Shown: piece after piece, positions 1 through 64,000 of the stretch
How positions within the stretch are numbered: position 1 is the first letter of the stretch
Layout: every line of letters starts with the position of its first letter
Assembly (NCBI GenBank): GCA_951406725.2
Contig: OX597814.1
Span: 172,484,001 to 172,548,000, forward strand
Reading direction: 5' to 3'
Length of the DNA stretch: 64,000 nt
From: Octopus vulgaris
Taxonomy: Eukaryota
Translations under genes and position numbers: made by a program
Notes under the pieces: model-generated
What the model saw: the letters and a program-made list of their open reading frames with translations, nothing else
Databases searched by the model: none
Told to the model about the DNA's origin: nothing

Positions 1-612
1 TGAGAAACGAGCTCCGCAATCATGACTGCAAGGAGTGGCTAGACACATAAATTATGTATCAGGATTTTAATCTGCCGTTTGTAACTTTAACTTTTTTTTT
101 TTTTTGCTTTGCCCTTTACCTGACTGCATCTATGCTGGGATATCGCCTTGAATGGTTTAGTCGAACAAATCGCCTACAATACGTAAGATTTTAAAACATT
201 TGTCACTTATATCGACCTCTTTTAGCGGAACAGATAGGGGTTCAGGTTGTTTACGGTAGCATAAACAAGTCAACACCATATAAAGTCAGATGTATTAATT
301 TCCAACTTCCCGCAAATTTCAAGTTTTGTGCTTATGTAAGAAACAATTGTTCACAATCATTTCATTCTGATAGTTAGGTCGAGAAGGCCTTGAAGTACTT
401 GTATATTAGACTTGTGAACTTTAAAACGTTCTTGTTATTACTGTATCAAACGAATCTTGTAGGAACAATGTCAAAATACAAAAGTTCCATAACAAAATCG
501 ATTAAACCTGAACGTGGCAAGATTGATTGTGTTGAATAGTGTTGAAACGATTATAAATGAAGTATTAAAATTATTTGTTTACTCTCTTCTTGTATATTTA
601 TCATTATGTGTG

Positions 613-666
<54 letters not shown>

Positions 667-724
667 CATATGTATGTATGGATGTATGTATATGTATGTA
701 TGTATGAATATATAGCTGGCATAA

Positions 725-805
725 GGCGGCGAGCTGGCAGAACCGTTAGCACGCCGGGCGAAATGCGTAGCCGTATTCAGTCTGCCGTTACGCTCTGGGT
801 TCAAA
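725..805 (+). mobile_element. tRNA-derived SINE group A, 5' fragment
   Basis: GGCGGCGAGCTGGCAGAA-CGTTAGCACGCCGGGCGAAATGC head with a GGTTCAAAT B-box; matches the copies at 4421, 40071 and 63496. Confidence 0.85.
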
Positions 806-1193
806 TGTATGTGTACTTCTTTGGTTGTCTGTGTGTATTTGTGCGTGTGAGTTGGAGAATACCGAAGAAAGCTTCGTGTAGACAGTCACCAAGCAGTGCT
901 TAGATGATTTCCAAACTTAAAACTCCAACTCTTTCATCCAGGACAGGTAACATCAATATAGGGAAAAAGTTGGTTATGAGAACGATCTACGTCGAGCGGA
1001 TATGAAAGTAAAAAGAAAAGACAGAACATATATGCATAAATATTCTCAAACACACACAAACACACACACACACACACACATACATACACACACACATACA
1101 CAAACACACACACAAGCACACAAACACAAACATGCACACACACACACACTCATACACACATACACATGCATATACACACATACGCGCACACAC

Positions 1194-1229
<36 letters not shown>

Positions 1230-1885
1230 TTAGATTGGGACAAACAGAGGGAGAAATTGGTTCATCTCAAGGAAGGAAGAGAGCGTATTCACTTTATCGT
1301 TGATATCTAGCCTAAATATTCCGCCGATATGCATGATATTTGACACAAACAAATCCCAGTTCGGTGAAGCGTGCAATTAGCACTAGATGAATAGGTTGAG
1401 TGCAGTTGGGTGGAACGTATCCACCGACAACCATCTCGGCGATTATTTTTCAAAAAGATATCGCCGTAATGAATTTTAAGGCAGGGTTTCCCCCTGCCCT
1501 TACAACAACAATAGTAATATCAACGAAAAGCAACTGTAACAACGAAATAAAGGTTCAACCCATTGGCCTCTTTCTAATTTTATGAAAGAAACTGTTGATT
1601 CGGTAAAGATTTATATCAAATGCAGCGCGTAAACGACGTTATTAGATAGAGACGGTTATATCAAAAACGGTATCTGATGTGTTTAATTATAACTCCTTGG
1701 TAATGTGTGTGTGTGTGTGTGTGGTGAATGTGTTCGCATATTTCTCGATATAATATATGTATACATGTATGTAAGCATATATATTCAAACACACACATAA
1801 TTATTAGTATTTATATGTGTGTGTGAATACATGATTGTACTTGCGTCTGTGCAAGAAGAAAAAATGTAATTCACGAAAATGTATA

Positions 1886-1994
1886 TAGACTACAGCTGTC
1901 GTTTCGACCCATTTTGCATCGGTCCCTCGGAGGTGAGATACTATACAACTAGTTACTGTGCATCCTTGTGCAGGTGTGTCTCATCAGGTGACTA
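1886..1994 (-). ncRNA. Type I hammerhead ribozyme motif, partly degenerate
   Basis: Minus strand reads tagtcac CTGATGA gacac...gggtc GAAAC gacagctGTA gtcta; stem II gac/gtc; stems I and III imperfect. Confidence 0.65.
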
Positions 1995-2247
1995 TTCAAA
2001 AGGTACCTCTCTCAATAGACACGGTTTCGTTTAGTTCAATTATATATGCGTGTGCACACTCATATATTGCATCCCCAACCAAACTTCGAAACTAATAAGT
2101 TTTTTAAAAATCTGTGATAAGACTGTGCATCATCATTAATGAACTTTGGAAAACTGTTCACAACCTATATCTGCCTCTAATGGAACTATCTCCAATATTT
2201 CATGAGTATAACCTCACCCACTAAGATGTCTAGAGAACTCAAATGTA

Positions 2248-2338
2248 TTTTAGCTGATGAGTACAGGACACTTTTATCTGCTGCAATTTTTGCAACTTGT
2301 AATAAAGCCTGTCTTTGTATGAAACAATTGTACTAAAA
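2248..2338 (+). ncRNA. Type I hammerhead ribozyme, apparently intact
   Basis: Stem I ttttag/ctaaaa; CTGATGA at 2254; stem II gtacaggaca/tgtctttgtat; GAAAC at 2321; palindromic stem III ACAATTGT; GUA cleavage triplet 2330-2332; (TA)n starts about 30 nt downstream. Confidence 0.88.
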
Positions 2339-2366
2339 ACCAATCCATTCTTGTTGCTTCTTTCTC

Positions 2367-2406
<40 letters not shown>

Positions 2407-2412
2407 AAAATG

Positions 2413-2522
2413 TTTGAAAATGCAAAGGTCTTTTAGAGATGTTTATTGACTTGACCGGTTTCACTTTTTAGAAAAACCGGTCAAGTCAATATACCTCTCT
2501 AAAAGACCTTTGCATTTTCAAA
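2413..2522. repeat. Fold-back palindrome (~50-bp arms) between (TA)n arrays, carrying only the 3' half of a hammerhead
   Basis: tttgaaaatgcaaaggtcttttagaga...gacttgaccggttt is the reverse complement of aaaccggtcaagtc...tctctaaaagacctttgcattttcaaa; minus strand has GAAACCGGTC (ACCGGT palindrome then C17). Confidence 0.9.
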
Positions 2523-2574
2523 CCTTCTTTTATTTATATTCTTTCTCGTGCGGTTCCTTACAACTTTACTTTGT

Positions 2575-2650
<76 letters not shown>

Positions 2651-2770
2651 CGTGTGCGTGGTAAACAAAGGTATATACTCACGGACAAGCACACGCACAC
2701 ACATATACATGTATGTATATATGTATGCATGTATATGTATATACAGATATATATATACACATATATATAC

Positions 2771-2828
<58 letters not shown>

Positions 2829-3031
2829 GAGTGTAATAGATGAGTGTTAACCTTGTTAACAATTAACACGGAAAAAATAAATAAATAGTTACCAGGGTAG
2901 CAAAAATCTCACAAGTAAAGGTGTTGTAACTCCTTGTTTATAAAGGTAGAAACTTCGTGTTTACGTTGAATATTTTGAATAATATATGAATAAGTAAATG
3001 GAGTTTAACGCAGGTGTAATCAAATATTTTT

Positions 3032-3117
3032 ACTTTCGACACATGCTTCGAAAATTCCACTGATACTATTCAAAAGAATAAATGGTATAAACAATGCAAT
3101 CTTCTCCTCAGGAAAGT
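3032..3117 (-). ncRNA. Hammerhead ribozyme mirror copy with GAAAC changed to GAAGC
   Basis: Reverse complement of 3204-3289 except gcttcg for gtttcg, which alters A15.1. Confidence 0.75.
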
Positions 3118-3203
3118 GAAAAAAACGAAACTCGTCAAAAAGACATTTTAGCAAAATAAGACATTTTTGCTAAAATGTCTTATTGACGAGTTTCGTTTTT
3201 TTC

Positions 3204-3289
3204 ACTTTCCTGAGGAGAAGATTGCATTGTTTATACCATTTATTCTTTTGAATAGTATCAGTGGAATTTTCGAAACATGTGTCGAAAGT
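3204..3289 (+). ncRNA. Type I hammerhead ribozyme, apparently intact
   Basis: Stem I actttc/gaaagt; CTGAGGA 3210-3216; stem II gaagatt/aattttc; GAAAC 3272; stem III ACATGTGT; GUC 3281-3283. Confidence 0.88.
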
Positions 3290-3334
3290 AAAAATATTTG
3301 ATTACACCTGCGTTAAACTCCATTTATTTATTCA

Positions 3335-3365
<31 letters not shown>

Positions 3366-3467
3366 TCGGGGTGAGTACTTGATAATTATAAGCACCTGTG
3401 TATACCGTTTGGTGGTGTAGGTGGTGGAGTAAATTGATCAAAATAAAAACATGATGCCAAGGATTCA

Positions 3468-3545
3468 GCGGTACATATGTTTCGGGCCTTTATTAGACAG
3501 ATTTATAACAATGCATAATGTATGTCTGTGGCCTTCTTCAGCCAC
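3468..3545 (-). ncRNA. Type I hammerhead ribozyme (left-arm copy)
   Basis: gtgg CTGAAGA aggcc...ggccc GAAAC atat GTA ccgc; stem I with one G-U wobble. Confidence 0.8.
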
Positions 3546-3802
3546 GCACAACAGCTTCCACAAGGACATGTGTTACATCAAAAATTCTTGGTTGGGGATG
3601 CAAATCCTCTCATTCGCGTACGACATAATGCGGCAACAGCATAGAATTGAAGCGTCCATCTCTTTCTTCTACATTGAGAGAAGAAAGAGATGGACGCTTC
3701 AATTCTATGCTGTTGCCGCATTATGTCGTACGCGAATGAGAGGATTTGCATCCCCAACCAAGAATTTTGATGTAACACATGTCCTTGTGGAAGCTGTTGT
3801 GC

Positions 3803-3880
3803 GCGGCTGAAGAAGGCCACAGACATACATTATGCATTGTTATAAATCTGTCTAATAAAGGCCCGAAACATATGTACCGC
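3803..3880 (+). ncRNA. Type I hammerhead ribozyme (right-arm copy)
   Basis: Stem I gcgg/ccgc; CTGAAGA 3807-3813; stem II ggcc/ggcc extended by acaga/tctgt; GAAAC 3865; palindromic ACATATGT; GUA 3874-3876. Confidence 0.85.
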
Positions 3881-3937
3881 TGAATCCTTGGCATCATGTT
3901 TTTATTTTGATCAATTTATATATATTTATATGTATAT

Positions 3938-4229
3938 ATGAACACAATTGCAGCGTGGAAGGTGTTTGTAAGCCATTTAAGAAACACACAAAAGCCGTTC
4001 GATTCACTTCAACATTTAAGTTTAATTTGTTAAAATATTTTCGTCGCTTTAAGACCGCGATCTGTTCACTGACAAAAATCCGTGCTGCATCTTGTCAGTG
4101 AACATTTCGCGGTCTTAAAGCGACGAAAATATTTTAACAAATTAAACTTAAATGTTGAAGTGAATCGAACGGCTTTTGTGTGTTTCTTAAATGGCTTACA
4201 AATACCTTCCACGCTGCAATTGTTTTCAT
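3938..4229. mobile_element. Palindromic island (arms 3938-4075 / 4092-4229) with a variant-core hammerhead on each arm
   Basis: ~138-bp inverted repeat with few mismatches, 16-nt loop, TA-rich left flank. Confidence 0.92.
4092..4140 (+). ncRNA. Minimal hammerhead-like motif with G3-C8 core (GUGAACA); mirror at 4026-4075 on minus
   Basis: ttgtca GTGAACA tt tcgc ggtcttaaa gcga c GAAA atattt taacaa: stem I with one mismatch, stem II tcgc/gcga, AATATT palindrome. Confidence 0.6.
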
Positions 4230-4301
4230 TTCAGCACACGATCTCAAATCAAATCACTTGCTATGCAGGTACATCTCCATAATAGGTATATATGTATGTA
4301 T

Positions 4302-4650
4302 GCGGCGAACTGGCAGAAACGTTAGCACGCCGGGCGAAATGCTTAGCGGTATTTCGTCTACGTTACGTTGTGAGTTCAAATTCCGCCGAGGTCGACTTTG
4401 CCTTTCATCCTTTCGGGAAAGGCGGCGAGCTGGCAGAAACGTTAGCACGCCGGGCGAAATGCTTAGCGGTATTTCGTCTGCGTTACGTTGTGAGTTCAAA
4501 TTCCACCGAGGTCGACTTTGCCTTTCATCCTTTCGGGGTCGATAAATTAAGTACCAGTTACGCACTGGGGTCGATGGAATCGACTTAATACCTATGTCTG
4601 TCCTTGTTTGTCCCCTCTGTGTTTAGCCCCTTGTGGGTAATAAAGAAATA
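4302..4650 (+). mobile_element. SINE group A, tandem partial (4302-4419) plus full copy (4421-4650)
   Basis: Head repeated twice; flanked by the direct repeat ataggtatatatgtatgtatg. Confidence 0.9.
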
Positions 4651-5031
4651 GGTATATATGTATGTATGTATGTACGTATATATGTAGAGCAAGAAAGAGA
4701 GAAAGAGACATAGACAGACACAAAGTTCCACACAATTTCTGCTTACAAAATTCACTTAAAAAGCATCGTTTGGCCTGAGACGATAGCCGTTGGACATTGG
4801 CCAAATGTGCTGTGTAGGTGTACTGAACGCAAACCCCCGTGACTGCGAAACAGTCATGCCTTTATCATCTGCGACATTTCTTTTTAGATATTTACTCACA
4901 AATAAGATTCACTATCAGACAACTTGTTTCAGTAGGTTTTATCTAGCGGCCAGAAAAATTCTATTTTTAGACATGCCTAATGTTTGCGAAATCGAACGGT
5001 GTCAAATCCTGCTGAAAATACATGAGTCTTT

Positions 5032-5438
5032 CTTTACTCTTTTACTTGTTTCAGTCATTTGACTGCGGCCATGCTGGAGCACCGCCTTTAATCGAGCAAC
5101 TCGACCCTGGCACTTATTCTTTTTGTAAGCCCAGTACTTATTCTATCGGTCTCTTTTGCCGAACCGCTAAATAACGGGGACATAAACACACCAGCATCGG
5201 TTGTCAAGCAATGCTAGGGGGACAAATACAGACACACAAACACACACACGTATATATATATATACATATATACGACGGGCTTTTTGTTTCAGTTTCCGTC
5301 TACTAAATCCACTCACAATGCTTTGGTCGGCCAGAGGCTATAGTAGAAGGCACTTGGCCAAGGTGCCACGCTGTGGGACTGAACCCGGAACCATGTGGCT
5401 GGTAAACAAGCTACTTACCACACAGCCATTCCTGCGCC
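5032..5438 (-). mobile_element. tRNA-derived SINE group B, full length
   Basis: Minus head GGCGCAGGAATGGCTGTGTGGTAAG, GGTTCAGTCCC B-box, internal (TA)/(TG) tract, GAAACAAGTAAAAGAGTAAAG tail. Confidence 0.9.
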
Positions 5439-5605
5439 TATGCTAAGTCTGCTAAGAAATACGTACAAACGAAATAAATTAAGAGAAACTCAGCGTTAAA
5501 TTTTGCACATAATCATCGGCATCCATATTTTAAATACTGTGGATGATTAAATTACAAGTCCATTGTTGTGTCATTTAAAATATTCTATTCGTTACAATAA
5601 CGATA

Positions 5606-5902
5606 AACGTCGCCCTTTTCAAGCCTAGCCAGGCTCTTGGGTCCGGTTTCCCGGAGTATGTGTTCCTCCCAGCTGGACGGGACGCCAATCCATCGCAGCG
5701 TTACTCAAGAAACAGGAAGAGAGAATGAGAGATAGTTGTGGCGAAAGAGTACAACAGGGGTCGCCACCACCACCTGCTGGAGCCTCGTGGAGCTTTTATG
5801 TATTTTCGCTCAACAAACACACACAACGCCTGGTCTGGGAATCGAAAGCGCAATCCTCCGATCGCGAGTCCGCTGCCCTAACCACTGGGCCATTGCGCCT
5901 CC
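5606..5902 (-). mobile_element. tRNA-derived SINE group C (tail type AAGGGCG)
   Basis: Minus head GGAGGCGCAATGGCCCAGTGGTTAGGGCAGCGGACTC with TTCGATTCCC B-box. Confidence 0.9.
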
Positions 5903-6217
5903 ACATTCTTTACAATGGTATTATGTTTTTAATTGTGGTTTTATGGTTGTCATCTGCAGTGTAAAACTCACAGGTGTATCACTGCATTACTCTTTCTATT
6001 GAAAAGTTGCCACATCTAACTAAACTGTGAGATCTACAAGATATGCCAACCATCATTACGAAAGAACACCAACAGTCTCTGGAAGAGTTTAGTTGAATGA
6101 TCAAAATCGTTTGGTACGAGTGCGGGGATAAAGTAATTATTCGCTTGTAATCAACCACGCATAAGAGAAATCTGGGGAAATCGTGCGTCAAAATATATTT
6201 TAGAATGTTAAGATACT

Positions 6218-6417
6218 GTGGAAGCACTCCGTCGGTTACGACGATGAGGGTTCCGGTTGATCCGATCAACGGAACAGCCTGCTCGTGGAATTAACGTGCA
6301 AGTGGCTGAGCACTCCACAGACACGTGTACCCTTAACGTAGTTCTCGAGGATATTCAGCGTGACACAGAGAGTGACAAGGCCGGCCCTTTGAAATACAGG
6401 TACAACAGAAACAGGAA

Positions 6418-6454
<37 letters not shown>

Positions 6455-6622
6455 TTGTGGTGAAAGAGTACAGCAGGGATCACCACCACCCCCTGCCGGA
6501 GCCTCGTGGATCTTTAGGTGTTTTCGCTCAATAAGCACTCACAACGCCCGGTCTGGGAATCGAAACCGCGATCCTACGACCGCGAGTCCGCTGCCCTAAC
6601 CACTGGGCCATTGCGCCTCCAC
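6218..6622 (-). mobile_element. SINE group C, full length (tail type GTGCTTCCAC) with 16-bp TSD
   Basis: TSD agaatgttaagatact at 6202-6217 and 6623-6638; near-identical to 33379-33762. Confidence 0.93.
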
Positions 6623-6732
6623 AGAATGTTAAGATACTACTTGTGAAAGGAAAGCCTTATATTATTCAGAACGTATGAAACAAGGGCTTACTAACAGTCT
6701 GAGAACAGCCATGGACCGTTTGGAGAAACATA

Positions 6733-7061
6733 TACTCTTTTTTTTTACTTGTTTCAGTCATTTGACTGCGGCCATGCTGGAGCACCACCTTTTAGTCGAG
6801 CAAATCGACCCCAGTTAAGAGTTAAGAGGACGTAAACACACCATCATCGGTTGTCAAGCAATGTTGGGGGTACAAACACAGACACACAAACATATACACA
6901 CACGTGCATATATATACGACGGGCTTCTTTCAGTTTCCGTCTACCAAATCCACTCACAAGGCTATTGGTTGGCCCGAGGCTATAGTAGAAGACACTTGTC
7001 CAAGGTGCCACGCAGTGGGAATGAACCCGGAAGCTACTTACCACACAGCCACTCCTGCGCC
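6733..7061 (-). mobile_element. SINE group B with internal deletions
   Basis: Same head and tail as 5032-5438. Confidence 0.88.
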
Positions 7062-8041
7062 TATGAAAATATTTTGGGCAGACAAAGGGTTAAAAAGAAG
7101 AACACACACACAAATACACACTTTGTACCCCAGCATGGCCGTGGCCCAATGAATGATGCAAGTAGAAAAAATTAAAAGGGTACATCTAATATCAAAATCA
7201 AATTGAATAGAGAAAAATAAGGCAGTAAGTAAAATAAGAAAAATATATTGAAACCAGATTCTGCAAAAGAGTGACAAGGGATTTCTGTCAACACCCTAGA
7301 AAGTGTTCCTTGAATAGGTCAATCCCTCTTGTTCTCAACAAGTGTTGTATGTTTATCCTATCTTTGACAAGAATCCACTAGAGAGATGACAAACAGGGAT
7401 AGTGAAGAAACGAAGAAAATTGCTGGAGATAAGTAGGCAATTTATACATATACATACATAAGCGTACACACTCTCCATATGTGTGCTGGAGCGCGTGTGT
7501 GAGCGTACGTGAGTGTGTGTGTGTGAGCGTACGTGAGTATGTGTGTGTGAGCGTACGTGAGTGTGTGTATGTGTAGTGCATATAATAACAAACTACATAT
7601 ACCATATACCCAACTTATGTTTGTGTTTGTGCGTGAGTATGGCTGTATAAGAAGTATTGCGTGTATCTATTTAAGGTACGACAAAGTTTGTCAACACATG
7701 CTGTTGAAGAATATCTTGCTTATCAAATTAGAATATTGGATACTAAGAAAGATTTTTTTTTTCCAAGATAACATTCAGTGTTGAATTTCTGTTGATTAAC
7801 GCTACTAGTGCCGCCATTGGTGATGCTGTTATTTTTGATGTCACCGTTTCTATTTTTACGTACAAGGTAGTCCTCAATCGATATTGAAGTATCCTCTTTC
7901 TAAGGCGTCCAATAGCTACTAAATCCTTAAGACCTAGATCTGATCTTATAGAGGAGACCTATAATCAAAGGCCTTCCAGCAGTGACATACTGTCTTTTTC
8001 TCTGAGACTATTTTTCTGCCTCAACATAGCTTGGCCTATAT

Positions 8042-8226
8042 CAGTGCTCCGCAATCTTTTTTCACTTGCTGTACACTTATATTCTTTCAAAAATTCGACA
8101 GCACACCTGAATTAAAGATAAAAGCAAAAGTACAGGGAAAAACTTAAATTCAAGTTACACCGCGGCACATCTAGCCTCATCTCGTTGCACAACAGTGTGT
8201 CACAGCACGCCGGTTGCAGAGCACTG
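8042..8226. mobile_element. hAT-type MITE
   Basis: TIRs CAGTGCTCCGCAATC / GGTTGCAGAGCACTG; 8-bp flanks gcctatat and gtctatac. Confidence 0.8.
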
Positions 8227-8234
8227 GTCTATAC

Positions 8235-8960
8235 CAGTGGTTCTCAATCGGGGTTCATATGACCCTCGGGGTGGGGTCTATATAAGCCCCCCAAAATGAT
8301 TATTCTTCAATACGGCAAAATATTTCGACATTTTTTTTTATAAAATTCCTTATCATAATAATAAAAAAAAAAGGCGGCGAACTAGTAGAATCGTTAGCAC
8401 ACTGGACGAAATAAATGAAAAAATGTTCCTTCTCGAGCCATGCAAGGCCCATAAGAGCCGGTTTCCCGGTTTCAGTGGCGTAGAAATTCCCCACCTGGAC
8501 GGGACGCCAGTCCGTCACAGGATTACTCATTTTTGCCAGCTGAGTGGACTGGAGCAAGGTGAAATGAAGTGTTTTGCTCAAGAACACAACGCGTCGCCCG
8601 GCCCAGGAATCGAAACCACAACCTTACGATCATGAGTTCAACACCCTAACCACTAAGCCACGCGCCTCCATACTGGACGAAATGCTTAGAGGTATTTCTC
8701 TCGTCGCTACGTTCTGAGTTCAAATTCCACCGAGATCGACTTTGCCTTACATCCTTTGGGGGTGGCTAAATTAAGTTCCAGCGAAACACTCGACTAGATC
8801 CCTCTCCGCAAAATTTCATAGCCTTGTGCCTTCAGTAGAAAGAATATTTAATTATAAAATATATAACAAGATTTTTTAAACAACGAATGGTTGTGGAGTT
8901 TCACCAGAGTGAAATAGGAATAAAAGGGATCAATAGGCAAAAAATAGTTGTGGACCACTG
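8235..8960. mobile_element. Second hAT-type MITE containing nested SINE A (8373-8845 +), itself interrupted by a SINE C (8423-8669 -)
   Basis: TIRs CAGTGGTTCTCAA / TTGTGGACCACTG; 8-bp TSD gtctatac/gtctatat; inner TSD actggacgaaat. Confidence 0.82.
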
Positions 8961-9179
8961 GTCTATATTATCCAGTGACTACTTTTTTAAGTTTTCAGTG
9001 TGTAATTTGAATAATAGTTAACTGATATAAATTCCTCCTATACTGCAGCAGTTGCATCACAGTTCTGATCAAGCTAAAATCAGTATAATTTACAGGATAG
9101 CTCCGTAGTCTCCGAGTGTCATCAGGGCTTTCAATGTCTATGCAAACACTACCTTATTACATATTATGGTGTGTTACTT

Positions 9180-10240
9180 CTGCACTCACCATCTGCTTTT
9201 ACTGTCCTACAATGGTAACGACGAACCAAAGGAGCCCAAAAGTCCAGTGGCATCGGCCGTAAATCTTGTCCTGTTTTCACTTATAATGTAAAACCACCTT
9301 GTGCACGGATGCGTAACATGCTAGTTTGAATATTTTCCCTTGTCATCATTCTTAAAGACCATACACATATGCATTACTCCAAGACTGCAACGACTGAATC
9401 ACTGTTCTGATTAAGCCTCTTGTGGTCTTCGAGAGTCACCAGGGCTTCTACTGACCCAAAACAAATGTGACCCAGAGGGTTTCGTCGCTCTGAGAGCATG
9501 ACGTACGGGTTCGACAAATTTCATTTCGATGCCTGTAGAATTTATCTCAAACTGTCAATGCTTCCAGAAGAGACAATCCAGTTGACCGCCAGAATTACCC
9601 CATAACATAGTCGTTCTTCTTCAACACCAGTCCTCAATAGAGTGATGACACCAGCTCAACGCCATGGTGCAGACGTTGCAGCATCAGCTCATATCTGCAC
9701 ATCATTAGCTACTGCATACCAAATTTTCTGTGCAGCGCTATTTGACAGCAGAGTCTTAGTCTGGCTAAGTCGAATGCATCCCTTCAACAATAGGCGAAAG
9801 ATTGAAGTTCCACCTGGTTAGATGAAAACTGGAGTAAGGGTAAATAGTCAAACTGAAATAAATAACGGAGGTGATGTATTCGCTCTGTCTGACTTAGTGT
9901 GGAATGACAATCAACAGTTAATTGTTCCTGTCAACGTTTTTTTATTTCCGATCACCAGGGTTAACATGCTGCCCGACGCCGTTACAGTACCGTCGACTAC
10001 ATATACTAACATAGACATTTTAGAGCGCAGTCTCAGCATCCCTGCTTTCTACAGAATTGGCTTAAGAATCAGTACTTACAGTAGTAATAAGGGTAGATAC
10101 TCTTGATAGACCGAGCGTGTAATTTGAAATGGTTCTGATTATAATCGCGGCGGTAGTTGGTGACTCACGGAAATCTTCCGAGTATTTATACAACATTTCA
10201 AATAAAGTTCTTATAGCTTCACCAAGTTCCCTTTCAATAC
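9180..10240 (-). pseudogene. Probable highly decayed RTE-type LINE 3' region
   Basis: Minus-strand remnants such as RRNPLGHI (cf. RRLRWLGHV) and LSQTKT (cf. ISxxKTK); many stops. Confidence 0.35.
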
Positions 10241-10662
10241 ATGACTAAGCCTTTATCTAAAATAAAAAATAATAAAAGAAATAATAATATAATCTCTGCC
10301 GAATTATGATGAAGACAAAACTACGAGCGTATTCATAGTTTTAACTATACCATTGCCATCGTATGTATGATGGAGACATATCCTTGAAGTTGACAAATGA
10401 TATAGCGATCATTCATCTAAAGTGGCCTGCTTGCTTTTATCAGTGTCATCAAGAGCAAAACACAATTCATAATATTTTATTGATATGCAAAGTGTTTTTG
10501 CTTTATATATCAGATGAGACCGATTCTGTCCAGCAGTTCTATAGATATACGAGAAATAATGTCATTCTCTGAGACAGTTTGAATTTGGAGAGCTCACATC
10601 CAACTGGTATGAGGTCAGTGATCTCAAGGATGCATATATTCATGCATTATATTCATACATAC

Positions 10663-10722
<60 letters not shown>

Positions 10723-10755
10723 GCATACATACATATATATATATATACATACATG

Positions 10756-10799
<44 letters not shown>

Positions 10800-10950
10800 A
10801 AAAAAAACACACACACACGCACTTACACAAACGAACACACACATATCTATTTACAGTGGAACTCAAGTTCTTTAGCATGCTTTTATGCATGGAGTAAATG
10901 CTGAATGGATTCCCGAATCACCCTTCATGCACATACACATACATAGACAC

Positions 10951-10993
<43 letters not shown>

Positions 10994-11478
10994 CGCGCAC
11001 GCACACACGTATGTGGTTGGTCACAGAGCCGAGTGGGAGAAGGCCTTATATCAAAATATTTAAAATCCAAACACTGAAACCTTACTAGACCGAATATTAC
11101 TCAGTACATTGAGTTCTGAAATATTTTAGACAAAAAATACCGTCAAGACATTTTTTTTTTAAAGATTGTAGAAGAAAGTTTATTCGATGAATGTATTATA
11201 ACGTCTTTCTTTTTGCTACCGCAGGTTAATTATTTTAGAGAAAATTAACTTCTTCAAACACTTATTTTATTGATTTAATAATGAGTTCATATGCGAAATT
11301 TATTTTTATTTTATTTTATATAATGCTACATCATAATAAGAAAGATAAGCAAGATATGATGAGCACATTTAGTAATGACAGATGATCAGAATAAAAGTAT
11401 AAAGCAGGGATACGATACCGAAGACATATGTGAAAACTTAATTTATCTTCCGCACTTTAAATTCTCTCATTATAAAAT

Positions 11479-11867
11479 TCTAGAAGTATCGCCCGGCGTT
11501 TCTCGGGTTTGTTTCGACCCTTTAGAACAGGAATTTTTGAAAAGTAAAAATTTTGCATTATGTAGCTTGTTATTCTCTTTAAGTAAACATTTTTCTGGTT
11601 GAAATGAACCGAAAAATGGCGACAGAGTAGTCAAAAAATCGTAAAAAAATAGGGATTTTCATAGAAAAAAGGCACCTTTTTGAGGTAAATAATTTTTGGT
11701 CTTAACATGGTCCGATTTGAATTTTATCTTCTACGGAATGAAGAGCAAGCCTTCTTCTATCATACTCTCAATTTTGGTCAACTTGCACCGCAGGGTTTCG
11801 AAGGAGATAATGTTAGTTGAAGGCTACCAAACCTGCTACACACACAACTTCAGCTTTATATATATAG
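11479..11867 (+). mobile_element. Non-autonomous Helitron/Helentron-like element
   Basis: Starts CTAG followed by a subterminal hairpin CCCGG-cgttt-CTCGGG; ends (CA)n...CTTTATATATATAG; similar 3' ends near 25870 and 36920. Confidence 0.55.
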
Positions 11868-12199
11868 GTTTATCTTTTTTTTTTTAAAGAGTAATACAAA
11901 CCTACCAATCAATTAAAAGGCCGAATTTTGATAAGCAGAAAGCACTTTCGTACACTAGCTTCTCTCCCTTTGCCTCACTCATTCGCTCCACAGGTGAGTT
12001 ATAATAATGCTCCTGCAGCGATTATCAGAAGCATTCATTGCAAACACGCTCCTTTGAAAAATTCCCCGTAAAGATGATGGATGAGTTAGTGTTATTTATT
12101 CATGCTAGGAATTTTTCGGCTTTTAATGTAGTACATGATAATGAACCAGATGACATTTCAGGGTACGTTGCTAGTTAAAGAGGATAGGTTAATCATTTA

Positions 12200-12915
12200 A
12201 TCTTGTTTGTTTCAGTCATTACGCAGTGGCCATGATGGTGTCTCTCCTTGAAAGTTTAAATCGATCAAAAATTCACCTCAGTTCTTATTCTGAGTCTGTG
12301 ACTTGTTTCCAATCAGCTTCCTATTGCCGGTTTCGATTTGGTAGATGGAAACTGAAAGAAGCCCGTCATATATATATAATGTGTGTCTCTGTGTTTGTTT
12401 GTTCTCTACCACCATTTGAAATCGGTGTTGGTGTGCTTATGTTCTTATTACTTAGCTGTTCAGCAAAAGACAACGATAACAAGCTTAAAAACAATTTAGG
12501 GATAGCGTCGATCCGTTCATCTAAAATTATACGATGTGTTCCAGTATGGGGGCGGTCAAGTGACTGAAACAAGAAAAAGGTAAAAGATAAAGAGTAAAAG
12601 GCGTAGGCGTGGCTGTGCAGTAAGAAGCTTGCTTTCCAACCACATGATTCAGGGTTCAGACCCACAGCGCGGCATCTTGGACAAGTGTCTTCTACCATAG
12701 CTTGCGTGTGTGTGTATGTCTTTGTGTGTGTCTTTATCCCCTCCCACTGATATTTGTGTGTTTACGTCCTCGTAACTTAGTGGTTCAGCAAAAGATATCG
12801 ATAGAATAAGAATCAGGCTTTAAAAATGTACTGGAGTTGATCCATTTAACTAAAACTTGTCAAGGCTGTGTTCCAGTATTACCGAAGTCAAATGACTGAA
12901 ACGGGTAAAAGATAG
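12200..12915. mobile_element. Cluster of diverged SINE group B copies (one minus fragment, two plus)
   Basis: GGAAACTGAAAGAAGCCCGTC, GGCGTAGGCGTGGCTGTG head at 12600, ATGACTGAAAC tails. Confidence 0.8.
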
Positions 12916-13089
12916 GAGATAATTAATTGTAAATTTAAGTATTGAAGTAGAGCCTTGAATTTAAAAAAATGAACGTTTATTGTTTTAGTGGTTGAAGGAG
13001 GAGAAGAAAGGAAAAAAAATGTCAATGAAGTGATAATCTGGAAGAAAAAAGAAAAGGAAAAGTGATCAAGAACTGGAAAATACTTTAAA

Positions 13090-13270
13090 TTGGAATAAAA
13101 GAAGAATAATTATAGAGGTCTCTAAAGCCTAGTACAAATGACATATCGTATGGAAGTGAGACAAATTTGAGTAAAGGAAAGTTTATTGATAAAAAATTTA
13201 TAAAATCATTTTCAAATAAAACAGATGCATTTCAAAATGAATGTAGAAAACTGTTCGTGTAGAGAACGGA
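13090..13270 (+). pseudogene. LINE (RTE-like) post-RT remnant
   Basis: Encodes SYGSET (13146-13163) and DAFQNECRK (13224-13250), matching LLYGSETW...LDAFxxxCLR. Confidence 0.45.
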
Positions 13271-13748
13271 GTCGGGCCAAAGGAAGGAAGTGAATCAGAA
13301 AAAAAAAGACAAAAGGACAAGAAGACAGAGAAGATGTAAAGGATAGGATAAAGTAAAACTCTATAACTAAGATTTAAACTGGAACTTGTTCACAAGAGTT
13401 AAATAGGTAATGTATAGAGGTGATGTTATAAATGAAAAGTACGCAATGTTTAAACATTTTTAGAAACAACACGTATAAAATTAAAGAATAATTACTTTCT
13501 GCTGAATACGTAACACCCATGCTAAGGTCATTAGGAGTAAAATGTGCTTTTAAAAATTCATAATATAATTTGATGCTTTAAAATCATCTTCCTAGTCAAG
13601 GTAATAGTTTCAATATGGTAGTCTGTAATATGGCGATGAATTAAGCGAAGTTGATAGTATTAATAAGGGAAGAAAGTTATAGAGGAATATTTCGTTTTTG
13701 GATTTGGTTTGCAAGATTCTTTATATGAGTTCGTGTGTTGAAGCATAT

Positions 13749-13969
13749 TCTGTTGTGTCTGGGGAGAGTCATTTTCTTTTTCTGCCTTATAATGAAACAC
13801 TCGCCGGTAAAATTTCCGCTTATTTCTTAGAGTCAAGATTATTGACAAGGTTGCAAGACGCAACGAAAATTTTAGGAAAATAAAATCAAGAAATAAGTGG
13901 AAATTTTACCGGTGAGTGTGTTACATTTTAAGGCACAAAAAAAAAACGACTCTACCCAGACACAACAGA
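13749..13969. repeat. Inverted repeat, ~80-bp arms (13749-13828 / 13888-13969)
   Basis: tctgttgtgtctggg...ccggtaaaatttccgcttatttctt versus aagaaataagtggaaattttaccgg...cccagacacaacaga; no hammerhead, no TA flank. Confidence 0.88.
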
Positions 13970-14494
13970 TTATAGAGGAATGATACAGTTTAAAATCAAA
14001 TTATAAGAATTTGGTATTATGCAAAGGATACTTTTAAACAAATTACTAATTTCTGATGCACTTAACCGTAAGTTTAAATTGATCTTTTTTAACGCTAAGA
14101 ATTTTTTCCTGATTCTCCCAATATCCGTTTTGTGGGAATAAAGAGTCCAATCGCTGGATTATGATCTTTCAAAGTGTAGTGAGGAATTTTAAGAGTGAGC
14201 GTTTTGGTTCTATTATGAAAATTACAAATGTCATGATATTTAAATTTACATACGTTAGGTATTAGAACTGCATACTCCAAGAGATTCGGCAGCGATGCAG
14301 TAGTCACTTTGAAAATCGTTTGTTTTTGAGCACGTAAGTCTCCCGTTCATTGTTTCGGTTTCGTAGTTATTTAGATACTGGAAATATTTCATCTGGCAAT
14401 ATTTCAAAACAACACTTTATCAAAAACAGAAGCAAAGATGTCTATTAAATACTAAGGATAGTACTGTTTACCACGTCTCTTCTCTCTTTAAAGC

Positions 14495-14580
<86 letters not shown>

Positions 14581-14582
<2 letters not shown>

Positions 14583-14800
14583 CCAATTAAGGACTGAACA
14601 CGAAAAGCGAACAGTCAGCATGCTAGATATAGACGTCAAATCGCCATTCTCCACAAAGATTATGTTCTCAAATCAAACTCAGCACAGTTTGATTTGTGCT
14701 GAGTTTGATTTGAGAACATAATCTTTGTGGAGAATGGCGATTTGACGTCTATATCTAGCATGTTGACTGTCCACTTTTCGTGTTCAGTCCTTAATTGGTA
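14581..14800. mobile_element. Palindromic island in (TA)n (arms 14581-14686 / 14695-14800)
   Basis: 106-bp arms with about 3 mismatches, TA on both sides; carries a TTTGACGTCTATATCTAGC motif variant; no hammerhead core. Confidence 0.93.
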
Positions 14801-15218
14801 TATATAAATATTTTAATCTTCGGATTCTTTTTTAATATGCTAGACCACTGGTTTTAATTGATAAATATCAATTTCTACCCTTAATTAATTATATATATAT
14901 ATTCACTAATTTCAATCATTGGCCTGCAACAATGCTGCGACACTGCCTGGAAGAGATTGGTCGAATAAATGGGCACACGTAGTAAATTTAAACACAACAA
15001 CTATTCTATTAGGGTTTATCGTTGACGTGCTTTATGGTGTCGTAAATAAACCAGCACCGGTTGTCAAGAGGCGGTGTGGGGAACAAGCACACACACACAC
15101 ACACACGCGGTAGTATTATTATATGCACCCAAGTTTAAGATTGGGCATTCATCGTGTGTGAATATAAAATTGAAGAGCTCGGACTCAAGAAGGAGTACGG
15201 TTGGACATTTCTTTATTA

Positions 15219-15311
15219 TTCGCTACAGCTGTTTCGACACAAGAATAGAGGTATTTGATTATGGAACTGTTTGATTGCATACTGAGATCTAGTTCTGTTT
15301 CCTCAGGTGAT
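15219..15311 (-). ncRNA. Hammerhead motif, mildly degenerate, within a diverged inverted repeat (15165-15237 / 15501-15569)
   Basis: tcac CTGAGGA aaca...tgtc GAAAC agct GTA gcga; palindromic ACAGCTGT. Confidence 0.75.
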
Positions 15312-15779
15312 ATACGAGTGTTGTCTCCGTTAGCTTAAATTCGTCGACTTCAAGGCCATCACTGTTCGTCGTGGTTTGAAATTAGTAGCGGCTGATGGAC
15401 CCATGGTGTTTACTGCGAGAGCATATTTGTCGGACTGCTATGAACAGTTGTAGATGGTACTGGCTGGCGTAATCAAATTTTCTTGGAGAACAATGTTACT
15501 TCGAAACAATTGAAGCGAATAATAAATATCGAACCATACTTCTTCTTCACTCCAATCTCTTCAATTTTAAATATATACATATGTGTATATATGCGTATAT
15601 ATACAAATAAATATGTGTGTGTGTGTGTGTGTATGTGTAAATATATTTATGATACATACCCAGGGTAAAAAATATACTCTTATCAACATGTTAAACATAT
15701 TGTCATTTACGTAGGAATATTTAAATCTACGCACATATCGCATACATCTATACATCTATCTATACCTCTGTATTTTTGC

Positions 15780-16785
<1,006 letters not shown>

Positions 16786-17052
16786 CACACGGAGCTGTAG
16801 GTAAGTCGATGCATAGTTACATAGATATACATAAGAACCATGAATGACAGTTACGGGCTTCAGTCGGTCGGTGATTGGTTTATCGTCGACCTTCTGTCTC
16901 ACACAGTGTTCCTCTTCACCGACCAATCTGACAGGCAACGTCGGAAAACTTTTATGGTAGCTAACTGACAAGTATTTCTAATCGGAACGCCAGTACCTCT
17001 GACCGTTATCGACCCCCTACTTCATTTTAACGCCCTACGCTACCAAACAATC

Positions 17053-17120
17053 CGCCATCATCACCGCCGCCGCCACCGCCGCCGCCACCGCCGCCGCCAC
17101 CGCCGCCGCCACCGCCGCCA
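17053..17120. repeat. (CCGCCGCCGCCA)n GC-rich tandem repeat
   Basis: Direct reading, 4-5 units. Confidence 0.9.
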
Positions 17121-17271
17121 TTTCTATTGTATGTAATATCCACCATAGAAGAGTGCCTCGTTTCTCTTTCTTGTCTTTTGTTTTCCATTTTCCCTACCCA
17201 CTTCCTTTCTTACAACCGACCCATCCACCATATCATTCTCGCTCGCTCTTTCCCACTCCTCTCTTTTACAT

Positions 17272-17322
17272 CATGTATGTGTATTTGTGTATGTGTATTT
17301 GTGTATGTGTGTGTGTATGTGT

Positions 17323-17360
<38 letters not shown>

Positions 17361-17477
17361 ATGTGCCGGAGAGCATAAATATATATATAGTGAAATATAT
17401 ATTATAATATGTATTTCTATGTATGTATGTATGTATGTATGTATGTATGTATGTATGTATGTATGTATGTATGTATG

Positions 17478-17517
<40 letters not shown>

Positions 17518-17730
17518 ATTATATTATATTATATTATATTATATTATATATACATATATATATATGTATATATGTATGTGTTTATATATAAATATATATA
17601 TATACGTACGTACACATACTCATAAACATATATATGCATATACACATTATATACACACAAATTATATGTATATATACGTATGTATATATATACAAATCTA
17701 TATCTATATTTATATATACATATATATATA

Positions 17731-17827
<97 letters not shown>

Positions 17828-17892
17828 ATACATATATGTATATATATATTATATACATACATGCATACATATATACACACATGCATACACAT
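17272..17892. repeat. Compound microsatellite (TG)n/(TATG)n/(TA)n/(ATTAT)n
   Basis: Direct reading. Confidence 0.95.
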
Positions 17893-18393
17893 ACCGCCAT
17901 CACCTCTTCTTTCGACTTACAGCTCATGATCCGGAGATGCCTTCATTTTTGCCTTTCATTTTCGTTGGTTCGCAAGTAAAAATAAAACGTCATTTCATGT
18001 TGGTATCATTTTTGATATTAGGCTTCTCTTAGTTTTTGCTTTTATTTTTATTCTACCTATATATCTATATCTATGCATCTATATAAATGTGTGTGCTTGC
18101 GTGCATGTGTGTGTGTGTTCGTGTGTGCATGTGTGTATGTGTTCGTATGTGTGTGAATGTATGTGTGTATGTGCATTCTTAGTTCTGTTCGACCTCAAAG
18201 TGCTTCTGGCGTGAACGATTTTACTTTTTGTTCCTAGAGCGGTTCTCTTTTTCCAGTGCCTTCGATGGTTCATTTTAATATCTCGGCACAACTCTTGATA
18301 TATATTTTCTGTTCTTGTTGATTTTTGTCTCTTATTTCCTTCATTTTAATTTTAATATTTCTCTCTGTATTTATTCTTCTATATGATGAATAT

Positions 18394-18701
18394 GGAGGCG
18401 CAATGGCCCAGTGGTTAGGGCAGCGGACTCGCGTTCGTAGGATCGCGGTTTCGATTCCCAGACCGGTCATTGTGAGTGTTCATTAAGCGAAAACACCAAA
18501 AGCTCCACGAAGCTCCGGCAGGGGGTGGTGGCGATCCTTGCTATACTATTTCGTCGCAACTTTCTCTCACTCTTTCTTCTGTTGGCTTGCTCGCTTAGCC
18601 AGCGGGGTGGCGTCATTTGAAGGCTAAAACAGTGCGTAATGCATTGTGACCAGCGATGTGTAGCAACATCTGATAGCCTGGTCGGTCACGTGATCACGTG
18701 A
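18394..18701 (+). mobile_element. SINE group C (tail type GTCACGTGATCACGTGA)
   Basis: Same tRNA head as 6218-6622, different 3' half; flanks tgatgaata/taatgaata. Confidence 0.88.
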
Positions 18702-18828
18702 TAATGAATATATTTATTCTTCTATATAATATAATGCACATTCTCTAGAGATGTGGTTACGTTACATTGTTAGGCATAAGGCCAGTTGTTTTAAGGGTGA
18801 GAACAATCAATCATATTCGTTTTTAACT

Positions 18829-19030
18829 TTCGGCGCAAGGCCAGCAAGTTCAGGGGAGGACCGAAAGTCGATTACATTGACCTCAGTTCTCAGCTGGTAC
18901 TTATTTCATCGACCCCGATAGGATGAAAAATTAAGTTGACCTCGGCGGAATTGAACTCAGAACGTAAAAGCGGACGAAATGCCGCGAAAAATTTTGCCCA
19001 TTGCGCGAACGATTCTGCCAGCTTGTTGCT
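18829..19030 (-). mobile_element. SINE group A, diverged, alternative tail
   Basis: TCGACCCCGA-AGGATGAAA...GACCTCGGCGGAATTGAACTCAGAACG. Confidence 0.82.
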
Positions 19031-19641
19031 TTAATATTGTGGGACATCTATGCTCTTCTTTAGTTAATTCATTTACATCCGAAGAGTACTGACGAAGCTT
19101 TAAGACGACTGAAACATGGCTTGAGCTGATGAGTGCTCAACTCGACAGGAAAGGGGTCTTCATTTGACAACGGCTTGGTTCGACAATAGTCTAACTCAAT
19201 TCAATAAAATACTGAAGTTGGCTGGAAACTGTAGAACAATTTGGGTTGTTTTGTCTTATTAATGGTACTTATTTTATTCCTGTCTTCCTTTTTGACAAAC
19301 CAGGATAAGATACGAAGTCAACTTTGATGTGGTTTCAACATAACTAAACGTTAAATCTGCCCAGGGAGTTCTACCTACTTTGCCTTTCACCGGCCATGAT
19401 GTTACACAAACTATTAAAGATGCATTTTCTGAAAATATCTTGTATGTGTTGTTGTTTATCTCCACTCAGGACGCAGTGAACAGAAGAAGAAGAAGAAGAA
19501 AAAGAAGACGAAAATGAAGAAGGAGGAGGAGGAGAAGGAGGAAGAGGAGAAGGAGGAAGAGGAGAAGGAGGAGGAGGACGAAGACAACGAGGAGGAGGTT
19601 TCTAAATATATTCACATGCCTCTTTAATTCAAATAGAAACT

Positions 19642-19702
<61 letters not shown>

Positions 19703-19761
19703 TAGAGGAGAAATTAAAATCCAAGGCAGAACGAGGTAGCTAAATGACTTGAGATATATTA

Positions 19762-19812
<51 letters not shown>

Positions 19813-19918
19813 CATGTCAAAGGGAAATGGAATTTAATTAGAATTAAAACATTCAATCAAAATTTACATTTCCAGTAGTCTAACGTGCAAAAAAAAATTA
19901 GTCAAGAAGACTATATAT

Positions 19919-20195
19919 TAGTCATACGATATAGTGTATATTTAAACACATAAGGAATCCACTTATTCAGCACGCTAGAAAGAACAGCTAGGTTCTGTAA
20001 ACCACAAAAATAACGATAAAATTCGACAGGAATAAAGTTGGAAATGAAAAACAATTTTTCATTTCCAAATTTATTCCTGTCGAATTTTATCCGTTATTTT
20101 TGTGGTTTACAAAACCTAGCTGTTCTTTCTAGCGTGATGAATTCCCTATAAGTGGATTCCTTATGTGTTTAGATATACACTGTATCGTATGATTA
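19919..20195. mobile_element. Palindromic island ending in (TA)n (arms 19919-20051 / 20055-20195)
   Basis: ~135-bp arms, 3-nt loop, one ~7-nt indel; carries a CCTAGCTGTTCTTTCTAGC motif variant. Confidence 0.92.
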
Positions 20196-20297
20196 TATAT
20201 ATATATATATATATATATATAACACCACTCTCTTTTTTATCTCTTAAATACACATCTTTCATTTTTCCTTCTCAATCATAATTTCTCTTTTCCTCAT

Positions 20298-20348
<51 letters not shown>

Positions 20349-20566
20349 TTCACACTCTACTGCATTAAAAAAAAACAGCAGCGTTCGGGCTATTGCACAT
20401 CGAATAATGCAGTTCTGTATATAATATTCTTGAACGTATCACGTTGTTGCCACGGTTGGAAATCCTTTGATCATAGTTCATCTGAATCCGAGCTGACTGA
20501 CTGACCTAAGGGTATAACAACAAAAATATACATTCAGTTAATAGTATTTTTCATTTCCTCTCTTTT

Positions 20567-20632
<66 letters not shown>

Positions 20633-22084
20633 GATGACAGTTTTATATCGAAAACCATCGCCCAGTGTCAAACACAATAACTGTAAAACATAGGAGGCCA
20701 AACTTTTTATCGAATCTTATCATTATTTGTGATGTTTTCTCTCAGGTGTATCTAATTAAGTGATTGCAACTAATTACATTAATTAACAAGAATGTATTAC
20801 CAGCGTTAAAAAAAATGAAATTAATTGGTAGCCAAAGATAAAAAACAAGTTTTCTATTTCGTTTAAATAAATATATATTTATTTTTTAGAGAATGCTTTT
20901 ATTACTCCCACAGCTGCTGGTGCTACTGATGATGATGAAGATGATGATGATGATGGTGGTGGTGGAGTTGGTGATGATGATGATGATGATGATGATGATG
21001 GTGGTGGTAGAGTTAGTGATGATGATGATGATGTCCTCGTTTAATTATTTCATTAATTCACATTTCAATAAAACTGAGGAATGAGGAACTGGCTATTTTT
21101 TATTAGCCTGATAAAGAAGGGACAAGCTCACAACCATGTTGAGGCCTTCTTAAATTTGAAATAATAGTCAATTAAGTCCGCTTTCCTTGAAGTTCACCAA
21201 TCTATTGCAACTATAGCTAATATTATGCAAGCGACTTCTAACCATGAGCTCTTTTTTTTTTGCACCTGACTCTATCAAAACACTGAAAGTGCAACGTCTA
21301 TAACATTCCATTGCATGTTTACTTTTAACTTCCATGGTTACACAAGCGAAAATAGAGAGAAACTATATGCAAGGCCTCTTTTGGCGTAGTATGCCTAATC
21401 TGGTCGTTTCGTTTATTACTATTAACTGACCACATTAAGTATAACTTTAGCAGAGTCTACTCTGTTGACCATGAATGGTGGACATAACCCGTTGTCAAGT
21501 TTAACACTACCTTTTAACCACACTGAATGAGGCCTTAATGAAATCCACCCTGTTGCTGTCATCCAGTTTAAAACCGCTACCTAACTTTTAGGTGTGATTT
21601 CAGCGGAGGCCATACTGCTGAAGTCAGGTCTTTGGTCTAATGATAGATGATTTGCACTACAGCAGCTGCCCAAGATTCAAAATATCTTCGTTCTTTGCCC
21701 TCACCATTTGTGCTGAAGTCTGTGTAATCGTCCTTTGACTGAGTCATTAAAAAATATACCTGGCATAACAAAATTTGTTTTAAATAACGTGTTGACATCT
21801 CTGTGCAAAACAAAAGAAAATAAGTCTGTTCTAGGCCCCAGAAAGTTTAAGCGTACTTTCACGAACTCGGAATATATTTCTGTATCCATATGGCTCTGAA
21901 AGATAAAACACTAAATCATTTCTCATTCTTCTCGTTACTACTCAGTCACTCCCAACTGACTATCTTCTACCTTATTTCAATATCCCTATACCTACTAATT
22001 ATCTATATACCTTCGGCAATGCCGAACTTAATTTAACGTGATACATAAATCATCTCTCTAGATTTAGAAAGACTATGAAAATGA

Positions 22085-22400
22085 AGACTATTGTAAGTGA
22101 TATTAGGAAAGCCTTTGGCGCTGTTATGAAAACATTTTGACTAAATTAGCTTTCTTCAGATTACACCCATGACTTAATCATTTTGATCCGAAGTTTTCCA
22201 TGTCTTCAAATACCATCCCATCATATGCCATCCAATCTGAGAATCCTCTTCTCTGTCATTTCTGTTCAGCCCATAGGATTTGTAATCCCGTCTATTTCTT
22301 TCGTCTGTTCATAAATCACCACGAACTCCCTTCACTCTGATGCAAATTTTAAAGTTCATCCTACTTCATTATAACTTTTGCCAATACTTTTGTCGAGAAA
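22085..22400 (+). pseudogene. CR1/L2/Jockey-type LINE reverse transcriptase relic
   Basis: SDIRKAFGAV...LTKLAFFRLHP (cf. LDISKAFDxV...LLxKL) then P*GFVI...FRLFINH (cf. PQGSVLxPxLFxLFIND); frameshifts and stops. Confidence 0.6.
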
Positions 22401-23642
22401 GCCACAGAATATCTTTCTCGTCAATTAATGAAGACCCTAATAGTTTTATGTAATAAGAACAGACAAAGCAGCGACATCGAGCGACAGTTCTTACTGTTTA
22501 ACCGCAAGTCAACGCCTAAGGAAAATTATGCTTGAAGGCCTTCCAACAATGATTATCTCGCCTCTTTCATTCAATGATAGTGCATACAAAACCACATAAC
22601 TCATTGTATTTCTCTTTTATATATATATTTTTAAATATATAATACGGTGTGGGCTGACAAGATTAGTTGCTATTTCTAACATATCTATTGACTATGTTGA
22701 ATTCACCAAACTGTTGTTTCTTATATCCAATTCTTCATGATAGAGTCATTCTATGTTCTATGGAAGTTTCAAACATGGCAGTTTATTTTTTTTATTTAAG
22801 CATACTGCATCCATATTCACGTTATCAAATATGCATCTCAGACAATAGAGTAAGGCGTTTAGGAAAATACTGTTGTTACTTTTAGCAGGACGACCACAGA
22901 TTCAACCTCATTGACTTCAGTTTTTATGTACCTTTATTTAAAGTCAAATTCCCAATATAAAAGATCTTCTTCACTTCCTATTCTGGATCATACACCATGC
23001 TATTGTAATTCTTCTTTCTCAAAAAATCCAATATTCTTAAGATTGTTACAGAGCTGAATTTTCTCCTCTGCAGTAAGAAATTCATATAAAAGTAATTTTA
23101 TTAAAATCATATACGTAATAACAACAACAGAAATTACAACAATACCAGCAGTAACAATCTACGAACAAAGAAATAAAGGAAGTTTTTTACGATCAATTGT
23201 CCTCCTATATATAGTAGCCAACTCTCCTTTAAATTACGTCTTTAATGAAAGAAGTTAAAAACATAGCAAATTATAAACTTAGATATACAAAAAAAAAAGA
23301 AGAAAAGAAACGAAATTTTCATCTGCTTCCTTTGATCTGCGTAATCACGACTACATAGGGTTAAACATTAACAACAAAATAACAACAATGTGTTGCATAG
23401 ATGATCGTGCAAATCTAATATTACAACACGTTCAAGAGTTTTATTAAGAGAATAGTTTGCCTGAAACAAATACAAACCAAAGGGCGAAGTCTCCCAGAAG
23501 TCACACAACTTGCTAGAAATAACAACTGAATTACCTGCTTCCACGTGGTTCACAATTCTCTCAATTAGCAGCCTTGAATGAAGATAGCAGCCGATTTTCA
23601 TTCAACCATCTATAAGACTCTACACAAACACACACACACACA

Positions 23643-23700
<58 letters not shown>

Positions 23701-23733
23701 TACACACATACACACACATACACACACACACAG

Positions 23734-23778
<45 letters not shown>

Positions 23779-24164
23779 ACCACCACCACCACCACTACCA
23801 ACTCCACAACCATCAGGCAAGAGCATGGCTATGTGAATCTAGGTTCGATCACACTGCACAGCAGTAAGATAATGATTGTGAAAAGCTGTTGTTACGTTTT
23901 GTCACAACTTCCGATAGAGTTTTTACACTAATTTAAAAGTCTGTCATTCCGTCTTTACCTTAGATTAATAAGTTCGAAGGATTGTTTTTTGTCCTTATAG
24001 CACGGAAATATATAATTTCATCATTTTCAAAACCTATCGTTGTCATTACTTTTTTTCCTTTAATATATAAAAGACAAGCATTTAAACATTTTTTCAGCAA
24101 GTTCGTTATTTCTCTTTCATTTAATAAACTCCACTTAACTTTAACTTAAATAAACGTATGCATG

Positions 24165-24226
24165 TATTATGATCCATCCATCCATCCTTCCATATATATA
24201 TATGTATGTATATGTATCTGTATACG

Positions 24227-24313
<87 letters not shown>

Positions 24314-24489
24314 GTATATACGTATGTATGTATGTATATATACGTATATGTGTATATATAAATATATCCATATATGCATCTATATGTATGTACATGTATA
24401 CACATACGCGTGCACACACACACTCACAGATACACACACATACACACACACACATATATATATATATAGACAGACAGACAGACAGACAA

Positions 24490-24553
<64 letters not shown>

Positions 24554-24630
24554 ATAGATAAATGATAGATAGATAATGCGTACGTATGTGTGTGTATGTG
24601 TGTGTACACATATGTACTACTATACATACG
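24165..24630. repeat. Compound microsatellite (TA)n/(CA)n/(GACA)n/(GATA)n
   Basis: Direct reading. Confidence 0.95.
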
Positions 24631-24898
24631 TCAGTTTTCGATGCTGTCACGAATTTCCGTCTAATATCTATCTACATCTACCGCTTATCATTTTCTTTTT
24701 ATCAGTTCCCATATACGTCCTGGCCAATAAACTCGTATTAAATATTTACTGATGTAATTACTTATCACTGTATACTTCATAATCTTACACTAACGATGTC
24801 TTACAATTTTCTTTACGAATTATTGTTTTCATGTTGTTCTGTGCTTTTTTTTTTTGTAACTCCAATAAGCACTTCTCATTTTATTCCTTTTCCATATA

Positions 24899-24940
<42 letters not shown>

Positions 24941-25400
24941 CAATTTTATACTAATTTTCTTTCTCGTTACCAATTATTTACCTTCGACACTCTTAATTTT
25001 CTTTTGAAAATTTCTCTTGTATGTCCGTATCAATATATATCGTTTAGAATATATGCAGATATAATTACTTTTAACTATATCGTTCTAAATTTGTCGGAAT
25101 TTCTTGATAAATTATTGATTAAATTTAAGGATTTTTACTTTCAACTTTTGTTTGTGACTGTGAATAGGAAGTGACTTTCTTTTAAATCTAGATGCGTTAA
25201 AAACATGACAAAGAACGCAATGTCATTAGTACAATATCAACCAATTAGAGATACGAAATGCATCAGTCTTAGCTAAGTACTCCAGAACTAAGAAAATCAC
25301 AAAATACCTGACCTTTCGCTAGCAGGTAAAAGACAGTTATAAAATTCAGAACATTACATTTAAAACTTATTTCCATATCATATTTTTAATTTTATTCTTT

Positions 25401-25766
25401 TCTACTCTAGGCACAAGGCCCGACATTTTTGGGGATGGGGCAGTCGATTAGATCGACCCCAGTACGCAACTGGTACTTAATTTATCGACCCCGAAAGGGG
25501 ATGAAAGGCAAAGTCGACCTCGGCGGAATTTGAACTCAGAACTTTGCGACGGGTGAAATGCCTATTTCTTTACTACCCACAAGGGGCTAAACACAGAGAT
25601 GACAAACAAGGACAGACAAACGGATTAAGTCGATTATATCGACCCCAGTGCGTAACTGGTACTTATTTAATCCACCCCGAAAGGATGAAAGGTAAAGTCG
25701 ACCTCGGCGGAATTTGAATTCAGAACGTAAAGACAGAAGAAATACTGATAAGCATTTCGCCCGACG
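25401..25766 (-). mobile_element. Two adjacent or nested SINE group A copies with different tails
   Basis: AAAGTCGACCTCGGCGGAATTTGAA occurs twice (25510, 25695). Confidence 0.87.
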
Positions 25767-26305
25767 TATTTTTAGCGGTCAACGTACAAAGAAACTTTGC
25801 TTTTTATATTTATGTTTTCAGCGGTCAACGTACAAAACAATCAAACTTTGCTTTTTATAAGGATATATAGATATTACATTAAAATAGAACGCGGACTGCA
25901 AGAAACGGGAGCCAATACACTACCAACTCCCGAGACGTGGTTTTGATTCCCAGGAAGTTTTTTTTTTTTTTTTTGCTAGATCAAAACATTTAATCTCACC
26001 TTGCTACACAGTCATTTTGACATTAAACATGTGTCACACTGTACACCTATACTGACAATATCGATATGATAGAGGCAAGACCTAATGTTATTCTTTCAGT
26101 TTCCGTCTTCTTTCAGTTCCGTTTACCAAATTTTGTTGCTTCTTATATTACTTAATTATTTCTTGTCCTTTTTATTATCCTGATTACCGTATTTAAATGC
26201 CAGCCGCCTTTCTTTCGGTTCTTTTATTACGAACTTTTCATGATTCACTAAAACATTTTACCAATTACATTATCACCGTCTTAAATATATATATTTACAT
26301 ACAGG

Positions 26306-26646
26306 TTTTTTACATCTTTCCTTTACCCCTTGCTACAATTTGCCTGTGGGCTCTGCCAGAGGTAATCTCCAATAGAAAATTATACTCGCAAATATAGGAA
26401 TGTATATAAATATATCTGTATGGATATCATTTGATTACTATATACGAATCATCTGTGCAAGTTGTTTAGCAGGTTATTGTGGAACCCTTATCTGTCGTCT
26501 ACGATAGGAGGGTCCACAGATAATGATATCCATACAGATATATTTATACACATACCTATATTTGCGTGTATTATTTTCTATTGTATATTACCTCTGGCAG
26601 AGCCCATAGACAAATTGTTGCAAGAGGTAAGGAAAAGAGGTAAAAA
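26306..26646. mobile_element. Older palindromic island (arms 26306-26431 / 26522-26646) with inner hairpin 26478-26518
   Basis: ~125-bp arms with scattered mismatches; hammerhead-like ttacct CTGGCAGA gcc caca ggc AAA...aggtaa. Confidence 0.85.
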
Positions 26647-26698
26647 TCTCTATGAAAAGAAAAAAAAAGATAGAAGAGAGAGATAGAATACGACCAGT

Positions 26699-26832
<134 letters not shown>

Positions 26833-26869
26833 CGGAAAAATTACTATGAAGCTTGGTAAAGATTACATT

Positions 26870-27157
26870 TATAAAGGATTGTGGATAAGGCCAAAACAAT
26901 TCGATGTAAAGGCAAGGTAAATCACAAGAAAACAAATATATGAATTAATGTAGACTTACCTTGTATTCAATATTTCGGGGTTATGCACATCGGCAACATT
27001 CGTTTATTTTCTTGAAAATGGGGTCATAACAAGGTAAGTCTACAAGGTAAGTCTACATTAATACAAGGTAAGTCTACATTAATTCATATATTTGTTTCCT
27101 TGTGAGTTACCTTGCATTTACTTCACATTGCTTTGGTCTTACCCACGATCCTTTATA
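26870..27157. mobile_element. Palindromic island next to long (TA)n (arms 26870-26967 / 27060-27157) with a triple stutter at the junction
   Basis: acaaggtaagtct occurs three times with increasing extension (27029, 27042, 27063); split hammerhead halves in the spacer. Confidence 0.88.
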
Positions 27158-27189
27158 CAATATGTGTGTGTGTGTGTGTGCGTATGTAT

Positions 27190-27492
27190 GTTGTTTGTTC
27201 CTTTTCGAGCCACGCCTGGTTCATAAGGGCCGGTTTCCCGGTTTCCCTGGCGTATAGTTTCTCCACCTGAACAGGACGCCGGTCCATCGCAGGTGAGCTG
27301 CAAGATACAGGAGGAAAGAGTGAGAGAAAGTTGTGGCGAAAGAGTCAGCAGAAGTTCGCCATTACCTTCTGCCGGAGCCGCCTACAGCTTAGGTGTTTCG
27401 CTCATAAACACACACATCACCCGGTCTGATATCCGAACCCGCGATCCCTCGACCGCGAGTTCGCTGCTCTAACCACTAAACCATGTGCCTCC
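27190..27492 (-). mobile_element. SINE group C variant
   Basis: Minus head GGAGGCACATGGTTTAGTGGTTAGAGCAGCGAACTC; tail shared with 8423-8669. Confidence 0.85.
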
Positions 27493-29584
27493 ACATGTAT
27501 GTATGTATGTATGTACGGATACAAAATCATGACTTCACAAGCACAAATATATATGTAATAAGAACGTGTTATATGCTTGTGTCTGTATGTGTAGAAGTAT
27601 TATTTATATCCGTTGTGATAAAATGTTTGTTCGACATTCCTTATTCCAACATTAAGTGACCATATTTGTTAATCACAATAAGCGGAGACTTTTGTGTGAT
27701 TTAATATTTTAATTGAACTGTAATTATAAATCTATATCATAGTTAATGAATTGTCTTAGCATTTATATTACTTGCACTGCGATTGAATAAATAAAAAGTT
27801 TTATAAAGAATATTTTACTTAACATTGTATAACGCCAAGAGTTTAAAAAGCAACAGAGTATAACTATAAATTCCATTGTGGCGTTAAACCCAAGTTATAT
27901 TTATCATGCATTTGTTGTAAATTTAAGTGCCTAGTCTCATAGAGCGATGCTTTATCTTTCACAAGAGTTTAATAAAACAAAAAATAAACAAATGATTAAA
28001 CTAGAAGAAACATCTCCATTCGCCGCCATTTTTATGAGTGCTCAATAAAATATCACACTGGTATCACACTGATATGTTGAATGTTCCCTGAAAACTATCG
28101 ACCTAAATTATTATTTCCACGCAGCAGGCTTTACTAGAAACCTCTACTAATGTTAAATCTTCAGGAAAGGGAGGAGAGTAAGTGACATTTAAACTCTTAA
28201 CAACAAATAGATTAATGCTCAACTATCATCATCATCCTCATCTTCATCATCGTCATCATCATGTTCATCATGATTACCATCACTGTCATTACTATCGTTG
28301 TTGTTTTTGTTTTTGTTGTTGTTTGTTGTTACTACAACCTCATAATGTTGTTGTATTTTAAAGTGTTACGCGGTTTTCTGTTTTCCATGCATTAATCTTA
28401 TTTTATTTATGTGATTCTTCCTAAATGTAACCAATAGCAATATTGATCGAGCCTTTCAATTTCGAGTACTTGAAAGTCAAACCAAGAATAGCTTAAAATC
28501 TTTGCTCTGTTCAAAATCACTAAATAAAAGTCGTGAAGCCAACATAATGTATTCCTCTGTCTAATTTCCTGTGCAAACCGGATGTTGTTATTGAGAATTA
28601 TAATTCACCGAGGCTGTTCAACATTTACACGAACTTTCTCCTCCGTTTCACTGAACAAGAAATCCGACTACAATTTCCTAATGCTGTGATCTTAAGTGAT
28701 GGTACTAGCTTATGACACAACCTTTTCCCTCTGACATTCCAATCTTAAATTCTACATTTCTGTCTAGGAGGAAAAATTAACCTTTCAGATTTTATTGTAC
28801 AATTACAGACACTTCGATGTATTAAGAAACTCGTTTGCCGAGACTATCTAGATCGAAGGAACTTACCTCCCTACAGGGTTTTGGCTAAACCTGTTCTCAA
28901 CATTTTTCAGAAACGAATCCGATTGAAATAAAGAATGCCTCCATCCACAACTACCTTTTCATATATATACATCTCAGTCTTTCTCAATGTTCTTTACTCT
29001 TTTCAATAATACTTGACATATTTGGCTTAATTTAAATATGGACATGGAGAGTTTGATGCAGAGGAAGGAATTTTCCTCTCGGTACAATTTAGTTTCGTGG
29101 ACAATAGGTTTGCTAAATCAATTTCTATGAAATTTTCCGCTTTTTCGTAAATTATCTGCGTGCACACATGCACGCACACACACACACACCCACACACGCA
29201 CACACACATGCATGCACGCACTCACGCATATACACACATACACGTGCACACACACGTAATAGTGGAAATTTCACAAAACGAAAAAGATTAAGAGAAGCTC
29301 TTTAAGAAAGGATGATTTGCAATTTAATTTTTATTTTGGAAGTTATTTCACTTCCAATCACACTATCATATGATTTAGAAATTTTCCACAGCTAAGGACT
29401 TTATATTTCTCTCTTTCTCTCTACCTCTTCGACAAGCATTTTTAACCACGTAATTCCGTTCTTCATTCACGTCTTTAACATTTCTCTTTTTCTCTTCACC
29501 CCTCGCTTCCACTAACCACATGAGTTACAGCATAGTGCATCACTTGGTTATCTGCTTCCTCACTCACTCTCATATTACCTTTTC

Positions 29585-29628
<44 letters not shown>

Positions 29629-30284
29629 ACAGCCTCCTCCTCTCTAACAAACTATAATATTATTCTTCTAGGAACAAGTAGAAAAATATTATAGATTTAG
29701 TTCAATAAAAATTACTTTTCATATAATTACCACCACTACTACGACTACCACCGCCACTACACCACTACTACAACTACTACAACCATCATCATCATAATAG
29801 TTTTCAGTAACAAAGCTCATTTCATTTCAGCTCTCTCCAGCTGTTTATTTAAATCTACTTTTTCTTGTTGATGTATCTCTACTCCGATAATGCAAATATT
29901 ATCAGCCTCTCTCTTCTCTCTCTCTCTCGATGTAACTACCTCCTCTATTCATTTCTCTCTATCTGCCTTTCTTTAATCTCACCGCCAGGACATCATCCTC
30001 TGCTAAATATTGTATCCTTAACATATCTCTTTCTCTTTATATTCCATTCCTGCTCTACCGCACATCGTTAACACTTCTCACTCTCCCTTTCTCTCTCTCT
30101 CTCTCTCTTTTCTTTCTCCCTCTTTTTCTCACCGTCTTTTTCTGTTGTTTTTCGCCACTCCCTTTAACTAACCACGTGATGCATTTAGCCCTAGTATATT
30201 ATTATACACCTCTCTTCTTTCTTCTCTACTCACATTCCTCCCCATCACTCTGTCACTTTGACTTTACCTCTCATTCATTCCACA

Positions 30285-30500
30285 TCCACCTTGCTGCTCG
30301 CAGACGACGCAGCACTGGCAGCGCACTCTGAAGAGCAAATGCAGCACCTTGTGGACAAAGGTCTGTCAGGAATTCAGTCTGACAATCAGTCTGAAGAAGA
30401 CCCAAGTAATGGGCCAAAGTGTCAAACACGGGACAAGAGCACAAGGACAAATTCATATTCGTTTCAAGGACGTCTGTAAGAAAGATATGAAGTTGCTTGT
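30285..30500 (+). pseudogene. Internally deleted RTE-clade LINE RT fragment
   Basis: LLLADDAALAAHSEEQMQHLVDK, frameshift, CQEFSLTISLKKTQVMGQ, then C-terminal RFKDVCKKDMK. Confidence 0.85.
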
Positions 30501-30533
30501 TCAGGACGTATGTAGTTGCTTGATCAAGCTATA

Positions 30534-31125
30534 ATGGAAGTAACAAAGGTGTATATTTGGTATATTTTGCTTTATGAGTTCAATAAAGGCAACAGGTCGA
30601 CGGAAAGTGCAAGGAATGTTAATGCAGTATATGAGGATCGGACAATAAACGTAAGCCAGAGTCAACGGTGGTTCCAGAAATTCCGAACCGGAAACTACAG
30701 CCTAGAAGACGAGCCTCGTCCTGGAAGATCTGTAGAGCTCGACTAGGACGTCCTGTAAACCCTGGTGGAACAAAATCCCATCGTAACTGTTGAGGAACTT
30801 ACAGAGAAGCTTAGAAATGGTCATTCAACCATTCATCGACACCTGCGTGCCATCAGAATAGTCAGTAAATTGGGTCAATGAGTTCCTCACAAACTTTCTG
30901 AGTTTAGTCTCACGCAGAGAATGAATGTGTGCACTTCTTTGCTGTCACGTCTCACCAATGAACCTTTTTTGGACGGAATAGAGATTGGTAACTGAAAATG
31001 GGTTCTCTATGAAAATGTCAAGCGCTGAAGTCAGTGGGTAGGGAAAGGAGAAACAGCGTTACCCCAAGCTAAAGGAGGTCTTCACCCACATCAGGTGTTG
31101 TTATCTGTTTGGTGGGATATGAAAG
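30534..31125 (+). pseudogene. Mariner (DD34D) transposase relic, N-terminal half
   Basis: LLYEFNKG...QRWFQKFRTGNYSLEDEPRPGR, KLGQ*VPHKL (WVPHEL), KWVLYENVKR, LHPHQVLLSVWWD; several stops. Confidence 0.92.
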
Positions 31126-31127
31126 CG

Positions 31128-31735
31128 TTATACTTGAATCCTCGTCCACTTATATGTTATTGTCGGCGCTGTAATATTCTTCTCGCCACTATTATGTTGT
31201 GGCGGTATTATGCGTCTTATTATCTTTCACTCGTCTATCGTGCTATCGCTGATAGATCCGCAAGACAATGACTTTAGATGTCTACCTTGTCGAATACTCG
31301 AACTCCTATATAACACATAACTGACACTGACTCCAGCTGAGAGTCGTACAACGACTCTACTACTACTCACTTCCTATAACGAATGACTGTCTGACTTTAT
31401 AGTGGCTGGACTATACCACTTTCTCACGTGGGGAAGGGGAGTGCCATTTTCGCTACAACATCTTCCCTTTTAGTTTTTTCTTTCTTTGGGAAGCGGGTAA
31501 TTTTATATTACTTTATTCACCCCTCCTCCCTTTGTTAGCGTTTTGTTCCAACTTAATAATTTTTCTTTGTAGGAATTCTGTGTTCTTCCTTTTTCTTCCA
31601 TTTGTATGCATGGGTTGGACCACTTGTAACGGTGTTGGTACCTGTCGTACAACCATTTCATAGATTATCCTAATCTATCTGCCTCATTTTCTATGAATCT
31701 CTTCAATTGGGTTTTGGGGTTTTTTTCGAGTATAG
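31128..31735 (-). mobile_element. Probable Gypsy-type LTR retrotransposon fragment (LTR ~31128-31457 plus 3' internal region)
   Basis: Minus strand: purine tract AAAAGGGAAGA just before TGTAGCG; upstream RYKWSNPC resembles the integrase C-terminal W-x-G-P region; truncates the mariner relic. Confidence 0.45.
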
Positions 31736-31740
31736 TGGGT

Positions 31741-32115
31741 GCTTTTTATGTGGCACCATTACCAGTGCGCTTTTTAGGTGGCACCAACACCAGTAGTTTT
31801 TACATGGCACAATTACAAGTACTTTTTAAGTGGGACCATCACTAGTGATTTTTACGTGGTATCAACATCATTGCTTTTTACTTGGCACCATCACCAGTGC
31901 TCTTTACATAACACCATTACCAGTGCTTTTCATGCGGCACAATCACGAGTACTTTTTTATATGGCACAATTACAAGTACTTTTTACATGTCACCATCATC
32001 AGTGATTTTTATGTGACACCATCACCAGTGCTTTCTATGCGGCACCATCAGCAGTGCTTTTTATGAGGCACAATCAGCAGTGTTTTTTTTTTACGTGGAA
32101 CATTCACCAGTGCTT
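31741..32115. repeat. Degenerate 26-bp minisatellite, ~14 units (consensus CTTTTTAYGTGGCACCATCACCAGTG)
   Basis: Units counted by eye, head-to-tail without spacers. Confidence 0.9.
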
Positions 32116-33071
32116 TGAAATAGAATAAACGCTACGACCAAAATACTTTTGAGTTTGAATATTCAAGGAATATACCTGTTGACTTTATTATTTCAACAGT
32201 AAGTGAAACAAAGAATTTATCGATTTATCATATTTAATTTCCGGATGACCGAGTCGCATGTGTGTCTATCGGACAAGAAGCCAGAAGGTTGGTAATTTAT
32301 TATTCTGTCAGCCGAGCTTCACTTGGTCCATATCTGGGGGACTTATTTCTCAATAGATTGTTGTTCTTGTTACTACTACTGCTGTTTCTGTTGCTTAGGT
32401 GCAGGTCAATCTTGATGGAGCAGACTTCTGATCAAATTCACTCCAGTTTTAACCATTGTTTCTCTTTCATATCAGGGAGGCGCTATCTTGTCAACTATCA
32501 ATCGTTTTTAAACGGAGTTTTTTTTTCTGGGGATATTTTGGCTGGTGTTTCTACCAGGCCAAGTAACCACACAGGAAAAGCTAGATGCACATATGTTCAT
32601 ACATAGACAAGACAGATGTACATATGTACCCCGAATTGGAATAGTCCACTGCTTATGCAATACCCTCTCTGTAGAATTAGTTGGGGTTTTTAATCTTTGA
32701 TTAGCCTTGATCACATCTTTTCTTCGGTATAATGTACTTTGGACTACTAAAACATCCAGTATGTCCTTCCCTGTTTAAGATGTTAGAGTGTAAGATAAGT
32801 AAGATTTGGTTGCTATGTCTAGTAGATCAAGTCTCTACAGAGAGACTTCCTAGGCGGCTAGAAGGATTTCTTGTCTTATAATCTGGAATATTGTTTATGA
32901 CTATATTATAATCATAAGCATACATACATATATGGATGCCGCTGATTAAGAAAGTGGAGTAACTGACTCCTTCAGATGGATCAAGAGAAAAAAAGACTTT
33001 TAAATAATAAATCTTAACACAGGCACTAATTCAAACCAGCCAATGTTTCTTCGTGTTATTTTTATTATTGA

Positions 33072-33345
33072 ATTAGTTGATCGCCCTCCATATTCTCATG
33101 ATTTGGACCCATCTAATTAACATCTGTTTCCAAACACGAAAAAAAAATAAAAGCTGGGAATCAGTATGGCGGTGATGATGACGTTGATCAGTTTTTTGAC
33201 TAACAGGATGAAAACATCTGCACCAATGGGATTCAAACATTGCAACACCGATGGAAAGAATGTGTAAATCTCAAAGGGGCAGGGTTTGGTCACATTCTAC
33301 AAGAGTTTCTTAGTCTGTCTATGGACTTTTCTATCGACCCTCGTA
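33072..33345 (+). pseudogene. Mariner transposase C-terminal relic plus TIR
   Basis: RPPYSHDLDPSN*HLFP (YSPDLAPSD motif) and GIQTLQHRWKECVNLKG; ends ACTTTTCTATCGACCCTCG-TA. Confidence 0.85.
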
Positions 33346-33378
33346 TCAGTACTCGTTGTAGTGTTACATGTTCATGCT

Positions 33379-33762
33379 GGTGGAGGCGCAATGGCCCAGT
33401 GGTTAGAGCAGCGAACTCGCGGTCGTAGGATCGCGGTTTCGATTCCCAGACCGGGCGTTGTGAGTGTTTATTGAGCGAAAACACCTAAAAGCTCCACGAG
33501 GCTCCGGCAGGGATGGTGGTGATCCCTGCTGTACTCTTTCACCACAACTTTCTCTCACTCTTACTTCCTGTTTCTGTTGTACCTGTATTTCAAAGGGCCG
33601 GCCTTGTCACTCTCTATGTCACGCTGAATATCCCCGAGAACTACGTTAAGGGTACACGTGTCTGTGGAGTGCTCAGCCACTTACACGTTAATTTCACGAG
33701 CAGGCTGTTCCGTTGATCGGATCAACCGGAACCCTCATCGTCGTAACCGACGGTGTGTTTCC
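33379..33762 (+). mobile_element. SINE group C, full length with 13-bp TSD
   Basis: TSD acatgttcatgct at 33366-33378 and 33763-33775. Confidence 0.93.
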
Positions 33763-34187
33763 ACATGTTCATGCTAGCTAATTGTGGGTTAGATAAAAAG
33801 CTGCCTCAGCTCAATTACCCTTAGCAGAGCCAGAAAAAAATATCACCGGGTTTCTTATTTGACCAATTCTCCAATCTGTAATCCTAAATTGGTACTGTAC
33901 TTATCACCTCGAAGGGATGAAAGAAAAAGTTCATTTCGGTTAGTTTGAAATCAGTGTGTTAGAGTTGAAACGATATTGCTGTTTCCAGAGTTAATTCAAT
34001 TTCATTTGAGAATAGTTAAAAGTATCAAAACTCTGAATTTGAAAAATAGTTCAATACTCTTTCGCATTTCTTATATCCATTGCGTTCTTCGTGAAACCCT
34101 TTACAATACAGAGTATCTTCTGCGATTACGAAAGGTTATATTCAGCATTCTCTCGCCCCCTATCTCTCTCTCTCTCACACCCTCTGT

Positions 34188-34643
<456 letters not shown>

Positions 34644-34654
34644 TAAATGATTGA

Positions 34655-34836
34655 TACGGTAGGCGGAGTGCAACTAGAAGCTTTATTTAGTACAACAATC
34701 GTTTCGGCTGCGTTCTGCACTGCTCCCTTGTGGGTGGGGGATGCACCGCGCAGTGCAAGGAGCCTCACCAGTGCAGAAGACAGCCGAAACGACTGTTGTG
34801 TTAAATACAGCTTCTACGTACACTCCGTCTTCTGTA
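34655..34836. mobile_element. Diverged palindromic island (arms 34655-34722 / 34769-34836) with hammerhead on minus 34690-34771
   Basis: Minus: CTGGTGA ggct...agcc GAAAC gatt GTT gtac; stem II ggct/agcc; the fold-back starts at the CAG overlapping the core. Confidence 0.8.
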
Positions 34837-35591
34837 AATACCCAACATGTATCTAGGAATTCCTTACATATACCCAGCAGCGAAAACCCAGTACCGCAGA
34901 CGATGCCTGATAAATGGCGAACGTGCTGTGCAGGCACACTGTCTGGAATTAACCCAAAACAAGGTGTGGATACTGCGTTTTAATGTCTCGCGTGTAAACT
35001 TTAATTTTGATTTTAAATATTTTAAATATTTAACTATATATATATATACATATATATATATATAACAGTACTGGGAGAATAAGAAACGGAACGAATCGAA
35101 TCGAACCCGACGCGAGGGCGCTGTCAAACAATAGTATAATAAATAAAATACATGCATACATACAAACATATATGTACGTACCTACATCTACATGTATATA
35201 TACATGCATATATAAATATATATACACGTGAGTACAGGACACCACAACTAGACGTAGAACTCAACGAAAAACGAAAACGGAGAAACGAAAAACGAAAACG
35301 GAAAAACACTTTTTTTACAACAGAAAAAGCAGAGTACAGGACATACTACACAAGGAAAAATCCCCTATCATCAGCTGTCACTAGTTCGGCTCCAGCGTGT
35401 TTCGAAGGCAAGACAGGACACGACTCCCCAAACTAGTCCTTCCTGCGAGAGAATTAAAATAAAATTGCCTCGCAGAGGGGTAAAAACAAGCAAGAAAAAA
35501 ATGTATCACAAACAGGACGTAAAAACGATACAAATAGAACTACAAAATAAAATACAAGATAAAAATACATGTACAAGAAAATACAATAATA

Positions 35592-35827
35592 AATAAATGC
35601 GCCCTTTTAAAGCCTAGCCAGGCTCATGGGCCCGGTTTCCCGTTTTCTATGGTGTATGTGTTCCCCAGTCCATCGCAGCGTTACTCATTTTTGCCAGCTG
35701 AGTGAATTGGAGCAACGTGAAATGAAGTGTTTTGCTCAAGAACACAACGCGTCGCCCGGTCCAGGAATCGAAACCACAACCTTATGATCATGATGCTGAC
35801 CCCCTAACCACTAAGTCACGCGCCTCC
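35592..35827 (-). mobile_element. SINE group C variant (head GGAGGCGCGTGACTTAGTGG, tail AAGGGCG)
   Basis: Head and body as 8423-8669, tail as 5606-5902. Confidence 0.88.
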
Positions 35828-35851
35828 ACATTATATATATAATTGCTAAAG

Positions 35852-35968
35852 ACGACAACAAAAAGTTAGGGCGAGTCAAACATCTCAGTCGTATACTGAA
35901 TCTTTTTTTCCAATAATAATAATGTATATGACATGAGATGTTCATCTTGCCATAACTTTTGTTGTCGT
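35852..35968. repeat. Imperfect inverted repeat (~45-bp arms) in a TA-flanked island
   Basis: acgacaacaaaaagttagggcgag...catctcagtcgtatac versus gtatatgacatgagatg...cttgccataacttttgttgtcgt. Confidence 0.75.
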
Positions 35969-36098
35969 GTATCCGGTATATTGGAAGGCTTCATAACTAC
36001 CGTCTCGGCTATAACCATGGATTACTATCCGTTACAGCACTTACCTAGTGTACCTAATCGTTTAGATCCCCTGTGAACTAAACCTCCATATTTTGTAC

Positions 36099-36141
<43 letters not shown>

Positions 36142-36201
36142 TAGATAGATAGATAGATAGACACACACGCACACACACACACACACATGTATATATATAT
36201 A

Positions 36202-36252
<51 letters not shown>

Positions 36253-36836
36253 TATTTCGGTATGATCAATTTTGTTTTTGCCAAATAAACACATACACTA
36301 TATATTCGTTCTTCACTTCAGCTTTATTTCACCAAAACAAAACTCACACACACATACACACACACACAGGTGTCTCTGTAGTCACTTGAGCTAGTACAAA
36401 TAGCGGCCAAATATCTCTTCAAACACATCCTTTTATCAAAAGAAAGATACAGATTTGCAGTATTTCGGAAAGGAAGAAAAAAAAAGACTATGGAATGAGT
36501 CTGCTACATCAGACACAACTCTGAGCTAAACAAAACGCAAAGATATTTCACATCAAAAGATTATCTACTAAATAATACTAATAAAGTTTGACGGTATATC
36601 TTCGAAGTTTCATTCCCTGGTAAAACTCTATGTATTTCAAGATTGTTCAGGCAGAGTTGTCTCCCTTAGCTAAAGACCTCAAAATTGTGTGACCTGACCT
36701 TGTTTTTTTTAGGTTATTTTAGTAGCAAAAAAAGATTTGCTATGCAAAAACATGCTTTATTTTGTAGCCGAAAGATTACCGAATCTTTTGATACCTCATA
36801 TGTCAAAATCGGTAAATCAATTTTGGAATACATAAG

Positions 36837-36906
<70 letters not shown>

Positions 36907-37377
36907 GCCGTTTTGTATATATAGGTAAAACCACAAGAACCATTTTAACTAACGTAAGACTATAACAATATACATTTATATTTAATCAATATAAGAAACT
37001 AATTTATATTTCAGAGGATGGTGATGAGAAAGAAATGTGACGTTAATTCATTTATTTTTTTTGCCAGGGGAATTAGTTGTATGAGTGACAATAAAATAGA
37101 TTCAGGCAGAGGTTGAAACCGCTTTGTATTTTCTATTTGACGGCCAGTTACTTATCTCGTGGTGTCTATAGCACTCGCTTTACTCTATGATTATATGTTA
37201 AAGTTTCCTCCTCCTATATTTCACCTTACAAATCGTACTGTATGTTAGGAGTGTGTGCGCGCTCGAGCTAAATAACAATTTATTCCGTCTTCTAACATAT
37301 AAGCTTATCTTTCTTTAAAGAACACAAAAATAAAAGCAAAGCAATACACGCAAATACACACACACATATACATACAT

Positions 37378-37452
<75 letters not shown>

Positions 37453-37481
37453 AATGTGTGCTCATGAGTGTTTCTGTATAC

Positions 37482-37528
<47 letters not shown>

Positions 37529-38169
37529 TATGTGTGTATGTATGTATACTTACACACAAGTATATACATATAGACGAGCGAAGAAGGGGAAAGCTATACA
37601 GTACGCAGAGAAAACCTAAAATGTTGTCTGCTCAAGATGTAATTGTAATGGTCGGAATATAAATACTAGACATATATTACCATCGTTCTGCATTGTTATG
37701 CAAGCAAAGGATATACGGACCATTACACTTGCAATAATTACTCCTCCGGAGATTCTGGGAATAGCAATGAAGACTTCAGATATTTTCTTACATGCAGACT
37801 ATTTGTTGTCAGCCAGCGAAACGATTAAAATGTCCCCCCCCCCTTATATCCTTCTTGATGCATAACGAATTGGATCGACGTATTTCTTACGCATGCTTCC
37901 TGAGAACTGACCAGTGGGATATCGTATTTATTGTATTTAGAAATAAACTGAGCTGTTAGCTATAATTAATGGTTTCTGTTCGTTGTTGCCCTGCATGAAC
38001 CTATTCAGATTAGTATAAATACGGCTGACATGACCGAACCCGATGTATGAAAACCAATAAATGAAGTGATTTCGTACGTAAGAAGATTTTTTTATGTATA
38101 TGTATGTAAGCGCGTGTATGTATCTATTCTCATATATATATATATATATATATATATGTGGAGACATAA

Positions 38170-38214
<45 letters not shown>

Positions 38215-39148
38215 CATGCATACATACATGTACACATATATATGCATATAAATGTGTATATAAGCATGTATATATATATGTCTATAAATATATATATATA
38301 CATATTTTTATATGTATGCATAAGCATGCATATATATATATGTGCATGTTTACATATATATATACATATATATACATGTCTATATATGTGTATATATATA
38401 TATGTATATATATGTATGTATATATATGTATATATATATGAATGTATATATATATATATATGTATATGTGTGTGTATTACAATAAGTAAACGTTTCATAA
38501 ATGTTGCTTTTCATTCTCTCATAATTGCTTTATACAGGTCAAGGTTTATGTAGTATGCGAGTATATTTGGCTGTCTCGACATAAATAGATGCTACGGTTG
38601 AATAGATTAAATACCGGCACGTGAGTTCATTTTATTATCTCTGCTTGATATGGGAATTCATAAGATCGTATTCCCATGAAGAAGGCATCTCTTTTATGTT
38701 TCCAGCAAAGAAGAAAAACCTAAAAAAAAGAAAAGAAAAGAAATATCGAAAGAAAGAAAGAGTGAAAGCAACAGCCGTCCATTTCTTATTGTCCCAAATT
38801 ATATTTTAAAAGCAAAATATGAAATAATTCATCTGGAAAGTTAATTTGCTATACGTTAGCGACTTATCCAGATGGAAGTTCAGCTGTGATAGACTGATTT
38901 GAACAAGTGTAGTTTTTATCTAACACTAATACATTATGATTATTAGTGCTTAATCGAAATAAAACGGTAACTGTTGCACTATTCTAAAAAAGAGAAAAGA
39001 AAAGTATTACAGTAGTTGAGAATGAGAATAGGGGAGAAAGTATCCCATTATTTGCTTATACTGAATACGTATATGTATGCATACACACTGCCACACGCAC
39101 ACATACACACACACACACACCACACACATACACACACACATAAATATA

Positions 39149-39184
<36 letters not shown>

Positions 39185-39305
39185 ACTGTATAATAAAATA
39201 TATTGATAATATATTTTCTCCGATTTGAAGCGCAATTTTTAAATATAAGCAAATGACCGGAAAGTTATGAGTTAATCATATATATATATGTGTGCGTATG
39301 TATGT

Positions 39306-39339
<34 letters not shown>

Positions 39340-40070
39340 ATATCACCTATTAATATATCGAGTCGACCACGAAACTAAATAACCATCGAGTTACACTATA
39401 CTCTCTTCCAGAAGCTGACATTATTTAACGTGATTATCCATATTAAGCTATACCTTGTGAAAAGAGCTGGTGGTCACAGATCTGTTCGACCAGGGCTAAA
39501 CAATAGCAAGAACACCTAGTTATGTGTGTAGTTTCTAAGCTCTCTTAACGAATTCCAGGCTGTTAGTAAAATTTTGTCGATACACTCTTTCTTTCAATTA
39601 ACGCTTTGCGTGATAACGATCCGCGATTTTCAGGTCAACGTATTTTGAAAGCTTTCATAGTATTTCATTTTTACAAATTATCTGCCTCATTAGATGCCCT
39701 AAATTCTGCTCGCTTCACTATTTCTAATTAATCTCAGCGAGCAGAGTGAATGTGCTACGTATGTCAACGACCGCAAATGTTTGTTCGACACATTTTCTAT
39801 GTTGTTGTATTGGAGCTGCATTTGCCTTGATCAAACACATCTGATAAAAGGCTTTCCAACCATGGCCGTCTGTATCAAACGCTACATTATGAAATGTGTT
39901 CCTTTTAAAGACGATAGGTGCAATTGGAGGGAAACTTAGCAGCTATTTCTAGGAGATCGTGTTACCCAGTAGAGCTTCTTCGTTGTAACCAATTAAGCTT
40001 TTCTTTGTCAGTAAAACTGTTTTCAGCCCAGAGAGGAATACTAATAATATAGCTATATAATCCAGTTCAG

Positions 40071-40305
40071 TGAAGGCGGCGAGCTGGCAGAAACGTTAGC
40101 ACGCCGGGCGAAATGCTTTGCGTTATTTCGTCCGCCGTTGCGTTCAGAGTTCAAATTCCGCCGAGGTCGACTTTGCCTTTCATCCTTTCGGGGTCGATAA
40201 ATTAAGTACCAGTTACGCACTGGGGTCGATGTAATCGACTTAATCCGTTTGTCTGTCCTTGTTTGTCCCCTCTGTGTTTAGCCCCTTGTGGGTAGTAAAG
40301 AAATA
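40071..40305 (+). mobile_element. SINE group A, full length with 17-bp TSD
   Basis: TSD tatataatccagttcag at 40054-40070 and 40306-40322. Confidence 0.93.
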
Positions 40306-41573
40306 TATATAATCCAGTTCAGATTATCCTTGCCAATTTTAAGCATGTGTACGAAGGCAGAATGTTGGTTTACAACCATGAAGATCCAGTTTCGATTTTA
40401 CTGTATGTCACCTGGTTCAGTAGTCTCATAGCAGTCCAAGCTATGCGAGAGAAATCAAACGGAGGTGTACTGTGTAAAAAGCCCATCGGATGTATTCTGT
40501 ACTTATGATTCGAGAGCCCAAATGATTTTGCTCGAATAATTCGTTTATGTCAAAAATATCTTCGGAATACTCAGCCATTCACTCTCTAAGCTAACGAATC
40601 TATAATTCCGTTGACTGAACAACTATTATAACCATTAGACGAAATATTTTAAAAGCTGTTGATTGTATATATTGTGAAGATCAGTAAATTTTGGTTGAAC
40701 CATCAGGAATTCTCTTCTAGATCGTACGTTCCCCACTTGTGCCTAACCTATGTTCAGTCATGTTAAGCAATTTGGGTAGAACTACAGTAACTATGGACAC
40801 CAATCTTCTTCGTTGGACTGTTTAAAACAAAGAAACGGGGATCAATAACTGATCTATTAATGTTAGACGTGTGCTGCTCAGTTTTTGATGAATTCAATCA
40901 AAATTGTTGTTATAGTTGTTACTGATGTATAACCCCAGGTCATTCTTGATTGAGCAAGCATATGATGAAAGGCTTTTAAATCTCTAACTATCCTGTCCGT
41001 CTTTTTAGAGGTATTATACGTGTTTTAACAGTCGTTATTCTGAGATTAGGAATATTTCACCATCATACTATTACCCATTCTCTCACTAACACAATATTTT
41101 CGTGTATCAGAAGCTTTTCTGTTATGTTCCAGATAACTGAAGTTTCTTCAATCAGAGTATAGACTATAAATAATGGATGGAATCTGTCACAGATAAAAAA
41201 AAAATTATATACATAAACAAAGAAGCGAAGCAAAACACTCGAAAGCCGTTTCTTTTTGGAAATGAAGCTCACTTTACACAGACAAAGTCATAATTTTCCT
41301 TTATATCATTGTTCATTATTTGTTTTCGACATTTACGAAAAACTGATACCAATTCGGAAGTTTACTCGAATCGAATAGGAGAATAGGACTGACTATTTAA
41401 GCGTGTTTGCCAGGACCGTTTTAAATGCGTTAAGTGTGTTAAGGGAGTTGCTACTATAAATCATTCCCAAATTGCTTAGGGGGTTTCGGGTTTAGACGTC
41501 GAACTTCAAACAGCTCCGTATCTCGATCAAACCACGATATATTCAAGCTATGTATATGTGTACATGTATACAT

Positions 41574-41654
<81 letters not shown>

Positions 41655-42324
41655 CATATGCATATATATATATATATACATATGCATATATATAAATATA
41701 TATAAATATATACATATACATATACATATATATATACATATACATACACATACACGCCCACCTACACACAGAGACACATACACATACACAGATATATATT
41801 GTATATAGTATGTATTCGTATGTGTATATATTTATGTATACATAAGTTGAAGCGCGCGCGCACAAACACACACACACACTCACGGAGACAACATACACAT
41901 ACATGAATATATATATATGAAGGACAAAGTTTGTGAAGTTGGAAAAGATAAGGAAAAGATGTTGGCAGAGGTGGTGTTTGCGAAAGAGAAAAAGAGATAA
42001 CGAAAATCAGAGTTAGTGTGTGTATGTAACAGACAGGGAAAACAAAATAGATTGACCAGGAGAGAGAGAGAGAGAGAGAGACAATGAGAAAGCAAGAGAA
42101 AAAGAGAGAGAGAGGAGGGGAGAGAGAAAATTAGAGAGGGAGGAATGGGACTAAGGAATGTGAAGACTTTTAGCTTAATGAGACTCTTTGGTAAACGGAT
42201 ACAAATGCGGCTAATGTGCTATCATGTACGGTTTAGATTTGTCTTTCTTTTTGTTTCACTTAAAATCTCTATTTCTCATGGAGGAAAATGTATATATGCT
42301 TGTATGTATGTACATATATGTATG

Positions 42325-42356
<32 letters not shown>

Positions 42357-42374
42357 TGTATGTATGTATGTATG

Positions 42375-42442
<68 letters not shown>

Positions 42443-42503
42443 CATAGGATAGCTCGGTAGCCACTACACACATTTTTTTCTCTCCTTGTTTCTTTCAGTG
42501 TTC

Positions 42504-42539
42504 CTTTCTGTGGAAGAGCGTAGGCTCGAAACGTAAAAG
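42504..42539 (+). ncRNA. 36-nt minimal hammerhead-like motif with A6U core, in a TA-flanked island (42446-42630)
   Basis: cttt CTGTGGA a gagc gtag gctc GAAACGTA aaag: stem I cttt/aaag, stem II gagc/gctc, ACGT palindrome, GUA. Confidence 0.7.
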
Positions 42540-42846
42540 ACTTTTTCAATTCCTGAGCGTTATACTAATGCATCTGTTTGTTTTCCACATCACCCGTCTT
42601 CGTCCTTTGTTTTTTCCCTGAATTCTCCCTATACATATATATATATATATATATACATATCTTACTTTGGATTTACTGGTGTAAAATGGCGTAAATATAT
42701 GAAAAGTTATATAAGGATATTAAGTATATGATTTAAGTTATAGAACGAAGTTCAACAAAATTCAATCATATTTTTCATAACTGGAGGAGATTAGATGGGA
42801 TAAAATATCTGGGATAAAATATATGGGATAAAATATCTATTCAATT

Positions 42847-42926
42847 TGCTTGACGATCATTTCGTACAGAAAGACAATAAATTCAGTGTAAGAATCTGCG
42901 TTGTCAAAGAGTGCTCATCAGTGGCA
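42847..42926 (-). ncRNA. Degenerate hammerhead motif
   Basis: tgcca CTGATGA gcac...gtac GAAA tgatc GTC aagca; stems partly mismatched. Confidence 0.6.
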
Positions 42927-44018
42927 CAATAAGAAAAAATAAGAACTTAATAAAGAAACAGGTGGATTTAAGAATTACATGGGTATTGTGTTCTTACTAA
43001 TATTTAATGTATAATTTTTCTAGGAGTCATGTCTATTTAAAACACGCCTAACGAGCAAAAGTTAGGTGATGATATATATAACATAGAAATACAGGTAACT
43101 TTCTCTCTATAGATTAGTGTAAATGAGCTAGTTTAAAAATCTATATAGGAAGAAGCAAGTGGGGTTGATAAACCAAATAAGGAAGTACGGAATATTTAAA
43201 TACAGGAGACTGAAATTTATATTTGACCGTTAATAACCATTTCGGCTTCTTTTAAATTAGAAAAAAATGTTTAAGAGCCCTCATTAATGATTAGTGGTAT
43301 ATAAACTTTACAACAGAATGTTAATGTAAATAGTATATTAGAAATATAGGAGATAATCTACCGAAAATAGTTAAAGTAGTAAAATTTAGATACTAATACA
43401 ACAATATTAGAAAAGTATGAAAATTATGAAGATAATAAATAAATATATGAAAAAAGAGGATATTTTACTTACAATGTTCGCTGCTAAAACTATGAAACAT
43501 CTATGGAATGGTATATAGAAGAAATATATCGAAAAGATTAGAAAATAATTTTAGAGAGACTAAATATAATCGAAAGTTGACTAGTGTAGAGAAGACAATA
43601 GATAAGGGGGAAATGATCTAGCTTATATCTGCTAGGAGACTGGAAAAATTAGAAATATTGGCATTATATGTATATGGGTATGGTTACTCAGAAAAATATT
43701 TTCTTGTGTTATATATAATTATACATATAAAGGTTTGTACATGTAGATACGGGTACAACTAAATATGCATATATAAAAAAAAACAATTTGTGTACAAGTA
43801 AAACAACAATTATATGTATACACATACAATGTATAATCTGAACATTATGGACAATGAAGTAATCAGACATCGAAATATACGATAAGGCACATATGCACCC
43901 TATAGACGATAGTGACAAAGAGATACTCTTATACATGGAACACCTGTAGCCATGTACATATATGTACATAATTATAATTTTCATACGTAGATACATACAA
44001 AAATATGTACAGACAGAC

Positions 44019-44070
<52 letters not shown>

Positions 44071-44118
44071 CCGAGGCATCGATGCGGCTGCCTCGTGGAA
44101 TATTTATTCCTCCTGGCT

Positions 44119-44226
44119 TCCTTGCCGATGAGACGAGCCAGTGGTAGATTAACTTGATTAAATTTAATTTAATTTAATTAGGGTGGTTTGCCAAAAAGTA
44201 CGTCGAAACAATGCATTGTCCAAGGA
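44119..44226 (+). ncRNA. Type I hammerhead with U4C core and 12-nt palindromic stem III
   Basis: Stem I tccttg/caagga; CCGATGA 44125-44131; stem II gacg/cgtc; GAA-ACAATGCATTGT-C; island 44068-44353 bounded by (TA)n on both sides. Confidence 0.85.
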
Positions 44227-44384
44227 TGATTAGGGTAAATGTTTTTAATTTTCCTTTGATTTCTGAATTACTACTATTTAGCGGTTTGAGTTTGGCTGCT
44301 CTTTCTAGTGAGTCGAATGACCTATCAGGGCCATTCCTTAATATTGTTGAAATTATATATATATATATATATATATATGAAGGT

Positions 44385-44793
44385 TGCAAAATAGCACCTA
44401 CAATTGTTAGAAATGAGAGCCAAAATTTAACTCGAACGGCCACACAAAATCTCTGACCTCATGAAATTGCGAACAGCAGGCCATATCTTTCTTTGGCGAG
44501 ACACACTCACAGAATGAAGTAGTTTGATAAGACCTTAACACTTGATTTCTGAATTTGATCAACGTGATCTCGTTTCTCATCAGTGGTTTCTACAATTACT
44601 CTATTGATCAAATTTCGAAATCCCATGCTAAGTCTTTATGAAACTATTTCATTCTGTGAGTGTATCTCGCCAAAGAAAGATGTTGTGGCCCGCTGCTCGC
44701 AGTTAGTAATATTTCATGAGGGCAGAGCTTTTGTGTGGATGTTCGTGTTAAATTTTGGCTCTCATTTCTAGCAATTGTAGGTGCTATTTTGCA
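44385..44793. mobile_element. Old palindromic island (arms 44385-44562 / 44604-44793) with decayed hammerhead (CTGATGA on minus at 44577-44583)
   Basis: Outer ends near-perfect, interior diverged with indels; TTTGGCTCTCATTTCTAGC motif near the outer ends. Confidence 0.88.
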
Positions 44794-45105
44794 CCCCCAA
44801 TTATTAATTTCACCTTTTTGGCTTTAATTGCTACAGCCGCCTATATTATAATGTATTCAATATATCTTAATATATTATTATAATATCTTATTGTATGTTA
44901 TATATATATATATATACTAAGCAATAAAGGGTTTAGCAACGAATTGCCTTACCACAGACCGAATTTAGAAATAGCAGTCAAAGAGTTATAGCTATTTCTT
45001 CTACTAAAAAGGGAGATCTCAGTAAAAAACACAGCAATTGGAAGGCAGACACAAACAGGTAAGAGAGAATGAATTGACGGCAATCTATCATACAATTTTA
45101 AGTTA

Positions 45106-45205
45106 TCTACGGACGCACGTTTCGAAATCAAGTTTTTAGGAAAGCATAAGAATTAAATATTAAATAATTCTACGTTACCCAAACTTCTTTTCTCTTCAGC
45201 GTAGA
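45106..45205 (-). ncRNA. Type I hammerhead ribozyme, apparently intact
   Basis: Minus: tctacg CTGAAGA gaaa...tttc GAAAC gtgc GTC cgtaga; 6-bp stem I; the island runs to (TA)n at 44915. Confidence 0.87.
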
Positions 45206-45595
45206 ATACTATAATCATAAATGATTATATATTGAATTTTGAGATACTAGAAGGCACCAACTCAACTCAGTATCAGAGCGAGCTAGAATCCGCAACCAGT
45301 ATCACCAAATTCAAAGTGTGAATGAAAGGATTGTGTCACCAGCCCCTTCCCACCCGCGTGTAGCCAAAACAAGATGCTATGGTCATCCACTGAGATAAAA
45401 TATGGTTATCCGTAATAATGAAGGGTGAAATTAATTAATTTGGAATAATTATCAATTACACCAAGTAGTCTTCGGCATGTAAAATATATATATTGTGTAT
45501 CAATTCTTTGATGCTTTTATTCGTTTTAGCTTTTAGGCTGCGGCCATGCTGCAGCACCACCTTGGACAGTGTTTAGTAGAACAAATTGAGCCCTT

Positions 45596-46133
45596 AAGTT
45601 ACGGTGACAATGTGAAGAACATCGCAGATGTGCGTGCAACTGTGAGGGGAAATCGTCGAATCACCATTTGTGAATCATCAGAAAATGTGCAGATTAGTTA
45701 CGGTTCAGTTCAGTCCATTATCACTGAAGATTTGGGTATGAGACGCGTGTCTGCCAAGTTTGTGCCAAAACCGCTTTAAGTTGTCCAAAAGGACACTCGG
45801 GTTTCAGTTATACAAGATCTACTTGATTGTATTGAGAGCGATGAAATCTTTTTTGAAAACTTTGCGTAGGCCCCTGAGCAGGTATCGCCAAGCTTTTGGC
45901 AAAATTTGATGCAGATTCTCTGCTCAACTTTCTCTGTCATGGTCAATTCGATGATCGCACGCTACATTCCTTCCTTCCAAGCACTGCTGTAAGCAGCTAA
46001 AGTAAGCTAGAATGTTAAAACTTAGTGCACATGCACGAAAGTGCTCAAGGTCAATCTGTGCCAAGCGGCTTTACTCTCCATGCTTTAACTTCGTTACAAT
46101 GACAACTGTCCGGATACTTATTGATCAGACTAC
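45596..46133. mobile_element. Rearranged mariner relic (plus-strand HTH region 45596-45865, then an inverted end with TIR-like terminus)
   Basis: VRATVRGNRRITI...ISYGSVQSIITEDLGMRRVSAKFVPK; ends CCGGATACTTATTGATCAGACTAC-ATA. Confidence 0.8.
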
Positions 46134-46292
46134 ATATATGTATGTATATATATATATATGAATTTTTGCTTCAAGATTCCTGATGTGAAACGTGTGTTAA
46201 AACAGATATCCTTATATTTCAAGACGGTCACTTTCTTTTCTGCCAAATAACCACGCGCACTATATATTCGTTCTCATTTCATCTTATATTGG

Positions 46293-46424
46293 TTGTCCGA
46301 AGATCTTTCGTCACACATCTCTGACCTCTCCAGCGACCCTTTCCGTCCACCCGTGTCCTCCTACTCTGTTTAATCCAATCTCAGAGTGAGGTCACAGATG
46401 TATGAAGGAAAGATTTCCGGACAA
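46293..46424. mobile_element. Short diverged palindrome (46293-46328 / 46388-46424) with hammerhead-like motif on minus 46295-46338
   Basis: Minus: ggtcg CTGGAGA g gtca...tgac GAAAGATCTT cggac; AGATCT palindrome. Confidence 0.68.
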
Positions 46425-46544
46425 TGGACTGGACATAAGATAGAATAAGAACAGTAATGGACCGGTGAAGAAGGAATATATAGTTTTTATTTGGCAAAAA
46501 AAAAGAATGACCTTCCAGAAATATAACAATACGCACGCGCGCAC

Positions 46545-46602
<58 letters not shown>

Positions 46603-48235
46603 AGTCAAAGGGACATTAGACAAACAGAAAGTGAAAGCACTGCGATCTGGTAAATTTTTCTACATGACACTAAAATTTAATGCGATCCGCTCTTACAAAC
46701 AGAATTTATGATTAATAAATTCGGTGGTAGCAAAGCCGGACAAATGACAAATTAAGCAAATTAAAAAACTTTTGATGTGCTTAATGATGTAAGTATTCTT
46801 AATGAAATGAAATTTGTCTTTTGGTTGCAGAAATAAAAAAAAATAAGTAACGACATTTCTAAGCAAATCTTAAATAGAGGAAGAGATGATTTTAAGCTTT
46901 AAAAGAAATTCTACTGAAAATTGAATCTTCAGTCGTAGTAAAACAATATTGTCTTCTTTAACAACTACAGACATCTTTGGATTTTGTTAGACATCAACAG
47001 AACAGTTTTCTGAAGCTTGCTTTGATCAGTGGGCAGAATTTTACAAGAAAAACAATTGCAGAGTTTTGCCCCGTTTAATTTGTCTGATTACAATAAGTGA
47101 GCTAGGGACTAAAAACTTGAAATTTTTGTTACACCCCTTTGAAAAATTATTTCAAAGGCTCTGAGGTCAGTTTAGCTTCTCATATTTTCAAACACGATAG
47201 AAATAAATATCTGTCAACTGCCGAGGACTACCTGACAAGTTTGCAATCCAACCCACAATATGTGACTGTGTCACTGTCACTAATCAATAAGGAGCGATAG
47301 AACATGAAGTCTTATTAAAATAATTTAAGTTATAATGTCACCGAGCGAGACAGAAAATGTCACTTGTTCTCTCGCTTTTTCTCTAGGAAAATACGAACAG
47401 GCGTAAAGAAAAACTATTGAATATCTTGGTATTCACAAAAAGTATGGAAACTCTTCGAACCAAAACTAAAATTGTTTTTCACCCAAATTGGAAAAAAAAC
47501 AATACACCACAGTATCTAACAAAGACTATAATTTCATAACTGGAAGTAGCCACCAGCTTTGTCGGATAGACTAGAACATTCTTTAAGCATATTAGATTTA
47601 AGTGTATACAGATGCGTATTGACTACAGTACGCATCTATGTTTTGTTATATATATTTTATCATTTTTATTAACTAGGAATTTACAGGATTATCATCTTTG
47701 CCATCTGTTAAGTATCGTTACATAAATTCGATGCTGCTGAAGACTTAAATGTATTTTGAAATACACACGAAATGAATGCGGATATTTACTTTCTAGATAG
47801 ACACAGAAAAACACACACACAGGCATACATGAGATCGATATATTGAAGATCAAGAAGTACGATTTGGTATTGGAATATTTTTCATAGAGACTCAAATACC
47901 AATATTTGCAGATTGATGCTCTACTTAGTTAAAGGAGCAAATGTAAATGCTAAAATAATGTTGTTACCTTTACTTGTATTATATAAACGTATGTATCCAT
48001 ACGCGCACACAGATCTAAACACCCTTATATATACATACATACATACATACATACATACATACATACATACATACATACATACATACATACATACATACAT
48101 ACGTACGTACATGCATGCACCTGTTATTAAGTAACAAATTAACTTGTCTACATGCAACTTAAAGTTACACACGCACACACATATATAGACATACATATAC
48201 ATATGCGCTGATACAATAGCATATATATGAGTATA

Positions 48236-48670
48236 GGCGTAGGAGTGGCTGTGTGGTAAGTAGCTTGCTTACCACACGGCTTGCTTACCAACCACATGGT
48301 TCTGGGTTCAGTCCCATTGCGTGGCACCTTGGGCAAGTGTCTTCTACTATAGTTTCGGGCCGACCAAAGCCTTGTGAGTGGATTTGGTAGACGGAAACTG
48401 AAATAAGCCCGTCGTATATGTGTGTATATATATGATGTGTGTGTATATGTTTGTGTGTCTTTGTTTGTCCCTCCAACATCGCTTAACAACCGATGCTGGT
48501 GTGTTTACGTCTCTGTAACTTAGTGGTTTAGCATAAGGGACCGATAGAATAAGTAATAGGCTTACAAAGAATAGACTCTGGAGTCGATTTGCTCAACTAA
48601 AGGCGGTGCTCCAGCATGACCGCAGTCAAATTACTGAAACAAGTAAACGAATAAACGAATAAAAAAGAAT
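48236..48670 (+). mobile_element. SINE group B, full length
   Basis: Head GGCGTAGGAGTGGCTGTGTGGTAAG; small internal duplication gcttgcttacca; tail GAAACAAGTAAA. Confidence 0.92.
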
Positions 48671-49744
48671 ATATAGATAGATAGATAGATAGATAGATAG
48701 AGATGATAGATAGGTGTTTAAATTTGTGCGTTGTGTGATGTGTCTGTCTGTGTGTGTATGTGTGTGTGTGCATGCGCGCATAATAGTAATTTATAAGTAA
48801 CAATTCGAGTATAAAAAAAGACATCTCTTTATTTATGGAATAATATTTGCCTTGACTCGAAAACATTTTCTCCTGTCACCCTATATATTACTGCATAACT
48901 AGGTCAAGATTAATGTAGAGGACTCGGTAAATTTCAAGTGCAAACATTGCAAAAATATTTCGAAGCCTGATATCAACATTCTATTATTCTGAGTAAGTGT
49001 TATAACCCGTGATCAACAGCGAAGCTAAATATTTGTTTATTGTATTTTTAATAACATATATATTCAAAATTTGAATAAATATCTTTATGATGCATGTGAT
49101 ATTTTATAAATGTGACAACTTTTCTTTCTTACTTTTTGTTCGTTTTACAATGAGGGTAGTTAAAGACATTCTGAAAATATATTAAAAAACAAAACAAAAT
49201 AAAGCTATTTCATTTAGAGAAATATTTAAAATTTGTTATATTTTTCAAAAATTTATTACTATTGTTATTATTTATTTAAACTCAGGAAACACCGGAAGCA
49301 GGAAGGATGATAGCACGAAAGCTATTCAGCGTATGAAAAAATTCTTAACGCAATAATATAGCACTTGATTCATTAAATCACTTTTATTCTTCAATTATTG
49401 AAGATAACTGTCTGAGATTTTTAGGCATACTCCAAATAGTGACATTTCACACACCTATCTGCTTATCGTGTGCTTACTGGCGCCATTTTTCTCGAAAAAG
49501 CTTTAAGCTAAAAGGACAAAAAGAAAAAAGAAAAATGACTAAAAAGTTTATTCAGCTATGAATTTTTTTAAAGTCATCTGTGAGATTTATGATTCATATT
49601 TTTTAAAATTCAAATTAATACACCGATACAAATGTCTGCTGGATTTTATGTAGAATATATGTTATTGCTTTTCCTTATTTTCGATAATAATAGATGTCGG
49701 TGGAGCTCGAAATTGCGCTCATCTGTATTTGAAGCAAATATGAA

Positions 49745-49978
49745 ACTGGTAGAATCGCTAGCGCGTCGGACAAAATGCTTAGTGGCATTCTTCTGGCTGT
49801 TCAAATCCCGCCGCGTTCGACTTTGATTTTTATCATAAGCGCAGGCTTGCCAACCACATAATTCCAGATACAGTCCCACTACGTGGTACCTTGGGCAAGT
49901 GTCTCTTACTATAGCCTCGGGCCGACCAAAACCTTGTGAGTGGATTTAGTAGACGGAAACTAAAGGAAGTCCGTCGTG

Positions 49979-50063
<85 letters not shown>

Positions 50064-50282
50064 ATGTATATGATAATTCTATGTGTGTCTTTTTGTCCAT
50101 GTTTGCCCTCTCATCACTACTTGACAACCAGTGTTGGAGTGTTTACGTCTCCGTGATAAGTACTAGGCTTAGAAAAACAAGTCTCGGGGTCGATTTGTTC
50201 GACTAAAACCCGTCAAGGGAGTGCTACGGCATGGCTCAATCAAGTGACTGAAACAAGTAAAAGAATTAAAGAATAAAAGAAT
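49745..50282 (+). mobile_element. SINE A fragment (49745-49835) followed by SINE B (49839-50282)
   Basis: Diverged matches to other copies in the window. Confidence 0.8.
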
Positions 50283-51499
50283 ACAGGGTCGATAGAATAA
50301 ATGTCTGTCGTACAATGGGCTCAATGCAACCGACTTATTACATCTTTTAAAAATAGTTGGCCTTATGCCGAAAGTTAAATTGTTTTCCCAAATATTCAAG
50401 CAAAGGCTTGGTTGAGTCATTCGCGCGTCACACAAAATACTTATTGGCATTTTCTCCCGATTCTTTACGTTCTGGGTTTAAATGTCGCCGAGGTCAAATC
50501 TAGGCGATATGAATTTGTGTTCTTGATAAGACGGATATCATTTATTAAGTGGTAACAGTAGCCATATATAAAAAGAAAACGGTTGTTGACATAATTAAGA
50601 TATATAGAGCAAAATCCACAGAGATTTACAAACTATCAATTATTGATGGTAATTTAATATATTTATATTGATTTGTCATTCAGGTTTTCTCTTAATGTAA
50701 TTATGTTGAAAATCCGCAGTGATAAAACAATATCTTTGAATTCTCGTCGCAATATATCATAAAGGCTTCCACACAGTTTCCATGTATATATTTTTGCTGG
50801 TACGTCTTGTGTCAAATCTTGACTACGGTCGAAGGCATTTGGCCAGGATTTGATTGACAAGTGAATCTCTAAATAATTTAGCTGTGCTCGCTCTCAATAA
50901 AGTACTTCAACATTCTTTAATTCGCAAAAATATAAAAAAAAAACTGCAAGGAATTCTTGCGCGTGTGTGTGCGCACACACACGCACGTCTATTTTCTAAG
51001 TCGCAAGAATTCTACATGTTTCTCTTAATTCACCCTTTTACAACTCTTAAGAAGTTTCATTATGATTCTGGTACAGGAAACAACTACCGGGTAAACTATG
51101 GATTTCATTTTAATTATGGGAGAGATAGAACAAGTAGAAAGGACAGATTTTGTATAAAAGTGAGAAACAACGAATAATAGAATTCCTACAACTTCAGGTG
51201 ATACATGTGACACAACACACGTATATATATATGTGTATGTGTGTGTGTGCGTGTGTGTGTGCGTGTGTGCATCGTATATATGTGAATATAACTATATATG
51301 TACAAACACACATAAACATATATATAGATATACACACACACCTACATATGTGCGTATATATGTGAATATATAGATATGTATATATATATATATATAAATA
51401 CACACACACTCACATATAAATGTATATAAGTATATGTATATATATATATATGCATATATATATACGTATATATACATATGTATGTATATGTATGTGTAT

Positions 51500-51549
<50 letters not shown>

Positions 51550-51836
51550 GAGTATACATGGATGTATATATGTATCTATACACATATGTATATAGGTACA
51601 TATGTATGCATATGGATATACATAGACTGTGAGTTACGACTACAGTTCTTCAAAGTTCCGCTGCCGCTTATAATAAGCGTGAAACGTATTTATTAAGACG
51701 CCAATTAATGCCATTTCATTCCCTGCCATGATCATCTTTCGCATCCGACATTATTACATCCCTTTATTTTTAATTTACTGTGACATTTATATTCCCAGCT
51801 GTACTAAAACATAAACAGGCGCTGTATGACTACCTT

Positions 51837-51911
<75 letters not shown>

Positions 51912-52631
51912 AAAAATTTTTTTTAAAAATGCAGAATGCTCAAATGAAAGATATATATATATATATATATATACATACATACATTCATACACACAATCAT
52001 ACATACATACATATGTATGTATGTATGTATTTGTGTGTGTGTATATATATATATATATACATACATACATACATACATACATACATACATACATACATAC
52101 ATACGTATGTATGTATGTATGTATGTATGTGTGTATGTATGTATCTTATAAATTTCGTTATTTATCTTTGTTTTTACCAATTATCTTTCACTTGTTTCAC
52201 TCATTAGACTGTGGCCATGCTGGAGCACCCCTTTGAAGAGTTTTTGTCGAACAAACTGATCCCAGTACCAATTTTATCAAAGTGTGTTCTTATGCCGGAC
52301 CGCTAAGTTATGAGGATGTAAGCAAACCAAGAAGCCGCGATGTGAGACGAGGTTAACTGTTTTAGCCAAAACAGTTAAGATCGTGAAAGATGAGACGAAA
52401 TTCATGCATTTACCTCGATAAAGTGTTTCACTCACCTTTAATAAAGTATGCTTATGTAAAGGGCGAATATAATCGAAGTAATTGAAATCAATAAATGTTG
52501 CTCTTTAGTAATAATATAAGTTTTCAGAGTCAATGCAAAAATAGACCCAACAAAATTTGAAGAGAGTAGATTGATAGATAAAAGTTTAAAATAAAAAAGT
52601 ATTTATTATGCAATACATGTAAAGCACAACA

Positions 52632-52973
52632 GGAGGAGGAGACCCCTTCTGTCATGAATGAACATGAGATTGCACCTAGAAAGTTATCCTCCGAGGCACA
52701 AGTCCAGGCAGAGTTGTTTATGTAAGGCCGGCAGTCGCCCATGCATACTATTCTCCCCTCTCCACGCCACCGATGTTATGGAAGGGAAAGGCAAAGGCCG
52801 ATACAGCTTGGCACCAGTGATGTCGCAACTCATTTCTACAGTTGAGTGAACTGGAGCAACGTGAAATAAAGTGTCTTGCTCAAGAACACAACACGCAGTC
52901 CGGTCCGGGAATCGAACTCACAACCTCACGACCGTAAGCTCGACGTTATAACCACTGAGCCATGCGCCTTCAC
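52632..52973 (-). mobile_element. SINE group C variant (head GAAGGCGCATGGCTCAGTGG, tail GGGTCTCCTCCTCC) with 11-bp TSD
   Basis: TSD aaagcacaaca at 52621-52631 and 52974-52984. Confidence 0.88.
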
Positions 52974-54766
52974 AAAGCACAACAAATGCACTTGAATAAA
53001 TCAAAAAATTAGAACGCCTTAGCTGCGAGAAAAGTATTATAAGAATGTAAACACTTTTTCTTAGTTTTTAATTAATAGAAAAGTAAAAAGGGAAACTTTA
53101 GACTGTATGTTTCATTGCTTGTTAACCGCTTCTCAGAGGAAATGCTACTCTCTTAGCTGCCTCTCACATACCTATTTCTTGCTTAGGTAAAAGTTTACAT
53201 ATCTATAATAGCGAATATGAGCCCGAATAACCATTAAGTCTTCTCCTATGGTGAAATCAATGAAAAACCGAGCGACCATTATAGCATCTCCTATAACTAT
53301 GTTTATGTAAAGGAAAAGAATCGAGTCCAATCGGAATCGAAACTGAGCATGGAATCAGCCTGCTTAATCGATCTTCGTTCGATGTTGATTTCCATCATCC
53401 GTAATAACTGTAAAGTCAGCCACCGAAATGTCATTGCATCTTCATAACTTAGGCCCGCTCTACATTACTGATTTATTGTTATCCACCAGTCCGAAATAGG
53501 AAGAATAGAAAATTAAATTTGTAGCTAACTAATCGTTAAATACTCAAAACCCCGAACAAAAACCAACCACCATCAATTTTTACGCATCACTTTTGGATTT
53601 TACAATTTTTAACGTTACAAGTAAACACAACTGAACAGGAAAATATATTCATTGAATTCCATTTTCTTTTTATAGCTTATTTATTTTACTAAATATAATT
53701 TCTCCAATGGCTTCCAGTCCGACCACCTTTGAAATATGTTTGTTAATATTTTGTATTCTCGCTTGGAACTATAAATGTTGCTTGTAAGAGTTTTGATGAT
53801 GGTAACATTTTTTCCTCTATACCAAACACCAATCTAATTATCTTTCTGATCTTTGCAAAATGTCAAATATATGTATTATATCTAACTTCGTCTCACAATA
53901 TTTGATAATCTCTTTTCAAATTTATCAAATAATATACTACCGTGAAAAATTAGAGTTTTGAAGTTTTTCTGTTTTCGTATATCGATCTTTATAGCAGTTG
54001 ACTTACGAAACTATCGTAATGGTTCCAGAGTATCTTGTAATTAAGTTTCACCATGAACACGTCAGAAGCATAAACCAAAGTCATCATTTTTACGTAAAAC
54101 ATCGAGAAATTAGCCTCTGGTTGGGCCATATATACTATTTAGATTGCTGCATAAAGACTTCAACATAGTTACGCACAAATGATGTCTGTGTTTATTCGAG
54201 CTTGTTCCCTGTTATTAAATGTTTTCCTCGCTGCATGTCATAGATAACTGGCCTGAAATGCTTTTTCATTATGGTGTAATTGAAACAAAACACATATTAA
54301 ATATTTAATTATTGTTTATTGCTAATCTGTCTGCGAAAGATCTATAATGCAGAACGTTAACAAAAGTTTCAGTAATATAAATACTTACATACATAGAGAT
54401 AGAGAGAATATATGTGTATATATATATGTTTACACGCACAGACACATACATACACACAGAGTGCTCGATGCTTTATTTACAGTATAACATTTATTATAAT
54501 ATAATGGGTAAAGTGTCATCTTTTCCACTAGTTTAAGTTTCTTACCAAATAGGCACACTTCAGACGGTATCTCAGAAAGGAAGTTTTACTAATCCTACGA
54601 TTTATCATTAGCATAGGTTATCGATTTTAACCATTCTATTGAATTTTATTTGTGAGTAGGATTCTGAATCCTCAATGCAATATACCGAATAGAAATGGTT
54701 GCATTATATATATATATATATGTGTGCGTGTGTGTGTGTGAGAGAGAGAGTGTGTGTGTGTGAGTG

Positions 54767-54822
<56 letters not shown>

Positions 54823-55348
54823 TATCTATCTGTGGATGTATGGATGTTTGTGAGTGTCATTGAATAATGATATATAAAAATATTAGGAGCTACCTTCGGG
54901 GTTAGCCGATTGGCTGATTCGTATTGCGTCGCAAGGATGCTTTACATTATTTGTTCCCAGAATGTTCTAGGTTCAAGCCACACCGTGCTTTACTTTGTTT
55001 TTCAGGTTTGATAAAATAAGTTACCAGTCAAATAATGAAATCGATACCTCCCCACTTCTCTCTCTCTCTCACTGTCTCTCCGTTTTTCTCTCTCTCTTTA
55101 TCTTTCTCTCTGTCCCTTCCTAAATGGGTTGTGCTACGGCAAACGTGACAAGGGGGTACGGACCTTCTCCTGTATCCGTTTACTTCAAGACAAAGTTGAC
55201 TTTATCTTAATAGGGTAATATAGAAGCCGAGTCACTAGCGGAGTGTGGCACCTCATGAGGATGAGGATAACTGTTTATATGATTTTCAGTTATGCTTCTG
55301 GTATTAAATTGCAACAGAAAATTTCTACAATTCAGCTAGTAATAAAAG

Positions 55349-56474
55349 TTAGAAATAAAAGTTTGTGAAGAATTACTCAATTTGACATAGTTTTAATAAA
55401 GATTCTATAGACAACAGTTTTGGAAATGAGCAAAACATTCTACCGTTAAATACAGTATTATTAAAATGATCATGCTTCTCAAGAAGCACATTGCAACCAT
55501 CCGTTATAATATGAAAGCTTCCGTTTGATTTTTCTGTTTGCGATCAGTAGATTAATCTAGAGCGACGACCCTGTTATAATGTGCTCAATAAAATTGTATT
55601 TTCAGACAACATTTGTCAAAAGTTTCAAACCTATTGTTTAAATGATCAGATAAATTAGTGAATATGTGACGTTCGTTATTCTAAGTCAGACTTGTCGCGA
55701 CTTAGATCTGTTTCTGTGTAGCATGCTGTCCTTATGAATTTGATAGCAAAAACTATCGAGACTGCTTTCTTTTAATTTCCACATATAATTAGACAGGGTT
55801 GTAGCATTTCTGTTATTTATGAAATTATTTCTCTTCATAAAAATGACACTTATAAGTATTTTATAGGCATATACATTATAGATAATACACATTTATATTT
55901 CTACAGCTGCACACAATAGAATCAGCCCTTTTGTCGCGTAAGAAGTATTTGTTATACGCACCAACGATATTAGTGATACAATTGTAACTTTCTTTAATAT
56001 TATTTCCCTCAAATAATTTAGAGAATTTATGAACGATTGGGAAGTTCTTTTGATAAACACAAAGTAGCCATACCTACATTTGATTTTACTTCGATGAAAA
56101 TAGAAAATGAAGGCAAAAAATATCTCGCTTTTCGTTCTTGCTTGAAAACAGGTTTTCTGGATTAAAAGAGTATCTTTTAAAATTTTAAGAAAAAATGCAT
56201 CTTTTTAGCCAAGAAGATCAGATATGCTTTCTCTAAAGTATCATTTGCATATCCATAACATACTGTAATTCAGATGTCCAACTACTCCAATGTGATATTT
56301 AAATACATGTATTTATTGGTTGATTAAAATTATCGATTCTATGGCATGCATAATAATTTTAATAATACTGTATTTAACGGTAGAATGTTTTGCTAATTTC
56401 CAACACTGTTGCCGCTACAATCTTTATTAAAGCTATGTCAAATTGAGCAATTCTTCACAAACTTTTATTTCTAA
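55349..56474 (-). mobile_element. 5'-truncated Penelope-like retroelement with inverted terminal repeats (55349-55467 / 56356-56474)
   Basis: ~120-bp inverted repeats enclosing a decayed RT-linker-GIY-YIG coding region. Confidence 0.75.
55590..56335 (-). pseudogene. Penelope-like (Neptune-type) RT C-terminus plus GIY-YIG endonuclease relic
   Basis: Colinear minus-strand motifs: MYLNITL (cf. FLDVTL), VCSCRN (Cys linker), IIY, NATTLSNYMWKLKE (TxLSxYIWxLK), KSRQV*L (cf. CxLCL), HLNNRFETFDKC (cf. LNKRSELxxKC). Confidence 0.72.
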
Positions 56475-57803
56475 GTCTGCTACACCATTACAATGCATTA
56501 CTATGATTCTACTGGAAAGCCTAGAGGCTTCCTTAGTTCCGAATTGACTCTACACAGGATTTGTTTATCTGCACTTAGGATTACATATCATCGTTTTCTT
56601 AAGATCATTCAGAGTGTTATCAATTTCATAGTTGGACAAACATTCTCTCTTTTATCTGATTTTAATCTAGAAACTATAATCGTAATTTTATTGTTAGTAT
56701 TGTCATTACTTTTGTGCAATAAATAGAACCTCACTTAGTATCCTTATTTAATTCTAACACATTAGAGAAAGCGTAAACTTTGATAGACGTAATGATGATA
56801 ATATCTGATTCTAGTCTGCTTTGAAAGCTATAAATATCTTTTTTAGATCTTACTTTGCTAATATCATAATTAGAAGTTATATAGTAAACAGTTGCGCGTT
56901 TTCACTAAAGTTTTTAGATGGTGGTGGGTTTCCGTTACATAGCTATCCACATATATTTTAAAACGTTTCGTTTCCGACAAACGTTTCATATTGCTCTTGC
57001 AAGATTCTCGCTAGGTAGTGTTGGTATATTCTTCATTACTGTTTTTAAAAAATGTTATTTTATTTGATGAGAATGCACAAGAGTGATAGTAGTATAACGA
57101 ACAAAGTAAAGGCATGAATATAATTTGCATTCGATTCATTTCTTTGTTGTTAAAACAACGGAGAGAACAAAGAAGTTTCAGTGAAAATTTACAGTCCTGT
57201 CACCCCGTGCTAACTACAGAAAATAAATGCCATATTTGTAAAACTTCCTTACTAAGATAGCTTCATAGCAAAAGGTAAAAAATTAAAACACAAGTAACCT
57301 ACCATGACTATTTTAGCGCGCTTTGCCTCTGAAATTTATTAAGTACCTTCCGTATAATTTGTAAGATAATTAACGAGCGACTGGGAAAATTAATATACAT
57401 GAGCGCAGTTATTACCATGTTTATAGAATGGTCTTTTCAAAATCGTATTGTCCCAGGTTTCATCAATCTACATGTTAGCTCCGCAATGCTCATGTGGGAG
57501 AAACTGATAAGATAGAAACTGTGATTAAGTTCGTTCGATAGGTTTCTTACAAGCATAAACCAGTTCACCCGTTTGAGGGTAGGTTCCTCCATTCTTTCCA
57601 CTCGTTTCAGAGTTTCTGATAAAATTTTAAAAAAAACTACAGAAGTTTTCTCCCTTCTTATAAGCTTCTTGTAGCAAAGAATTACACTAACAGTAACTAG
57701 CTTCAATAACAGACACATTGTTTATGTCAGGTCTATAGCCAAATTATTGCTGATACTAACGTTTTCGTTAACACCAAATGAACTCTGATTGAGTAGGCAT
57801 ATA

Positions 57804-57941
57804 CATTTCTTTTTAACCCACAAGGGGCTAAACACAGAGAGGACAAACAAGGACAGACAAACGGATTAAGTCGATTATATCGACTCCAGTACGTAACTGG
57901 TACTTAATTTATCGACCCCGAAAGGATGAAAGGCAAAGTCG
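57804..57941 (-). mobile_element. 5'-truncated SINE group A with TSD gtaggcatata
   Basis: Tail matches 40170-40305; direct repeat on both sides. Confidence 0.88.
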
Positions 57942-60153
57942 GTAGGCATATAATCAATGACATACCAATTATAAATATGCCGCATGTTTAGAGCTTTTAG
58001 GACTACTTTATCTAATGTATCATTTTATTTCTTTATTTGAGATGACGGGACATGATATGAGTAAAAACGGGCTGCTACTTCTTAAAAGTTGGAAAACCAC
58101 GTAGTGACTCCTTCATCAAGTTGTATCGCAAGCATAACTGTGTGTTAAGCCGCTTGCTCTGCGTCGTAGTCATGTTTTCGATCCGAGTGTATGCAACACC
58201 GGGCCAATGTCTTCTATTATCATTTCAGGTCAACCAAACTTTGTGAGTGAAATATATTGAACAGACACATGAAATATATGAAATATATTGAACAGATGCA
58301 TTGTAAAATCCCTTGAGAGTAGCTGTTCCTGCTTTTGGATGATAGAATTAAACAATCGCTTGTTTGAACACTACTTGGCACTCGAAAGATAATGTCGTTC
58401 ATAGTCGGAATTGAATAAACATAAAGAGTAGTAGTTAAACACAGCAATGCATTTTGTCTGTTGTTTTATTGAGGTTCCCGATACTATCACTATATGTATA
58501 TGTAAGTATTTAAAAACAAAAACATTTCGTATGTGAAGATAGATTAATAATCCGAACGATTATAACTGTATAAACACGTCACGTCACCTTTCTTATCTTA
58601 TAAATTTTAGTATTTAGTTTGAGAAATCATAATACAATTTATGAGAAGTAGGGTAACGCAAGAGAAAAAATTATAGAAATCTCAAATTCCGCTAAAATCA
58701 GTTTTGCCTTTCGTTCTTTTAAGGTCGATAAAATGAAGGTCAGAATAATACTGGACGTGTCTGAAGTTATCTTCTTTATTTGTGACAAAAAAATTAAATT
58801 AAATTAATTATTGATTAGCAGATAAGTTTAAAATGTGCTAAGTTTTAAATACGCTTAAAACCAACTTAGCTGCAACACGCTTTAGTTTTATAGAACCAAA
58901 AAGTTAGCAAAGTTTAGAGATGCATTGTTAGTTCCAATTGTTATAACTTCTCGCTGTCGTCATCATAGTCTTCGCCATCGTCGTCGACATTAAATGTTGC
59001 CGATGTTGTTGTTGCTGATGTTGTTGTTGTTGTTGATACAGTCAACGTCGTTAGTGTTCCTGTTGTTTATGTTGTCATTCTTCTTGCTATTGTCAATATT
59101 GTAGGTTTTCTTTCCCATTCAGTTGTAATGCATTTAAGCTTCAAATCCGAGTCCCTTTCAGTGATTTGAAACGTGAATACCAAATACCAGATACCAACAT
59201 CGAAATAAAAGCACCAGCACCACCACCACACCCACCAATACAACCCCGCACTACTACTCCTACTACTACTCCTACTACTCCTACTACTACTACAACTGCT
59301 ACTATAATCTTTTTTCTTTGTTAATGACTTTCAATCACATTTTAGGTTTTTTTTTATATATATATATTTATTTATTTTCTTTTACCCACCAAACTAGTAA
59401 GATTGGTAAATTTGTAGCTCATCAGTAAATAAAGTCTGAGAAACGCTAAAGTTTAATTATTTCATTATTAATAGCTCTTACATGAAACTCGATCCTCGAC
59501 TCCTTATAATAATATATATACACATACAAAAGGCAATTGTGGAAGTTGTTGGTATAAAAAAAACAACAACCGAGGATTTTGTTAATTGTAAAGATCCACG
59601 CAGTTTCGAGAGGAAATTATGTTTGGAAGTAAAAGTAAAAAAAAAATAAAATAGAAACAATGAAAACTAAGAAGAAACAGAAGCGGATACAAGAAAAAGA
59701 AAAAATAAGTTTTTTTTACAAAATAATAAGTGTAAAGACTTTAGTAAAAAATAAGTAAATAAAAGATCACAATGGAATGAAAAACAGCAACGAGTGTGTT
59801 TTTTAGAATAATTCTTAAATTAACATCCGTTGTATAGTTTGTGTATCCAGATTATTTTGTTAATGGCGATAATGACGATAATGATGATAATGATGATGAG
59901 GAGGGTTGCGTTGATGGCGATGGAGTTGATGACAACGATGACGACGAACGTGTTGAGGATAAAGACTGTGATGACAACAATGGCGATGAATAAGAATGAT
60001 AATAATTTGGTTATATACAACAACAAAGGCGAACAATGAAAAAACATTACAATACAATACGATACAATCACTATTATACCGTTCCAAACAAATACTAAAC
60101 ACTCGTTGCGCGTTTATATAAATGTACACACAACTAATGCGCTTGTATATCCA

Positions 60154-60184
<31 letters not shown>

Positions 60185-60185
60185 G

Positions 60186-60237
<52 letters not shown>

Positions 60238-60244
60238 TCTATCT

Positions 60245-60276
<32 letters not shown>

Positions 60277-60302
60277 ATCTATCTATCTATCTATCTCTTT
60301 TG

Positions 60303-60705
60303 CTCTTTTACTCTTTTACTTGTTTCAGTCATTTGACTGCGGCCATGCTGGAGCACCGCCTTTAGTCGAGCAAATCGACCCCAGGACTTATTCTTTGTAA
60401 GCCTGGTACTTATTCTATCGGTCTCTTTTGCCGAACCGCTAAGTTACGGGGACGTAAACACACCAGCATCGGTTGTCAAGCGATGTTGCGGGGACAAACA
60501 GAAACACACAAACATATATACACACACATACATATGTATATACATATATACGACGGGCTTCTTTCAGTTTCTTTCTACCAAATCCACTCACAAGGCTTTG
60601 GTCGGCCCGAGGCTATATTAGAAGAACCTTGCCCAAGGTGCAACGCAATGGGACTGAACCCAGAACCATGTGGTTGGTGAGCAAGCTATTTACCACACAG
60701 CCACT

Positions 60706-60707
<2 letters not shown>
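60303..60707 (-). mobile_element. SINE group B, near full length
   Basis: Matches 5032-5438. Confidence 0.92.
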
Positions 60708-60760
<53 letters not shown>

Positions 60761-60821
60761 GAAATATGTTACAAAAAGAAAATAGAAAATATATATATAT
60801 GTATGTATGTATATGTATGTG

Positions 60822-60859
<38 letters not shown>

Positions 60860-60913
60860 GAAATATGTTACAAAAAGAAAATAGAAAATATATATATATG
60901 TATGTATGTATAT

Positions 60914-60966
<53 letters not shown>

Positions 60967-61013
60967 TGTTACAAAAGAAAATAGAAAATATATATATATG
61001 TATGTATGTATAT

Positions 61014-61083
<70 letters not shown>
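60708..61083. repeat. Three tandem ~100-bp units: AGAAATATGTTACAAAA(A)GAAAATAGAAAA plus microsatellite
   Basis: Unique ~30-mer at about 60760, 60859 and 60960, separated by (TA)n. Confidence 0.9.
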
Positions 61084-61087
<4 letters not shown>

Positions 61088-61579
61088 GTGTCTTTGTGTG
61101 TGTGTGCATGTAAGTATGTATGACTGTGTGTTTGTAGCAATGTTGATATGATGTGTGCGTATACGTGTGTGTATGAGAGCGGTTAGAAGGCACGTAAGAA
61201 GCTCACCAAGCACTTCTTAATTCGTTTGTTTAATCGAATTATTTACTTACTTACAGTGCTCTACAACTAATTAGAAATTTTTAGATGTGACAAATGTCTA
61301 TGAAATATGTATGCGTGCAGCCCCGATGTTGTACCTTTTCTGACATCAACTTCCCTTGGTGTCCATAAGAGTACCTATCCTCTATATAGTTGTTCTGCTT
61401 GTTATAATAGGTTATAATAGGTAATATTTTCGTCATACCCATACTTTCTCTTTTAAAAAATGGCTACACTTAATAATGTAGTTTTGACACACTCTTCCTG
61501 GAAAAAAAAAAGAGTTCTATTCCCGTTCAACTTGTTTTTGATTATCAATCTACTCTAACTAGCACTTTGCCGCCTACGC

Positions 61580-61881
61580 CGAAGTGCCAGTTGATCCGAT
61601 AAACGGAACAGCCTCCTCGTGAAATTAACGTGCAAGTGGCTGAGCACTCCACAGTCACACGTGTACCCTTATCGTAATTCTGAGGGAAATTCAGCGTGAC
61701 ACAGAATGTGACAAGGTTGACCATTTGGAATGCAGGTTCTACTCATTGTTGCGGGCTAAGTGAACTGGATCAACATGATATAAAGTGTCTTATTCAAGGA
61801 TATAATGCGCCGCCGGGAATCGAACTCGCGACTTTACGATCGTGAGCCAAATATCTTAAACTCTAAGTCATGCGCCTTCAC
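61580..61881 (-). mobile_element. Diverged SINE group C variant
   Basis: Head GAAGGCGCATGACTTAG as 52973, 3' half as 6218-6400. Confidence 0.8.
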
Positions 61882-62070
61882 TCTACTCTACCAGGAATAA
61901 TAAAACAACCTAGAATAAACAACAATAAAATATTAACAGCTTCAACTCCTCGGTTATTGGTTGTATTATACTTTTATTGAGCCGTCTTCGCTTAGGTGAA
62001 GATAAAAATCAATTTAAAAAGTGATCTGCGGCGCGACTGCTTCTGTCTCATGGCACAGAGAAGACAAAAT

Positions 62071-62144
<74 letters not shown>

Positions 62145-62146
<2 letters not shown>

Positions 62147-62292
62147 CGCAGGAGTAGCTTGCTTACCAACCACATGGTTCCAGATTCAGTCCCATTGCGT
62201 GGAACCTTGGGTAAGTGTCTTCTACTATGGCCTCGGGCCGACCAAAACCTTGTGAGTGGATTTGGTAGACGGAAACTGAAAGAAGCCCGCCG

Positions 62293-62371
<79 letters not shown>

Positions 62372-62591
62372 TTGTGTGTCTGTGTTTGTCCCCTCACCAT
62401 CGCTTGGCAACCGATGTTGGTGTGTTTACGTACTGTAACTTAGCGGTTCGGCCAAAGAGACCGATAGAATAAGCACTGTTCTTACAAAGAATAAGTCCTG
62501 GGGTCGGTTTGCTCTCGGCTAAAGGCGGTGCTCCAGCATGGCCACAGTCAAATGACTGAAACAAGTAAAACAGTAAAAAGAGTAAAAGAGT
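62145..62591 (+). mobile_element. SINE group B
   Basis: Matches 48236-48670, with a small head deletion. Confidence 0.9.
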
Positions 62592-62680
62592 ATCACTGAA
62601 GTCATGACGAAAACATTTTTAAACAGACAACACTAATGGGAATTTCTTATTGTCTTATTGTCTTATTTCTTATTTTCCAG

Positions 62681-63368
62681 ATGGCCGGTCGCTTGACTGT
62701 TCAAGAGCGAGCTAAGATAGCAGCACACTATGAAGTATGGAATTCTGTTGTTTTGGTTCAGAGATGGTGGCGTGCATGGAAAGCTAAGCATGCAACACTA
62801 CGTTTGGGGACAATAAAAAGTTGTCATGCAAAGCTGATGACAATGGGCTCTGTGAACGATGCAAGAAGAAGTGGCCGTCCACCCCATTCCGATCAGCGGA
62901 GAACGTGGAACGTGGAACGTGCAGGAAATGTTTAATTGCAGCCCGAAAAAAAAATCAACATGTCAAGCAGCTTGTGAAAGTGGACTAACAAGACACACAA
63001 TACGTACGGTGTTGCATAAGGAATTGAATTTTCCTCTGTAGAAACTCCATTACATGCAGGAGCTGATGGAATGACGTGGACCTCATGAATGGCGTCCAAG
63101 AAGCCCAGATTTCACTCCATGTGATTTTTACCTTTGGGGTTACACAAAAGAGAAGATATACAAGACAAAACCTCGCATACGGGAGGACTTGGAAACAGAT
63201 TCAGGAGGTTCTCAGTGATATCCAGGACGATTGCCTTAAATTTGCGGATTTACTTTAATTTCCCCATTTAATAAAGAACACGTATCATTTGTTTCAATGA
63301 ATTTGTAAAAGGGATATGGACTTTACTACCAATTTTTAATGCCTACTTACTATTCACCCACCCTTTAT
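62681..63368 (+). pseudogene. Tc1/mariner-superfamily transposase relic (DUF4817-type HTH), internally deleted
   Basis: MAGRLTVQERAKI...SVVLVQRWWR...GSVNDARRSGRP, SPKKST, then WRPRSPDFTPCDFYLWGYTKEKIY; TIR-like end CCACCCTT-TA. Confidence 0.88.
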
Positions 63369-63495
63369 ATATACGACGGGCTTCTTTAAATTTCTGTTTG
63401 CCAAATTCATTCAAAATCATTGACCAACCTAGGGTTACTGTAGAAGACACTGTAACCCTAGGTTACAGTACAAGACACGGTAACCCTAGGTTCAA

Positions 63496-63724
63496 GGCGG
63501 CGAGCTGGCAGAAACGTTAGCACGCCGGGCGAAATGCGTAGCCGTATTTCGTTTGCCGTTACGTTCTGAGTTCAAATTCCGCCGAGGTCAACTTCGCTTT
63601 TCATCCTTTCGGGGTCGATAAATTAAGTACCAGTTATGCACTGGGGTCGACGTAATCGACTTAACCCGTTTGTCTGTCCTTGTTTGTCCCCTCTATGTTT
63701 AACCCCTTGTGGGTAATAAAGAAA
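63496..63724 (+). mobile_element. SINE group A inserted into a minus-strand SINE B (63370-63790)
   Basis: Full head and tail; the host SINE resumes at cagtagaagacacttgcccaag. Confidence 0.9.
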
Positions 63725-64000
63725 CATACAGTAGAAGACACTTGCCCAAGTTGTCGCGCAATGAGACTGAACCGAAACCACGTGATTACATAACAATTCT
63801 TAACACACACCCGAACACGTAGAAGCTCCTTCGTTGGATCGTAGCAAAGCAAGTATTCTCGACTGTAATGAATGACGTAATTCCAAAACTTTATCATATT
63901 ACTAGTTATAAGAAACAACCATCAACTCTACATTTAAGTATGGCAGTAAGTATTCATTCACTTATCTTCATCTCCATTTTCTGCTGGTTGAGAAACAAGT

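What the first reader, a model, noticed from the sequence alone, without database searches (positions are those of the whole stretch)
1850..4230. Ribozyme hotspot: six different islands, four of them palindromes, within 2.4 kb
Seen: hammerheads at 1886-1994(-) and 2248-2338(+), then palindromes at 2413, 2982, 3430 and 3938, separated mostly by TA/TG runs, giving eight full or variant ribozyme motifs plus a half motif. Inference: serial insertion into one TA array, where each event leaves or duplicates TA target and makes a self-reinforcing landing pad.
Basis: partly seen in the sequence, partly recalled or inferred. Interest (0 to 1): 0.78.

Follow-up and report, generated by a model that had tools for sequence, protein, structure and literature searches.

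The report
Pile-up of Penelope-like retroelement ends
Six different Penelope-like jumping elements, or relatives of them, have left their ribozyme-bearing ends next to one another in a TA-repeat patch of a likely octopus genome; this is an unusually dense case of a known insertion pattern, but one family carries a hammerhead-like motif with a swapped core pair that is untested for cleavage.

Summary
Six unrelated repeat families lie in 1856-4281, four as head-to-head palindromes, all hammerhead-type in origin. They are 5'-truncated 3' ends (pLTRs) of Penelope-like elements (PLEs). B, D and E trace to RT + GIY-YIG parents with Hydra-clade motifs, F to a Neptune/Nematis-type parent, A to a Hydra-like fragment at one locus only; C's parent was not found. 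TA targeting, inverted partners and one-sided tails are all published PLE traits. Only 4 of 8 full motifs are intact. Identity to family copies runs from 75-80% to over 99%, which fits serial insertion. Clustering is real but moderate: 0 of 400 background bins hold 3 or more palindromes, and other islands are about 3-fold enriched near PLE ends, with no excess per TA array. Feedback is therefore unproven. Two additions. First, 65 of 73 head-to-head pairs have one tailed and one tail-less arm and none has two tails, which suggests twin priming on one RNA. Second, family F's only hammerhead-like motif has a G3:C8-swapped core (G3 in 82 of 84 copies, C8 in 79). I found no natural G3:C8 case in the papers I could read; one key paper was not held.

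The parts
1856..2049 (-). Island A: old 3' end of a PLE-type family; decayed type I hammerhead at 1888-1991 (CUGAUGA core; U16.1C and a broken stem I against family copies)
   Evidence: Hydra-like endonuclease fragment 1.2 kb upstream in L112 only
2085..2367 (+). Island B: young, tail-less, unpaired 3' end of a Hydra-clade PLE; intact hammerhead at 2248-2338
   Evidence: (98.7% to parent L186)
2368..2404 (.). (TA)18 shared by the B and C ends
2405..2575 (.). Island C: head-to-head pair; right arm has a 42-nt tail; both arms are cut 5' of the core, leaving half motifs at 2446-2462(-) and 2474-2489(+); the family core is the known U3:A8 variant
   Evidence: parent ORF not found
2576..2821 (.). 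Compound TA/TG/CA microsatellite
2822..3339 (.). Island D: head-to-head pair of a Hydra-like PLE; left arm has a ~150-nt tail (from 2822); hammerhead 3204-3289(+) intact, 3032-3117(-) has A15.1G; 7-nt filler at the joint
3334..3360 (.). (TA)13 shared by the D and E ends
3361..3918 (.). Island E: head-to-head pair of a Hydra-clade PLE; left arm has a ~70-nt tail (3361-3429); hammerheads 3468-3545(-) and 3803-3880(+) with a family-wide A.C mismatch at 10.1-11.1; 4-nt microhomology at the joint
3915..3940 (.). Imperfect TA run between E and F
3938..4281 (.). Island F: head-to-head pair of a Neptune/Nematis-type PLE; right arm has a 58-nt tail (4230-4281); G3:C8-swapped hammerhead-like motifs at 4026-4075(-) and 4092-4141(+), both damaged in these copies

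Best explanation
The region is a pile-up of truncated, ribozyme-bearing 3' ends from six repeat families, four traced to Penelope-like retroelement parents and two likely so, that were likely inserted one after another into a TA-microsatellite patch. Shown: family membership, the RT + GIY-YIG parents of B, D, E and F, TA-flanked ends, head-to-head geometry, and one tail per pair. Inferred mechanism of each palindrome: the element's endonuclease nicks both strands of (TA)n. Each 3'-OH primes reverse transcription, most likely on the same RNA, one at the tail end and one at a fixed upstream AT-rich site. Both cDNAs abort after 50-1300 nt and are joined by 1-4 nt microhomology or short filler. 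That would give exactly one tailed and one tail-less arm. Inferred cause of the cluster: each insertion splits a TA array and leaves TA on both sides, so the patch stays a target for later families; true feedback through TA gain is about even odds. The hammerheads are likely inert passengers, because a transcript across a palindrome is predicted to fold into one long hairpin.
For: Parents: L186 (B) has a 941-codon frame with RWK, DKT, a CxCX5C linker, GIY-YIG and CxxC, and sister copies give the CxH end; E and D parents are similar. These are the Hydra features in PMC8557442 section 11. L382 (F) has an open RT frame, a CX3CxxC linker and Pfam GIY-YIG above cut-off, and its 3' UTR ends in island F sequence. 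78 of 80 B/D/E ends are at (TA)n. Of 73 pairs, 65 are tail + tail-less, 5 tail + short, 3 lack a tail and 0 have two tails; in B/D/E, whose queries did not include the tail, 36 of 38 are mixed. In 17 of 33 joints the tail-less arm reaches further 5' (7 with no overlap), which excludes fold-back from the tailed arm; in 6 of 33 both arms stop within 10 nt of each other. Arms share non-majority variants 3-9 times more than shuffled pairs. Joints: 14 microhomology, 4 blunt, 15 filler. A purified PLE protein cuts and extends both strands and starts at two internal sites that delimit the tail (PMC11167929). Palindrome D folds as one hairpin, -277 kcal/mol.
Against: C has no parent ORF, and A is linked to one by a single locus. 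D's parent shows no CxCX5C linker. Clades were assigned by motifs and by eye, with no tree. Pfam RVT_1 on the B parent is below cut-off, and the 941-aa frame had no Pfam or PDB match. PMC11167929 saw no difference in start site between strands, so the strict asymmetry is not shown in vitro. Palindromes per TA array are not higher near PLE ends (30/629 against 73/1095). About 45 bins with 4 or more palindromes are expected per genome by chance alone. Sampled copies are the best-scoring 30 per search, not a random draw. No empty allele and no long read was seen.
Confidence: 0.88

Rival explanations
1. The identity is the same but there is no feedback: the cluster is the upper tail of passive insertion into an already TA-rich patch, picked out by scanning many windows.
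For: No excess of palindromes per TA array. About 45 such bins are expected under Poisson. The six families were defined from this window, which inflates the six-family P value.
Against: Enrichment falls with distance: 23 against 8.5 within 700 nt, 7 against 9.8 beyond. TA summed over both sides of a pair has a median of 37 units, while 19 of 1540 background arrays reach 37. This fits TA gain at insertion, or a strong preference for long arrays.
Confidence: 0.45
2. The palindromes are assembly or library fold-back artefacts.
For: No contig from four runs spans a palindrome.
Against: Arms differ (3/159, 1/224, 3/119 and 3/44 nt in the window) and across the genome differ nearly as much as random copies. 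Arm ends fall at two fixed family sites. The 73 pairs lie on many contigs.
Confidence: 0.02
3. The palindromes are MITEs or fold-back DNA transposons with terminal inverted repeats.
For: Short palindromes in TA context resemble TA-targeting MITEs (recalled).
Against: Inner ends vary from copy to copy, most copies are single-armed, and the outer ends are unequal. Upstream sequence runs into RT + GIY-YIG frames.
Confidence: 0.02
4. The region is a selected, host-functional ribozyme or hairpin-RNA locus, or a retrozyme array.
For: Four motifs are intact. Retrozyme-like tandem arrays exist elsewhere in this genome (L228, L243).
Against: Intact motifs are simply those of the youngest families, and older ones have decayed. 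There are no tandem monomers here. Paired motifs lie on opposite strands.
Confidence: 0.04

Closest known systems
Hydra-clade Penelope-like elements (Craig et al. 2021, PMC8557442; includes Hydra-1_Obim from Octopus bimaculoides)
   Same: C-terminal GIY-YIG, RWK and DKT motifs, CxCX5C linker, CxxC/CxH, hammerhead in the pLTR, (TA)n targeting, inverted 5'-truncated partner, tail at one end.
   Different: The paper found few Hydra families outside cnidarians. Here at least three young families have over 1000 first-look candidates each, tails of 70-150 nt against 30-40, and long stem II loops. D lacks a visible linker motif.
Neptune/Nematis PLEs
   Same: F parent: CX2-5CxxC linker, C-terminal GIY-YIG, pLTR with tail, partial microsatellite bias (11 of 29 ends at TA).
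   Different: The pLTR motif has G3:C8 in place of C3:G8, an extra G and a predicted UUU cleavage triplet. Neptune and Nematis were not separated by a tree.
Minimal type I hammerheads of metazoan PLEs (Cervera and de la Pena 2014, PMC4209133)
   Same: Palindromic stem III, an extra nucleotide between 9 and 10.1, the U3:A8 covariant (family C), and pairs 100-700 bp apart on opposite strands.
   Different: G3:C8 is not mentioned in the two parts read. Six families in 2.4 kb is denser than any background bin.
Poseidon PAc in vitro system (Frangieh et al. 2024, PMC11167929)
   Same: Both strands cut and extended, AT-rich target, two internal RT start sites bounding the tail; the engineered C3G/G8C double mutant is partly active.
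   Different: It reports no strand bias in start sites, whereas genomic pairs here are almost always one of each.
L1 twin priming (recalled, not read)
   Same: Two target primers on one RNA give an inverted 5' part.
   Different: Here both start sites are fixed and the 3'-primed cDNA often reads through the second site, which makes a palindrome.
Non-LTR retrozymes (bioRxiv 10.64898/2026.07.22.740005, part 1 of 5 read)
   Same: Type I hammerheads related to PLE pLTRs.
   Different: Retrozymes are tandem direct repeats; these islands are single or inverted truncated ends.

Membership tests
PLE, Hydra clade (islands B, D, E) | Single ORF with RT and C-terminal GIY-YIG upstream of the pLTR | tested here: met
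   (L186, L181/L183/L196, L190/L191); frames of E and D are broken in the copies seen; RVT_1 E=0.00027, below cut-off
PLE, Hydra clade (islands B, D, E) | RWK and DKT motifs | tested here: met
   B has RIRWK and DKTG; E has KIRWT and DKTG; D has DKTG, its N-terminus was not seen
PLE, Hydra clade (islands B, D, E) | CxCX5C linker; CxxC and CxH; no CCHH | tested here: inconclusive
   Met in B and E; D has CxxC and CxH but no linker motif
PLE, Hydra clade (islands B, D, E) | (TA)n insertion preference | tested here: met
   25/25, 28/28 and 25/27 ends
PLE, Hydra clade (islands B, D, E) | Placement in the Hydra clade by RT phylogeny | not tested
   Compared by eye only with the Hydra alignment in the supplement of PMC8557442
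PLE, general | pLTR partial tandem, with the tail matching the sequence that leads into the next ORF | tested here: met
   L186 and L183
PLE, general | Inverted 5'-truncated partner; tail at one end | tested here: met
   70 of 73 pairs have exactly one tailed arm
PLE, general (islands A, C) | Link to an RT-EN ORF | tested here: inconclusive
   A: one locus with an endonuclease fragment; C: no tblastn hit with Hydra-type queries in 58 loci
PLE, Neptune/Nematis (island F) | CX2-5CxxC linker and C-terminal GIY-YIG | tested here: met
   L382: CQSNCAVC; PF01541 26.8 bits, cut-off 22.6
PLE, Neptune/Nematis (island F) | Clade placement by phylogeny | not tested
Type I hammerhead ribozyme | CUGANGA/GAAA core with stems I-III and NUH site | tested here: met
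   B, D right arm and both E arms; E has A.C at 10.1-11.1 in 30 of 30 copies
Type I hammerhead ribozyme (family F motif) | Canonical C3:G8 core | tested here: not met
   G3 in 82/84 and C8 in 79/84 copies; stems I and II form in the predicted fold of intact copies, z -2.7 and -3.2
Type I hammerhead ribozyme | Self-cleavage | not testable with these tools
   Needs an in vitro assay
Non-LTR retrozyme | Tandem direct monomers, each with a hammerhead | tested here: not met
MITE / TIR DNA transposon | Fixed terminal inverted repeats at both ends | tested here: not met
   Unequal outer ends, variable inner ends, mostly single-armed copies

The most novel reading that the evidence does not exclude
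An autonomous, abundant octopus Penelope-like family (F) naturally carries an active hammerhead with a G3:C8-swapped core, the third Watson-Crick solution at this pair, which would show selection for ribozyme function in PLEs. In addition, PLE palindromes form by twin priming of one RNA at two fixed sites, with net TA gain that makes self-feeding landing pads.
Probability: 0.25. Interest if true: 0.6.

Novelty: new member of a known kind. Interest (0 to 1): 0.36.

Why it matters
As a 'ribozyme hotspot' it is ordinary PLE debris, unusually dense. It still gives handles on open PLE questions that PMC8557442 lists as unresolved: how the inverted structures and tails form, and what the hammerhead does. 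The 0-of-73 two-tail count and the arm-length pattern constrain the integration mechanism and can be tested in the existing in vitro system. A compensatory G3:C8 swap kept in an autonomous family would argue that the ribozyme fold is under selection, although cleavage was dispensable for insertion in vitro. Standard CUGANGA and UUGANAA searches miss this motif, so ribozyme counts in such genomes are likely too low.

Tried and rejected
Rfam: no hit at gathering score; sub-threshold miRNA and snoRNA hits reflect hairpins and microsatellites. Pfam and PDB searches on the Hydra-type ORFs gave little. The parent search for C found a longer non-coding 5' extension but no ORF; the tblastn queries were Hydra-type only. 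A's upstream walk gave one locus. Sequencing runs: no RNA holder listed, so nothing on expression. Contigs of X1 and X3 bridge A's 3' junction and contigs of X1 and X2 bridge its 5' end; one of these runs may be the source of the window. X1 reaches only 29 letters into B, short of the tool's 31. No palindrome, empty allele or polymorphism was resolved, and the raw-read run X21 gave 7 reads. My count of hammerheads inside background palindromes used a faulty pattern that missed known cases and was discarded. Gene conversion between arms was rejected as a general process because arms diverge nearly as much as random copies; window F has one private variant on both arms. Fold-back from the tailed arm was rejected for 17 of 33 joints. 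Earlier scan notes: nothing. Lunse et al. 2017 and Przybilski and Hammann 2007 were not held, so the G3:C8 novelty is not checked against them.

Full report
Setting. The window is G000:C1:172484001-172548000 of a 2.8-Gb genome in 227 contigs. The closest named homolog of one element protein is labelled Octopus vulgaris, so the host is likely an octopus. The window holds no convincing long ORF; the 11 frames of 150 aa or more are mostly microsatellite translations.

Observation. Four inverted repeats of 94-98% identity lie at 2409-2526, 2982-3339, 3430-3918 and 3938-4229. A type I hammerhead descriptor finds four strict motifs in the region and one more at 45106-45205, against 0.07 per shuffled window. 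Four more motifs are damaged or variant, and island C holds only 3' halves. The islands do not match one another apart from one 16-nt stretch. Seven other palindromes lie elsewhere in the 64 kb (one search adds an eighth), so palindromes as such are common here.

Each island is a dispersed family. First-look candidates, which are lower bounds and not copy numbers: A 440, B 1130, C 561, D 2204, E 1622, F 1454. Identity to the best copies is 73-83% (A), 99% (B), 83-92% (C), 99% (D), 99-100% (E) and 95-96% (F). The likely order is A, C, F, then B/D/E.

Parents. Copies with long 5' extensions lead into RT + GIY-YIG frames. For B, L186 has an upstream pLTR, a 941-codon frame, a 3' UTR and a downstream pLTR; the frame breaks near its C-terminal end, which sister copies supply. 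It carries RWK, DKT, CxCX5C, CxxC and CxH, the Hydra-clade features in section 11 of PMC8557442. E's parent has the same motifs (RWT for RWK); D's lacks a visible linker. That paper's supplement already lists Hydra-1_Obim from an octopus with (TA)n preference. For F, L288 is a broken copy and L382 part of a 1025-codon open frame with a CX3CxxC linker and Pfam GIY-YIG above cut-off, whose 3' UTR ends in island F sequence. This is the Neptune/Nematis design. A has a Hydra-like endonuclease fragment upstream in one locus; C has no parent so far.

Palindrome anatomy. In all four window palindromes the elements' 3' ends point outward and the truncated 5' ends meet in the middle. Every family has two fixed 3' ends, 42-150 nt apart; the stretch between them, the tail, is the sequence that leads into the next ORF in tandem copies. 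Among 73 head-to-head pairs (69 from loci, 4 from the window; duplicate loci dropped), 65 have one tailed and one tail-less arm, 5 a tailed and a shorter arm, 3 no tail, and none two tails; a further 89 copies were single. The query for C and one query for F included tail, so B/D/E are the cleaner test: 36 of 38 mixed. Of 33 resolved joints, 14 show 1-4 nt microhomology, 4 are blunt and 15 have filler; 32 have TA on both sides. In 17 of 33 the tail-less arm reaches further 5' than the tailed arm, 7 of them with no overlap, so those cannot be fold-back copies; in 6 both arms end within 10 nt. Arms differ at 0.7-8% of sites, only slightly less than shuffled pairs (no less in E), but share rare variants 3-9 times more often. 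This argues against an assembly artefact and for one coupled event.

Mechanism (inferred). PMC11167929 (parts 1-2 of 4 read) shows a PLE protein cutting and extending both strands of AT-rich DNA from two internal RNA start sites that bound the tail, with a predicted dimer. The simplest reading of the strict asymmetry is twin priming on one RNA, one primer per site. That paper saw no strand bias, and PMC8557442 (passages and section 11 read) suggests endonuclease resolution for the tail, so this step is not proven. A search for twin priming with Penelope listed two papers, neither on PLE mechanism by title (listing only).

Is it a hotspot? In 1 Mb of background (100 stretches of 10 kb at round coordinates) there are 73 palindromes, and none of 400 bins of 2.5 kb has three or more; 35 of 73 abut TA, against 11% for random intervals. 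One 20-member cluster among them may be inverted SINE pairs (not checked). Poisson gives P of 4e-5 for four or more, about 45 bins per genome. Around 167 family loci, islands of the other five families number 19 against 5.6 expected. Other palindromes within 700 nt of the 3' end number 23 against 8.5, with no excess beyond. TA arrays are also 2.3-fold denser there (counting each locus's own array), and per array there is no excess. TA beside young ends is long: median 18 units on one side and 37 summed, against a background median of 6 (14 length-weighted). Clustering is real; whether insertion adds TA needs empty alleles, which the contig data could not give. A review (PMC6765202, passages) already says PLEs tend to insert into or next to existing copies.

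Ribozymes. B and D have canonical cores. E has an A.C mismatch at the base of stem II in 30 of 30 copies. Family C uses U3:A8, a known natural variant. Family F's only hammerhead-like motif has a 7-8 bp stem I, core GUGAACA, one extra G, a 5-bp stem II, GAAA, a palindromic stem III and a UUU triplet. G3 is in 82 of 84 and C8 in 79 of 84 copies (copies of one young family, not independent evidence of selection). It is kept in the open-frame copy L382 with a different loop II. Intact copies fold into the hammerhead shape as their lowest-energy structure (z -2.7, -3.2), while the two window copies do not (z +0.6, -1.5). All 43 strict G3:C8 hits in 2.0 Mb of loci belong to F. The engineered C3G/G8C swap is partly active. 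Searches for a natural case and passages of PMC3088659, PMC3884650 and PMC4209133 showed none, but Lunse et al. 2017 on PLE hammerhead variants was not held, and figures and most supplements were not seen. PMC13282606 on O. vulgaris repeats reports recently active Penelope families and never mentions hammerheads in its main text (passages). Palindrome D is predicted to fold as one hairpin that buries both motifs, so the ribozymes here are likely inert.

Verdict. A real and unusually dense cluster of a known kind of object. Interest lies in two by-products: the near-obligate one-tail rule and the G3:C8 motif of family F.

Noticed in passing
window 45106-45205 (-): Another strict type I hammerhead (CUGAAGA core), probably a seventh PLE family end.
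   Followed up: no
window 13745, 14570, 19912, 26294, 26870, 34655, 44382: Seven more palindromes of 73-94% identity, several TA-flanked; likely further PLE-type head-to-head insertions.
   Followed up: partly
window 2050-2084: Filler between A's and B's 5' ends holds a 16-nt exact match to family E, possibly a cross-family template jump; E about 0.01 in the window, so it may be chance.
   Followed up: partly
L228:2272-4548 and L243:8632-9035: Retrozyme-like tandem arrays of about 360-nt units with compact hammerheads; L228 has five sense and two antisense units, L243 uses the U3:A8 core.
   Followed up: no
L186:3200-3267: The full-length B element begins in the TA run at the 3' end of a D-related element, another case of PLE next to PLE.
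   Followed up: no
G000, table: Family F's endonuclease has 150 scored matches among 6102 candidates, many with the same score and open frames up to 1025 codons; several minus/plus pairs 1-2.5 kb apart suggest a recently active family with long head-to-head insertions.
   Followed up: partly
window 4302-4537: Tandem 120-nt duplication in the head of a very abundant SINE-like repeat, about 20 nt from F's tail.
   Followed up: no
window 31739-32116: 26-nt minisatellite of about 13 copies.
   Followed up: no

What the first reader, a model, noticed from the sequence alone, without database searches (positions are those of the whole stretch)
3430..3918. Nearly perfect 240-bp palindrome with a hammerhead on each strand
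Seen: arms differ by about two events, and both 3468-3545(-) and 3803-3880(+) keep CUGAAGA, GAAAC, ACAUAUGU and GUA. Inference: the insertion is very young. Transcription from either direction makes the antisense copy first and the ribozyme second, so the hairpin would sequester the ribozyme. That could make such insertions harmless to host pre-mRNA while producing long dsRNA.
Basis: partly seen in the sequence, partly recalled or inferred. Interest (0 to 1): 0.75.

Follow-up and report, generated by a model that had tools for sequence, protein, structure and literature searches.

The report
Head-to-head Penelope-like retroelement insertion
The palindrome is a very recent insertion of a Penelope-like retrotransposon into a TA repeat, made of two truncated copies joined head to head; each carries the element's own hammerhead-like motif, which would likely be locked in a long hairpin if transcribed, and this layout is already known for such elements.

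Summary
Arms 3430-3670 and 3679-3918 flank an 8-nt loop and differ by one CpG transition and one 1-nt indel. Each arm has CUGAAGA...GAAAC-AUAU-GUA on the outward-reading strand.

The arms are two 5'-truncated 3' ends of a young, high-copy Penelope-like element (PLE), joined 5'-to-5' inside a (TA)n microsatellite. The true insertion is 3361-3918, because the left arm carries a further 69-nt "tail".

Full-length copies encode an 842-aa protein. It has a telomerase-like RT fold, a GIY-YIG motif and the Hydra-clade motifs DKT and CxCX5C.

In a sample of 34 loci:
- 22 copies have an inverted partner.
- 13 of those 22 are near-symmetric.
- 21 of 21 assessable pairs carry the tail on exactly one arm.

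Inverted 5'-truncated copies, a one-sided tail, (TA)n targets and 3' hammerheads are all published PLE features.

The hammerhead motif is non-canonical: A·C at 10.1/11.1, a 2-bp helix III, and no Rfam hit. Its activity is untested.

Sequestration in a -468 kcal/mol hairpin is predicted. "Harmless to host pre-mRNA" has no support, since no gene was found.

Verdict: an ordinary new member of a known kind. The strict tail asymmetry is a modest mechanistic lead.

The parts
3334..3360 (.). (TA)n microsatellite, left flank and target of the insertion
   Evidence: Sequence read directly. Copies elsewhere also abut (TA)n.
3361..3429 (-). 69-nt 'tail' of the element. It is AC-rich in element sense (CTCCACCACC...CCCGAATTTC) and is present on the left arm only.
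   Evidence: It is identical to the sequence that follows TTGATCAATTTA in most other copies. In 21 of 21 assessable inverted pairs exactly one arm has it.
3430..3670 (-). Left arm: inverted 5'-truncated copy of the element's 3' end
   Evidence: reference positions 4437-4665, 99.6% identity.
3468..3545 (-). Hammerhead-like motif of the left arm. Helix I has a G-to-U change that keeps a wobble pair. The predicted cut is at 3472|3471.
   Evidence: and direct reading. The A at 3544 is private to this copy: the contigs that cover the place read G (table 3).
3667..3670 (.). TTCT, a 4-nt microhomology shared by the end of the inverted arm and the start of the direct copy
   Evidence: Direct comparison with the canonical upstream sequence ...CATTCTACATTGAGAGAAG seen in other copies.
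3671..3678 (+). 8-nt centre ACATTGAG. It is canonical element sequence that belongs to the direct copy.
3679..3918 (+). Right arm: direct 5'-truncated copy. It ends at the short 3' end TTGATCAATTTA and has no tail.
3803..3880 (+). Hammerhead-like motif of the right arm. Layout: helix I GCGG/CCGC; CUGAAGA; long helix II GGCC/GGCC plus ACAGA/UCUGU; GAAA; 2-bp helix III with loop AUAU; GUA. The predicted cut is at 3876|3877.
   Evidence: No Rfam match.
3919..3939 (.). TA-rich right flank, the rest of the target microsatellite

Best explanation
The palindrome is one insertion of a young, high-copy Penelope-like retroelement (PLE) into a (TA)n microsatellite: two 5'-truncated copies of the element's 3' end joined 5'-to-5'. 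Each arm carries the element's own hammerhead-like motif.

Inferred origin. It likely arose in a single integration event. Both cut DNA strands would prime reverse transcription, one at each of the element's two adjacent internal start sites. That would explain why one arm has the 69-nt tail and the other stops at TTGATCAATTTA. The two cDNAs, probably copied from one RNA molecule, would then be joined by a template switch at the 4-nt microhomology TTCT. That step would leave the 8-nt centre.

The hammerhead motifs are passengers, not a design. In full units the motif lies in the pseudo-LTR upstream of the ORF.

If the locus is transcribed, the RNA is predicted to form one long hairpin that buries the motif and would be a dsRNA substrate.
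For: Family and copy number.
- The arm has 48 scored matches from at least 1622 candidate places in the 2.8-Gb genome, nearly all 99-100% identical.
- Copies are variably 5'-truncated, share one 3' end, and abut (TA)n.

Coding part.
- Full-length copies have an 835-842 aa ORF.
- It carries R-W, ADKT, FDIASYY, GLYRDD, CNCICASEC (= CxCX5C), IY...YIG, CxxC..E and N..CxH. These positions are conserved in 30 homologues and match the Hydra-clade description (PMC8557442, section 11 read).
- The AlphaFold2 model has mean pLDDT 80.8. Its best PDB matches are telomerase RTs, led by 3du5_A at E 9.7e-9.
- The nearest Atlas clusters carry GIY-YIG, RVT_1, HTH_animal and DUF8422.
- Three of 8 near-full-length loci show the tail running on into the 5' UTR of the next unit, which is a direct pseudo-LTR. 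Four of 8 have an inverted partner.

Survey of 34 loci.
- 22 of 34 copies have an inverted partner at their 5' end.
- 13 of 22 have truncation points within 34 nt of each other; the mean under shuffling is 4.0, and 0 of 20000 shuffles reach 13.
- The junction sequences of the six pairs at the hot spot all differ, so these are separate events.
- 21 of 21 assessable pairs have exactly one tail arm. By my arithmetic, chance gives at most 0.5^21.

Literature.
- PLE insertions have inverted 5'-truncated copies, a tail at one end, (TA)n targets and 3' hammerheads (PMC8557442).
- A purified PLE protein cleaves and extends both DNA strands and starts reverse transcription at two adjacent internal sites that bound the tail (PMC11167929, main text read).

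Fold. Hairpin -468.5 kcal/mol against -13.2 kcal/mol for the motif's hammerhead-like fold.
Against: - Pfam finds no RT or GIY-YIG domain in the ORF, and a profile search of PDB sequences finds nothing. The RT assignment therefore rests on fold, motifs and weak hits in homologues: P0041 matches RVT_1 at E 4.4e-5, below the cut-off.
- The hammerhead motif is non-canonical. The best helix II register gives A·C at 10.1/11.1, or an extra base on each side. My own descriptor missed it and Rfam gives nothing.
- All 97 family hits in the loci fetched up to (some genomic places are present twice) are nearly identical there, so there is no covariation evidence.
- The one-template, two-primer step is inference. 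The in vitro study saw no difference in start sites between strands. In asymmetric pairs either arm can be the longer one: tail arm longer in 5, short arm longer in 3.
- No read or contig was shown to span the centre at this locus.
- The survey used the best-scoring matches (40 scored of 926 candidates), not a random sample.
Confidence: 0.9

Rival explanations
1. Snap-back variant of the same event. A single cDNA, primed at the distal start site and so carrying the tail, stopped about 250 nt in. Its 3' end AGAA folded back onto TTCT 8 nt upstream and copied itself. The element's endonuclease or repair then trimmed the second arm at the short-end site.
For: The junction fits exactly a 4-bp stem with an 8-nt loop (direct reading). 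Near-symmetry at many different truncation points comes automatically with self-priming: 13 of 22 pairs overall, and 7 of 16 outside the hot spot. The Penelope endonuclease is reported to need the tail for recognition and cleavage (PMC11167929).
Against: The second arm ends precisely at the same short 3' end that single copies use: 3 of 12 singles, plus the short arm of every assessable pair. Under snap-back this needs an extra cleavage step. The 9 of 22 clearly asymmetric pairs need another route.
Confidence: 0.3
2. One reading: the palindromic form is favoured because the hairpin silences the ribozyme, which makes insertions harmless to host pre-mRNAs while producing long dsRNA.
For: The motif is thermodynamically buried in the hairpin. 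siRNAs from Penelope inverted repeats are documented in transformed flies (PMC3681739).
Against: 12 of 34 sampled copies are single arms and equally young. Ribozymes of this type are weak as monomers anyway (PMC4209133; PMC11167929). No gene was found at the locus. The same architecture occurs in PLE clades that lack canonical hammerheads, such as Naiads (PMC8557442).
Confidence: 0.08
3. A foldback or MITE-type DNA transposon with long terminal inverted repeats that inserts at TA.
For: It has a palindromic shape, TA-rich flanks and high copy number.
Against: Many copies are single arms with variable 5' ends. The arms continue into a 4.7-kb unit that encodes an RT-like, GIY-YIG protein. The two outer ends are unequal, tail against no tail. 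Junction points differ from copy to copy.
Confidence: 0.02
4. An assembly artefact, or a palindrome made after insertion by a replication template switch.
For: Short-read contigs of four public runs do not bridge the centre.
Against: There are 22 inverted pairs in 34 sampled loci with different junctions and a strict one-tail rule. A second, unrelated PLE family next door shows the same shape. The arrangement is published for PLEs.
Confidence: 0.03

Closest known systems
Hydra-clade Penelope-like elements (Craig et al. 2021, PMC8557442)
   Same: C-terminal GIY-YIG; DKT instead of DKG; an R-W motif; a CxCX5C linker; CxxC and CxH around the conserved E and N; insertion into (TA)n; a hammerhead near the 3' end; inverted 5'-truncated copies; a tail at one end.
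   Different: The paper calls Hydra elements generally short (<3 kb). This unit is about 4.8 kb because of a 2.1-kb low-complexity 3' UTR. The tail is 69 nt rather than 30-40 nt. The third residue of the RWK motif is A here. No phylogeny was made here, so clade placement rests on motifs.
Poseidon PAc of Anolis, reconstituted in vitro (Frangieh et al. 2024, PMC11167929)
   Same: Two adjacent internal reverse-transcription start sites that bound the tail. An AC-rich start region. A hammerhead just upstream of those sites. AT-rich targets. Both DNA strands cleaved and extended.
   Different: It belongs to a different clade. In PAc the start sites lie inside the ORF; here they lie about 80 and 150 nt upstream of it. 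The strict one-tail-per-pair rule and the symmetry of the arms were not reported in the passages I read.
Metazoan type I / minimal PLE hammerheads (Cervera and de la Pena 2014, PMC4209133)
   Same: Type I topology. Helix III of 2 bp capped by a palindromic 4-nt loop (ACAUAUGU is self-complementary). An extra base after A9. Location in the PLE flanking repeat.
   Different: The paper describes the G10.1-C11.1 pair as highly conserved. It is not formed in the best register here (A·C). Helix I is only 4 bp. Helix II is 51 nt long.
Rearranged Penelope copies with long inverted repeats that give siRNAs (Evgen'ev 2013 review, PMC3681739)
   Same: PLE inverted repeats are proposed, and in transformed flies observed, to be dsRNA and siRNA sources.
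   Different: No small-RNA data exist for this locus or genome in what I could reach.
L1 twin-priming 5' inversions (recalled, not read here)
   Same: A retroelement insertion with an inverted 5' part, made during integration, and microhomology at the junction.
   Different: In twin priming the inverted segment comes from a more 5' part of the RNA. Here both arms are the same 3'-terminal region with both 3' ends facing outward.

Membership tests
Penelope-like element (PLE) | Single ORF with a reverse transcriptase closest to telomerase RT | tested here: met
   AlphaFold2 model with pLDDT 80.8. The top Foldseek PDB matches are TERTs (3du5_A at E 9.7e-9, also 6zdu, 6usr), followed by retron, DRT and group II intron RTs. 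RT motifs FDIASYY and GLYRDD are present. Pfam and the PDB sequence profile were negative.
Penelope-like element (PLE) | GIY-YIG endonuclease domain | tested here: inconclusive
   An IY(x10)YIG motif with downstream R, H, E and N is conserved in 31 sequences. One homologue is named a GIY-YIG endonuclease by its source (P0083). Atlas neighbour clusters carry PF01541 in 26-50% of members. Pfam gives no hit on this ORF.
Penelope-like element (PLE) | 5' truncation, pseudo-LTRs from partial tandems, adjacent inverted 5'-truncated copies, one-sided tail | tested here: met
   22 of 34 loci have an inverted partner; 3 of 8 long copies have a direct pseudo-LTR; the tail is on one arm in 21 of 21 assessable pairs.
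Hydra clade of PLEs | DKT motif, R-W(K) motif, CxCX5C linker, no CCHH in the endonuclease, (TA)n insertion, canonical hammerhead | tested here: met
   ADKT, IRW(A) and CNCICASEC were read in the ORF. (TA)n flanks were seen. The list of features comes from PMC8557442 section 11. The hammerhead is present but not canonical. No tree was built.
Hammerhead ribozyme, type I (Rfam RF00163) | Match to the covariance model | tested here: not met
   No hit at the gathering score or at E<=10. The neighbouring motif at 2248-2338 scores 20.3 bits, E 0.012, below the gathering score of 34.
Hammerhead ribozyme, type I (Rfam RF00163) | Core CUGANGA...GAAA...NUH with three helices | tested here: met
   Core letters and helices I (4 bp), II (4+5 bp) and III (2 bp) were read directly. 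The 10.1/11.1 pair is A·C in the best register.
Hammerhead ribozyme, type I (Rfam RF00163) | Self-cleavage | not testable with these tools
   Only contigs were available, not raw RNA reads.
MITE / foldback DNA transposon | Fixed terminal inverted repeats with target-site duplication and no RNA-type 5' truncation | tested here: not met
   Variable 5' ends, single-arm copies and unequal outer ends.
Non-LTR retrozyme | Head-to-tail tandem of short hammerhead-bearing units | tested here: not met
   The two motifs lie on opposite strands, and no tandem of the arm occurs at this locus.

The most novel reading that the evidence does not exclude
The strict rule 'one arm with the tail, one without' (21 of 21 pairs), together with the excess of arms truncated at the same point (13 of 22), is a genomic footprint of a concerted reaction. 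The two halves of a dimeric PLE protein each prime from one DNA strand. They start at the two adjacent sites of one and the same RNA molecule, and the trailing cDNA switches onto the leading one. If so, thousands of young copies in this genome could settle how Penelope-like elements integrate. The published work I read lists that question as open.
Probability: 0.35. Interest if true: 0.55.

Novelty: new member of a known kind. Interest (0 to 1): 0.3.

Why it matters
For annotation, a striking 'ribozyme palindrome' turns out to be a routine Penelope-like insertion. It should be masked as such, together with its neighbour at 2982-3339.

For mobile-element biology, this genome holds a very young, very abundant PLE family of Hydra-clade type. 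Its copies record the integration products with little decay. The one-sided tail and the symmetric junctions can be counted genome-wide and compared with the in vitro two-start-site result.

For ribozyme biology, the motif is a non-canonical hammerhead variant (A·C at 10.1/11.1, long helix II) kept identical in the large majority of the copies examined. It is a cheap candidate for a cleavage assay with and without the element's protein.

Tried and rejected
- Rfam at the gathering score on the whole window and at E<=10 on 2900-4400 and on 3785-3900: no hammerhead. The hits were spurious miRNA-like matches to the long hairpins.
- First pattern search with a 20-50 nt gap: 0 hits, because helix II is 51 nt. 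Corrected.
- Pfam on the truncated ORFs and on the full ORF: no relevant family.
- Pfam on five homologues: only a sub-threshold RVT_1 hit in one of them.
- Profile search against PDB sequences: 0 matches at E<=1.
- My own hammerhead descriptor missed this motif. It found three others at 2254(+), 3210(+) and 45199(-), against 0 in 100 shuffles.
- Covariation: not possible, because the family is almost invariant in the motif.
- Sequencing runs: no RNA holder listed, and all 24 runs are kept as contigs. I laid 4 of them. The contigs are short pieces of the repeat family. None listed bridges the centre or the flanks, so they bear neither on the reality of this locus nor on RNA ends.
- Host gene: the window has 20 ORFs of 130 aa or more; 10 were sent to Pfam and 0 matched. 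An intron-aware gene search was not done.
- Earlier notes of this scan: none for this genome.
- Amplification of one palindromic master copy was considered and rejected. The six pairs truncated at the hot spot all have different junction sequences.

Full report
**1. The observation**

The window has inverted arms at 3430-3670 and 3679-3918 around an 8-nt centre, ACATTGAG. Aligning one arm with the reverse complement of the other gives 239 identical columns of 252. Inside the arms there are two differences:
- A at 3544 where the partner implies G. This is a CpG transition.
- A5 (3580-3584) against T4 (3765-3768).

The string CTGAAGA-51 nt-GAAACATATGTA occurs at 3472-3541(-) and 3807-3876(+) and nowhere else in the window. 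Shuffled sequence gives 0 matches.

**2. What the arms are**

The right arm has 48 scored matches from at least 1622 candidate places in the window's own 2.8-Gb genome. Almost all are 99-100% identical.

In 20 fetched loci the copies share one 3' end and start at different points. Several have an inverted piece at their 5' end.

In most copies the arm runs on past TTGATCAATTTA for 69 nt (CTCCACCACC...CCCGAATTTC) and then meets (TA)n. The window's left arm has exactly this extension at 3361-3429. The insertion is therefore 3361-3918, lying in a (TA)n tract (3334-3360 and 3919-3939).

Longer copies lead into a 4.7-kb unit with one ORF of 835-842 aa.

*The protein.*
- Pfam does not recognise it, and a profile search of PDB sequences is empty.
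- It has 399 homologues at E<=1e-5. The best are 35% identical and unnamed. The named ones are from Argonauta hians, and one is called a GIY-YIG endonuclease by its source.
- One homologue gives a sub-threshold RVT_1 hit.
- An AlphaFold2 model built on 31 sequences has mean pLDDT 80.8.
- Its best matches among solved structures are telomerase reverse transcriptases, followed by retron, DRT and group II intron RTs.
- Nearest Atlas clusters carry GIY-YIG, RVT_1, HTH_animal and DUF8422 (a lead only).
- The ORF shows R-W, ADKT, FDIASYY, GLYRDD, CNCICASEC, IY...YIG, CxxC..E and N..CxH. All are at positions conserved in the alignment.

Section 11 of PMC8557442 (read) lists DKT, an RW(K) motif, a CxCX5C linker, CxxC and CxH around E and N, (TA)n insertion and hammerheads as the marks of the Hydra clade of Penelope-like elements. 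I made no tree, so the clade call rests on motifs.

*Unit structure.* Eight near-full-length loci were examined:
- In three, the tail continues through 46 nt into the 5' UTR of the next unit. This is a direct pseudo-LTR.
- Four have an inverted partner instead.
- One is a 5'-truncated copy in a TA/TG repeat without either.

In a tandem unit the hammerhead motif lies about 190 nt upstream of the first ATG (my count). The two 3' ends seen in insertions lie 42 and 111 nt after the predicted cut.

**3. How this compares with what is known**

- PMC8557442 (passages and section 11 read) states that PLE insertions are highly 5'-truncated. They are often preceded by an inverted 5'-truncated copy, carry a 30-40-bp tail often at one end only, prefer (TA)n in several clades, and have hammerheads in the pseudo-LTR.
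- PMC11167929 (main text read) shows that a purified PLE protein cleaves and extends both DNA strands. It starts reverse transcription at two adjacent internal sites in an AC-rich stem-loop, and those sites bound the tail. Its hammerhead cleaves only with the protein present, and public RNA-seq showed no ends at the cut site.
- PMC4209133 (passages read) describes metazoan type I hammerheads with a 1-2-bp helix III capped by a palindromic loop. They are thought to act as dimers and are weakly active in vitro.

The window's palindrome is this known arrangement.

**4. Survey**

I took the 42 places returned for the last 119 nt of the arm (40 scored of 926 candidates, all 99-100% identical). I collapsed six inverted pairs to one locus each and kept one of three 8-kb-spaced copies, dropping two. 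That left 34 loci including the window. I compared them with a natural full-length copy.

- 22 of 34 copies have an inverted partner joined at the 5' end. 12 have none within the fetched 6.5 kb.
- In 13 of 22 pairs the two truncation points lie within 34 nt of each other, and in 10 of 22 within 12 nt. Shuffling partners gives means of 4.0 and 2.8, and 0 of 20000 shuffles reach the observed counts.
- Without the six pairs at a truncation hot spot (reference positions 4418-4432, which includes the window), the count is 7 of 16 against a mean of 1.8. Three of 20000 shuffles reach it.
- The six hot-spot junctions all differ in sequence, so they are separate events and not copies of one palindrome.
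- Outer ends: in all 21 assessable pairs one arm has the tail and the other stops at or within a few nt of TTGATCAATTTA. The 22nd pair runs off the fetched stretch.
- Among the 12 singles, 9 have the tail and 3 do not.
- If arms were independent, 21 discordant pairs would have probability at most 0.5^21 (my arithmetic).
- In the asymmetric pairs either arm can be the longer one: the tail arm in 5, the short arm in 3.

*Limits.* The sample is the best-scoring set, not a random one. The boundaries are BLAST ends, good to a few nt.

**5. Mechanism**

*Shown.* The locus is a 5'-to-5' pair of truncated 3' ends in (TA)n. One arm has the tail. The junction shares TTCT (3667-3670) between the arms and leaves 8 nt of canonical sequence as the centre.

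*Inferred.* Both DNA ends primed reverse transcription, one at each of the two start sites. The strict tail rule and the symmetric arms are most simply explained if both cDNAs were copied from one RNA and the trailing one switched onto the leading one at a microhomology.

*Alternative.* A snap-back of a single cDNA fits this junction equally well (AGAA pairing with TTCT across an 8-nt loop). It needs an extra cut to make the canonical short end.

I cannot separate these two here.

**6. The hammerhead motif**

The core letters are all present. Helix I is 4 bp (GCGG/CCGC; GUGG/CCGC with a wobble in the left arm). Helix III is A-U and C-G with loop AUAU, so ACAUAUGU is self-complementary, as expected of the dimer-type motifs.

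Helix II is 51 nt. Its best register (GGCC/GGCC) leaves A and C opposite each other at 10.1/11.1, which is not canonical.

Rfam gives no match, even on the 116-nt stretch alone. A different PLE-type motif at 2248-2338 reaches 20.3 bits for RF00163.

The motif is identical in 62 of the 97 family hits that span it in my loci, and most of the rest differ by one base. Some places are counted twice. There is therefore no covariation evidence in either direction.

Alone, the hammerhead-like fold (-13.2 kcal/mol) is about level with the minimum-energy fold (-13.6). Within the whole insertion the RNA folds into one hairpin of -468.5 kcal/mol (+ sense) or -461.7 kcal/mol (- sense).

Sequestration is therefore predicted. 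It adds little, though, because a single motif of this type is not expected to cleave well.

**7.

- Youth: supported.
- Antisense-first order of transcription: correct.
- dsRNA: plausible and already reported for Penelope inverted repeats (PMC3681739, passages read).
- Protection of host pre-mRNA: unsupported. I found no gene. Of the window's 20 ORFs of 130 aa or more, 10 were tested and 0 matched Pfam. Single-arm copies are common.
- Public runs gave only contigs. They show that the family is abundant in runs labelled with three organism codes, but they say nothing about this locus or about RNA ends.

**8. Verdict**

The finding is real and correctly described. It is an ordinary product of a Penelope-like element: a new family of a known kind in a genome where such elements are very active.

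The quantitative tail rule and the symmetry of the arms are the only parts that go beyond the passages I read. I did not search for a prior count of them beyond.

Noticed in passing
window 2982-3339: This is a second palindrome with 175-nt arms and an 8-nt centre, directly left of the same (TA)n tract. It comes from a different high-copy family (at least 2192 candidate places, 98-100% identical). Its right arm has a cleaner type I hammerhead motif: CUGAGGA, G10.1-C11.1, GAAAC-AUGU-GUC, and a 6-bp helix I. The left arm's copy reads GAAGC instead of GAAAC. Several copies elsewhere also have partial inverted partners.
   Followed up: partly
window 3938-4229: This is a third palindrome with 138-nt arms and a 16-nt centre, directly right of the insertion. 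No CUGANGA core is present on either strand. In the laid contigs its word depth is several times that of the PLE arms, and many contigs skip its middle, as in a MITE-like family. Its nature was not determined.
   Followed up: no
window 2248-2338 (+) and about 45090-45199 (-): These are two further PLE-type hammerhead motifs with 6-bp helix I and 2-bp helix III. The first gets Rfam RF00163 at 20.3 bits (E 0.012, below gathering) and is followed within about 30 nt by (TA)n. Counting these two, the two in the finding and the one at 3210, the 64-kb window holds at least five such motifs.
   Followed up: partly
window 14570-14811: Another palindrome with 117-nt arms and again an 8-nt centre, flanked by TA repeats. 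It has no hammerhead core. The recurring 8-nt centre in three unrelated palindromes of this window is unexplained.
   Followed up: no
L021 6178-7113 (-) (G000:C28, beside a copy of the element): An ORF with fucosyltransferase domains: Glyco_transf_10 at E 3.7e-30 and Glyco_tran_10_N at E 1.1e-16. It lies next to a composite copy of the element and is a host gene fragment unrelated to the finding.
   Followed up: no
family reference positions 4418-4432 (window 3667-3680 equivalent): This is a hot spot for 5' truncation. Six of 22 pairs, two of 12 singles, and the inverted arms of three more pairs end here, each with a different junction. It may mark an RT pause site or the 5' end of a short RNA.
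   Followed up: partly
L052 and L062 (G000:C2:168730249-168737267, C1:120427037-120434055): Two copies extend about 13 nt beyond the usual tail end into sequence of the next tandem unit before meeting (TA)n. This hints at a rarer third start point.
   Followed up: no
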